A stretch of 49,509 nucleotides of DNA from Methanobacteriota archaeon. GTDB lineage: Archaea; Thermoplasmatota; Poseidoniia; Poseidoniales; Poseidoniaceae. The DNA lies in the NCBI GenBank assembly GCA_009936765.1, contig JAACDL010000033.1:1-49509 (forward strand). Direction: 5' to 3'. This document shows, in pieces, positions 1 through 49,509 of the stretch; the first letter of the stretch is position 1; every line of letters begins with the position of its first letter. A program made the translations under genes and the position numbers. Under the pieces are notes generated by a model. It was not told where the DNA came from. It made no database searches and worked only from the letters and a program-made list of their open reading frames with translations.

Positions 1-5
1 ATCTC

Positions 6-704
6 TTGGTTACGTTCGGTATTGTTAGCTTCCTAGTACTCATTTCAGAAAAATACCGAGTCTTAGACAGGCTCGGAGTATATGCCGCAGCGGCTCTCGG
101 ACTTGTAGTGGGTGGATTAGGCCACTGGACATGGTTGGTCATTCTTCTTGGATTCTTAGGAACATCACACAAAGCCACTAAGTGGAGATTTGATGAAAAG
201 ACTGCTAAGGGCTTGTCTGAATCCAGTGATGGCCACAGGAGTTGGGGTAATGTCGTAGCTAATGGCGGCCTTCCTGGACTTGTTGCAATCATATCTTGGT
301 TGCTTGGAGACCACGAAAACGGCCTATGGATTTTCGCAGCATCAGTTGCTGTTGCCGCATCGGATACTTTCGCATCTGAAATTGGTTGCCTAGACGAAAG
401 GGTAAGAATGATCACAACCATGAAAAAATGTGAACCTGGGCTAAACGGAGGTTTCTCTCCTAATGGACAAACTGCTGCTTTTGTAGGCTCATCTATTATT
501 GCAGTTCTAGCATTTTTATCAGACCAGAATTTCGAATTAGCAATACTTGTAGCAGTTATTGGGTGGCTTGGATGCCAAGTAGATAGTTTCCTAGGGGCAT
601 TACTAGAGAACAGAGGTCTGATGACTAAAGGAACCGTTAACGCAGCAGCAATTACCTCCGGTATTATTGCAATGTGGTTGTATCTTGGAAGCCCACATCT
701 ATGA
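6..704 (+). CDS. DUF92/TMEM19-family integral membrane protein (may extend past the left window edge)
   Basis: Polytopic hydrophobic ORF. The blocks GTSHKATKWRFDEK, GHRSWGNVVANGG and SDTFASEIG resemble the DUF92 family. The frame is still open at the window edge (TTG at 6). TGA stop at 702-704. Confidence 0.6.
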   Translation: MVTFGIVSFLVLISEKYRVLDRLGVYAAAALGLVVGGLGHWTWLVILLGFLGTSHKATKWRFDEKTAKGLSESSDGHRSWGNVVANGGLPGLVAIISWLLGDHENGLWIFAASVAVAASDTFASEIGCLDERVRMITTMKKCEPGLNGGFSPNGQTAAFVGSSIIAVLAFLSDQNFELAILVAVIGWLGCQVDSFLGALLENRGLMTKGTVNAAAITSGIIAMWLYLGSPHL

Positions 705-740
705 TGTGGTTTCTTCAACTCCGAGTGCTTGGGGTATTAC

Positions 741-3062
741 ATGCAGAGGAGGTGGATTGCACTTTTCGCACTATTGTGCATCATGATTCCTTCCTTCACG
801 TCCATGGTGACAAATGCATCAGCAAATAACGAAACATATGAAGCGGGCTTTGTTGAATGGGACATCAATAACATCCACCAAATTTACCTCAGTGGTGATG
901 ATGATGATGATGTCAATCTAACACGTGATTATCAAGGCGCATCTATGGGTAACGTATTGATTAGTTCTGGACGCAGCGCTTCTATTGGCCCGTTATCCAT
1001 GCCTCCTTTAGAGATGGGATTCAATGGAACATTCAACATATCAACCTACATTGCGGCATACATGCAAGTAGGTTCGGGGGTTTCGTGGCTACAGTGCAAG
1101 ACAAATAATCCTGTAACAATAGATACTCAAGTTCAAATTGGAGATTTCTCTTACTTCGGAACGATTGTTGATTATGTCTGGGAATCATCTGCTGACGCAC
1201 ACAATATGAGTACTCAGATCTCAATGGGGAACATCACAGCTAGAGAAGGCGACATTATCACTTACTCGATGTCTGCGTCGACAAATTGCCCTAACAGCAT
1301 AAACCTCGAATGGGGGGGTTCGAATCAATTCAGTGGAGGAATTGTGATTCAGGGAGATTTATTTTCTCCTGAATTCGAGGTCACTGTTGATGATTCAAAA
1401 TTAGCTCACATCCAGATGGTTGCGACTCTACCATGGGGGTGCAATGATTTAGATGAAGATTTTACTGCGATGAATATCTATGGTCCGGTTCAGCCAGATG
1501 AAAAAAGAATATACGACGATGATATGCGTCCTGAAGGATTTACTGCAACCAGCACATATGTCGAAAGAACTGATGACATGGGAAGACCATCAAAAGTATT
1601 CACTGGGAAAAACAAGTTGCCAGCAGGTGATAACGTACTGATTGTTTGTCTCAAGACAGTGGATACACAAACTACTGGAATCGCAGGTAAAAACTGTGAC
1701 CACGCTGGAATTATCAGATTTAATGTAGAAGAGGATGCTGATCCAATTGCAAGTGCATTCCTTTGGCTTTCAATTTCTGGTTTTGTTGCAGTAATCACAT
1801 ATCTTTTCGTCTTAATCAGACAAGGGATTTTACTACCATTACCATTGATTGCTGCCCTAATAGTCATGGCAATCCTAATGATTCCCTTAGCCAGCGACAT
1901 ACCGGACTTAGGAGGTGAAGCTATAGTTGCAGATGATGCTAGAGCGCCATCATTCCTACTTCACCAGAACGGTAATGGCTCATCAGTATCTCTTGATGAG
2001 TTACTAGATGGGAAAGATGCGGTTATAATTGGTATCACATTACCTGCATCCAGCAACGCATTAGATCAGACTAAGCAGATTGAACAAGCAGTAGACAGAC
2101 TAGACGGCCGTGTAAGTGCGGTGCAAATAGTCACGGGCGAGAATGTAAGAATGGATGATTTAGATACAATAGCAGGAATTACAAATGCATCTTGGCCAAT
2201 ACTGATTGATGATGGTGAAAGTAGATTTGCTAGTAGAATGCCGTTGGGAGTTTCAGATTCAATTGTAATCATAGATTCATCAGGCCATATTACTTATTCA
2301 GTAAGTGGTACAACTAGTACTGAAAACTTAGTCAATGCTGTCGATGAGATTGGCTTTGGGGGTCAACAATCAGTCTTCTCAACTCTAGGCTTATTCTGGG
2401 GACCTGGATTAGCGATGTTATTTGTAGCGCTCCCTCGAAAGACATACGAGGCCCCTGAGGAGTCATTTATTCCGGGTGCGCTATGGGGAAGTGTAGCACT
2501 TGCAGGAGGTGTTGGTTTCCTCATGGTAAATTCAATTTCACTATTCATGTCATTTATTCCAGGAGATAATGACTTACGAACTTGGGCAGACATAACTTTG
2601 ATTGTTTGGTTTGTTAGTGCTGCAATTAGGGCTGCAAGGAGTGGAACTCCTTGGGAGATAGGATTTGTATCCAAGCGAATCCATAATCTATATTCTAAGG
2701 GATTCCAAGAATGGAGAGACATTGAAGATGTAGAGAGAGACCTACTGATCGGATTTTGGATGGGATGGTTCATTTGGCTAGCACACCCTGCATTGCTTAC
2801 TCAAGGAGTAGCTGCTTTGACTATGACAGGAGGGGTGAATTACTTGTTCGGCCCATTCATGCTAGTCATACATACTTTGACAGCAGGAATACTCACACTT
2901 ATCATCAGATTTGTTGCATCATGGGGAGGCCCTATTTCCCGTACATTTGGCTCATATGGCTCAGGTCCATTCTCTGAAGCACTCGGATGGGCCCTGATAC
3001 CAATTTCACTTTGGGCTTTGGCTAACATAATCATTAACGCATCCAATGTTGGAATAATTTGA
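741..3062 (+). CDS. Large exported/polytopic membrane protein with an internal Cys-less thioredoxin-fold (TlpA/redoxin-like) segment; function unknown
   Basis: The ATG at 741 (track start 729 is TTG) gives a signal-like N-terminus, MQRRWIALFALLCIMIPSFTS. This is followed by a ~330-aa hydrophilic region, a TM pair, a redoxin-like block (PSFLLHQNGNGSSVSLDELLDGKDAVIIGI...WPILIDDGE...IVIIDSSGHITY) and a multi-TM C-terminal block. Confidence 0.6.
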   Translation: MQRRWIALFALLCIMIPSFTSMVTNASANNETYEAGFVEWDINNIHQIYLSGDDDDDVNLTRDYQGASMGNVLISSGRSASIGPLSMPPLEMGFNGTFNISTYIAAYMQVGSGVSWLQCKTNNPVTIDTQVQIGDFSYFGTIVDYVWESSADAHNMSTQISMGNITAREGDIITYSMSASTNCPNSINLEWGGSNQFSGGIVIQGDLFSPEFEVTVDDSKLAHIQMVATLPWGCNDLDEDFTAMNIYGPVQPDEKRIYDDDMRPEGFTATSTYVERTDDMGRPSKVFTGKNKLPAGDNVLIVCLKTVDTQTTGIAGKNCDHAGIIRFNVEEDADPIASAFLWLSISGFVAVITYLFVLIRQGILLPLPLIAALIVMAILMIPLASDIPDLGGEAIVADDARAPSFLLHQNGNGSSVSLDELLDGKDAVIIGITLPASSNALDQTKQIEQAVDRLDGRVSAVQIVTGENVRMDDLDTIAGITNASWPILIDDGESRFASRMPLGVSDSIVIIDSSGHITYSVSGTTSTENLVNAVDEIGFGGQQSVFSTLGLFWGPGLAMLFVALPRKTYEAPEESFIPGALWGSVALAGGVGFLMVNSISLFMSFIPGDNDLRTWADITLIVWFVSAAIRAARSGTPWEIGFVSKRIHNLYSKGFQEWRDIEDVERDLLIGFWMGWFIWLAHPALLTQGVAALTMTGGVNYLFGPFMLVIHTLTAGILTLIIRFVASWGGPISRTFGSYGSGPFSEALGWALIPISLWALANIIINASNVGII
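897..911 (+). repeat. (GAT)5 trinucleotide run encoding DDDDD inside the 741..3062 CDS
   Basis: Read directly: ggt gat gat gat gat gat gtc. In-frame, so length changes would add or remove Asp residues. Confidence 0.9.
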
Positions 3063-3809
3063 GTGTTGAACATGGCAAGACAAATTCCTAGGGGCCATCT
3101 TCCATTTCCTATGCCTGAAAGAAGTCATGCGCTGGTGCAGGAATGGAGAGACCTAACCTTCATGCATTGGGAAGTAGAGCCTGAGGCTCTGATGCCTCAT
3201 ATTCCTAAAGGGCTGGAAATAGATTTATTCCAAGGTAAGGCATATGTCGGAACGATTCCATTTGTGATGAAGAATGTAAGGCCAAGAATGCTACCTTCTT
3301 TACCGGGAGTATCCACATTCCCCGAGTTTAATATTCGCACATATGTTACAAAAAATGGCAAGCCTGGTGTTCTTTTCATCACCCTAGATGCTCAAAGTCG
3401 AATCACTTGCTGGCATGCTCCGAGATCTTATGGCCTCCCATATAGGTATGCGAAATGCAAACTTAATGCTAGTAATGAGAAATATTCTTGGAAATCACGT
3501 AGAACTAGTGATGGAGTAGAATTAGAAGGAGAATGTGAGATACATGGAGAGAGTAGAGTTGCAGAAGAGAACTCACTTGAGCATTTCCTTTTCGAAAGAT
3601 ATTCACTCTACACTGAACACAGGGGCAAATTGCACATGGCATACACCTTACATGCACCTTGGGTGTTCAAAGATGGAACTGCAAAGATAATCAAAAACAC
3701 TCTAACTGAATCATATGGGTTAGGAATTGATGTCATGAATCCTCAACATGTCCATGCTTCAGAAGGTGTTTACGTCCAGACTTGGCCGATAGAGGAAGTG
3801 GATTCATGA
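3063..3809 (+). CDS. DUF2071 (YqjF-like, acetoacetate-decarboxylase-like fold) family protein
   Basis: WRDLTFMHWEVEPEALMPHIPKGLEIDLFQGKAYVGTIPF...FPEFNIRTYV...GVLFITLDA matches my recollection of the DUF2071 N-terminal signature. GTG at 3063; alternative ATG at 3072. The stop overlaps the next start (ATGA). Confidence 0.6.
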   Translation: MLNMARQIPRGHLPFPMPERSHALVQEWRDLTFMHWEVEPEALMPHIPKGLEIDLFQGKAYVGTIPFVMKNVRPRMLPSLPGVSTFPEFNIRTYVTKNGKPGVLFITLDAQSRITCWHAPRSYGLPYRYAKCKLNASNEKYSWKSRRTSDGVELEGECEIHGESRVAEENSLEHFLFERYSLYTEHRGKLHMAYTLHAPWVFKDGTAKIIKNTLTESYGLGIDVMNPQHVHASEGVYVQTWPIEEVDS

Positions 3810-4189
3810 GCGATAGAGACTTCTTGTTACTAGATGGCGATTGTGGACTATGTCACAGATTAGCGACTTTCATCGACAAACGCTTAGCTAAAGGCCAAGA
3901 CTTAGGATACCGTCCAATTCTATCAGATGATGCCCAAGTAATGATTGCTAATTTCCCTGAAAAACAGCAGAATGCAGATTCTGTCTACCTTCTCAGAAAC
4001 GGGAAATCGTATATTCGTTCTGCCGCTGGAATCAGATGCCTACTATACATGAGGTGGTACTACTCAATGTGGTTTCCAATATTGTGGATTATACCTCTGC
4101 CGATTCGAGACATTGGATATCGCATTATTGCCAAATACAGGCATAAATTCTTCAAAAAACCAGCAACTTGCCTGTTCAGAGTAGATTGA
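3806..4189 (+). CDS. DCC-family thiol-disulfide oxidoreductase (DUF393/YuxK-like)
   Basis: N-terminal LLLDGDCGLCHRLATFI contains the D-x-x-C-x-x-C family motif. The ATG at 3806 overlaps the upstream TGA (ATGA, 3806-3809). The track start at 3782 is TTG. Confidence 0.7.
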   Translation: MSDRDFLLLDGDCGLCHRLATFIDKRLAKGQDLGYRPILSDDAQVMIANFPEKQQNADSVYLLRNGKSYIRSAAGIRCLLYMRWYYSMWFPILWIIPLPIRDIGYRIIAKYRHKFFKKPATCLFRVD

Positions 4190-4244
4190 TGAAACTACCT
4201 TCAGAAAACAATAGGCTAAGTATGATGCTTATTTTCTTACAGAT

Positions 4245-4754
4245 ATGAAGGGAATTGCTATAGTTGCCATTTTGCTTGCAGTTATAGCTAGTCCAGCAGT
4301 TAATGCTAGTCCTGCTGATTCAACTCATGCAGTAAACCCGGATACGATAATAACGGTAGATAGCACCAATTTGAGATTCAGCCCCTCTACCATAACCATC
4401 GAAGAAGGAGATGCTGTGCGCTTCTTTTGGGATGGACAGATTCTCCCCCACAATGCCGTTGACGACAACGAGACATTTGATTCAGGAGACACAAAAACTG
4501 ACGAAGATTACAGGTTTGTGTTTGTTCAAGGATTAAACGGGACATTCGAATATTATTGTGAACCTCACAGAAGTTTAGGCATGGTAGGACAAATAATAGT
4601 CAACCCTGCTCCTGCAGTAATGGAAAATAATACTACTGAAGAACCTGTAATCGAAGTCGAAGATGAAGATGACTCATTTATGCCATTCCTATCATTTCAT
4701 ACAATGTCAATTGCAATAATGATTGCAGCTATAATTAGAACAAAAGAAGATTAA
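4245..4754 (+). CDS. Halocyanin/plastocyanin-like blue copper protein, membrane anchored
   Basis: Signal peptide MKGIAIVAILLAVIASPAVNA. Type-1 copper ligand pattern: His in LPHNAV, then C-x2-H-x4-M in YYCEPHRSLGM. Acidic linker and a C-terminal hydrophobic anchor. Confidence 0.8.
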   Translation: MKGIAIVAILLAVIASPAVNASPADSTHAVNPDTIITVDSTNLRFSPSTITIEEGDAVRFFWDGQILPHNAVDDNETFDSGDTKTDEDYRFVFVQGLNGTFEYYCEPHRSLGMVGQIIVNPAPAVMENNTTEEPVIEVEDEDDSFMPFLSFHTMSIAIMIAAIIRTKED

Positions 4755-6472
4755 ATGATTTCACTGGCTTCTAGAACCGGTCTTTTCAAACTAGGTGAGA
4801 AGTCTACTAGTTTGACCCACATTTTGATATTATCACCTTCACGGAGAGATAGGATCTGTTCGTCAAATGAGACTGGAACTTTGACCACTCCAACATAAGG
4901 TCCACCATCAATCAGTCCATGGACAGATTGCCCGCCTCGATAGACAGGATCTCCTAATAGAGTTCTTTCCATTGACTTGATTCTTAGATTAACTAAGTAT
5001 TCACTAACTTGTTTATTCATTAATTCTCTACGTTCACTTGAGAACCTAGCACCTTCCATTTCAACAATCAATTGTTCAAACTCAGTATCGATACCATCGG
5101 TTAGTTCTACATTAGATGCATTACTTCCTGAATGGACGACCTCTTCATTAACATCCTCTGATTCATCAGAAACATTTGCAGAATCTTCATCTTCCCAAAA
5201 CTGTTCTAAGTTAGTTGGCAATGCTTTGTAGGCTTCATCGATTGTATCTACACTGGTAGTCAACATTCCAGTTTCAACCATTTCTCCTACCCACCAAATG
5301 TCTTCCCAATCGGAAACTTGTACTGTGTATCTTGAATCTGATACCCATTGTCCAACACCTAAAATGGAGCCATTTACAAGGAATGTTCCATCTAGTCTGA
5401 TTTCTTTCTTGTTGGAATCTTTTACCCTGATTACTCTACCTGGGCCTGAAAAGTTTTCAGTAACGATTTGGTCATCGATTTCTTCCATCACCGAATCAAT
5501 TTCAGATAGTTCATCTTCCATTGATTGGTCTTCGATTTCGATTCCAAGGTGATTCCATAAGCGGTACAATTCAGCGGCATCTAAAGTACCATCTCCATCT
5601 GTATCAAACTCTTTGATTGAGTCTTTTACGATGAATAAAGGCACCGTCATTCCAGTTGCAGCGGATAGTGCACCAGCTATTTCCACAGGATCGAGTTTAC
5701 CGTCTTTATTGAAATCACCAAGTTCAATCAGTGATTCAGGAGTTAGGTTTCTTTGACGAATCTGTTTTGAAAGTTGATCCATTACTACATTTCCAGCAAC
5801 TTCTGTTGCCGTTTCGCCTTGTGCGTTAGTAGGAAGGGCTGCGTTGAGATTGTATTTTCCTTGCTCAACATTTTGTCGTAATTTCTCTTTGCCTTGTTCA
5901 CGTAACTCTTCAGCGCGTTCAATTGCTCTTTCACGGCCTTTCTTTACAATCTTAGATGCACCAACTGCTCCTAGACCTCCTACAGTAGCAAGTGCGCCTA
6001 ATTGCAGACCTTTTGTGGCGAGATCTGACCTATGAAGGGCTTCGATTTTTTGAGTTTTTGAGCCACTATCAATACCGTATGCACTAGCAATAATATCTAA
6101 TTCTGAAGTTTCTAAGTCCTCTAGTTTCTTTCCACCACGGACTTCAGACACAACCCTTGACATAATCTGATTTGATTGGTCATTGTATTGTGCTGCACGA
6201 CCCTGGACCTGTTCTCCAGCACCATGTAATTCATTAGCACTCCACTTCCATTCCCCTGAAGAGTCTTGTTTGAGCACCATATTACCTTGAGCAGTGCTTG
6301 CAGCACCACCGGCTGCAGAAACCAGCCCTCCAAATACAAGGCCACAGATTCCTAAACCGCAGCAACCTGAACCTAAGCCTTCTATTCCTACCATTGAGAA
6401 AATCAATCCTAAAAAGATTAGGCCACCACTAATCATCTGGGTTGCAGAATGGGCACTAACTCCTTCGGACAT
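4751..6472 (-). CDS. Membrane-anchored protein with a canonical EF-hand pair; otherwise unknown
   Basis: Gly/Cys-rich N-terminal TM segment. Two 12-residue EF loops, DFNKDGKLDPVE and DTDGDGTLDAAE, lie about 30 aa apart. Acidic C-terminal half. Confidence 0.65.
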   Translation of the reverse strand: MSEGVSAHSATQMISGGLIFLGLIFSMVGIEGLGSGCCGLGICGLVFGGLVSAAGGAASTAQGNMVLKQDSSGEWKWSANELHGAGEQVQGRAAQYNDQSNQIMSRVVSEVRGGKKLEDLETSELDIIASAYGIDSGSKTQKIEALHRSDLATKGLQLGALATVGGLGAVGASKIVKKGRERAIERAEELREQGKEKLRQNVEQGKYNLNAALPTNAQGETATEVAGNVVMDQLSKQIRQRNLTPESLIELGDFNKDGKLDPVEIAGALSAATGMTVPLFIVKDSIKEFDTDGDGTLDAAELYRLWNHLGIEIEDQSMEDELSEIDSVMEEIDDQIVTENFSGPGRVIRVKDSNKKEIRLDGTFLVNGSILGVGQWVSDSRYTVQVSDWEDIWWVGEMVETGMLTTSVDTIDEAYKALPTNLEQFWEDEDSANVSDESEDVNEEVVHSGSNASNVELTDGIDTEFEQLIVEMEGARFSSERRELMNKQVSEYLVNLRIKSMERTLLGDPVYRGGQSVHGLIDGGPYVGVVKVPVSFDEQILSLREGDNIKMWVKLVDFSPSLKRPVLEASEII

Positions 6473-6511
6473 AAACCTACGATGATAGACGACCTCAATA
6501 AATTGTGGGCG

Positions 6512-7765
6512 TCAAGGCCATTTAGGCCTAGGCCAATCTCTAGGATCACCATGTGTCCATGAAATCGTACAAAGCGCAGTCTCTATTTGTGAAATTCGAG
6601 TGTATCCCCTCTCTATTTGTATTCTAAAAAGCCAGTCTTTCAAACGTCCAAGTTTGATTCCAGGTCCTAATCCCGTTTTAGACATCAACCAACTACCATC
6701 TATCAGGCAAGATACATCTGTTGGGTAATCTAGTGATTTAACCAAATCTGAAATGTCAGCACCAATAGCCTCCATCAAGGATATATGGGTCTTTACTTCG
6801 TCGCCAAGTTGGTTTCTATATATTCTTAAATCATACTTATCAGGGGTCTTGTGCAATAGGAAGTGCAACAATTTTGTCCTTCCAATTACTTTATTTGAAC
6901 ACTTAAAACGATTCAATAACGAAGAAACTTCATCCGATTTAAGATAAGTGAAAAGCATTGCAATTCTAGCTTCCAAGTCTTCTGGAAGTTTTTCTATTAA
7001 ACCAAATATCTCTTTGGCAAATGGGTAGCCGAATATTGCCGAAAGAACTCCGTCATCATTCATTCTTGAAAGTACGACATGCGCGTTTTTACCGACGATT
7101 ATCCTCTCTAGCTCATTCCAAACTCGTTCTATTGAAACAAGTGCGAGCATAGATCGATTGTCGATTAATGCAGAAGATAAATCATTATCGGGATACCAAA
7201 TCCCTTTCTCCTGACGATCCATGAAACGATAAGCGCGCATTATTCGTAAACCATCTTCAGATAGCCTTTGTTTTGCCTCACCAACTGCTCTCAATATACC
7301 TGAATCTAAGTCTACTTTACCGTTAAAGGGGTCATGTAAGAGCCCCCGAGCACAATCATATGCCATTGAATTCATCGTGAAATCCCGCCGTGAAAGGTCG
7401 ATAGAAAGACTTGTTCCCCACTCAACTGCATCAGGCCTCCTACCATCACCATAGCCTGTTTCAGTGCGCAATGTAGTAACTTCAAACATAGAGTTACCAC
7501 TCTTTACGGTGATGGTTCCGTATCTTTCCCCCGTTGGTATGGTGTCGTCAAATGATTCGATAACTTGCTGTGGAGTTGCATCTGTGCAAATATCATAATC
7601 TGTTGGAATCTTTCCAAGAATACAATCTCTTACTGAGCCACCAACTACCCAAGCGCCAAATCCGCCGGCACAAAGCACGTCTAAAACGTGCACTAAATCC
7701 TCATTTGGAGGAATTAGACCATGCATTTCGATGCCTGGGTCATCGGCGGCTCTGCCCTCCTCCAT
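6512..7765 (-). CDS. cca: Class II tRNA nucleotidyltransferase / poly(A) polymerase family (CCA-adding enzyme-like)
   Basis: Head-domain motifs WVVGGSVRDCILGKIPTDYDICT (GG-x-VRD ... D-x-D), TLRTE..GDGRRP and SRRDFTMNSMAY. Alternative ATG start at 7726. Confidence 0.8.
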   Translation of the reverse strand: MEEGRAADDPGIEMHGLIPPNEDLVHVLDVLCAGGFGAWVVGGSVRDCILGKIPTDYDICTDATPQQVIESFDDTIPTGERYGTITVKSGNSMFEVTTLRTETGYGDGRRPDAVEWGTSLSIDLSRRDFTMNSMAYDCARGLLHDPFNGKVDLDSGILRAVGEAKQRLSEDGLRIMRAYRFMDRQEKGIWYPDNDLSSALIDNRSMLALVSIERVWNELERIIVGKNAHVVLSRMNDDGVLSAIFGYPFAKEIFGLIEKLPEDLEARIAMLFTYLKSDEVSSLLNRFKCSNKVIGRTKLLHFLLHKTPDKYDLRIYRNQLGDEVKTHISLMEAIGADISDLVKSLDYPTDVSCLIDGSWLMSKTGLGPGIKLGRLKDWLFRIQIERGYTRISQIETALCTISWTHGDPRDWPRPKWP

Positions 7766-7824
7766 GTTTTTGTCACGCTCACCCTTTCCAAAGCATTATC
7801 CCAAATATCGCCTTGGAGAGGCCT

Positions 7825-8244
7825 ATGTCATGGGAAGCAGACGATGTCACATTAGTTGCTTTAGATTGGTTAAAGCCCCATGAAGAAATCAAAACTAGGA
7901 ACAGAGATAAGTTGCTAGACATGACAAAAAGGTGGGGTGGGTTTACCAAACCATTACTGGTAGATTCTGAAACTGGAGCCATCTTGGATGGACATCACCG
8001 CCATTCAGTAGCAATATCATTGGAACTCAAAAGAGTTCCAGTGATTCTAATAAATTATCTCCGAGATGAAGAGATAACTGTGGATGTATGGCCGGGCTGT
8101 GGGCTTGATAGTATCTCTAAGGAGGACGTAATAGCAATGAGTCTTAGCGGAAACTTATACTCTGCAAAAACTAGTAAACACACTATAGCGAATCACATGC
8201 CACCGATTCACATCTTATTGGAAGAACTTGAGAAAAATGAGTGA
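7825..8244 (+). CDS. ParB-like nuclease (ParBc/sulfiredoxin-fold) domain protein
   Basis: LDWLKPHEEI...KPLLVDSETGAILDGHHRHSVAISLELKRVPV is the ParBc core. The ATG at 7825 is preceded by GGAGAGG. The longer track ORF from 7570 would overlap cca and is not supported. Confidence 0.65.
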   Translation: MSWEADDVTLVALDWLKPHEEIKTRNRDKLLDMTKRWGGFTKPLLVDSETGAILDGHHRHSVAISLELKRVPVILINYLRDEEITVDVWPGCGLDSISKEDVIAMSLSGNLYSAKTSKHTIANHMPPIHILLEELEKNE

Positions 8245-9993
8245 TTAGCGTCTCGAGCGCTTTATTTCATCCCAGATCTTATTTCCTTTACCCTCAACTT
8301 TAACCAAATGGCTTGGATCTGCCACAGGAGTAATATTTACTTCCATCAGAACACCTTCTCTCGCAATCGTCATGTTGGTAGCGACCCCGGTATTACCGTA
8401 TATTGCGGCTGATACTTCTTTAGAGGATTTAACTCTCAAACCCTCTATTGCTACGATTTCATCGCCAGTGTGGATTAGTTCTCTACAAGGAGAACCGGTA
8501 AGATGAGTTCTTACCTTTACAGAACCACTTGAATTGCTCAGATTAATTCCCAGCCATGCTCCACCCTTCTTCTTTTCAGGAACCATATTCAGTCCCAGTG
8601 ACTTCATTGCAGCTGTAGTATCTGGTGCTTGACGGCTACTTACTAGAGAATCTAGCATAACACCTAACCTTCGACCTCCAGGAAGGTTTACCAGTGTTCT
8701 CTTGATGTCGGCATGAGTTATTCCCGGATTACTAGATTCAAGTTTGAACTCATGATACAGGAGAGCCATCACGTCATCCATCCCAGATTCACCCTTTGAT
8801 CTCTTTCTTAATTCAACATCTAGGCAAAATATGGCCATTTCACCTTCTAGGTAATATGAAATTTGAACCTCTCTACTATACGAATTAGGTTTGTACAAGT
8901 GAATCCATGCATCATGGCTACTCTCTTGTAAGGATTCATGATTCATCCCATTTCGATCGTTATGTCTTTTCATCTTCCTAGTCCAATCTTTGTTCCAGTC
9001 ATCTTCTGTCCAAGCTCCACTTCTTAGGCAAAGAATGTCTCCCAGCCACGAAGTTAGTCCTTCAAACCACCATAGTAAATCGGTGTGAACCTCACGCTGC
9101 AAGTCATAATCAAGGAAGTTACGAGGACGAAGTTGCTTTACATTCCATTGATGCAAGAACTCGTGGCTAAATAATGAAACCAAATCCCTCCATTCCTCTT
9201 CATTACCTTCTTGCAAGCACTTGCGTGGCATCATTGAGGTCTGACTCCTAAGGTGCTCTAATCCACCACGTCCTGATTCGGTTAAGTGAATCACTGTCCA
9301 GTATTCTTTCCATTCTGGAACTCCGAACAATGCATAATGCTCTTCTGCAATTAATTTCATGGATTCTAACAGTCTATCAACTCCTTTTTCAGGGAATGGA
9401 AGGTTACCTGAATCCCATAATTTGAGGTACTGCGTACAACCTTGAACTTCGAATGAATACATAGAGTTCGCATTTGATTCCATAATTGCATCCAGAAGTT
9501 CATCTCTTCCTTCTGCGAACCATTCGCCCTCTTCTCCTTCTAATTGGATTGCAGTTTGCCAATCATCAGGCTTAGCAAGGGTGACTTTGTGAGTCCCATC
9601 CAATCTTTCGGAGTCAATACCTCTTGTAGGAAGCATCCAGGTATAAGGTGGCATAATATGAACATGAGTGCGATCAAGATGATTGGCACGACAGGTCATT
9701 TCGGCAGCTAATACTTTGTAAGTAACCACTACTTTACTTGCACCACTAACTCCCCTAATTCGTACACCATCGACATCAATCCTTTGAACATCAACATCAT
9801 TCCCATCGCATGTAGCTGAAAGGCTAGTCAAATGTTGCATAGGTTCTCTTATCAAGTAAGAACCAGGTATCCACCTCGGGAATCTAAGTTCGAGAATATT
9901 ACCCACAAATGGGCCTTTTATTTCGATAGATACGCCAAGTCTTCGACTGGCTCCATCTGTTGCATCGGCGTGAAAAATAAGACCTGATGTCAT
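8245..9993 (-). CDS. M61 glycyl-aminopeptidase-like metallopeptidase with C-terminal PDZ domain
   Basis: HEFLHQWNVKQLRP zinc motif with a downstream E-rich block. C-terminal PDZ-like segment (GDEIVAIEGLRV). Overall COG3975-like architecture. The start overlaps the upstream stop (ATGA at 9990-9993). Confidence 0.8.
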   Translation of the reverse strand: MTSGLIFHADATDGASRRLGVSIEIKGPFVGNILELRFPRWIPGSYLIREPMQHLTSLSATCDGNDVDVQRIDVDGVRIRGVSGASKVVVTYKVLAAEMTCRANHLDRTHVHIMPPYTWMLPTRGIDSERLDGTHKVTLAKPDDWQTAIQLEGEEGEWFAEGRDELLDAIMESNANSMYSFEVQGCTQYLKLWDSGNLPFPEKGVDRLLESMKLIAEEHYALFGVPEWKEYWTVIHLTESGRGGLEHLRSQTSMMPRKCLQEGNEEEWRDLVSLFSHEFLHQWNVKQLRPRNFLDYDLQREVHTDLLWWFEGLTSWLGDILCLRSGAWTEDDWNKDWTRKMKRHNDRNGMNHESLQESSHDAWIHLYKPNSYSREVQISYYLEGEMAIFCLDVELRKRSKGESGMDDVMALLYHEFKLESSNPGITHADIKRTLVNLPGGRRLGVMLDSLVSSRQAPDTTAAMKSLGLNMVPEKKKGGAWLGINLSNSSGSVKVRTHLTGSPCRELIHTGDEIVAIEGLRVKSSKEVSAAIYGNTGVATNMTIAREGVLMEVNITPVADPSHLVKVEGKGNKIWDEIKRSRR

Positions 9994-10949
9994 GAGTCCT
10001 CACCTCCCAACTCAGAGACGGAGGCTGATAGGTTGTTCGCTGCTAAGCGGACTAAAGTTGAACTGTCCTCGCTAACAACTGACAATTTATCATGGTCAAT
10101 ATCATTTCTTCCTTCCATTTGCTCAATCAATTTAGAACGTGTCCTGGAATTTAATTGGGCATTTTGAATCATAGACCATCTAAGAGATTCTGATTTTGAA
10201 TCATGACGAGAACGTAGCCATCTAACAATAATATCTGGACTGACCTCGGCGATTAGATTTATTCTATCATCAACCACTTCAACATCATTCCTCAATGTAT
10301 CTGCAATCGCTTTACGAACTTTAGGATTTGAATCCATACAAGCTCTTTCCAACATATCGCCACCTGTTTTTACTGCAAGAGATGCGATTAGTGAACGAAG
10401 AGAAGGATCGCTGGATGAAAGTCCGCGCTCAAGTGTTTCAGCCTCGAGGTGAAGTCCTTCTCTAGAGGCTGTAGATATTGCTGCTCTTCGTACTGAGGAA
10501 TGCAGGTCCTGAATTAAAGAAGAGATCAGTGCGACATCTATGGAGTTTTTAGCAGCCACAATTCTGATTGAATGGTGCGAATCATTAGCGAAAACCTCAT
10601 GTAAATTTTCTTCTAGTGCAAGACTATTTGCAGCAAATGATCTGGTTAAGTTATCTTGGCTTTCCAGTAATGTTTTCGCTATTTCTGGTGCATCAACCTT
10701 CTCTAATAGTTCGCCAGCAATGCGTTGATTACTCTCCATTAATGGTATCAAATCCTCAGAGTTTTGGGCCCATTTCCGATGTGCGTCCAATGATTTATTT
10801 CTAAACCAAGGATCTTTATCGTCAAGTAAGGAAACAAAACCCTTGAGGGCTCTGGGGTTATCATCTTCGAAAAGATGCCTAACCGCTCTCCTTCTGATTT
10901 TAACATCTTTATGTTTCAATCTAGCGATTTCAGTTTCCATACCTGCCAT
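9990..10949 (-). CDS. HEAT/PBS-lyase-like repeat protein
   Basis: Repeated ~30-aa helical units containing D..VR..A (KDVKIRRRAVRHL, DSHHSIRIVAA, DLHSSVRRAAI, DSNPKVRKAIA, DSSTLVRLAA). Confidence 0.55.
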   Translation of the reverse strand: MAGMETEIARLKHKDVKIRRRAVRHLFEDDNPRALKGFVSLLDDKDPWFRNKSLDAHRKWAQNSEDLIPLMESNQRIAGELLEKVDAPEIAKTLLESQDNLTRSFAANSLALEENLHEVFANDSHHSIRIVAAKNSIDVALISSLIQDLHSSVRRAAISTASREGLHLEAETLERGLSSSDPSLRSLIASLAVKTGGDMLERACMDSNPKVRKAIADTLRNDVEVVDDRINLIAEVSPDIIVRWLRSRHDSKSESLRWSMIQNAQLNSRTRSKLIEQMEGRNDIDHDKLSVVSEDSSTLVRLAANNLSASVSELGGEDS

Positions 10950-10958
10950 ATTATCACC

Positions 10959-11930
10959 TTATGGAATAAAGTCTGAATGACTATCATTCTCATCTGTATT
11001 ATCAGTATTATCTGATGACGCATATGAAGCAATCTCTGGCTCCATCATTGATTGAATCATTGGCCAGAGCTTAACAAACCACTCGCCTTTCTCCATGATT
11101 AGTTGCATCATTGGATGTTCAGAAGGGTCATCGAGTTCTTCCGGTGGGGGTAAATCATCAGGCAGTTGCCGTAATTCTGCAACTAAGTCGTATAATTTTG
11201 ACCTATCTTCTTGCTCGATAATCCCAACTTCACTCATTAGTTCAACTACCTGCTCAACAAGTTCTGCCATTTCTTCAGGTGAAGGGGTTGCAACAATTGT
11301 GTCCTCAATGTTTAACGGGCCGAAAATAACACTTCCCAAATCAGTTTCAAACAAATCATCGCCTTGTCTTTCTAACTTCAGTAGTCTTTGGGAATTTGTG
11401 GTGCCAATAGGTGCTATGGCAAACCCACCATCTTCGATATTATCAGATAACCAAACAGGCAAAGACAAAATTTGCCCAGTAACTAAAACTCGATTTAGTT
11501 CGGGTAATTCAACAATTGGATTTTCAGTCATCACATGGCATTCCACTGTAGGATAACCACGTAAATTGTTTGAAATGAAGTTTATCACTTCCTCTGAAGG
11601 ATCAAGAATTGTAACCTTTCCTTCTTCACCAATTATATGTGCAATTAAAGCGCTAATGTATCCGCCCTTGGCCCCATATACCACGATATGTTGCCCTTTT
11701 TCTAATTCCAAATTGTCTAACAAGGTTGCAATCATATGAGGTGCAGAAATTGTTTTTATTCCGCCAGATGGAGTTTCTAGGAATACAACAGGCCGGTCAT
11801 GGAAAAAACCTTCAGGATTATGATTTGTGAAATCTCCGATATTAATCTTCAACATAGCATTCTCTACATGCTTAGGAATCGGAACACCTGAGGCTCTCAA
11901 TTTCTTGATGAGCTCCATAGTTTCCCTCAT
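10959..11930 (-). CDS. Protein-L-isoaspartate O-methyltransferase (PIMT)-like protein with altered motif I and an acidic C-terminal extension
   Basis: TISAPHMIATLLDNLELEKGQHIVVYGAKGGYISALIAHII aligns with the PIMT block TVSAPHMVA..L......ILEVGTGSGW. G-x-G-x-G is replaced by G-A-K-G-G. About 110 extra acidic residues at the C-terminus. Confidence 0.65.
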   Translation of the reverse strand: MRETMELIKKLRASGVPIPKHVENAMLKINIGDFTNHNPEGFFHDRPVVFLETPSGGIKTISAPHMIATLLDNLELEKGQHIVVYGAKGGYISALIAHIIGEEGKVTILDPSEEVINFISNNLRGYPTVECHVMTENPIVELPELNRVLVTGQILSLPVWLSDNIEDGGFAIAPIGTTNSQRLLKLERQGDDLFETDLGSVIFGPLNIEDTIVATPSPEEMAELVEQVVELMSEVGIIEQEDRSKLYDLVAELRQLPDDLPPPEELDDPSEHPMMQLIMEKGEWFVKLWPMIQSMMEPEIASYASSDNTDNTDENDSHSDFIP

Positions 11931-11978
11931 GTCTTGACCTACTTGGCAGTTCCTTGTAAAGTTGCAGTATTATTGTAT

Positions 11979-12788
11979 TCAGTCATCTGCAGGCAAATCT
12001 TCGTCCTGCATATTTTTGTGAATGTTTTCTAGTAACAACTTGAATTGTTCATCTTCGCTATAATCAAGCATTTGACCATCGGAAACTACCATGTCCTTGA
12101 ACATCTCATACTCACTAGGTGTGACTTTTAGATTACTAAAAGACCCCATTAAATCATCCATTACAATACTCTCGATTCTCGATAGATGCTCGGCCAGAGT
12201 CGCTCTGGCTAGTTTCATTTCTTCAGCCATTTCCGATATCCTAACTTTCCTCTTAGGGTCATACCATCCTTTGTCGTATGCGAATTTGGCTAACTTGAGT
12301 TGCTTAGAGTTCAGAGGTCCTGAATCTATACTTGAGGTTATATCGAGGTTTCGAGCAGATATACGATCTGGTTTTGCCATTAGCCTAGCCATTGCTGCAA
12401 CAAGACGCAATCTGACATTCCCCCCGTGAAGCACATATGTCAAACCCTCAGAGTTTAGGCTGCAGCCAGGCGCTGCCGAAGTTCCTCCAGTCCGAGCATT
12501 AAAGTTTGAAATCGGATGAGATAACCTAAGGTTCAACACATAACTATCGCCTGAATCATCAGGAGAATGATGAATATCCAGCAACTCTAGAAAATAAAGT
12601 GAATTAAGATCCTCTGGAACTTTTCCTGGTTTGAAAGTTGTTTTCAATAATATCCTTACATCTCTCGGAGTACGTTTGATGTAAGAAAGGAATACTGCGC
12701 TGCTAACAATATCTAGCAATGGCTGGAGATCTGTGTCTTTCAAGCGGGGCCTTTTCCAGAATAGAGTTATCTCCCGCATAAACAGCAC
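11979..12788 (-). CDS. HTH_10 (bacterio-opsin activator-type) DNA-binding regulator
   Basis: The C-terminal LNSKQLKLAKFAYDKGWYDPKRKVRISEMAEEMKLARATLAEHLSRIES matches the HTH_10 pattern (L..Q...L..A...GY+..PR...+.ELA..LG+S..T..EHLR.AE). Confidence 0.75.
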   Translation of the reverse strand: MLFMREITLFWKRPRLKDTDLQPLLDIVSSAVFLSYIKRTPRDVRILLKTTFKPGKVPEDLNSLYFLELLDIHHSPDDSGDSYVLNLRLSHPISNFNARTGGTSAAPGCSLNSEGLTYVLHGGNVRLRLVAAMARLMAKPDRISARNLDITSSIDSGPLNSKQLKLAKFAYDKGWYDPKRKVRISEMAEEMKLARATLAEHLSRIESIVMDDLMGSFSNLKVTPSEYEMFKDMVVSDGQMLDYSEDEQFKLLLENIHKNMQDEDLPADD

Positions 12789-12818
12789 AAGACCGGTGTA
12801 GATTTTACATCTCCGGTA

Positions 12819-13508
12819 TTATCTACCTTGATTGGTGACAATCAGCATTCCCAAAACAGCCCCTGCAGTTGCTCCAATTAATACTAGCAATGGCTGGCCA
12901 GGAGCTACAGAGTAGAAACCCATAGAACCTGCAACCATAAGTGGTGGACAAAGCATCATCACTCTTGTTATGATTGTAGAACTGTCAATTTTGACATCAG
13001 GAACAATTGTCAGGGACTTTGTCCTGCGCTGTATTCTTGAAGAAGACACCTTTTCTTGTAATATCAACAATGTTCTATCTCGTAAATAAGGATCACTTGT
13101 CGAGAATCGGAAAGATAGTTTACATTTTTCAGTTATTTGTAATGCCTTTTCGATTATAATCAGAGGATTCGATGCATTCGTAAGAGAGATAGAAACTCCC
13201 ATTCCCTCGCCTCTAACATGAGATAATGTTCGCCATCCACCTACTCCTTCGTTAAATTCGTCAAGAATCTCACGAAGTTTCTTCACGTCTTGATCAGTAT
13301 TTGGAACTCCCCTTTTACGCCCCATTGCTAGTAAAGGCGTCAGAAACAGTGCACAAGTTACAATTGTTAGGCCCCACAAGAAAGCTGCTATTTTGAGTCC
13401 ATCATTACCTAAACTCATCGCTATTGCAACTGCCAACATGAAACCTGTGTATAGGCCCAGTACTACCGATGCAGAGAAGGCTCTCCTGAAACCAACCTTC
13501 TCCTCCAT
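12819..13508 (-). CDS. Hypothetical membrane protein
   Basis: Two N-terminal and two C-terminal TM segments flank a ~110-aa soluble region. No family recognised. Co-directional with the HTH_10 gene, 30 nt away. Confidence 0.45.
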   Translation of the reverse strand: MEEKVGFRRAFSASVVLGLYTGFMLAVAIAMSLGNDGLKIAAFLWGLTIVTCALFLTPLLAMGRKRGVPNTDQDVKKLREILDEFNEGVGGWRTLSHVRGEGMGVSISLTNASNPLIIIEKALQITEKCKLSFRFSTSDPYLRDRTLLILQEKVSSSRIQRRTKSLTIVPDVKIDSSTIITRVMMLCPPLMVAGSMGFYSVAPGQPLLVLIGATAGAVLGMLIVTNQGR

Positions 13509-13565
13509 ATCCCTGCCACTACAATACTAGGGAAAACATATCCGCTCAATGCTCTTGGGCCCATC

Positions 13566-14324
13566 ATGGAGCGCAACGGACTTGATAATCGCAATCGCGA
13601 AAGAAAGGTCGGTAATTGGGTTGGAGGAATTTCTTCATTCCTCTTGATATCATTTTTCTTAGTTCCAGCATACTTACCAGCAGATAGCGTCCCTGAATTG
13701 TCAGGTCGGGCAAATGCATTCGACTACTATTCTGAAGACTCATGGGGCAATATACAAAGTGATAATTCGAAAGAAGTGGGCCATAATCAAAGCGAACACG
13801 GAATATTCGCATGGGGAGATTTAGACCCGTATGCTGCTTTCGTCTATGGTTTTGGAGACTTAAATTGCCATAACAAAGCAGAACGTTCATGGGAAATAAA
13901 TGGCAACCAAATGCCGGTATGTGTCAGAGATGTTGGGATATTCTTAGGACTCGCAATAGGTGGATTCTTATTCTCGAGAAGAGGTTTGAATCGGTGGACA
14001 ATTAGGGATTCATTCCTTTCACTATGCCCGGACAGTTACATGCAGAGTGTTTACAAAAACAATCGACGCATGTTAGCCATGCTAGCAATTGCAGGACTTT
14101 TCGTGTTACCTATGGCATTGGATGGTTTTTCTCAGTTGCTTTTTGCTTCATACGAATCTAATGCAATGCTGCGACTGGCTACCGGGACACCATTTGGTAT
14201 ATTCTTAGGCGCATTCATCGCAGCTTCATTTTCAGCAAGGCCGGCATTGTTCTCACTAGACCCTACAAGAGTAATTCTTCCATCTGGCAGCCGTTTCCAG
14301 ATACCAGTAGATGAAGAAGAGTGA
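13566..14324 (+). CDS. DUF2085-family membrane protein
   Basis: GDLNCHNKAERSW...MPVCVRDVGIFLG resembles the DUF2085 signature (CHQ..eRSF ... P.CaRC.GIY.G), followed by several TM segments. Confidence 0.6.
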   Translation: MERNGLDNRNRERKVGNWVGGISSFLLISFFLVPAYLPADSVPELSGRANAFDYYSEDSWGNIQSDNSKEVGHNQSEHGIFAWGDLDPYAAFVYGFGDLNCHNKAERSWEINGNQMPVCVRDVGIFLGLAIGGFLFSRRGLNRWTIRDSFLSLCPDSYMQSVYKNNRRMLAMLAIAGLFVLPMALDGFSQLLFASYESNAMLRLATGTPFGIFLGAFIAASFSARPALFSLDPTRVILPSGSRFQIPVDEEE

Positions 14325-15677
14325 TTACTTGGGAGGCTCAGTAGCCCACCAAATCAATAACTCTTCGTCGCTAGAAGGGACAGGGCATTCTGCATGGCCG
14401 CTAGAAATCAAGTGTAATCTTTCGAATACATTCTTTACAGCACGACGAATTTGCAATGGGACTTTCCTGTCCTCATTTTCGATAATTATTTGCTCTAGAG
14501 CATGCTTCCAATCTGTATCTGGATTAGATCTCCTCCAACTAGCAAGTGCTGACCTCAAAGGCCACATTGCCAAACACAAACGCCCATAGCCAAGTCTGCT
14601 TTTACGTAATTTGAACATCTGTGCTTCTGCAAAAGGCACATGGCTCTGCTGGCGGTGTATCCACCTTTCCTGCTCCAGCCACTTAACCAACCGCTGAGTA
14701 TGCCTTTTAGTAACTGAACGCACCGGACCTAACTGCCTGTGTAAAGTGGGAACATCAGTGGTATCAGTAAGGGACAATGTGCCCAATATAGCCCAAGAGG
14801 AATGTGCGATTGGACGTGCAGGGACATCACTTGACTTGGCCTTTTTCTCATCCCATTCATCCTCTGCAAGATTCATCCACTGAGAAGGAGACATCCCATC
14901 CAACCAGTCCTCAAGCAATGAGATATGTTGTGAAGGAGCTCCCGGTAGTCTTTGTTGAGTTTGGACCCCTGTTGTCAAACTCTTGAGAAGATGCCTGTCC
15001 ACTTCATCACGGCTTACGTTTAGTGGTTCAGGCCTACGATTGAAAAACGTGCTAAGTACCTGTGATAGTTGTTTTTCTAAATCATCTAAACCGCTCTCAT
15101 TCAATACCGGCCCCATAACAGTACAGCGGCTAAAAGGTGGAGGAGTCTCTATCTCGCCCGATAATATACCCTTGAAACCGGCACGGATTCGCGTTTGTAT
15201 TTCAGTGGTTTCGAAGTATTCATGTTTTTGTCCAGCCATTCGAAGAGTGCCTGAATTTATCCTTTTCATCGCCTTTTTAGGGTCGCAGTCAATCCATATT
15301 ACCAAATCAGGAATCATAGCCGCTGCATTCATTTTTGCAACCTGGGACAAACCTAATTCCCCAACTACACCTTGGTAAACTAGACTTGAATGGATATTAC
15401 GGTCGGAAATTATCAGGTCACCTTTCAATAATCTTGGTCTTATCCAAGTATGCGAATGATCGACTCTATCTGCAGCAAATAATCCAGCCTCTTCAAGGGG
15501 AGTGTAACCTCCCTTACTTACTGCATTAAGCGCTAATTTACCCAATTCACTATGCCTTCTAGGTTCGTGAGTAATATGCACATTTGGGAAGGCCATTCGA
15601 TTGGCTAAATTCCCCAATATCCTAACGGCTTCACCTTTACCCGAACCATCGCCACCTTCGACGGTAATGAGGTACAT
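14325..15677 (-). CDS. Thymidylate kinase-like domain fused to a ~240-aa C-terminal region of unknown function
   Basis: N-terminal ~210 aa: P-loop ITVEGGDGSGKGE, THEPR, FAADRVDH, ISDRNIHSSLVYQG and a LID-like RMAGQKHEYFE. The remaining ~240 aa have no motif I recognise. Confidence 0.7.
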   Translation of the reverse strand: MYLITVEGGDGSGKGEAVRILGNLANRMAFPNVHITHEPRRHSELGKLALNAVSKGGYTPLEEAGLFAADRVDHSHTWIRPRLLKGDLIISDRNIHSSLVYQGVVGELGLSQVAKMNAAAMIPDLVIWIDCDPKKAMKRINSGTLRMAGQKHEYFETTEIQTRIRAGFKGILSGEIETPPPFSRCTVMGPVLNESGLDDLEKQLSQVLSTFFNRRPEPLNVSRDEVDRHLLKSLTTGVQTQQRLPGAPSQHISLLEDWLDGMSPSQWMNLAEDEWDEKKAKSSDVPARPIAHSSWAILGTLSLTDTTDVPTLHRQLGPVRSVTKRHTQRLVKWLEQERWIHRQQSHVPFAEAQMFKLRKSRLGYGRLCLAMWPLRSALASWRRSNPDTDWKHALEQIIIENEDRKVPLQIRRAVKNVFERLHLISSGHAECPVPSSDEELLIWWATEPPK

Positions 15678-15679
15678 TG

Positions 15680-16558
15680 TCAGAATACCTCCAGTCCTTT
15701 CTGGTCTTCGAACTCGTCTCTATTGAGCATTAGTAGTACCATGCTTAGGAGAATCAAAGCTGGACCGAATATTATCAGGCCTCTGCTGAAAAGCGCTATC
15801 CAACAGAATGCTTGTGTCCTTCTGTAACGCTTTTTCCTCTTAATTTCAAAGGATGCATGAACGCCAACAAGAGCGCATCCAATCGTGAATAGGCCTTCGA
15901 ATGTCGCCAATGCAACCGCATTTTCTAAAGACCAACCCTCAGTTTCTGAACGCTCATCTTTGAACCTTTCACCATCCCCTTCAACCATAGTTATAGGCGA
16001 TATGCCAATCGGTTCTGGGGTGAAATACAGTATCACTGTGGTGTAATTCTCCTTTGAAACATGTAATTCGTAGTCTTTCACAGAAACTGCATCGATTACG
16101 TATCTACCGTTGGAATCAGAAAAACTGCTTTTGATTGTTGAACCGGTATCTCCATCAACGAGTTCAATGGATACTAATTCTACAGGATTTCCATCTTGGT
16201 CTAGAACCATACCGTGTAAATCAAGGGCGTCGTTCGTATTGAATATTGATGAGTTCAGTAATCCAGAAGGGTTACCTTGCAAAATTAGAGTTCCCGACAG
16301 AATTCCCATTATTGCCCCAATCATTACCAAGGCTGCTGCAATTTTCCTTCTGCGGTCCCCATCTGAAGGAAGATAGTCTTCCAAATCTAGGAATTCGGAT
16401 TCTTCTTTTTGAGGAACCTGCACAACAATTTCTTGATCTTCCTTGCGTTCTCTTCTGCGAGAAGCGATTCGAGAATTAACCAACTTTGATTGCACCCTCT
16501 GGCGCAATGCTGCAAGCCGGTTATCTTTGTCATCGCTGATATTTACTCCCCCGGACAA
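15680..16558 (-). CDS. Membrane protein with carboxypeptidase-regulatory-like (CarboxypepD_reg) beta-sandwich domain
   Basis: One TM, then LHGMVLDQDGNPVELVSIELVD...TIKSSFSDSNGRYVIDAVSVKDYELHVSKENYTT (typical of the domain), then C-terminal TM segments. Sits 2 nt upstream of the Tmk-like gene. Confidence 0.5.
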   Translation of the reverse strand: MSGGVNISDDKDNRLAALRQRVQSKLVNSRIASRRRERKEDQEIVVQVPQKEESEFLDLEDYLPSDGDRRRKIAAALVMIGAIMGILSGTLILQGNPSGLLNSSIFNTNDALDLHGMVLDQDGNPVELVSIELVDGDTGSTIKSSFSDSNGRYVIDAVSVKDYELHVSKENYTTVILYFTPEPIGISPITMVEGDGERFKDERSETEGWSLENAVALATFEGLFTIGCALVGVHASFEIKRKKRYRRTQAFCWIALFSRGLIIFGPALILLSMVLLMLNRDEFEDQKGLEVF

Positions 16559-16582
16559 GTTAGCGGAGGTCGTGCGCGTATT

Positions 16583-17746
16583 TCACCCCTCCCCTCGGTT
16601 ATCCGCGAAAATTAGCCACACTAGATTACCCCAAACGAGCAAAATGCATACTACAAGAAGTATTCCAATAACCATTTCACTATCGTCTTGACTTTCTTCT
16701 AATTCCTCATTTTCTTCGACTAATTCTGGTTCAAAATCAATTTCTTCTATCTCGCCATCATCAATCACCCTGACATTAGACCAAGAGCCTGTTAGCAGAC
16801 CAGACTCTAGGATGAATCCGATTTTGCCCAAAGACTCTGCACTTACTTTGTCAGCAGTGTCATTGTGAGTGTGCCAATGGCCACCTAAATATGATGCATT
16901 CTCTCCATATCTAGTGTCGATTATGTCAATTGCTGGGATACCTAGCTCATGCGCAGGCACATGATCATCGTATATCCCGTCTGTTCGTTCGAAATCGAAA
17001 TAATTTGAAGGACCTAATTCGCAGACTTCATCCAAAAATAGTATTTTTTCTTCAGTTCTATCCCATAGACTAGAATTACCAGGATAAGTTTTTCCAATTG
17101 TCAAATCTGAGTCGCCAATCATATCGACCAAAATGAAAGATTCTATTGAATCCGCTTCCTCTTGAGTTAAATTTTCACCCCAAGCCTTGGCTCCTAAAAT
17201 CCATCCAGCTTGACTGTTGTAATCTCCTTGGTCTTCACCATCTGTGAAGAATAAGGTCACTTCATGGGACAAATTCATTGACGGGATGTGCCTTGCTAAT
17301 TCAATTAGTACCGCCACACCACTCGCACCATCATTTGCACCATCGATTGGCTCATCATGGCGGCTCTCATTCCAATCTTTATCGCCGGCAGACCTGGAAT
17401 CATAATGAGCAGCGAACATTACAGTAGAGCCGGCTCCTTTGTTCCATGTTGCATACAAATTGGTCAAGACCATTCCGTTAACATGATGAGTGGATTCGGT
17501 AATGTGCCAACCTGTAAGATTGGATTTAATCGATTCACGTAATTCAGAACTTGCTGCTGAACCGGGGATTCTAGGGCCCAAAGATGTCTGGAAGCCTACT
17601 GATTCATTTGCCAGATTGCCATCAAAGGATAGTTGGCAACCTAAAGGCGCTTCAGTGCCTTCTTGAGCTCCAGAAATTGACAACGTTGGAGCAATTACAA
17701 GAAGTGCCAAAACTAGCGCAATTCCCATTCGCATTGATGATGCCAC
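16583..17746 (-). CDS. M28-family aminopeptidase, secreted and C-terminally anchored
   Basis: Signal peptide. FAAHYDSRS, DGANDGASGVAVLIELARHI and TLFFTDGEDQG zinc-ligand blocks. Acidic linker and a C-terminal TM. Confidence 0.8.
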   Translation of the reverse strand: MASSMRMGIALVLALLVIAPTLSISGAQEGTEAPLGCQLSFDGNLANESVGFQTSLGPRIPGSAASSELRESIKSNLTGWHITESTHHVNGMVLTNLYATWNKGAGSTVMFAAHYDSRSAGDKDWNESRHDEPIDGANDGASGVAVLIELARHIPSMNLSHEVTLFFTDGEDQGDYNSQAGWILGAKAWGENLTQEEADSIESFILVDMIGDSDLTIGKTYPGNSSLWDRTEEKILFLDEVCELGPSNYFDFERTDGIYDDHVPAHELGIPAIDIIDTRYGENASYLGGHWHTHNDTADKVSAESLGKIGFILESGLLTGSWSNVRVIDDGEIEEIDFEPELVEENEELEESQDDSEMVIGILLVVCILLVWGNLVWLIFADNRGEG

Positions 17747-17823
17747 ATTCGCCGACTATTAAATACCTCATTTGAACTCGGTTATTTGTAATGCAGTGAT
17801 GCGTTTCCCTAAAGGTGTGTTAA

Positions 17824-20800
17824 ATGTCCGAACCGTGCTCTACTCGTGCTTACACACTTCTCCTAATATTCATGCTCTCTGCAATGTCTCCATTGGCATC
17901 TGCAGACCCAGCTGAAGAACCCGCTCTTGAGCCGGATGAATTCACCCCTGTGTTTGCAGATATAGATGATTTCACGCCCACTGGAGCCCACCCCTATATG
18001 ATCCCAGATAGTAATCAATCACTTTACAGTGCTACAAGATTGATGAAACAATCATGGGTTGACGAGGGAATGCCTGGCGTTGAGATCGCAACATCACCAC
18101 AAGCAAAAACAAGCGGTAGAGCGTGCACACCATACGGCGAAGGAGACACTGCTACTGTTCCAACCTCCGGTGGCTCAATTGATGTAACCATCGAGAAGAC
18201 AACTTCAACAGCCGCATTCATGGTTCAGACCGGAAGGACTGTTTCTTCTACTGTTCTGAATAATTGGGCAAGTACTTGGGATTCAACAGTATATCCAACT
18301 CTAATGACTTACTTTGGGAAGGACTACTTCGACGGCAGAGGAATTGCTGCCCCAGACGTGGATAACAATTGCCAGATTGAGATTGTAATCTATGCAATAG
18401 ATGGCGCATACAATATTGGAGGTTATTTCTCACCAGGTATGTCTTCTTCAAGAGAAGCTATTTTCATTGATATTGATGATGCTCCTCTCGCATGGTCGAA
18501 GGTTATTCTAGCTCACGAACTTCAACACTTAATGCACAACGCTCTCGATCCGTACGAGAATTTGTGGATTGATGAAGGAGCAGCAGATATGGCTGCTTTC
18601 CTTTGCTTTGGAGGTTCTTCAACCCTTTACGGGCACGTCAATGCTTGGACTACTGCTAGTGAAATATCTGTTCGTTGGTGGAATCAAAGAATCGCAGATT
18701 ATGGAGGAGGATTCATCTTCCTACTGTATTTAGCAGACCACCTTGGAGGGGGTCCAGCGATTAGAAAACTAGCCCAGGATTCATCTACTGGGGCTTCCGG
18801 AATAGAAGACCTTGCTAGAAACCCAATTGGGGCCACACCCGGCGTTATAGGTCGTGATTTCATCGATATATACACAAACTTCACGATTGCTGCAACCCTA
18901 GATAGCGATCAAGGAATTTATGGAATGTCTAACCTTTACATGACTCCAGCATGCGGATCTAGTGACTTCTGTAGAATACAACCTGCTGACACCAATAGCG
19001 ATTGGATCGGACCTTGGTCATCGACTGGTAACACAGTTGAAGGCTGGGGCGTTCAAGTCTTCAAATTCACACCTGGTTCAGCATCACCTGCGCCACTTAC
19101 CATGCGCTTTACTGGAGACGTTCCAGGAATGGATGGAGTAATAATGAGTAGAGCGTCTGCTGATGGCATCTACACTCGCTCGGACATAAATTTCAACGGA
19201 GCAGTTGGTACTGCGTTAGTACCTGGATTTGGAAACTTAACCGATGAAATTTGGGCAATAACATGGTATGCTGCGAACAAGGGTGACTGCGATTACACAT
19301 CTTGTGGAGGATCATACCCTCAAGCAGTAATAGATGTGGAAGCCGCTCGCATTACATCTCCTGCTACTTTGAGCCTTAATTCTACAGTTCTCGCAGATAG
19401 AGATGGAGATTCTATGATAGATACTGCTGAGATTGAATTTAACGTTCTTTCAAATGCATTCTTCGAAGATTTAGATGTTGAGATCCAAGTACGAAATTCA
19501 TCTGGTATTGTTCTTGATACAATGGAAACTAGAGTACAAGCTGGCGGAGGAGTGGATGTCTCTACTAAGTTCTGGTACACTGCAAAAGACAGCGAAGTAC
19601 ATACCTTCCATCTGACCATGAGAGATATGCTAGGGGATTTGATTGACAATACTCAAACCGGTGCGCAGTTCATGGATAACATGAAGCCTGTATCCAATGC
19701 AAGCATCGATACAGTCGATGCTCAAACATGGGACAATATTCAATTCGTAGGAAATGGATTTGATGCATGGGGCCTCTCTCTGGCAAACAACACATTACCT
19801 TACTTGGACGACCCTGTTGCATATGCATGGGATTTCGATGATGGTAACACCTCATCTCTCAAGAGTCCAGTTCGACCTTATCTTGAAGTCGGGCAATACA
19901 ATGCCTCGCTAAGAGTAATGGACCAAGGAGGAACTTGGTCTCAATCTGATGTCAAGTCAATCAACATCACTGACACGAGCCTACCAAATCCAATAATCAC
20001 CGTTAATGGCCTTGTTATTGAAGATAACATTTCAATTCTAACTGGACAAATTGTTCAATTTGGTGCTGAAAGGACTACAGACAATGTCCCTGTAAATAAT
20101 CTACAATTTACTTGGGATTGGGGAGATGGTGAATTAGAAGGCGGTAAGGGTGTTTCTTCCGCATACCACCTGTGGGCTGATGGATTAACTGCAGTCACAA
20201 CATATAACCTAACTTTGACTGTTGATGATGGAGTTAACACTGCTTCCAAGATCATTCAAGTATTCGTAAACAACCGTGCACCGGGACAGATAAATTCTGA
20301 TGTGATAATTACTGAGACATTTACTGCCACAATGCTACCAAATGTGTTTGAAGATGAAGACGGAGTATTGGTTGAATGGAATTGGAATTTCGACGAAGGA
20401 GTAAATCTTGATGGTGGAATAGTTGACAGAACTGACCTTTTCGTTGAGATGATGTCAGCCAACCAAAACCCAATGGCTGCATGGTCCACACCTGGAATCA
20501 AATTAGTCAATATCACTGTCTTAGATAACGATGGAGCTGCTGCAAGTGCTCAAATGACGGTGCAGGTATTGAATCAACTACCCGTAGCACAATTCACTGT
20601 ACGTGACTCAGGCTCAGCCGGCAGCCCAATTATCGACTTCAGAATAGATGACGGCCAAGTTGATGTGCCTTACACATTTGATGGAAGGTCGAGTTTTGAC
20701 CCTGATGGACAAGTTGGAGATTCAACTGACTTGACATTTAACTGGACATTCTCAGATGGTACAACTTCTGAACAATCTCTGGTCACTCATAACTTCTCAA

Positions 20801-22002
20801 CCCCTGGTGAACACTTTGTAACCCTGTATGTGATAGATGAGAATGGAATGTCCAGCGAACAAAGAACACTATCTATTAGGATTCAAAACCCTAAGCCAAT
20901 TATCTCTGTCAAGATATTCGATGTTTGGTTTGATGACGAGTTAGTCACTTCAACAACCCCTCTTCCAGAAGGATCATCTTTCGACTATTCACATACTTTT
21001 GATGATGAAGGAAATGTGGTCACAACCCCTGACCAGGTACTATACTTCGACTCGTTAGGAACAAGAGACGGAGATAGATCCTATGAAGGGAGATTCGTAC
21101 CCCTTGAATCTAATAACTCTGATTGGAATGGAATTGTAGAATATTCTTGGGACTTTGGAGATGCCACTCCAATTTCACATGAACCAATGCCTTGGCATTC
21201 ATTCGAAAGACCAGGAACATACAAGGTATCTCTAACTGTAAGAGATTCATACTTGACAGGTGATGTCACTAGAGCAACTTTCACTGTAGTGGTGAACCAA
21301 CCTCCGGTCATCGGTGATTTCGACATAGTTGAAACAATCTATGTTGGTGATTCGATAGTTCTGGATGCCAACATTACAGACGCTGAAGATATTTCTGAAT
21401 ATGTTATTTGGAGAGATTTAGATGTTAATGACGGATTACACACCGATAGAGACGAAAGAATCTCTTCCAACATTATTGTACGATGGGAATTTGATGTCAA
21501 CTTTGATGAAGACGGAAACGAAGATACTGCTGATGATTGGATAACACCATCAGGTGCTGATGGGATTAGAGTTGCTGCAAGTTGGGATGATGAAGGAATA
21601 ACCATTGTCAGAGTATCTGTGTGCGATGGAATGGGCGTCTGCGTAGAAAAAGATGCTGAGTTAACAATTCTGGCTAAAGAAGACGCTGAAACAAGTCTCT
21701 CTGACTTCTCTGTCCAAGATTGGCAAGACTGGTTAGTAGATGCTAGCGGCGAATCGATGGTAATTCTAGCTCTAATTGTTGCAGTATTGGTTCTTGGATG
21801 GGCAGTAATGCGTAGCCCTACTGAGATTGAAGAAGATGCTGAACAAGCAGCAGCGACATACGAAGTTGATGAAGTTCAATCCTACGGAGGCGTTCTTGGA
21901 ATGGACCAGCACACACCACCTCCTGCTCCAGGCATACTCTCGAAAGATGAACGTCGGAGTGACTCTTCTGGCTACATTAGACCACTCAGAAGAAGACGCT
22001 GA
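17824..22002 (+). CDS. Giant (1392 aa) surface protein: N-terminal MA-clan (gluzincin) metallopeptidase-like domain, multiple PKD-like repeats, C-terminal TM anchor
   Basis: Signal peptide. HELQHLMHNALDPYENLWIDEGAAD (HExxH plus an M1-like W-x-x-EG-x-A block). Recurrent PKD signatures WDFDDGNTS, WDWGDGE, WNFDEG, WTFSDGTTS and WDFGDATP. TM segment MVILALIVAVLVLGWAV followed by a basic tail. Confidence 0.8.
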   Translation: MSEPCSTRAYTLLLIFMLSAMSPLASADPAEEPALEPDEFTPVFADIDDFTPTGAHPYMIPDSNQSLYSATRLMKQSWVDEGMPGVEIATSPQAKTSGRACTPYGEGDTATVPTSGGSIDVTIEKTTSTAAFMVQTGRTVSSTVLNNWASTWDSTVYPTLMTYFGKDYFDGRGIAAPDVDNNCQIEIVIYAIDGAYNIGGYFSPGMSSSREAIFIDIDDAPLAWSKVILAHELQHLMHNALDPYENLWIDEGAADMAAFLCFGGSSTLYGHVNAWTTASEISVRWWNQRIADYGGGFIFLLYLADHLGGGPAIRKLAQDSSTGASGIEDLARNPIGATPGVIGRDFIDIYTNFTIAATLDSDQGIYGMSNLYMTPACGSSDFCRIQPADTNSDWIGPWSSTGNTVEGWGVQVFKFTPGSASPAPLTMRFTGDVPGMDGVIMSRASADGIYTRSDINFNGAVGTALVPGFGNLTDEIWAITWYAANKGDCDYTSCGGSYPQAVIDVEAARITSPATLSLNSTVLADRDGDSMIDTAEIEFNVLSNAFFEDLDVEIQVRNSSGIVLDTMETRVQAGGGVDVSTKFWYTAKDSEVHTFHLTMRDMLGDLIDNTQTGAQFMDNMKPVSNASIDTVDAQTWDNIQFVGNGFDAWGLSLANNTLPYLDDPVAYAWDFDDGNTSSLKSPVRPYLEVGQYNASLRVMDQGGTWSQSDVKSINITDTSLPNPIITVNGLVIEDNISILTGQIVQFGAERTTDNVPVNNLQFTWDWGDGELEGGKGVSSAYHLWADGLTAVTTYNLTLTVDDGVNTASKIIQVFVNNRAPGQINSDVIITETFTATMLPNVFEDEDGVLVEWNWNFDEGVNLDGGIVDRTDLFVEMMSANQNPMAAWSTPGIKLVNITVLDNDGAAASAQMTVQVLNQLPVAQFTVRDSGSAGSPIIDFRIDDGQVDVPYTFDGRSSFDPDGQVGDSTDLTFNWTFSDGTTSEQSLVTHNFSTPGEHFVTLYVIDENGMSSEQRTLSIRIQNPKPIISVKIFDVWFDDELVTSTTPLPEGSSFDYSHTFDDEGNVVTTPDQVLYFDSLGTRDGDRSYEGRFVPLESNNSDWNGIVEYSWDFGDATPISHEPMPWHSFERPGTYKVSLTVRDSYLTGDVTRATFTVVVNQPPVIGDFDIVETIYVGDSIVLDANITDAEDISEYVIWRDLDVNDGLHTDRDERISSNIIVRWEFDVNFDEDGNEDTADDWITPSGADGIRVAASWDDEGITIVRVSVCDGMGVCVEKDAELTILAKEDAETSLSDFSVQDWQDWLVDASGESMVILALIVAVLVLGWAVMRSPTEIEEDAEQAAATYEVDEVQSYGGVLGMDQHTPPPAPGILSKDERRSDSSGYIRPLRRRR

Positions 22003-22034
22003 AGGTAAAGGAGATTAACCTCCGACCACACCTT

Positions 22035-22051
22035 ACCCTCCGTAGGAGGGT
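22035..22051 (+). promoter_or_regulatory. Hairpin ACCCTCC-gta-GGAGGGT whose 3' arm is the Shine-Dalgarno of the downstream gene
   Basis: Perfect 7-bp inverted repeat read directly. GGAGGGT ends 6 nt before the ATG at 22058. Lies 33 nt after the stop of the giant gene. Confidence 0.4.
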
Positions 22052-22057
22052 GTGAGC

Positions 22058-23056
22058 ATGAGAATTCGGCTGGCTGTATTTTTGGCGCTAGTATTCTTGA
22101 TACCGATGATCACGCCTACCGAACTGTCTCCAATCAGAGAGGCAACAGCTGAATCGAATTGTGACGGTGGCGAATTTGTAACTCCTAATTGGAACAAAAC
22201 TGTCGAAAGACACGCCAAAGTACCCAACGTAAAAGACTTTGAAAACGACTATGCAAAAAACAAAAGAAATCGTGACAGAGATAATGACGATGATGAAGAG
22301 CAAGATGATGATGAAGAAATCATCTACGAAGGTCCAGAAGAAGAATGGATGTCATTCGGATTTGATAATGAACTATCATTACTCAGGGATGATTTCCAAA
22401 CTACAATGTTGATTGGCAATGATGCTGTTGGAACTTTAACAGTAAACCTAGACCACGAAAGGCGCACTACTATTTGCGTAACTATAGAGACTACAAATAA
22501 TTCCTATAACCCATCTGCTGACGTTTATCTGATGACTGACACTCAATATGACCGCTATACTGCTGCATACGATGTTGATCATGGCGCCTGGGGAGGCAGA
22601 AGTTACGAAGCCGAATTAAACGAAATTTCTCCGGAGTGGAGAAGTTTCAACATAGCAGGCTGGCAAACTTTCAGAGATTCGCACCAGTATGAAGATATCA
22701 AAGAGGTATCTTTCTCCGTGTCATTAGATGGGCCTGAGATTAGCAGTGGTCTTTTCGGCGGAGATACAAACCAATATTTCAACATAGTAATAGACAACAC
22801 AAATAATTCTCATTCAGGAGATGCATTGCCTGAAACCACTATTGCAGCATATGTATCTGTTGTTTCTGAAGAAAGGTCGACAATACTACCAAACTGGACA
22901 GTATCAATAGTTTGTTGCGGATTGATGATAGCAACAATGGTGATTCCAATTCTCATGAACAAGCGCTACATGGAAGCTGGATTAAGCCTAACTTCTGAAA
23001 ATCAGCAACTCGACAAAGGCTTAGTTCCGTCATTGGAACAGACTGAGAATAATTAG
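22058..23056 (+). CDS. Hypothetical exported protein with poly-acidic tract and C-terminal TM anchor
   Basis: ATG at 22058 with the SD GGAGGGTG (track start GTG at 22052). Signal-like MRIRLAVFLALVFLIPMI. DRDNDDDEEQDDDEE tract. TM segment VCCGLMIATMVIPILM. One of only two TAG-terminated genes in the window. Confidence 0.5.
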   Translation: MRIRLAVFLALVFLIPMITPTELSPIREATAESNCDGGEFVTPNWNKTVERHAKVPNVKDFENDYAKNKRNRDRDNDDDEEQDDDEEIIYEGPEEEWMSFGFDNELSLLRDDFQTTMLIGNDAVGTLTVNLDHERRTTICVTIETTNNSYNPSADVYLMTDTQYDRYTAAYDVDHGAWGGRSYEAELNEISPEWRSFNIAGWQTFRDSHQYEDIKEVSFSVSLDGPEISSGLFGGDTNQYFNIVIDNTNNSHSGDALPETTIAAYVSVVSEERSTILPNWTVSIVCCGLMIATMVIPILMNKRYMEAGLSLTSENQQLDKGLVPSLEQTENN

Positions 23057-23847
23057 TATTCCAGTAATGTCCATGCATCACGAAGGTCTCTAACGTTGAT
23101 TAGGCCTTTATCCGAGATGCGGAATTCATTCCTCATAGTAGCATATACTAGACTCTGATCAAGCATTGGTGCGTGTACTCTAGCCCAGTCTCCGCCACCG
23201 TTGATAGCCATAAGACTGTGACTCAGTCCTTCGCCCTTCAGTTCGACTGCAGCCTCAACAATTTGAAGAGCGTCGCTTGGGTTATGAGCAGTTCCACAGA
23301 ACTTTACAATATCTCCAAACTCCTGATTTTCCTTAACAAGTGTAACTATATCTGCAGAATCTGGGATTCCGTTGATGTCATGCTTGGATGCAATGATTTT
23401 ACATTCGTTCTTTGAAGCCGCTTCATGAAGTGATTTGCGGACTGAGTCTTCAATAGATAGTTCGAGGTCAATCCATGACACCTTAGAATCGATTGCCTTC
23501 TCTAGAATAGCGATTCTTTCTGATTCGATTCCAGGGAAGTAGCCGCCTTCTGAGACCGGCCTTACTGTGAATACAACAGGAAGTGGTAGTCCTTCTTTCA
23601 AAGAAGAAATTGTAGCATCAACATCGACTTCAGACATGTCGCTAGTATCCCACTCGTTCTCAGGAGGTAGTGAGACCTTCTCTCCTTCTTCTTCTTCTGA
23701 AATTGTAGGATCTGGGCGAACTAAATACAGACGGTCGAATCTAACTTCGACCATATCCGCACCTGCTAAATTAGCACGTGCTGCTTCATCTGTCATTTCT
23801 TCGACGGTTATTCCATCTAGAGCAACGCATACTTTTGGGTCAGCCAT
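23053..23847 (-). CDS. aroD: 3-dehydroquinate dehydratase, type I
   Basis: VCVALDG...GADMVEVRFD, IASKHD (S-x-H-D His block) and DIVKFCGTA (catalytic Lys block) follow the type I DHQase layout. Contains an acidic insertion (EEEEGEKVSLPPENEWD). Confidence 0.7.
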   Translation of the reverse strand: MADPKVCVALDGITVEEMTDEAARANLAGADMVEVRFDRLYLVRPDPTISEEEEGEKVSLPPENEWDTSDMSEVDVDATISSLKEGLPLPVVFTVRPVSEGGYFPGIESERIAILEKAIDSKVSWIDLELSIEDSVRKSLHEAASKNECKIIASKHDINGIPDSADIVTLVKENQEFGDIVKFCGTAHNPSDALQIVEAAVELKGEGLSHSLMAINGGGDWARVHAPMLDQSLVYATMRNEFRISDKGLINVRDLRDAWTLLEY

Positions 23848-24041
23848 GCTGTCGGCGACCTAACCTTCTTCATTAACGGTTGCGATTAATTATGTGAACG
23901 AAACATGGCTGTTTTTGGATAGAATTGACAAAAATCGCTCTGATTTTATTTCTTTAAACAGGCACATCTGAAGCTGGTTTTTGGCTATGTTCATATACCC
24001 CCTCCGACACCCTATTGTTTGTGTACGAGTATACAAGGTGC

Positions 24042-24062
24042 AATCGCCAGACTGAGGCGATT
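24042..24062 (+). other. Hairpin AATCGCC-agactga-GGCGATT running into a TTTT tract, inside the long aroD/gyrB spacer
   Basis: Perfect 7-bp inverted repeat read directly. Function unknown (terminator-like or a small RNA element). Confidence 0.3.
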
Positions 24063-24179
24063 TTACTACTGTAATCAATAGTGCAAGAAAAAGCCAAGAA
24101 TAAGGCGCTAAATTGCGAGAAATAAAGTACTAAAATTAAGTTTTTTCGTTACACAAAAAATAAACAATTAGGTGAGTTG

Positions 24180-28875
<4,696 letters not shown>

Positions 28876-28943
28876 GTAGATTTCATCCGACGGGTTCAAA
28901 CGCTGACCGCCCATCTGCGGCTTAGGGAGCGCAAGCCCCCTGG

Positions 28944-30215
28944 ATGGTGAATACTATGAATGAACAGAATCTAATCTATGATTGGAACGTTGTCGATTAT
29001 GAGTATACTAGAGATTCAAACAATCATCCACATGGTGTTTGGTTTGATGATGAAACTTTGAGAGATGGCCTGCAAAGCCCTAGTGCTCTAAATCCATCAA
29101 TAGAACAGAAAATCGAGTTATTGACTTACATGGAAAATTTAGGCATCCAAAAGGTTGACCTTGGACTGCCGGGAGCGGGGCCATTCCATTTAGATCACAT
29201 CGATTCAATGCTAAATCATATTAAGCAAAATGATTACAAAATACGCCCTGCTGCTGCAGTAAGAACTCTGATGAATGACATTGAACCATTGGTTGAATTG
29301 CAATCGAAACATGAAATGGAAATCCAAGCAAGTGCCTTCTTAGGTACAAGTCCAATTCGGCAATTCACTGAAGGTTGGACTATGGAAAAGTTGGTTCCAA
29401 CAATGGAAAAGGCAGTTTCCTTTGCTGTTGAAAATGACGTACCTGTCATGTTCGTTACCGAAGATACAACTCGTTCAAAACCTGAAGATGTCAAACTAAT
29501 TTATCAGCGGGCTATGGATTTGGGAGTAAGGAGACTTTGTGTCTGCGACACTTGTGGGCACGTCACGCCAAATGGCGTCAAGAAATTACTTTCATTCATT
29601 GATGAGGAAGTGATCAAAGATGGCGGATATCAAAGGAGAGATATCGAAGTCAATTGGCACGGTCATCAAGACAGAGGACTAGGAGTTGCAAACAATATTG
29701 CTGCAGTAGAAGCTGGAGCAGATGTAATTCATGGAACTGCACTAGGTGTTGGTGAAAGAGCGGGTAACGCACCTCTGGATCAGACACTAGTGAACTTGTC
29801 ACTAATGGGAGTAATCGATAATGACTTATCGTTGCTAAATGATTATGTCAAGAAAGCAAATGAATACATCAAGGTCCCACTACCAAGAAACTACCCTGTT
29901 TTCGGACAAGATGCATTTGAAACCGGCACTGGAGTACATGCTAGTGCTGTCATCAAGGCAATCAGAAAAGGCGACATGTGGCTTGCAGACAGAGTATACA
30001 GCGGTGTTCCAGCAGGAGACTTTGGACTCAAACAAGTAATCAGGATTGGACACATGTCTGGCCGTTCAAACATAATTCATTGGCTTGAGAGCAAGAAGAT
30101 TGAAGCAACTGATGAACTAGTTGCGCATTTATTCGAAGTTGCCAAGAGTCAACCACGAAATATGGAAGAAGAAGAAATTGAGAACGCAGTGGAATCATTC
30201 CTACAACAATCATGA
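28944..30215 (+). CDS. HMGL-like Claisen-condensing enzyme of the 2-isopropylmalate / homocitrate / citramalate synthase family (lacks the LeuA regulatory domain)
   Basis: FDDETLRDGLQSP, CDTCGH and HGHQDRGLGVANNIAAVEAGADVIHGTALGVGERAGNAPLD. The ATG at 28956 (GGTGA, then 5 nt) may be the true start rather than 28944. Confidence 0.8.
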   Translation: MVNTMNEQNLIYDWNVVDYEYTRDSNNHPHGVWFDDETLRDGLQSPSALNPSIEQKIELLTYMENLGIQKVDLGLPGAGPFHLDHIDSMLNHIKQNDYKIRPAAAVRTLMNDIEPLVELQSKHEMEIQASAFLGTSPIRQFTEGWTMEKLVPTMEKAVSFAVENDVPVMFVTEDTTRSKPEDVKLIYQRAMDLGVRRLCVCDTCGHVTPNGVKKLLSFIDEEVIKDGGYQRRDIEVNWHGHQDRGLGVANNIAAVEAGADVIHGTALGVGERAGNAPLDQTLVNLSLMGVIDNDLSLLNDYVKKANEYIKVPLPRNYPVFGQDAFETGTGVHASAVIKAIRKGDMWLADRVYSGVPAGDFGLKQVIRIGHMSGRSNIIHWLESKKIEATDELVAHLFEVAKSQPRNMEEEEIENAVESFLQQS

Positions 30216-31508
30216 GTCGGCTTCTTCTTGCTCAGCCTCATCAGCATTAATCGGATTCCATTCTGCATCAACAGAACCGCCTGACCATTCGCCTTTGACA
30301 TCGATTTCGACCATCTCATCGCCATCCTCTCTCCAGATAGCGTCTCCTTGGCTTCCGTTTACGATAAGAACTCCTCTCTCATTAATTTGGGTCTTTAGCA
30401 ACTCTATATGCTTGGAAATCGGTAAGAAGTGACCAACTGGAGTCCCTGCTGTAACGAATGGATTAGTAGCAGTACAAATCATCAAACCATCCTCGGGTGC
30501 AACGATATCCACCGATAATCCAGGTGAACCAGGGTCTGAAATAGTGGCAACTACGTCTCCTTTCTCGACTACGCTGCCAGGGCTAACAAACATGTCGAGA
30601 AGCCCTCCTTCACCTGCTCTAAGCCAAGTTGAACCTCCTGCATTTAGTCTGAAACGAGGACGACTAGGGTTCTTTGGAATGACTTTCAATGCCCTAAGTA
30701 CATTCAAGCAACCATGAACTGCAACTTTAACTGCAGATTGATCTAGCAAATTAGCCCCTCCTCCTTCATATGTAACTGCAGCAATGTCCAATTCATTTGC
30801 AACTCTTCGAAGACTTCCTTTAGGTGGTCTGCTATCCAACACCACTTCAATTCCAAATGCTTTAGCTAATATATTGGACTCAGGATGAGAGAGGTCGCCC
30901 CTAATCTGAGGCATGTTTGAACGGCCTACAGCAGCGCTATGCAAATCAATAATCACATCTGAATCTACAATCAACTTCTTCTTGACAACGCTGGCTACTC
31001 TTGAAGTTGTATTGCCCTTAGGTTTGCCAGGGAAGGACCGATTCAAATCCCTTCCATCTGGGAAATACCTCGACTTTGCTCTATATCCTGGCAAATTTAG
31101 CACTGGAACGATACGGACTGTTCCCGCCATTGTATTCGGATCCAAAGCGCCCTCTGGGCCAGTGAATATTGAAGATAGTAAATTGGTGCACGCACTAGGT
31201 CCTGTTAACTCATCACCGTGAGTTCCACCAATAATTGTTACAACAGGACCTGGCCTTACTCCATGGAAAACCGTCACCGGTATTGGCCAAGAATCACCCA
31301 TGTCAACATCTAGCAGTGGCAACATAATAGTTCGCATTTCTCCCGGTTTGATTCTTTTTCGAAGAAATCTAGTTACCCCCCACTCTGATGAACGGTCCCA
31401 ATCTGGGCGATCCTCTGATTCGTGTTCCTGAAGGGCTTTTTTGATGGCCAAGCGTCTTGTTTTAGGAAGTTCATGTGCGACTCTAACTCGCCTCTTCTTC
31501 CCCGCCAT
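30210..31508 (-). CDS. Succinylglutamate desuccinylase/aspartoacylase (AstE/AspA, M14-like) family protein
   Basis: GPVVTIIGGTHGDELTG, DLNRSFPG, IDLHS and a C-terminal barrel-like GSVVEKGDVVATISDP segment, as in COG3608 proteins. Confidence 0.7.
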   Translation of the reverse strand: MAGKKRRVRVAHELPKTRRLAIKKALQEHESEDRPDWDRSSEWGVTRFLRKRIKPGEMRTIMLPLLDVDMGDSWPIPVTVFHGVRPGPVVTIIGGTHGDELTGPSACTNLLSSIFTGPEGALDPNTMAGTVRIVPVLNLPGYRAKSRYFPDGRDLNRSFPGKPKGNTTSRVASVVKKKLIVDSDVIIDLHSAAVGRSNMPQIRGDLSHPESNILAKAFGIEVVLDSRPPKGSLRRVANELDIAAVTYEGGGANLLDQSAVKVAVHGCLNVLRALKVIPKNPSRPRFRLNAGGSTWLRAGEGGLLDMFVSPGSVVEKGDVVATISDPGSPGLSVDIVAPEDGLMICTATNPFVTAGTPVGHFLPISKHIELLKTQINERGVLIVNGSQGDAIWREDGDEMVEIDVKGEWSGGSVDAEWNPINADEAEQEEADS

Positions 31509-31571
31509 GTTGGCCCATTAATCAATGTGACATCAAAGTGATGGAAGACAGGATAAACAAATCAACCTCCT

Positions 31572-32051
31572 GTGACTTGGATAACCATGGGAGAAGGAGT
31601 TCAACGACAATATGCCCCCTCATCGATTTGCTTCGGCTGTGGACCGGCTAATACCAAAGGTTTGCAAATCGATTCATTCCGATGTAAAGAAGGACTAGAG
31701 ATGCATTTCACTCCATCTGATGAGCATCAGGCATTCCCCGGAATGGTAAATGGGGGAATAATTGGTAGCCTTCTTGATTGTCATGGGAATTGGGCTGCTG
31801 CAATCGCATTGATGGATGCATCAGGGGCTGATGAGCCACCATGCACAGTTACTGCAAATTACAGTATATCTCTCAGAAGGCCTACCCCCACTGGTACAGA
31901 GTTACACGTTCTTGCAGAAATTGAAGAACTATTAGAAGACAGAGTAAATGTGAAAATGACACTAACTGCTGATGGAAAGGTTTGCGCTACGGGGAAAGGT
32001 CTTTTTGTAGCTGTCAAAGAAGGGCATCCTGCATATCACCGGTGGTCATGA
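31572..32051 (+). CDS. PaaI/4HBT-type hotdog-fold thioesterase
   Basis: CFGCGPANTKGLQI...FPGMVNGGIIGSLLDCHGNWAA is typical of PaaI-family thioesterases. GTG at 31572; alternative ATG at 31587. Confidence 0.7.
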   Translation: MTWITMGEGVQRQYAPSSICFGCGPANTKGLQIDSFRCKEGLEMHFTPSDEHQAFPGMVNGGIIGSLLDCHGNWAAAIALMDASGADEPPCTVTANYSISLRRPTPTGTELHVLAEIEELLEDRVNVKMTLTADGKVCATGKGLFVAVKEGHPAYHRWS

Positions 32052-32591
32052 ATGGCAAAGGCTAGTGATTCACAAATTGAAGATTTGAATAGTCTTCGCG
32101 AATTTGTAATCGAGGTAATGCTCGCAATGGGGGCATGGAGTGAAGAACAACTTACAAAACTCACTGCGATTGATTTAGGCGTTTTGAAACGAAATGCAAC
32201 ACAAAGGCATGGAGTCACCAGGTGGAGAAGAGGGGTTACAAAACCTAGCAAACCAGAGGAAGTAGAAGTGATCGATTTACACCCGAGACTAATTTCTGAA
32301 AAATGGAAACCATATGCTGCTTGGGTTATGCATCATGAATTTGTTCATGCACTAGGATATACTGCACATGATTCGACATTCCGCTCCCTAGAGAATCTAT
32401 GGCCTAGCCAAGAATCTTCGCAAATGGGGGCATCTTTTACTGAGATGTTGCGAGCAGAGAAAGCATCTTGGCTATGGGTTTGCAATACTTGTCAGAAGGA
32501 ATACCCTCGACAAAAGCCAGGCAAGGGCCGGTATCAATGCAGAATTTGCAGAACGGTTTTGGTAGATGTGCCCAAACCAGCGTCACAGTGA
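32052..32591 (+). CDS. SprT-like zinc metallopeptidase domain protein with C-terminal zinc ribbon
   Basis: HHEFVHALGY (HExxH), plus CNTCQKEY...YQCRICRT (a pair of CxxC motifs). The start directly abuts the upstream stop (TGA then ATG). Confidence 0.6.
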   Translation: MAKASDSQIEDLNSLREFVIEVMLAMGAWSEEQLTKLTAIDLGVLKRNATQRHGVTRWRRGVTKPSKPEEVEVIDLHPRLISEKWKPYAAWVMHHEFVHALGYTAHDSTFRSLENLWPSQESSQMGASFTEMLRAEKASWLWVCNTCQKEYPRQKPGKGRYQCRICRTVLVDVPKPASQ

Positions 32592-32617
32592 TTAGTTACT
32601 TTTGATGACAGCAATTC

Positions 32618-34636
32618 ATGCGGAGGTTAATTGCAATCATATTACTCTGCATACTTTGTAGCCCCGTTTCAATGGCAGCCATTAGTTCAAATGAAGGAGG
32701 CGGAGAATTATGGTTCTCATGCAATGACATTAATGATTGCTTGCTGACTGAATTTCAGATTGGTGAAGAGAGTATACAAGGAACTGTTAATTCAGCGACT
32801 CCTGTTACCCCTGAATCTGTTTTAATCGAACTACCAATGTCGCCTGAACAAAGTGAAATAGCACTAATTCCAGACATCATTGATGAATTACAAATTGATT
32901 TACGCTACCAAGATGATGTAATTGGAATCTCGAGACCGGACTTACAAGTTACAATAATTATCGCTCAATCGACTACTGTAATCGAATTCGAGGGAGATTC
33001 AAACCCGACTGATGGTATTTCAGGCCTATACTATGTTGAAGATGAGCCCCTGGAGAATGGAGGTGACAGATTATTATGGCCAGAAGAGAGTATCAGGGTT
33101 TTACTTCAATTTGAAGTAGAACGACCAGGAACCTGGCAACTCAATCTTAGAGGAGCATCATACATGTTCTTAGACATAATATGGTCAGAAGATGTTGAAG
33201 CTAGAAATATCGACGAACCATCATCCGATGGCAATCCAAGAGCAACCGACCTTGAGACCAATCATTATGGTGCCTTGGTTGAAGATGAGAGAGACTGTTG
33301 GAGATTTGATGTAAGTGATCATGAGGTTCTTAGAATTACTTTTGTCTGGGAGGTCGTCCCCTCAGAAATTGAACAATCTCATGGTCAACCGGATTTAATA
33401 TTGCCAGACAGAAGACTTGCACCAAGTCCTGATTTAGAAACTGAAGTTACCAATGGAGAGTCACGTATTACATGGCAATGGAGAGCGTTGCCTGCTGGAG
33501 AATACGACATGTGCATAGGCGGGAGGTTGAATGCCTTCCAACCTTACCAGTGGGCTGGAATTATCGCATTTGAAGGAATAGGCCCTACATCCCCTGAAGA
33601 ATTTGATTATTCATCATATGAGTGGGAAGGATTGGGAATGAAAGCCGATGAAATTGGTGCTGAGGAACTAGGTGCTGCATCTGGAATGATGGCACTGATA
33701 CTCTCAATTGCATTCCTAGTTGGCCTAGTTATAGAATTCAGAAAGGACACTACCTCCAAACCGATTAGGTATGGATTATTCGTCCCGGGATTACTTATTT
33801 TGCTTTTAGGAGGTGTCATTTCACCATTATGGGCGATAGGTGGAGAGGTTCAATCCTCGGACGAAATGAGTCTCGAAGAATTGATTGAAGTAAGGCTTGA
33901 TCAATTGTGGCACGCATCGCATCCAGGTACACCTGCATCTTCGAGAGCCTTACACGTTGGTGCAACATTCGGAATGTTGGATGGTGAAGATTTGTCTGTC
34001 CGACTTATAGCAGATGCTGCTTGGCCTCTTGATGATGGCAGATGGCAACTTCACATCCCTCAGATTTACGAACTAGATTTGGAGTCACTGATATTCGCAA
34101 AGGTTGCTGAAAAAGGCGCACGCCCATCAGGCGACAACAGTTTAGATTCTCATTCTCGTTCGTTTATTTTGCTTTCAGCTAGAACATTAATACTCGATTT
34201 ACTAATGCTAGAAGCCCTATTAGTTGTTGATGAGTTACCCGATTCGAATGTCATTCATCTTGATGCCGAGATGGTTAAATCGGGTTCTTCTGGAACAATT
34301 CAAGACCCTACTTGGGGAACTAGGCCTGCAGATATATCTGAAGGAAGATGGAAACTGATGCAACAAAATCTTTATCCATATCTAATATCAATCACTTTAC
34401 TAGATGGAGACAGAGATGATTTAGATTTTAGAATCCAATTTAACAATGATATAGACCATAATTTACTGTATTCAACTACCGCAGTACAACCAAACGCGCC
34501 ACTACTTGAGTCTCAACACCTTTGGATTATTGCAGGTATATCTCTTGCAGCAATTGGAATATTTGCTGAAAATAGACGCCGAAAAAATGCTAAGCATATC
34601 CTCAATCAGATGGTATCTGAAAATATGTGGAACTGA
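32618..34636 (+). CDS. Hypothetical exported/membrane protein (672 aa)
   Basis: Signal peptide MRRLIAIILLCILCSPVSMAA, a ~330-aa acidic ectodomain, two central TM segments, a second soluble region, and a C-terminal TM with a basic tail. No family recognised. Confidence 0.5.
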   Translation: MRRLIAIILLCILCSPVSMAAISSNEGGGELWFSCNDINDCLLTEFQIGEESIQGTVNSATPVTPESVLIELPMSPEQSEIALIPDIIDELQIDLRYQDDVIGISRPDLQVTIIIAQSTTVIEFEGDSNPTDGISGLYYVEDEPLENGGDRLLWPEESIRVLLQFEVERPGTWQLNLRGASYMFLDIIWSEDVEARNIDEPSSDGNPRATDLETNHYGALVEDERDCWRFDVSDHEVLRITFVWEVVPSEIEQSHGQPDLILPDRRLAPSPDLETEVTNGESRITWQWRALPAGEYDMCIGGRLNAFQPYQWAGIIAFEGIGPTSPEEFDYSSYEWEGLGMKADEIGAEELGAASGMMALILSIAFLVGLVIEFRKDTTSKPIRYGLFVPGLLILLLGGVISPLWAIGGEVQSSDEMSLEELIEVRLDQLWHASHPGTPASSRALHVGATFGMLDGEDLSVRLIADAAWPLDDGRWQLHIPQIYELDLESLIFAKVAEKGARPSGDNSLDSHSRSFILLSARTLILDLLMLEALLVVDELPDSNVIHLDAEMVKSGSSGTIQDPTWGTRPADISEGRWKLMQQNLYPYLISITLLDGDRDDLDFRIQFNNDIDHNLLYSTTAVQPNAPLLESQHLWIIAGISLAAIGIFAENRRRKNAKHILNQMVSENMWN

Positions 34637-35278
34637 TTAATCATCTAATGATTGTAGAATTTTCTCTACTTCATCTGTGATTTTACCACTATCAAGAGCC
34701 TTACCAAGTTTAGTTCTCTTGGCTTTTGAGAGGTTCTTTGCTGCTTCATCGATCATCTCTCTTTCTTCATCACTGACTTTTCCATCTGCTATAGCGGATT
34801 TAACAGCACCTCTGACAGCCATTTTAGCGGCTTCTTCATCGCTGATTCCAAGTGCTTTTTGGATAGCCTTCAGTTCAGAAAGTTCTTCATCAGTAATTAC
34901 ACCATCAGAATATGCGTTCTCGTATTCCTTTACTAGGAACTCAGTGTATGTATCTGGATTTAGAATAACATCTCTAATTAGCCCGAAATCTACCGAGCCT
35001 TGTCGTGAACCCATCTCTAGAAGTACAATCGATTTGCGTACTTCTTTTATGGCCATATCTTTCAAACCGTGAGCAACCCATACCAATCCAGAGATTGTAA
35101 CTGCGGAAGCGAACCACCTCATGACGTCAGGGTCGACTAAATTGCCTGGAGAAATTAACTGAAAAACACCAATAACAGCCATCATTGACCCACAAATGAT
35201 CTCGAACCAATCATTCAAATCGGGTTCATCATCGAAGACGGAAAGTCTCTCATCCACCATGGTGTCGTCGGGGCTCAT
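34637..35278 (-). CDS. Membrane protein with TerB-like repeats
   Basis: Two TM segments, then three D/SG-[VK]-[IV]-[TS]-DEE helical units (DGVITDEELSELKAIQKALGIS, DGKVSDEEREMIDEAAKNL, SGKITDEVEKILQSL) reminiscent of TerB/DjlA-N domains. Confidence 0.4.
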   Translation of the reverse strand: MSPDDTMVDERLSVFDDEPDLNDWFEIICGSMMAVIGVFQLISPGNLVDPDVMRWFASAVTISGLVWVAHGLKDMAIKEVRKSIVLLEMGSRQGSVDFGLIRDVILNPDTYTEFLVKEYENAYSDGVITDEELSELKAIQKALGISDEEAAKMAVRGAVKSAIADGKVSDEEREMIDEAAKNLSKAKRTKLGKALDSGKITDEVEKILQSLDD

Positions 35279-35362
35279 ATTGTATGCACATCCACGATAG
35301 ACCTTGAGGGTGTCGGCTAATCAATCGCTTACCTTTTGGACTATTGACCACCACTATGCATC

Positions 35363-37873
35363 ATGGGTGACCCGGAACGCGCTATCTCGCGACTCGGATT
35401 ACCGGATAGTTTAGTTGATTTTATTGAGAAGGATTGGGGAATTACCACCCTACACCCACCTCAAGCCGAAGCAATGCCTTCGATAATGGCAGGACGTAAT
35501 ACGATGGTTTGCATCCCAACGGCTAGTGGCAAAAGTCTGGTTGCATTCATGGGAATAATTAATCAAATTATGACCAAGGACATTGGATCAAGAGGTATTT
35601 ACATCGTACCTCTAAAAGCACTGGCTAGTGAAAAGATGGGTGAATTGAAAGAGTTAGGAGACCGGCTCGGACTCAAAATCGGGCTAGGAATAGGCGATGC
35701 ACCTAGCGAAGCAAGGCAAATTGATGATTGCGACATACTGGTGTGCACAAGCGAAAAATTAGAGTCTCTTATGAGATCTAAACCTGAGATTATGCGCAGA
35801 GTTTCAGTTGTAGTAGCGGATGAGTTCCATCTTGTTAACGACAGCCATAGGGGGCCTACTATGGAAATTAACCTTACAAGGATACGCCACCTGCTTCCTG
35901 AAGCGCAAATAATAACGCTATCAGCAACTGTAGGGAACTCTCAGGATCTTGCTGATTGGTTAGACAGCGTTCTTATTGTATCGGAATGGCGCCCGGTTAG
36001 TTTAGAATATTCAACTTTAGCAGAATTAGATTTAGAACCAAGGGCAATTCAACAAAGTGAACTAACTTCAGAAGGCAATCTCAATCCCCCAAGAACGCTC
36101 ACTGGTCCAAAAAGTCACATTGCATGGGCTGCACTCAGCGATGTTTACGAACAAGGTGGCCAATTACTTGTATTCGTTGCTACTAGGCGCTCTTCTCAAT
36201 CAGAGGCCAAGAAATTGGGCCAAAGAATGCACAAACATTTGGCAAAATTAAACCCAGAATCATTAATCCCTTTGAAGGAATTATCTGAGAGACTATCACG
36301 AACCTCTAATTCTGCCATGGGTGACATATTAGCAGAATGTGTGAAGGGTGGTGTTGCTTTCCATCATGCAGGTTTGCGACATACCCAAAGGAGCATGATA
36401 GAGAATGCATTCAAAGAACGCATTTTACATTGTCTCTGCGCAACACCGACACTTGCTGCAGGAGTAAACTTACCAGCTCGTAGAGTTCTAGTTAGAGATT
36501 TGAAAAGATATGATGATGGAATGAGCCGATTTCTCCCAGTTATGGAGGTCAGACAAATGCTTGGAAGAGCAGGAAGGCCAAGATATGACCCGCTGGGTGA
36601 AGCCTGGTTAGCCTGCAAAGGTGGCGACCCAAGAGAGGTTGCAGACGAAATTGCAGATCGATATATCCACGGCCCTGTTGAAGATATCACATCTAAATTG
36701 GCTGCTGAACCTGCTTTGAGGTTCCATCTTCTTTCTTCTATCGCAACAGGTGGTCTAAACTCTAGGCAAACTATTGGTGAATTCTTCTCAAGTACTTACC
36801 TTGGGCATTCACAAACTCATTCCTATCTGCAAGAAAATATTGACGGGATGCTCAGATGGTTAGTTGAAAAACGATTCATTAGGCGGAAAAATATTGGAAC
36901 TATAACTGAATCTTGGGATGATGAGACACCATCATGGGTTGATGCAGCACAGTCTGCATCGGGCGTAACAATTTCTGCTAAGAAATCCAAAGAACCAACT
37001 GAAGCAACATTTGGTTTCCAAAGAGCATCTAGTATAGCAGTTTCTAGTACAGTAATTTCCGATATAGAAGCATTAGACACTGAGTATGAAGCAACACCGA
37101 TGGGGGAAAGAATTGCTCAACTTTACATCGACCCTCTATCTGCAGATATCCTAATCGATGGATTACGCCGTGCTGTAAGGAGAATTGTCCGAGAAAGTTT
37201 ACCAGTAACACACTTCAGTCTCTGCCACTTAGTTGCTGCAACACCTGATTTCATATCGTTTTGGCCTAAATCCAGCGAACTTGAATTTGGAAGTACGTTG
37301 CGCCAAAAAGCAGCATTAGTTGAAGATGAATTATTGATTGAGAGCCCTATTGATGAGAGAGCAATGGGCCTTGTTAAGAGTGCATGGTGTACCGAAATGT
37401 GGTATGAAGAAGAAGACCTAAGGGACATAGAAAAGAAGATTGGAGTAACTCCAGGAGATGTTCACTCTAGAACTGATTTGATGGCTTGGTTACTCCTTGC
37501 AGGAAGAGAAGTACTTCTTCGAGACGATGTTTTCGCTGAAGAACATCTAGGACATGTTGCCCAACTGGTAGGAATGATTGAATTAACGAGATCAAGAGTA
37601 AGAGCTGGTTGTAAAGAAGATTTACTTCAACTTGTACAAGTCAAGAATGTTGGACGTAATCGTGCAAGAACATTGTCCAAAATGGGTATACGCACCCCTG
37701 CTGATTTGTTAGCAATGAGTATTACAGAACTGGATTCACTAAAATCAAAGCGAGGATGGGGTCCAAAATTAGTTGAGAAGATTATGGATTCTGTGAGAGT
37801 ACTCGCTGTATCCGGCGAACAGATAAAACCTCGAAGTGATGACGAGCCACTACCTGGCGAGCGTCATGATTGA
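35363..37873 (+). CDS. hel308: Hel308/Ski2-like DNA helicase
   Basis: LHPPQAEA (Q motif), PTASGKSLVA (Walker A), DEFH (motif II), LSATVGN (motif III), HHAGL and GRAGRP. C-terminal helix-hairpin-helix-like VKNVGRNRARTLSKMGI. Confidence 0.9.
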   Translation: MGDPERAISRLGLPDSLVDFIEKDWGITTLHPPQAEAMPSIMAGRNTMVCIPTASGKSLVAFMGIINQIMTKDIGSRGIYIVPLKALASEKMGELKELGDRLGLKIGLGIGDAPSEARQIDDCDILVCTSEKLESLMRSKPEIMRRVSVVVADEFHLVNDSHRGPTMEINLTRIRHLLPEAQIITLSATVGNSQDLADWLDSVLIVSEWRPVSLEYSTLAELDLEPRAIQQSELTSEGNLNPPRTLTGPKSHIAWAALSDVYEQGGQLLVFVATRRSSQSEAKKLGQRMHKHLAKLNPESLIPLKELSERLSRTSNSAMGDILAECVKGGVAFHHAGLRHTQRSMIENAFKERILHCLCATPTLAAGVNLPARRVLVRDLKRYDDGMSRFLPVMEVRQMLGRAGRPRYDPLGEAWLACKGGDPREVADEIADRYIHGPVEDITSKLAAEPALRFHLLSSIATGGLNSRQTIGEFFSSTYLGHSQTHSYLQENIDGMLRWLVEKRFIRRKNIGTITESWDDETPSWVDAAQSASGVTISAKKSKEPTEATFGFQRASSIAVSSTVISDIEALDTEYEATPMGERIAQLYIDPLSADILIDGLRRAVRRIVRESLPVTHFSLCHLVAATPDFISFWPKSSELEFGSTLRQKAALVEDELLIESPIDERAMGLVKSAWCTEMWYEEEDLRDIEKKIGVTPGDVHSRTDLMAWLLLAGREVLLRDDVFAEEHLGHVAQLVGMIELTRSRVRAGCKEDLLQLVQVKNVGRNRARTLSKMGIRTPADLLAMSITELDSLKSKRGWGPKLVEKIMDSVRVLAVSGEQIKPRSDDEPLPGERHD

Positions 37874-37897
37874 AACATAGTACTCTTTCCGAATGCT

Positions 37898-38386
37898 GTG
37901 AGCGCACCGGTTTTTCCTTGTAGACGTGTCACTTTACAAACACCTTGTGAAGACCCTCGCGCACTGGCAATGTCTTGGATTTCAAATCGGAAATCAGATG
38001 ATTGGGCCTTGATTAGTGGCACTGCACTAGCTAGTGATATTCATGCTTGGGCAGCATATAATGTTCTAATGAGAAACCGAGAGCGAACTAAGATGAAATC
38101 AAATTCAATCGATGGCGAATTTATCAGATTACTTTCAGGTACACATCACATTGCAACAAGTTTCAACCGTGCTGGTTTGCAAAAAGGAGACACTACCGCC
38201 TGGCTGGTAGATTTATCATGCTCCAATTTAGAATTGGAATTCGTAGAGCATGCTAACAAAATGGATTTCACATTACTGGACGATCGTCCTAACCTAGAGA
38301 TATTTGATTCCTCAAGAATGGGTATAGTTTCTCCAAAAAATGAGAATGCTGCAATTGCCCATATTCACCTTGCAGATATACGCTAG
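37898..38386 (+). CDS. cgi121: Cgi121-like KEOPS subunit (tentative)
   Basis: EFIRLLSGTHHIATSFNRAGLQKGDTTAWLV resembles the Cgi121 block (E+L+..SG.+QI.+A+...G...G.....L+). The size fits. GTG start at 37898; alternative ATG at 37970. TAG stop, followed by TAA two codons later. Confidence 0.45.
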   Translation: MSAPVFPCRRVTLQTPCEDPRALAMSWISNRKSDDWALISGTALASDIHAWAAYNVLMRNRERTKMKSNSIDGEFIRLLSGTHHIATSFNRAGLQKGDTTAWLVDLSCSNLELEFVEHANKMDFTLLDDRPNLEIFDSSRMGIVSPKNENAAIAHIHLADIR

Positions 38387-38427
38387 AGTTCGTAAGTGTC
38401 AAATGGCCCCTCCTACACCACCTGTTT

Positions 38428-39867
38428 ATGGTAGTCACTAGCCGACAAGCAGAATCCCATTTCTCAAACGGTAGAATCTTGGATGAGGACAAGATAACTA
38501 AGGCCTTGGATATGGCAACTAGCCTAGGTGCAGACTATGCTGAAATTAGGCTAGTCAGCGAGACCACAAACACCGCATCACTCAAAGATGGCAAACTCGA
38601 GAGAGCAATTCCTGGCCAAGAAGTTGGAGTAACGATGAGAATTCTGGCAGATGGGGCATGGGGGGTACATTCTACAAGTGATGTGGAATCAATTGTACAA
38701 CAAGTAGATTCAACTTTCAGATTAGCCAAAGCGGTTGCTGCAAGGCGTTCACCATCACAAACAATCGTTGAACTTGCAGAAGTTCCTATTATCGAAGATG
38801 AGATACATTGGAAAAGTCAAAAAGATATTCGAGAAACCGACCTGGATAAAAGAATCGAAATGATGTTGGCGATTGATAATGAAGCCAAGGATGATGATAA
38901 AATCGTTTCAACTGCAACCGGTTGGTCTGATGAACATATTCACACTGAACTGATGACTAGTGAAGGAATGAACCGTATTTGGTCATTCCAAAGAAGCTTG
39001 ATCAATGGAATGGTAACAGCCCGAGATGGCGACGACGTAGTGTCCTATAGAATGAGGCATGGCGGAGAAGGTGGTCTTGAGTTAATCGAGGCGTGCGACC
39101 TTGGAGAAATGGGTAGAAATGCTAAAATTTCAGCCCTTAGGTTACTCACTGCTGAGAGAGCACCTTCAGGAAGAATGCCATTAGTTGCAGATAGAGACCT
39201 CACAGGCGTATACATTCACGAAGCATTGGGACACCCATGTGAAGCAGACTTAGTTGCGGCAGGAGATTCATGTCTTGAAGGAAGGCTTGGAGAAACCATT
39301 GGTTCTGAGATTTGTACCGTTATCGATGACCCTACAATTAGAGGAGGATATGGCTGCTACCCTATCGATGATGAAGGAGTAGACCCTAGACCCAAAAACC
39401 TCATCGTAAATGGAGTCCTAACCGAATACCTAAATCACCGTGAAACTGCACACAGGTTTGACCTTCAACCAAATGGTGGAGCAAGAGCGCAAGATGGCCT
39501 CCATCATCCGCTGGTAAGGATGTCTAACACCATCATACAAGGTGGAAATCATAGAGATCTGGATGAATTGATCGAAGATATTGACTTTGGAATATACGCT
39601 TGTGGAAGTAGAGGCGGACAAGTTGACACTGGTAGAGGTTCCTTCCAATTCGCTGCTCAAGAAGCCTGGATTATTGAAAATGGATCATTATCTAGGCCAG
39701 TAAAGGATGTTAGTGTATCTGGAATGACTCTTCAAATCCTAAAGGATGTTGATGGCTTGACAAAAGACTCTCGCCTTGCAGCACCCGGGTTTTGTGGTAA
39801 AGGGCAAACTGTTCCTGTCGGAGATGGCGGCCCAATTATGCGCATAAGAGAAGCATTGGTGGGATGA
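38428..39867 (+). CDS. tldD: TldD-family metalloprotease
   Basis: GADYAEIRL near the N-terminus, HEALGHPCEAD (HExxxH of TldD), and the C-terminal GSFQF...G.L..PVKD pattern. Confidence 0.85.
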   Translation: MVVTSRQAESHFSNGRILDEDKITKALDMATSLGADYAEIRLVSETTNTASLKDGKLERAIPGQEVGVTMRILADGAWGVHSTSDVESIVQQVDSTFRLAKAVAARRSPSQTIVELAEVPIIEDEIHWKSQKDIRETDLDKRIEMMLAIDNEAKDDDKIVSTATGWSDEHIHTELMTSEGMNRIWSFQRSLINGMVTARDGDDVVSYRMRHGGEGGLELIEACDLGEMGRNAKISALRLLTAERAPSGRMPLVADRDLTGVYIHEALGHPCEADLVAAGDSCLEGRLGETIGSEICTVIDDPTIRGGYGCYPIDDEGVDPRPKNLIVNGVLTEYLNHRETAHRFDLQPNGGARAQDGLHHPLVRMSNTIIQGGNHRDLDELIEDIDFGIYACGSRGGQVDTGRGSFQFAAQEAWIIENGSLSRPVKDVSVSGMTLQILKDVDGLTKDSRLAAPGFCGKGQTVPVGDGGPIMRIREALVG

Positions 39868-41270
39868 ACATGATTCCTGATGATGCTGTTGAGAGACTTA
39901 TGGAGTCCGCACTACTGATTGGTGCTGAATGTGAAAAAGCAAATATCCAGCAATGGGAAATTTACGCTAACCAAGGATACGGGCACTCGATGGAAATTGA
40001 GGCAGGTAGAATATCGATGGCATCCGGTGGAGGAGAAGGCGGATTTGGAATTAGAGTCGTTGAAAATGGACGTTATGGATACGCACATTTGGTAGATACT
40101 AGTTCTTCCAAAAGAGCGATTGAGCAAGCACTTAGCATTGCTAACCGCTCTCCATCAATCGAAGGATTTGAGCTACCGGGCAATCAGTCTGCATCCAATG
40201 TAGGTGGAATGAAAGACAAAGCGATTCTCGATATGACTCCAGAAGATCTTTTGGAACAAGGTGACCAAGTGCTTACTAGGGTCTCAGAACTTGATTCAAG
40301 GGCTGTAGCAGTAGGTGGAGGTATCGGAGTAGGGGCAGGCGCTGGAGCAATTGTTACTAGCAATGGAATCGAATATGGAGGAGTATACACATCTCATGGC
40401 ATAGGAATTCATGTCTCGATAGATGAGGACGAACAGCTGACTTCTTCTTACGAAGGAGAATCTTCGCGTAAACTTCTATCCGATGTCACGTCAAGTGTCG
40501 ATAAAGCGGTTCACTGGTCACAAATTACTCGAGAAAAAATCCCTGGTGGTGAAACAGAGGATTGCCCCGTGCTGATGACATCAGACGGCTTTTCACCTCT
40601 TTTCTCAGTAGTTGTCCCTTCCGCTGTAAAAGGAGAACGATTAGCACGTGGCGAATCTTTCTGGTCTGGGAAAATGAATCAGATGGTAATTGCAGATCAC
40701 CTGTCTCTTACCGATGATGGATTGATGGAAGGAGGTATGTCTTCCGGTTCTAGAGACGATGAAGGAGTACCATGTCGCACTCAGAAGATAGTAGAATCCG
40801 GTCGTCTAACTGGAGAATTATGGTCCACCAGAGACGCCGCAAAATCAGTTGCTGAAGGCAAGGTAGACTCTGCTGAATCAACAGGTTCTGCATCTAGAGG
40901 CGGACACACTTCGCCTCCATTGTGCGGATGCAATGATTTGATTCTTTCATCATCAGCAAAATCTCATGATAGAGACCGACTGATTGAAGAGATGGATAAC
41001 GGATATATCGTTCACAGTGTAATGGGTGCACATACAGCAAACCCAACCAGTGGTGACTTTTCAGTAACAACCTCAACAATATTGAGAGTTGAGGGAGGAA
41101 CTGTCATCGGCGCTATTTCGCAAGCTGGTTTGTCAGGCAACATGGCTAAGGCTCTGAACGGCAGAGTAGTTCTAGGAGATTCATCAAAACGCAAGGGTTC
41201 TTACAGTACCGGCTCGATGCATGTCCCAGATGTTCTACTAATGGACGGACTGAGGATAAATCCTGCTTGA
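39864..41270 (+). CDS. pmbA: PmbA/TldE-family partner of TldD
   Basis: Same fold family but without HExxxH. GDFSVTTS...GG.VIG.I block. The start overlaps the tldD stop (ATGA at 39864-39867). Confidence 0.8.
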   Translation: MNMIPDDAVERLMESALLIGAECEKANIQQWEIYANQGYGHSMEIEAGRISMASGGGEGGFGIRVVENGRYGYAHLVDTSSSKRAIEQALSIANRSPSIEGFELPGNQSASNVGGMKDKAILDMTPEDLLEQGDQVLTRVSELDSRAVAVGGGIGVGAGAGAIVTSNGIEYGGVYTSHGIGIHVSIDEDEQLTSSYEGESSRKLLSDVTSSVDKAVHWSQITREKIPGGETEDCPVLMTSDGFSPLFSVVVPSAVKGERLARGESFWSGKMNQMVIADHLSLTDDGLMEGGMSSGSRDDEGVPCRTQKIVESGRLTGELWSTRDAAKSVAEGKVDSAESTGSASRGGHTSPPLCGCNDLILSSSAKSHDRDRLIEEMDNGYIVHSVMGAHTANPTSGDFSVTTSTILRVEGGTVIGAISQAGLSGNMAKALNGRVVLGDSSKRKGSYSTGSMHVPDVLLMDGLRINPA

Positions 41271-41282
41271 ACTGTTTAGTTT

Positions 41283-41301
41283 CAGTTTCTTTGCGAAACT
41301 G
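41283..41301 (+). terminator. Hairpin CAGTTTC-tttgc-GAAACTG within a T-rich tract just after pmbA
   Basis: Perfect 7-bp inverted repeat inside gtttagtttcagtttctttgc (three TTT runs), 13 nt after the pmbA stop. Archaeal terminators are typically oligo-T. Calling it a terminator is an inference. Confidence 0.35.
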
Positions 41302-41451
41302 GCAGACATCTTCATGAACCGTCTCCAACGAACATCTAACTCCACGGAGGTGAAAGGGAGTGTCAGAAGAACTCAACCAGCAAGCACGAAAGCCCGAACA
41401 CCCGTCCTACGACGGGCCTGAAAATGAAATTGGACCGTCGAGGTGTTCATA

Positions 41452-43149
41452 ATGTCAGATTATGAAGCACATGTATCTGAGGTCATAAAACAAGTCCCGG
41501 AAGCTGATCCTGAAAAGGTGGCTGAGGCTTTTGCAAGGTATGAGAAAGATTTCTTGATACCACCAGAAGATGCTATGCGTTCAGTACTAAGAAGATTCCA
41601 ATCAGACACAGGAGTTGCTCAGCCAAGCAATGTCCAATCTAACAATACTCAAAGACAGTCTGCACCAATCAAAAAAGCAAGTAAATTATCAGAACTAACA
41701 TCTGAAGATAGAAATGTAGAGATTGAGGTTGAAATTGTAACCCATAACCCAAGGACTACAATGGTACGAGGAGAAGAAAAGATTGTCCCATACGGACTAC
41801 TGGAAGACCAACCATGGTCAGAAGGTGGAGATAGAACAAGATGGGAATTCAAGGACTGGGGTAACAACCCGAATATTGCTCCCGGTGCTGTAGTAAGACT
41901 AGAAGGGGTTTCAGTCAATGAATATCAAGGCAGAATGAGCCTTAACATCAACCAAGCGAGCCGAGTTGTGGTACTTCGTGAAGGTGAGAGAACTGTCACC
42001 ACTCCTGGTGAACCTGTTGAGATTAACAAGATCAAAAACCCAGGTAATGCTACTGTCGTAGGGAGACTATTGGCAAGTAGAAAGGACCAGATTCATCGCA
42101 AAGATGGCTCAGGTTCTATAGACATTGTAAGAGGCCGCATTGCAGATGACACCGGCGCTATTGGATTCCTTTCATGGGAATCTTTTGACCATGAAATTGG
42201 AACATTATTGAAATTTGAAAATGCTCAAGTTAAGGTATTTAGAGACACTCCGGAGATTAACATTGGTACATCCACAAGAATCGAAGTATTCCACGATTCC
42301 AATTTCGCATCAGCAGATGACTTAGTGGCACGTTCAGTCAGTAAGATTGAAGATTTAAGAGACGGTTCAAGAGATGTAGAAATTATCGTAGAAGTCCAGA
42401 AGATGATTAGAAGAGATTTCAAAGGTAAAGATGGAGAAGACAAGAGCGTATGGTCAGGAGATATCGCAGATCCTACTGGGAAATGCCGATGTTCTATTTG
42501 GTCCGAGCCTCCATTTGACTTCGAAGCAACTCCAGTTGTTGTAAGATTGCGAGGAGTAAGAGTTAGAGCATGGCAAGGAATACCCGATATTACAATTGAC
42601 GATGTATCACAAATCGAGATACTCGCAGCAGCTCCTTGGGGCGATGATGTAGACTTGACTAACAATGTGGTTGATGTCCCTCTAACTGACCTTGCAACAG
42701 GTGCAAGCCGGGTAGGAATATCGACAACTGGGCATGTAATTTCCATCAGAGAGGATTCTGGAATAATTAGCCGGTGTACGGAATGTCGTCGCGTTTTGAG
42801 GGATGGTGAATGTGCAACTCATGGAAAGCAAGATGGTAATTCTGATGTTAGAATTCGAATGGTACTCGATGATGGCAACTCAACAATATCGCTGATTATT
42901 AACAAAGAGGCATCTGAATTACTGATCAATATGAATCAAGAAGCCATAACTTCTCACATAAATGAAAATGGTACTATGGCTTTCGTACAGGAACTTAGAG
43001 AAATGTTGCTAGGACGCCAACTAAAGGCATCTGGCAGAACAATAGTGGATGAACAAGGAGCAATGCTTCTATCTGACGCAGTAGAATTAATGGATGTTGA
43101 TTCTGCTTTAGTTGCTGCCGAACTAAGAGCAAAATGGGGAGTGGTTTGA
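41452..43149 (+). CDS. rpa: Replication protein A (multi-OB-fold ssDNA-binding protein with zinc finger)
   Basis: Four OB-like blocks (e.g. VVRLEGVSVNEYQGRMSLNI, IVRGRIADDTGAIGFLSWE, SGDIADPTGKCRCSIW...VRLRGVRVRAWQG). Zinc finger CTECRRVLRDGECATH. The ATG at 41452 lies 7 nt after GAGGTG (track start GTG at 41443). Confidence 0.85.
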   Translation: MSDYEAHVSEVIKQVPEADPEKVAEAFARYEKDFLIPPEDAMRSVLRRFQSDTGVAQPSNVQSNNTQRQSAPIKKASKLSELTSEDRNVEIEVEIVTHNPRTTMVRGEEKIVPYGLLEDQPWSEGGDRTRWEFKDWGNNPNIAPGAVVRLEGVSVNEYQGRMSLNINQASRVVVLREGERTVTTPGEPVEINKIKNPGNATVVGRLLASRKDQIHRKDGSGSIDIVRGRIADDTGAIGFLSWESFDHEIGTLLKFENAQVKVFRDTPEINIGTSTRIEVFHDSNFASADDLVARSVSKIEDLRDGSRDVEIIVEVQKMIRRDFKGKDGEDKSVWSGDIADPTGKCRCSIWSEPPFDFEATPVVVRLRGVRVRAWQGIPDITIDDVSQIEILAAAPWGDDVDLTNNVVDVPLTDLATGASRVGISTTGHVISIREDSGIISRCTECRRVLRDGECATHGKQDGNSDVRIRMVLDDGNSTISLIINKEASELLINMNQEAITSHINENGTMAFVQELREMLLGRQLKASGRTIVDEQGAMLLSDAVELMDVDSALVAAELRAKWGVV

Positions 43150-44091
43150 TTGCAGCCAGAGAAGAGAGCTAGAAGGCAGCCTGCTTGGCACATGCTAGCA
43201 TCAGAATTTAGTGACTCGACATTACACCAGCAAGGCTCCGGTGAATTCGACCCACTATTTGTCATCACAAAGTTGGGGGCTAAAGTGAACCGACTAGTAG
43301 TGGCTGGACTTCTTGAGAGATTAGAACCAAGAGAAACCTCGAATGGGGCAACTCTATGGCAAGGCCAACTAAGAGATCCATCAGGATTACATTACTTCTC
43401 AGTTGGAGATTATGCACCAGAGGCAATGCGTGAACTAACTGTCCAATTAGCATCAAGAATTGATGATGGAGAAACTGTCATGCTGATAATGACTGCAAAA
43501 GCGAGATATTTCCAAAATGATGAGGGAGCAGTATACACTAGCCTTCGCCCAGAAGAGGCCGCCGTTATTACCAGGTCGAATTACCGAAATTGGCTAGTAA
43601 AGGCAGCAGAGGGACTACTTGAAAGAATGGATGCTCATGATAAATCCTCATCTCTTGAGCAAAACCTCCAGTCTTTAGCTTCTGCAGGAATACCAGAAAA
43701 CCTTCGTGAAGGTATTTTGCTTGCACACGAGCATTATGGTGAAATAGACTTGGAAACTTATAGACTCAATATCATGCAAACACTGGATATTGCAGAAGAC
43801 AAGATGCCAACAGCAACTGCACCTAAAGCGCCAACTCCACAAACCAGTTTGGATGTCGCTGATGAATCATCAGCAGCAGATAACGCAGGTGGAGGGACCG
43901 ATTTGAAGCAAGTTATGCTCGACTTAATTTCTAGGTTAGATCAAGGCGAAGGGGTCGATTTTGACACGCTTCTCTCTAACGCTGCAGCAAGAGGGCATGA
44001 TAGAGATGCTGCTGAGTCAAGCTTAGATGATTTGTCAGAAGAGGGCACTGTTCATGAACCAAGATTTGGATGGTTTAAGATAACAGTTTGA
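43150..44091 (+). CDS. rpap: RPA-associated protein (Rpap, COG3390-type OB-fold protein)
   Basis: AWHMLASEFSDSTLHQQGSGEFDPLFVITKLGAKVNRLVVAGLLERLE resembles the N-terminal block of haloarchaeal Rpap proteins. It immediately follows rpa (0-nt gap, TTG start), as in rpa-rpap operons. Confidence 0.6.
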   Translation: MQPEKRARRQPAWHMLASEFSDSTLHQQGSGEFDPLFVITKLGAKVNRLVVAGLLERLEPRETSNGATLWQGQLRDPSGLHYFSVGDYAPEAMRELTVQLASRIDDGETVMLIMTAKARYFQNDEGAVYTSLRPEEAAVITRSNYRNWLVKAAEGLLERMDAHDKSSSLEQNLQSLASAGIPENLREGILLAHEHYGEIDLETYRLNIMQTLDIAEDKMPTATAPKAPTPQTSLDVADESSAADNAGGGTDLKQVMLDLISRLDQGEGVDFDTLLSNAAARGHDRDAAESSLDDLSEEGTVHEPRFGWFKITV

Positions 44092-44152
44092 CCACTATTA
44101 CTCCAACAGGTTGAAGTTCTGTTCGCGTCCTCATCAGTTTACAGGTGAGATT

Positions 44153-44506
44153 GTGGCAGGAACTGATTTCTTTATCCGCCCAGCAAGTGGGACATCTAGT
44201 ACCGACTGGCTTAGGCTTCCAGACGCAGATATTAGTGTTGTAATTACTAGGAGGATTACACGTACAGTTCTCCATGGAGGAGAGGGTGATGATCTTGTAG
44301 ATGAAGGCGCAGAGTCGGCTGTATACACTGTTCGTGGCGAAATGAGCCACGATGAATACAAGAAAATCTTGAAGATGTTCAGAAGTGGACAACCATACAT
44401 TCACGATCCTTACGAAGAAAGGGATGTGAAAACCGTTTTTGGTAGAATTGAATATGATGGTTCCAAGAACACTTACACATTCGAATTTATTGAAGATATA
44501 CGCTGA
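44153..44506 (+). CDS. Orphan small soluble protein (117 aa from GTG 44153; 131 aa if TTG 44111)
   Basis: The GTG at 44153 lies 4 nt after AGGTGA, the same geometry as the gyrB start. No TM segment, no class III signal peptide and no recognised motif. Two antisense track ORFs cover the same DNA but lack SD or operon context. Confidence 0.45.
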   Translation: MAGTDFFIRPASGTSSTDWLRLPDADISVVITRRITRTVLHGGEGDDLVDEGAESAVYTVRGEMSHDEYKKILKMFRSGQPYIHDPYEERDVKTVFGRIEYDGSKNTYTFEFIEDIR

Positions 44507-44516
44507 GGTGCAGTAG

Positions 44517-45089
44517 ATGAGGTCATTGGATGAGTCTAGAGAAATACTCTATGTCATCAGAACTTTAGATGTCCTAATGGGCTCAGGAGTAGGTCTTGAA
44601 GCAGCAATTCATTCAATATCCCAAGGAGGATATGGAATTATTTCGAAAGACTTTGCAGTATTGATGGAGAACATCAACAAAGGAAAGCCAATGGAAAGAG
44701 AACTCCGTGCACTACTGAAGAAAGCTGAAAATGATGGCTACAAAAGAGTCATCAATACAATGCTCAACAATGTAACACAGAATACTGACATTATCGAAAC
44801 TTTGCGTAAGCAAGGCGAAAGGATGGAAGAAACTCGTACTGAGGCTGTGAAAGAATATATCGAAGAGCTTGGAGGAGTCCCTGAAACTCTTCTATCCATC
44901 GGAATGATAGGACCTATTATTCTATCAATTCTAGGAATTGCACCACAACTGATGGAAGGCGCTGAAGAATTGTTTGGAACAATGAACCAAGGCACGATTA
45001 TGACCATCGTTAATGCTGGACTATTTTTTACATTGGCAGGGATGGCAATGATTGGATTAAAGGCCCACACAAAGGACCCGGGGTTGTGA
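44517..45089 (+). CDS. Half-size type IV filament platform protein (single T2SSF domain, TadC/EpdK-like)
   Basis: A cytoplasmic helical bundle (LYVIRTLDVLMGSGVGLEAAIHSIS...INKGKPMERELRAL...) followed by TM segments gives a single-T2SSF-domain layout. SD GAGGTG lies 6 nt upstream. Confidence 0.6.
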   Translation: MRSLDESREILYVIRTLDVLMGSGVGLEAAIHSISQGGYGIISKDFAVLMENINKGKPMERELRALLKKAENDGYKRVINTMLNNVTQNTDIIETLRKQGERMEETRTEAVKEYIEELGGVPETLLSIGMIGPIILSILGIAPQLMEGAEELFGTMNQGTIMTIVNAGLFFTLAGMAMIGLKAHTKDPGL

Positions 45090-45093
45090 TACA

Positions 45094-45825
45094 ATGATTT
45101 TCGGTATTCTTGAGATGTTTAGAAATGAACCACTTTTGTTGTTCATAATAACTCTAGGAGTTGCGTGTGCTATTGGTGGCATACCACCTATTATTGAGAG
45201 GCAACGTAGAAGATCTATTGAAAATGACCTCCCTGCTTTACTCGAAGCTTTGTCAGATTCACTAGGAGCGGGTTTGGGACTTCAACAAGCAATGATGGCT
45301 GAAGCCGACAGGAACAATGGGAAATTAGGCAAAATGCTAAAGGAAACCTTAGCAGAAAGTCATGCATCAACTTTCGATGCTGCACTTTCAAACTTTGCAA
45401 CTAAGTCTCGTTCATCCCAGGTTCAAAGAGTAATGCACCTTATTTCAACTGCTATAGAACAAGATGCTCCGTTGAGGAACATCTTGGCCGACATGTCTAG
45501 AGACTACGAAAGGTTGAATGATTTAATGAATAGAAGAGAATCTGATTTGATGGGTAGATCTATTCTAATTATCATGTTCGTTTCTGTAGGACTTCCTTTT
45601 CTAATTGCATTCATTGTTGGCCTATTCGCACCAAGAAGCCAGGGATTCCAACTTGAAGACTTCAACTCATCATTCACTATGTTCTTCGGAGCAGCATCTC
45701 TTGTTGCGATTGGAGTTAGTGGAAGAATGCTGGGTAGGATGCGCTCAGCACTATGGTGGGCACCATTATGGATGGCAGTTTCTATGACTATCTATCACGT
45801 TGGAGTTCAAGTAATAGGAGGTTGA
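45094..45825 (+). CDS. Half-size type IV filament platform protein (single T2SSF domain, TadB/EpdJ-like)
   Basis: N-terminal TM, then the helical T2SSF core (DLPALLEALSDSLGAGLGLQQAMM...APLRNILADMSRDYE), then 3 C-terminal TM segments. 4 nt after the previous gene. Confidence 0.6.
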   Translation: MIFGILEMFRNEPLLLFIITLGVACAIGGIPPIIERQRRRSIENDLPALLEALSDSLGAGLGLQQAMMAEADRNNGKLGKMLKETLAESHASTFDAALSNFATKSRSSQVQRVMHLISTAIEQDAPLRNILADMSRDYERLNDLMNRRESDLMGRSILIIMFVSVGLPFLIAFIVGLFAPRSQGFQLEDFNSSFTMFFGAASLVAIGVSGRMLGRMRSALWWAPLWMAVSMTIYHVGVQVIGG

Positions 45826-45829
45826 ATAA

Positions 45830-47065
45830 ATGGAAAAAATATTGGATCAATATGGAAGAGTCACAATCTACATGGAAGGAAATCATCCAGCACCTATGTA
45901 TCACGTTGATGGAGGTGTTGAACCCAATCCATATGGCAATCTGGCAGCATTACTCGAGGATGACAATCTGGAAGAAGTGATGTACAATGGAGGCGCACAG
46001 TGCGTTAAAGTTGCTCATAGAGATCACGGCATGTGTAGAACAAATGTTTGGGTTGATGACCAACAAGGTATTGAAATTTCAAAGAATATCGCTGCATTTA
46101 CATCTGTACCCCTCGGAGATGGCCCCGGAATGGTCCCCATTTTCGATGGCAGATTACCAGATGGTAGCAGAGTAAACGGCACAATACCTCCCGTATCCCC
46201 TGACGGACCGACTCTTACTATTCGTAAATTCAGAGAAGACCCGCTAACAATGATTGATCTGATTAAGTTTGGAACTGTAAATCTTAGATTAGCAGCAATG
46301 ATGTGGGTTTGGATTGAAGGATTGGACAGTAGACCTGCAAATTTCGTCATAGCAGGAGGAACTGGTTCTGGAAAGACCACTACTCTGAATTGTCTTGGAA
46401 TGTATATTCCTTGGCACAAGCGCCTCCTGACAGTAGAAGATACTGCTGAATTACAAGTCTACCATGATCACTGGCTGCGAATGGAAACACGCAGAGAAAG
46501 GCCTGATGGAACACCTGCAGTTGACATGAATGATTGCCTGAAGTCTAGCCTAAGAATGCGACCTGACAGAATAATTGTGGGAGAAGTTCGTTCTAGCGAA
46601 GCTGCAACTTTACTTACCGCAATGAATACTGGTCACGATGGTTCATTCGGTTCTCTGCACGCAAATACTGCAATGGAAACAATAACCAGGATGATTAATC
46701 CTCCAATGAATGTACCACCGATTATGCTAACTGGTCTTGACCTGATTATTATTCAGGCCAGACTACACGTAAACGGTAAGACTGCAAGAAAAATTACTGA
46801 AGTTGCAGAAGTTGCCGGTATGGAAGGAGATAAGCCTAGATTGAATGCAATATGGAAGTATAATGCTGCAACAGATACAATCGAGGAAACTGGAATTCCC
46901 TCAAAGATGCGAGAAACTATTTGCAAAGCAGCAGGGATTACTCCTGCTCAGTTCGAGCAATACGTAACACAGAGAGAACAAATTCTTGCTGATCTAATTC
47001 GAAGAGACATTAGAGACATTGAGACTGTTACTAAAGTCATCCAAAGTTTCTACGCCTCTCGTTAA
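45830..47065 (+). CDS. Type IV filament / type II secretion family ATPase (T2SSE; CpaF/TadA/EpdL-size, no long FlaI-type N-domain)
   Basis: Walker A AGGTGSGKTT, Asp box VEDTAEL, Walker B RPDRIIVGEVR, His box TGHDGSFGSLHAN. SD GGAGGT lies 7 nt upstream. Confidence 0.9.
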   Translation: MEKILDQYGRVTIYMEGNHPAPMYHVDGGVEPNPYGNLAALLEDDNLEEVMYNGGAQCVKVAHRDHGMCRTNVWVDDQQGIEISKNIAAFTSVPLGDGPGMVPIFDGRLPDGSRVNGTIPPVSPDGPTLTIRKFREDPLTMIDLIKFGTVNLRLAAMMWVWIEGLDSRPANFVIAGGTGSGKTTTLNCLGMYIPWHKRLLTVEDTAELQVYHDHWLRMETRRERPDGTPAVDMNDCLKSSLRMRPDRIIVGEVRSSEAATLLTAMNTGHDGSFGSLHANTAMETITRMINPPMNVPPIMLTGLDLIIIQARLHVNGKTARKITEVAEVAGMEGDKPRLNAIWKYNAATDTIEETGIPSKMRETICKAAGITPAQFEQYVTQREQILADLIRRDIRDIETVTKVIQSFYASR

Positions 47066-48777
47066 TCGTTTGAAAGATTCAGACGAGCAAGTAATTCGTC
47101 AACACCATCGATTTTAGTTCTTAGTGAGTTGACTCTATCAGAAGCATCTGCAACAGATTCTGCTAATTCCAGATCATCATCCAAGACCTCTTCGTCACCA
47201 TCGGTGCGGAATTGCTGAGCAAGTCTCTTCAAATCTGAAATTATTGAATCGACCTCGGTGTCTGATACTTTTATTCCAGGAGCAATTCTTGGAATTTCCG
47301 AAGGCGAAATATGCCCTAATTCTGCCCCAACGACTCCAGCCGCAGCGACTACTCTCGGCCTTAATTCAGCATTATTGACTGCATATCCTTTCTTTTCAAG
47401 GAATCTGATTACTAAAGTCTGCTCTGTGTCACCATAATGGCCGCCTGCCTTCTTCAAAACGGCTTCAACTAATTGTTCAAAGCCATCTATATTGCGTTCT
47501 AAACGATCTAGAGTTCTTCTTTCATTAGGCTGCAAGTGGATAGCACCATGTTGTAACAATCTTGCTACTCTAGTTCTTCTAGCGGTTCTAGGATCACTTG
47601 CTGCAATTTCTTCATCTAATGAGATTTGTAAATCAAATAGTGCGTGTATTCTACCCGAAACTGAAGGTAGGCTCATGTCCAAATACAATTCTCTAGCCTT
47701 TTCTTCAAATGCCATTCTAGCTTTGACCATGTGGCCGTCATGAGATATTATCAATTCAGGAAGAGCATCCCTAAGCAACTCTCTTGCTTCCTCGAAATGC
47801 CGCAATGCTTCTCTTTCTCTCCAGGAGTTTGGCATTTTATGCATAGCATCTTTTTCTGCTTTGGCTATTGCATCGAGAGAATAAAGTCTGGCCTTGACAT
47901 AATCTGCTGCGTTTTCATCATTAACTGGCAAGCCATGTCTTCCAAGGCTAGAAATGAATGCATTTACATCTTCAGAGTCATCGATTGAACCAACTAAAAG
48001 ATAATCTCGGCAAAGGGCATCTATCTCTGCAGTTCTACCCTCAATCTCGATTACAGAAGCCGTTATTTCAACAACTGGTGCAACTGGGGCAACTGCCGAA
48101 ACTACCACTGTAGGAATTGTTTCCACGGCAGTTGGAGGGGAGATATCGATTATCTCGACTTCATCTTGTTCAACTATGTCCTCTATTACTTCGATTTGAT
48201 TTGATTCAAGAATGACCGTTGGTCCAGCAACTTGTTGAATCTCAACAACCGGTTTGACCACTGCTTCATATTCATCGGATGGTGAAGGAATTGTAACTGC
48301 TTTTGGTTTACCTCTAGGTCTTCGCAAACTTTTCTTGATTGACCCCCAAGAGCCCGATTGAGATGTTAATACTCCAGCAACCCTCATCAGTAGAGCTTGT
48401 TTTGTCCCAGAACGTGGTAGGTCTAATTTAGAGCACAACTCATGAAGTTGATCTCTTGAGAGAGTATCTAATTTCTCAGGAGTTAATTGCTTAGCATCGT
48501 GATTGAGGTGCAAAAATAGACGTTGCCTCCTCTCTCTAATCGAACCAGATTTTTTGACCCCAAAGACTGCTAAGACATCACCTAATTGGTTATTTAATAT
48601 GGAATCTATACCATCTGGAGTTAAATCCCACTCATCTAAAACGAGGTCTGCAATCAGTTTAGCGCGTAGTACTTCTACGGAACCATTTCTAGAAAGTCCG
48701 TGCCCTGCACAGATTTCTTTCAGGCGGTCTAACCTAGCCTGATGAAGTTCAGAAAGAAGGGTTTGCTTGTCGTTCAT
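47062..48777 (-). CDS. Protein with three tandem SAP/HeH-like motifs and an AT-hook-like RRPRGKPK, plus a long helical C-terminal region of unknown function
   Basis: LKEICAGHGLSRNGSVEVLRAKLIADL, LAVFGVKKSGSIRERRQRLFLHL and LHELCSKLDLPRSGTKQALLMRVAGVL fit the SAP pattern (L..L....GL...G.K..L+.RL). The ATG at 48777 lies 6 nt after GGAGGT (the track start at 48831 is TTG). Confidence 0.55.
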   Translation of the reverse strand: MNDKQTLLSELHQARLDRLKEICAGHGLSRNGSVEVLRAKLIADLVLDEWDLTPDGIDSILNNQLGDVLAVFGVKKSGSIRERRQRLFLHLNHDAKQLTPEKLDTLSRDQLHELCSKLDLPRSGTKQALLMRVAGVLTSQSGSWGSIKKSLRRPRGKPKAVTIPSPSDEYEAVVKPVVEIQQVAGPTVILESNQIEVIEDIVEQDEVEIIDISPPTAVETIPTVVVSAVAPVAPVVEITASVIEIEGRTAEIDALCRDYLLVGSIDDSEDVNAFISSLGRHGLPVNDENAADYVKARLYSLDAIAKAEKDAMHKMPNSWREREALRHFEEARELLRDALPELIISHDGHMVKARMAFEEKARELYLDMSLPSVSGRIHALFDLQISLDEEIAASDPRTARRTRVARLLQHGAIHLQPNERRTLDRLERNIDGFEQLVEAVLKKAGGHYGDTEQTLVIRFLEKKGYAVNNAELRPRVVAAAGVVGAELGHISPSEIPRIAPGIKVSDTEVDSIISDLKRLAQQFRTDGDEEVLDDDLELAESVADASDRVNSLRTKIDGVDELLARLNLSND

Positions 48778-48960
48778 TTGCATACCTCCATTATGCCTCC
48801 ACTCCTCTCCATATTTGAGGTTGCACCCCAACGAATGCCATTAGAGGCTGATTATTGAAGGGTAATTTTGCTGTCATGGCCCCTACGGGGCCGAGAAAAT
48901 AGGGTGATTAAGGGCAATACATTCAAACCTCTACATCTCCGAGTGATGTGAGGGAGATTG

Positions 48961-49509
48961 TTGGGGCGTAACGAAAGGGCTGCAAAAACTACGTTGAAAG
49001 AAGCCACTGCTCTCGCTATTGGCATTATAGATAATGTCAGGCATGACCTTAGGCGAGAAGAAGTTCGTTTAGAAGAAGAAATGCGTGAAAGAGTTGAAGC
49101 TGTACAGGCAATTCTGAATGAAGTCGCCAGTATCCAAGATGCAATAGTTGCGGGAGCATCAGAGGTCAAAAGGGAATTAGAGAAATCCAAAAAGAAGATG
49201 GTTAAAACCGGAGATCGAGAGTTTATGGCGACACAAATAATTGGTTCTGCCGCCCGTCTAGGCGAACTTAGGATTCTCCACCTAGATGCCGTTAACAGAA
49301 TCCAAGGAGTACTTGCAAGGCCGCCTTCAGCAGTAGATATCATTGAACGTATGACCAAGGATTTGCTGAAATTATCTGGTTCATGGGAATCATCTGCCAG
49401 AGAAATCGATGAGGCCATCGCAGATGTTGTCGATGTTAACGCACCGATTGAGATGGTAGAACTATCTAGAGAATTAAACAATAACGGATACGACCTTATT
49501 CTTGCAGGA
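48961..49509 (+). CDS. Hypothetical coiled-coil protein, 3'-truncated by the window edge (not in the ORF track)
   Basis: The frame is open from the TGA at 48949 to the window end. Translation: LGRNERAAKTTLKEATALAIGIIDNVRHDLRREEVRLEEEMRERVEAVQAIL...ELSRELNNNGYDLILAG. Possible starts are TTG at 48958 or 48961, after GAGGGAG. The Ser-rich 209-aa minus-strand track ORF is its antisense shadow. Confidence 0.5.
   Translation, partial: MGRNERAAKTTLKEATALAIGIIDNVRHDLRREEVRLEEEMRERVEAVQAILNEVASIQDAIVAGASEVKRELEKSKKKMVKTGDREFMATQIIGSAARLGELRILHLDAVNRIQGVLARPPSAVDIIERMTKDLLKLSGSWESSAREIDEAIADVVDVNAPIEMVELSRELNNNGYDLILAG

Follow-up and report, generated by a model that had tools for sequence, protein, structure and literature searches.

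A gene arrangement fixed across Marine Group II archaea joins an RPA-Rpap pair to a type IV filament assembly core

Why are genes for a single-stranded DNA (ssDNA)-binding pair packed against those of a type IV filament ATPase and its platform proteins in a marine archaeon? An earlier note on the 49.5-kb window (the whole stretch of DNA analysed here) described six co-directional genes, namely rpa, rpap, an orphan gene (here X), two T2SSF genes (F1 and F2), and a T2SSE ATPase gene, with a convergent SAP-domain gene behind them, and suggested that the ssDNA-binding pair might be coupled to a membrane translocation motor. The ORFs and spacings are as that note gave them, and family matches bear out its naming of RPA, Rpap, two T2SSF proteins, and T2SSE. 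We show that this block of genes is real, is kept throughout the order Marine Group II (MGII; Poseidoniales), and joins two recognisable modules. On balance, we think it probable that the two do not form one machine but are neighbours, perhaps sharing a transcript, in a compact genome.

Conservation of the arrangement

In the window, the gaps measure 0 nt (rpa-rpap), 10 nt (X-F1), 4 nt (F1-F2), and 4 nt (F2-ATPase), and rpap and X lie 19 nt or 61 nt apart depending on whether X starts at TTG or GTG. A spacer of 181 nt separates rpa from the pmbA stop at 41270. This spacer, previously ranked as the second-longest gap in the window, is the second or third longest on a crude ORF map, and the T-rich tract ascribed to it corresponds to T-rich sequence just after pmbA, with no run of five or more T. 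The convergent gene (47062..48831, minus strand, 589 aa) overlaps the ATPase stop by 4 nt; among the three SAP motifs and the AT-hook-like motif attributed to its product, one SAP motif is scored by Pfam (aa 121-151, E = 1.6e-5), while two other SAP-like repeats and RRPRGKPK are visible in the translation.

The order rpa-rpap-X-T2SSF-T2SSF-T2SSE extends well beyond close relatives, being invariant in both Poseidoniales families without exception in about 90 MGII loci (72 complete, every incomplete one being cut by a contig end). Intergenic gaps across loci are tiny and conserved (-1, ~58 to 62, ~10, ~4, and ~3 nt), and no T-run was found at any gene junction of the cluster, so that one transcript is plausible. 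The flanks differ between families, with pmbA or an AstE-like gene upstream and a different downstream flank in one lineage; in MGIIa, pmbA is always the upstream gene. That the cluster is apparently its own unit apart from pmbA, as earlier suggested, agrees with the divergent orientation of the upstream gene in MGIIb and with a conserved leader that accompanies rpa. Wherever an MGIIa locus has enough flank, the SAP gene is present and convergent to the ATPase gene; the same holds for three MGIIb lineages, and the P0089 lineage (L177) has other genes in its place. DNA-binding protein genes flank the F1-F2-ATPase trio on both sides in MGII, the SAP-domain protein being presumably DNA-binding and a conserved neighbour, not a demonstrated part of the system.

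The synteny between MGIIa and MGIIb goes past the six genes to the SAP gene, a ~345-aa gene, and a polyprenyl synthase gene. Since it reaches unrelated genes, the conserved adjacency is not specific evidence of function. Moreover, all 30 loci of the sister order MGIII carry an orthologous F1-F2-ATPase trio. It lies between a PPDK or membrane protein gene and a PurM-like gene, and rpa, rpap, X, and SAP genes are all absent within 10 kb, which argues for the trio as an independent unit.

Identity of the two modules

The rpa gene (41452..43149, plus strand) encodes a 565-aa multi-OB zinc-finger RPA1-like ssDNA-binding protein (NCBIfam PRK07218, E = 3.9e-79; PRK06386 and PRK07217, E of about 1e-39), the NCBIfam alignments spanning aa 196 to 558. 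Of the four OB folds credited to it, PDB matches locate two (aa 201-291 and 298-390), and the zinc-finger pattern C-x2-C-x8-C-x2-H is visible in the translation. The next gene, rpap (43150..44091, plus strand), encodes an RPA2/RPA32-like partner whose N-terminal region is OB-like and whose C-terminal region is a winged helix; translation may alternatively begin at an in-frame ATG at 43192 (residue M15), the start used by many database homologues of 298 to 300 aa. The C-terminus of Rpap (aa 227-301) matches Pfam RPA_C at E = 1e-3, below the curated cut-off, and its top PDB matches are all Pyrococcus abyssi RPA32 (single sequence, E = 0.03; profile, E = 0.002), the profile match aligning both N-terminal and C-terminal segments. 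The AF2 model is confident only for a C-terminal helix-helix-helix-strand-strand module (aa 250-313, pLDDT of about 80). Rpap proteins are RPA2 orthologues (PMC8329085), and by sequence RPA and Rpap look to be the usual euryarchaeal RPA1:RPA2-like pair.

For rpa and rpap alone, adjacency is usual in Euryarchaeota, Ferroplasma of the Thermoplasmatales among them (PMC8329085, PMC3376784). The rpa1-rpap1-rpe and rpa3-rpap3 genes of Haloferax volcanii and the rpa-rpa2-like pairs of Ferroplasma and Methanosarcina share with MGII the same zinc-finger multi-OB RPA gene, then an RPA2-like partner with OB and winged-helix parts (PMC3376784, PMC8329085). What follows differs: in H. volcanii, the rpa1 operon continues into a calcineurin-like phosphoesterase gene and the rpa3 operon into nothing, whereas MGII continues with X and the type IV filament core. 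Hence, the phosphoesterase that the earlier note ascribed to haloarchaeal rpa-rpap operons belongs to the rpa1 operon only, and rpa3-rpap3 lacks it (PMC3376784).

F1 (44517..45089, plus strand) is a single-T2SSF-domain inner-membrane platform protein of the TadB/TadC/EpdJ/EpdK type (Pfam T2SSF, E = 2.9e-11, spanning nearly the whole domain), with F2 and the ATPase as conserved neighbours in MGII as well as MGIII. F2 (45094..45825, plus strand), the second such protein (Pfam T2SSF, E = 4.4e-10), corresponds in NCBIfam to the C-terminal halves of full-length platforms (UpsF, 281 to 436 of 484; ArlJ, 208 to 386 of 465). The 411-aa CpaF/TadA-like filament assembly ATPase (45830..47065, plus strand; Pfam T2SSE, E = 7.7e-42) matches NCBIfam FlaI (5e-74) and TadA (1.5e-59), both below curated cut-offs, and its best PDB relatives are CpaF (2.5e-62) and Archaeoglobus GspE2 (2oap, 3.9e-62), then FlaI (6.5e-44). 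It is the most conserved protein of the block, with a median identity of 86% in divergent MGIIa (56% for RPA and Rpap), 73 to 74% in MGIIb, and about 54% in MGIII.

Two contiguous single-T2SSF-domain platform genes and then an ATPase gene are the hallmark of Epd-like/Tad systems (PMC6668835; PMC4858521, clade 1), as in the Epd core of Methanococcus maripaludis (EpdJ, EpdK, EpdL) and the bacterial Tad core (TadB, TadC, CpaF/TadA) (PMC6668835). Small stand-alone pilin genes are also typical of Epd-type systems. With CpaF as the best solved relative of its ATPase, a likeness to the Tad core, the trio appears to be a minimal Epd/Tad-type pilus-assembly core made of a split platform and a CpaF-like ATPase. 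In contrast to the Epd and Tad systems, the MGII block and its neighbours lack genes for a pilin, a prepilin peptidase (EppA), a second ATPase of the FlaH/TadZ type, and an adhesin. A further difference is that the trio stands by itself in MGII as in MGIII, with an unusually conserved ATPase. Because no pilin or prepilin peptidase was found within the 49.5-kb window, a pilus role is something that we infer.

The junction between rpap and X

The rpap-X gap is the only sizeable one inside the cluster. It measures 54 to 62 nt in 41 of 44 loci, whereas L043 and L047 show an overlap that results from automatic start choice. Alignment of 40 distinct spacers revealed, about 40 nt before the start of X, a conserved box (44101..44119, plus strand; CTCCAACAGGTTGAAGTTC in the window, MGIIa consensus CCAACACATTCAAgT). 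This box, a candidate internal promoter or operator, is followed by a Shine-Dalgarno-like AGGTGAG (44143-44149), 3 nt upstream of the X GTG.

X is a 117-aa protein of an MGII-specific family (44153..44506 with the GTG start, 44111-44506 with the TTG start, plus strand) that matches no Pfam or NCBIfam family. The GTG start is preferred because most homologues are 117 aa long, alignments start at residue 15, and AGGTGAG stands just upstream. A word-index search returned 178 homologues and an exhaustive phmmer search 59 cluster representatives. Every MGII cluster contains X. Paralogues also stand alone at other places in MGII genomes, in housekeeping contexts and each with a convergent gene next downstream.

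X is predicted to fold into a beta-sandwich that carries one helix and a long beta-hairpin (AF2, pLDDT of 85.8), the tip of the hairpin being the invariant acidic motif GGEGDDLxDEGxES. In both PDB and BFVD, Foldseek ranks tail-tube, Dit, or hub proteins highest (E of about 2e-5 to 1e-4), with a query-normalised TM of 0.5 to 0.6 and about 6 to 18% identity in structural alignments, a modest match suggesting that X may resemble phage tail-tube/baseplate-hub proteins. The predicted sandwich, hairpin, and helix recall phage, tailocin, and CIS tail-tube, Dit, and baseplate-hub proteins (e.g., monocin MttP, diffocin, and the TP901-1 major tail protein). In contrast to these, X shows no sequence similarity to them and no viral context (no relatives were found in viral contigs), keeps a fixed chromosomal position across the order, and bears the invariant acidic motif at its hairpin tip.

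The 5' leader of rpa

A conserved structured 5' leader element (41346..41421, plus strand) precedes rpa, as defined by conserved blocks, changing hairpin arms, and a covariance model, R1. It consists of an invariant core, GGAGGU..AAGGGAGUGU..AACCA..GCACGAAAGCCCG, and then a hairpin of variable sequence (41402-41417, CCCGUC-cuac-GACGGG in the window). A search for the core pattern gave a single match in the window, where 0 are expected, and a single match in each of 34 loci, all MGIIa. A hairpin sits at the same place in 22 of 22 distinct leader sequences with at least nine different stems, and compensatory changes affect 6 of 6 pairs (28 cells; as many in 0 of 500 shuffles). Only this hairpin has covariation support, the core helices being invariant. 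Model R1 gives one match per MGIIa locus (61 matches; 40 bits and E = 2.9e-7 in the window) and none in the MGIII and X-only loci searched, and no Rfam family matched the leader. In MGIIb, a related core and hairpin are visible upstream of rpa, where R1 finds no match at E<=0.01.

In one subgroup, a copy of the hairpin 5' arm adjoins the Shine-Dalgarno sequence, so translation may be controlled through the leader. Some genes for ssDNA-binding proteins, e.g., phage T4 gene 32, have autoregulatory mRNA leaders. The rpa element is comparable in being a conserved structured leader of an SSB gene in which some sequences could pair close to the ribosome-binding site, although it has no experimental or sequence relationship to gene 32-type leaders. 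It may also set MGII apart from the rpa pairs of Haloferax, Ferroplasma, and Methanosarcina, and our literature searches, aimed at other questions, turned up no description of a structured leader before rpa.

One machine or two juxtaposed modules

We propose that the first module would be an rpa-rpap ssDNA-binding complex with its own promoter region and leader, serving general DNA replication, repair, and recombination. The second would comprise X, a small cytoplasmic protein with a predicted tail-tube-like fold and an acidic hairpin tip, and the minimal core, in which two single-domain platforms and the CpaF-like ATPase would assemble a pilus from pilins encoded and processed elsewhere. Pilus function, co-transcription, a regulatory role of the leader, and the independence of the two modules are what we infer; what the analysis shows is the gene identities, the order-wide synteny, the unlinked trio of MGIII, the paralogy of X, and the covarying leader hairpin. 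In favour of two separate modules are the gene identities, the Epd/Tad-like layout of the trio, the trio alone in MGIII, the usual euryarchaeal rpa-rpap adjacency, the synteny into unrelated genes with pmbA always upstream in MGIIa, the stand-alone X paralogues, the sharply different evolutionary rates of the ATPase and of RPA/Rpap, and the leader proper to rpa; the conserved-length rpap-X gap, with its box and Shine-Dalgarno-like sequence, is compatible with a second promoter. Nevertheless, an exceptionless order despite changed flanks is more stable than chance juxtaposition alone predicts, and the tiny conserved gaps without T-runs, the DNA-binding protein genes on either side of the trio, and a window without pilin or prepilin peptidase also weigh against this reading.

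This stability could instead reflect a regulon without physical coupling, in which the ssDNA-binding pair and the pilus core would be co-expressed, e.g., upon DNA damage or cell-cell contact/DNA exchange, by a logic analogous to that of the UV-inducible Ups pili of Sulfolobales. One promoter region with a regulatory-looking leader ahead of the block, the tight junctions, and the retention of the block while its flanks change would fit, as would the view that well-characterised cytoplasmic proteins in T4P loci may belong to larger regulons (Makarova et al., PMC4858521, section 17). We nevertheless hold it doubtful, as MGIII dispenses with the linkage, the trio may be transcribed from a promoter of its own at the spacer box, and the very high conservation of the ATPase suggests a constitutive, not stress-specific, role.

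The DNA-handling membrane machine of the earlier note, spelled out here as an Epd/Tad-like core that would drive DNA uptake or export across the membrane while RPA/Rpap would coat cytoplasmic ssDNA and X, with its tail-tube-like fold, would form a ring or adaptor at the ATPase/platform, we regard as improbable. Its order-wide, tightly spaced adjacency stands, the MGII-specific X with a fold used by tube-forming proteins lies exactly at the junction, and the presumably DNA-binding SAP protein is the usual downstream neighbour. Moreover, natural transformation of M. maripaludis depends on Epd-type pili, whose subtype the MGII trio resembles; epdJ/K/L, of the same split-platform subtype, are needed there together with a membrane-anchored OB-fold protein (PMC10133366). 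Type IV filaments are tied to DNA transfer both there, with a TctA-like transporter, and in Sulfolobales (Ups pili and Ced); however, these links are genetic or functional and not an operon with RPA, the OB protein is membrane-anchored, and neither a transporter nor a Ced-like gene occurs in the MGII block. RPA and Rpap resemble the canonical cytoplasmic RPA1:RPA2 pair, no membrane anchor being noticed in the translations by eye, and the structural match of X is modest (TM of 0.5 to 0.6, about 10 to 18% identity). The coupling itself comes down to adjacency, because the trio is unlinked in all 30 MGIII loci, synteny reaches unrelated genes, X paralogues stand alone in unrelated contexts, the spacer box may split the transcription unit, and Pfam and NCBIfam annotation of the cluster yielded no DNA-channel, nuclease, pilin, or DprA/ComEC-like gene.

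Finally, X as the third subunit of a heterotrimeric RPA, analogous to RPA14 of Pyrococcus RPA41/32/14 and making genes 1 to 3 one module and genes 4 to 6 another, would recall three-gene RPA operons (large subunit, RPA32-like protein, ~115-aa protein) and suit both the Pyrococcus RPA32 match of Rpap and the presence of X in every MGII cluster, but is very improbable given that X is confidently modelled as a long-hairpin, tail-tube-like beta-sandwich and not as an OB fold, that its stand-alone paralogues lie far from rpa, and that the only sizeable spacer falls between rpap and X, with just 10 nt between X and F1.

Conservation of the block

The six plus-strand open reading frames rpa (41452-43149), rpap (43150-44091), X (44153-44506), F1 (44517-45089), F2 (45094-45825) and the ATPase gene (45830-47065) have the coordinates and spacings described in the earlier note, and Pfam together with NCBIfam upheld its family calls (RPA, RPA_C-like, two T2SSF, T2SSE and, for the convergent neighbor, SAP). 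Homologous loci (L-numbers) were collected from GTDB species genomes by an ATPase alignment scan, from a metagenome scan, and by several exact-protein look-ups. With the Marine Group II (MGII, Poseidoniales) type of ATPase defined by at least 70% identity, this gave 88 loci spanning Poseidoniaceae (MGIIa) and four Thalassarchaeaceae-type (MGIIb) ATPase lineages. All six genes occur in the same order in 72 of the 88, and each incomplete locus ends at a contig end. The order rpa-rpap-X-T2SSF-T2SSF-T2SSE is kept without exception in both MGII families, with conserved gaps of -1, ~58 to 62, ~10, ~4, and ~3 nt. The flanks do change: the upstream gene is always pmbA in MGIIa and a divergent AstE-like gene in MGIIb, and the downstream SAP gene is swapped for other genes in one MGIIb lineage (L177).

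Outside MGII the synteny is lost. The nearest ATPase clade belongs to the sister order, MGIII, at ~54% identity; F1-F2-ATPase is retained there in 30/30 loci, between a pyruvate phosphate dikinase/membrane protein and a PurM-like gene, and rpa, rpap, X, and SAP are absent within 10 kb of this trio in all 30. Upstream of the MGIII trio lie the dikinase and a small membrane protein gene, and downstream PurM/AIRS-family and aconitase-sized genes (L016:5238-12201; L032:4778-12213).

The synteny between MGIIa and MGIIb does not stop at the ATPase gene but takes in SAP, a ~345-aa gene, and polyprenyl synthase farther downstream. Since it also spans plainly unrelated genes, adjacency alone is weak evidence of function in these compact genomes, and the caveat that the earlier note had attached to its own proposal stands. 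The SAP protein (47062-48831, minus strand) has 589 aa with an AT-hook-like RRPRGKPK, and one of its SAP repeats scores in Pfam; its gene is convergent to the ATPase gene in all MGIIa and in three MGIIb lineages and is missing at that place in L177 and in the MGIII trio loci.

The rpa-rpap pair

The rpa product has several OB folds, three or four, with PDB OB-fold matches at aa 201 to 291 and 298 to 390, and it aligns to NCBIfam PRK07218 (E 3.9e-79) over aa 196 to 558 in three stretches, below the equivalog cut-off. A zinc finger C-x2-C-x8-C-x2-H (CTECRRVLRDGECATH) is present in the translation and falls within the stretch covered by PRK07217 and PRK06386, two replication factor A models; as judged from these alignments, the protein carries a zinc-finger, DBD-C-like C-terminal OB fold. 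No second RPA-like match was found in the ~2 Mb of fetched loci, which is weak evidence for copy number.

Directly 3' of rpa, at a gap of 0 to -4 nt in 43/44 loci, lies rpap; the 457-nt gap in the remaining locus (L062) is probably an alignment or start-call artefact. The C terminus of Rpap matches Pfam RPA_C (aa 227 to 301, E 1e-3, slightly under the gathering score). A PDB search with the single sequence gave Pyrococcus abyssi RPA32 as its sole match (E 0.03), and a profile including MGIIb sequences improved this to E 0.002, its alignment taking in both the beginning of the OB fold and the winged helix at the C terminus. The same profile also matches the winged-helix domains of RPA32 and MCM. 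The AF2 model of Rpap, built on a shallow alignment, has an overall pLDDT of 51 and was left out of the fold search; its only confident part is a C-terminal helix-helix-helix-strand-strand module (aa 250 to 313, pLDDT ~80). Rpap ends, then, in a winged-helix domain. At the N terminus, where AF2 stays below a pLDDT of 50, only a short segment aligns to P. abyssi RPA32, and the best 120 Rpap homology matches comprise close MGII relatives only. MacNeill (2021) concluded that the Rpap proteins which haloarchaea, Methanosarcina, and Ferroplasma encode beside zinc-finger RPA genes are orthologues of RPA2 (PMC8329085), and both the RPA32 matches and the winged helix agree with that conclusion.

Haloarchaeal rpa-rpap operons had been said in the earlier note to carry a phosphoesterase gene; according to Stroud et al. 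(2012), this is true of the rpa1 operon only (PMC3376784), and it does not hold as a general statement. Whereas the third gene of haloarchaeal rpa1-rpap1-rpe encodes a calcineurin-like phosphoesterase, the third gene here is X, whose product matches no phosphoesterase family in Pfam or NCBIfam and has a predicted beta-sandwich fold.

A candidate regulatory RNA in the rpa leader

The 181-nt spacer between pmbA and rpa is among the most conserved stretches of the region. Its leader element (41346-41421; also L084:2291-2362 and L087:5522-5593) consists of an invariant ~47-nt core and a hairpin with compensatory arm changes (41402-41417); a Shine-Dalgarno sequence and the start codon follow it in the spacer region. 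The core pattern occurs once in the window, against zero copies expected, and once each in 34 of the loci searched for it, all MGIIa. A covariance model gave 61 hits, a single one in each MGIIa locus and always 5' of rpa; the MGIII and X-only loci searched gave no hit. Double changes were seen at 6/6 hairpin pairs (28 cells, reached in 0/500 shuffles, with far lower values in slid controls), on an alignment fitted to the model. Both core helices are invariant, so that covariation neither supports nor contradicts them. RNAalifold on a MAFFT alignment overlooked the hairpin because its arms are out of register there, and detection of the covariation required the covariance-model alignment. MGIIb too has a related core and hairpin ahead of rpa, and since the gene upstream is divergent there, the element is assigned to rpa; the MGIIb copies gave no match to the covariance model at E ≤ 0.01. 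Rfam returned nothing at E ≤ 1 for 41200-44200 and nothing at gathering score for the whole window. A small open reading frame in the spacer was rejected, as the conserved blocks have no third-position wobble and the window differs from other loci by frame-breaking indels. Altogether, with its clear covariation, the leader is a candidate for a new cis-regulatory RNA. The hairpin 5' arm is repeated beside the Shine-Dalgarno sequence in one subgroup, which suggests alternative pairing; in the window the Shine-Dalgarno region is paired in the minimum-energy fold, and both features together suggest translational control of rpa.

The filament trio

F1 and F2 are contiguous genes, each with one Pfam T2SSF domain, and adjoin the gene of a T2SSE ATPase (Pfam, E 7.7e-42). 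Denise et al. (2019, PMC6668835) give two contiguous single-T2SSF platform genes followed by the ATPase gene as the distinguishing mark of Epd-like pili and Tad systems, and an identical layout is found in clade 1 of Makarova et al. (2016, PMC4858521). The MGII trio matches these systems both in the platform pair and in its adjacent CpaF/TadA-like ATPase: the top PDB relative is CpaF (2.5e-62), CpaF and Archaeoglobus GspE2 rank before FlaI, and the NCBIfam TadA model gives 202 bits, under its cut-off of 373. In Epd/Tad systems a FlaH/TadZ-like secondary ATPase follows the main one, whereas here the convergent SAP gene takes that place. A simple pattern scan found no pilin with a class III signal peptide among the window ORFs of at least 50 aa, and a Pfam search of the block proteins revealed no pilin or prepilin peptidase (EppA/TadV/PibD). 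Major Epd pilins are typically encoded by stand-alone genes elsewhere in the genome (PMC4858521), and the MGII trio probably builds its pili from pilins whose genes likewise lie at other sites.

The ATPase is by far the most constrained product, with a median identity of 86% in divergent MGIIa, 73 to 74% in MGIIb, and ~54% in MGIII; in divergent MGIIa the medians of RPA, Rpap, X, F1, F2, and PmbA range from 56 to 65% (RPA and Rpap, 56%), and SAP stands at 48%. Judged from these identities, such constraint would be unusual for a pilus ATPase whose trio has no nearby pilin gene, be it in MGII or MGIII. The best database matches of the ATPase carry the names Poseidoniales or Thalassarchaeaceae.

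The orphan protein X

X belongs to no Pfam or NCBIfam family, and an exhaustive phmmer search yielded 59 cluster representatives only. Homologues are mostly 117 aa long, their alignments start at residue 15, and the GTG at 44153 has AGGTGAG before it; this start is therefore preferred, which sets the rpap-X spacer at 61 nt. The AF2 model (pLDDT 85.8) combines a beta-sandwich, a long hairpin, and one helix, and the invariant acidic motif GGEGDDLxDEGxES lies at the hairpin tip. In both PDB and BFVD, Foldseek ranks tail-tube, Dit, and baseplate-hub proteins of phages or tailocins highest (E 2e-5 to 1e-3, TM 0.45 to 0.69), so the predicted fold is of the tail-tube/Hcp superfamily kind, as a resemblance of fold only. 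Phage tail-tube and Hcp proteins form hexameric rings and are encoded in tail, CIS, or T6SS gene sets; X comes without such a gene set, and viral or CIS neighbors were absent from every locus examined. An RPA14-like OB-fold third subunit was rejected on the confident tail-tube-like model; a viral or prophage remnant was rejected on the lack of relatives in IMG/VR contigs and on a chromosomal position fixed order-wide.

Seeding a metagenome scan with the remotest relatives uncovered ~45 MGII loci with a stand-alone X homologue, 42 to 55% identical to the window protein (L094-L132, L136, L141, L142, L149, L151, L160, and L165; e.g., L103:7980-8402 and L126:8001-8405), and none of the other five block genes lies within 8 kb in these loci. 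Source names place them in MGII (MED-G38, Thalassarchaeaceae, Poseidoniales), and the host genomes have GC contents of ~36% and ~52%. Among seven loci inspected gene by gene, the neighbors are housekeeping genes (aminoacyl-tRNA synthetases, acyl-CoA dehydrogenase, DEAD helicase), a convergent gene follows X in six, and a membrane-protein gene pair precedes it in two. Identity comparisons suggest that the stand-alone copies form a paralogous lineage. X is thus an MGII-specific small family tied obligatorily to neither module of the block, and its role as an obligatory linker between them is weakened accordingly.

The gene pair found before some stand-alone copies (L093:3633-7960, where it is duplicated; L116:5915-7984; L126:5802-7979) encodes a multi-pass membrane protein of ~445 to 477 aa and a protein of ~245 aa that has a single hydrophobic segment, at its N terminus. 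Both lack a Pfam or NCBIfam family, and this pair may represent the real functional partners of X. In one lineage (L130:~1390-1480, L131, L132, and L149), the stand-alone gene lies directly 3' of a candidate tRNA gene 3' end (…GGTTCGAACCCTGGCGGGACTACCA).

Transcription of the block

The rpap-X spacer (44092-44152) is conserved in length (~60 nt) and is the only internal gap roomy enough for a promoter. It holds a box (44101-44119) ~40 nt upstream of X, reading CCAACACATTCAAgT in MGIIa and CTCCAACAGGTTGAAGTTC in the window and followed by a Shine-Dalgarno-like sequence, which could act as an internal promoter or operator for X-F1-F2-ATPase. Many stand-alone X genes have a different, strongly conserved box (GTTGATTAAT; GCAATGTTGATTAATTG) ~25 nt before the ATG. 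The ATTGATTAAT-like motif, a putative general MGII promoter of which the spacer box may be an instance, has one exact intergenic copy in the window, its near-matches falling mostly in coding DNA. T-run terminators (five or more T) are absent from the gene junctions, and the only two such runs each lie within coding sequence. The block may form one transcript or two.

Interpretation

The best-supported reading, which we hold to be somewhat better than an even bet, is that the block joins two modules that would have been neighbors since the MGII ancestor. Module one would be an ordinary RPA1:RPA2-like complex with its own regulated leader, and module two a minimal Epd/Tad-type filament-assembly core with X in front. 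We base this on the independence of the MGIII trio from rpa, the self-sufficiency of rpa-rpap pairs elsewhere in Euryarchaeota, the stand-alone paralogues of X, the extension of synteny to unrelated genes, and the sharply different rates (median 86% for the ATPase against 56% for RPA and Rpap). Four points stand against it: the linkage is exceptionless in two families though both flanks change, the spacing is operon-like, the trio has DNA-binding protein genes on either side, and transformation of Methanococcus maripaludis needs Epd pili and an OB-fold protein (PMC10133366).

A softer reading is co-regulation of the RPA pair and the filament core; with the trio free of rpa in MGIII, we regard it as rather unlikely. 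The DNA-handling membrane machine proposed in the earlier note, which would couple the RPA pair to a translocation motor, has the M. maripaludis requirement in its favor; Pfam and NCBIfam searches of the seven proteins gave no match to a ComEC-like channel, a TctA-like/OB membrane pair, or a DNA receptor, and we consider this proposal improbable. Its strictest version, in which the filament core, the RPA1:RPA2-like pair, and the tail-tube-fold X would form one operon-encoded DNA uptake or export apparatus passing ssDNA directly to RPA at the membrane, appears no more probable.

MGII archaea, as yet without a cultured member, are very abundant in surface oceans, which gives ecological weight to the question of how they exchange DNA, attach to particles, and regulate replication proteins. 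The kinds of component are all already known; in the literature we found no description of the fixed rpa-rpap-X-Epd/Tad-core order in MGII, of the X family, or of the rpa leader motif, and Makarova et al. mention RPA in none of their archaeal T4P neighborhoods (PMC4858521). With an ssDNA-binding complex joined to a type IV filament core in an invariant, order-wide, operon-like block, a functional link between the two is a testable hypothesis. If true, the single apparatus would bring the first gene-level definition of an archaeal machine for competence or DNA transfer outside methanogens and Sulfolobales, and its hosts would rank among the most abundant archaea of the surface ocean. Should the link be only positional, there would still be value in the minimal, extremely conserved Epd/Tad-type trio that MGII and MGIII have in common, in X as a new family of small proteins whose fold resembles a tail tube and whose acidic loop is invariant, and in the candidate cis-regulatory RNA of the rpa leader. 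Interest would be high only with demonstrated functional coupling of the modules, and moderate otherwise.

Two further ATPase homologues lie in unusual settings. In another Thermoplasmata MAG (L041:2623-5211), the homologous region (52 to 54% identity) sits at the C-terminal end of an 862-aa ORF that is much extended at its N terminus, and no F1 or F2 homologue was detected nearby. On an MGIII-type metagenome contig (L007:2575-3510), F2 and the full-length ATPase gene are separated by a second ATPase-like stretch, 54% identical over 316 aa; this stretch overlaps a called minus-strand ORF and may be a partial duplication or a pseudogene.
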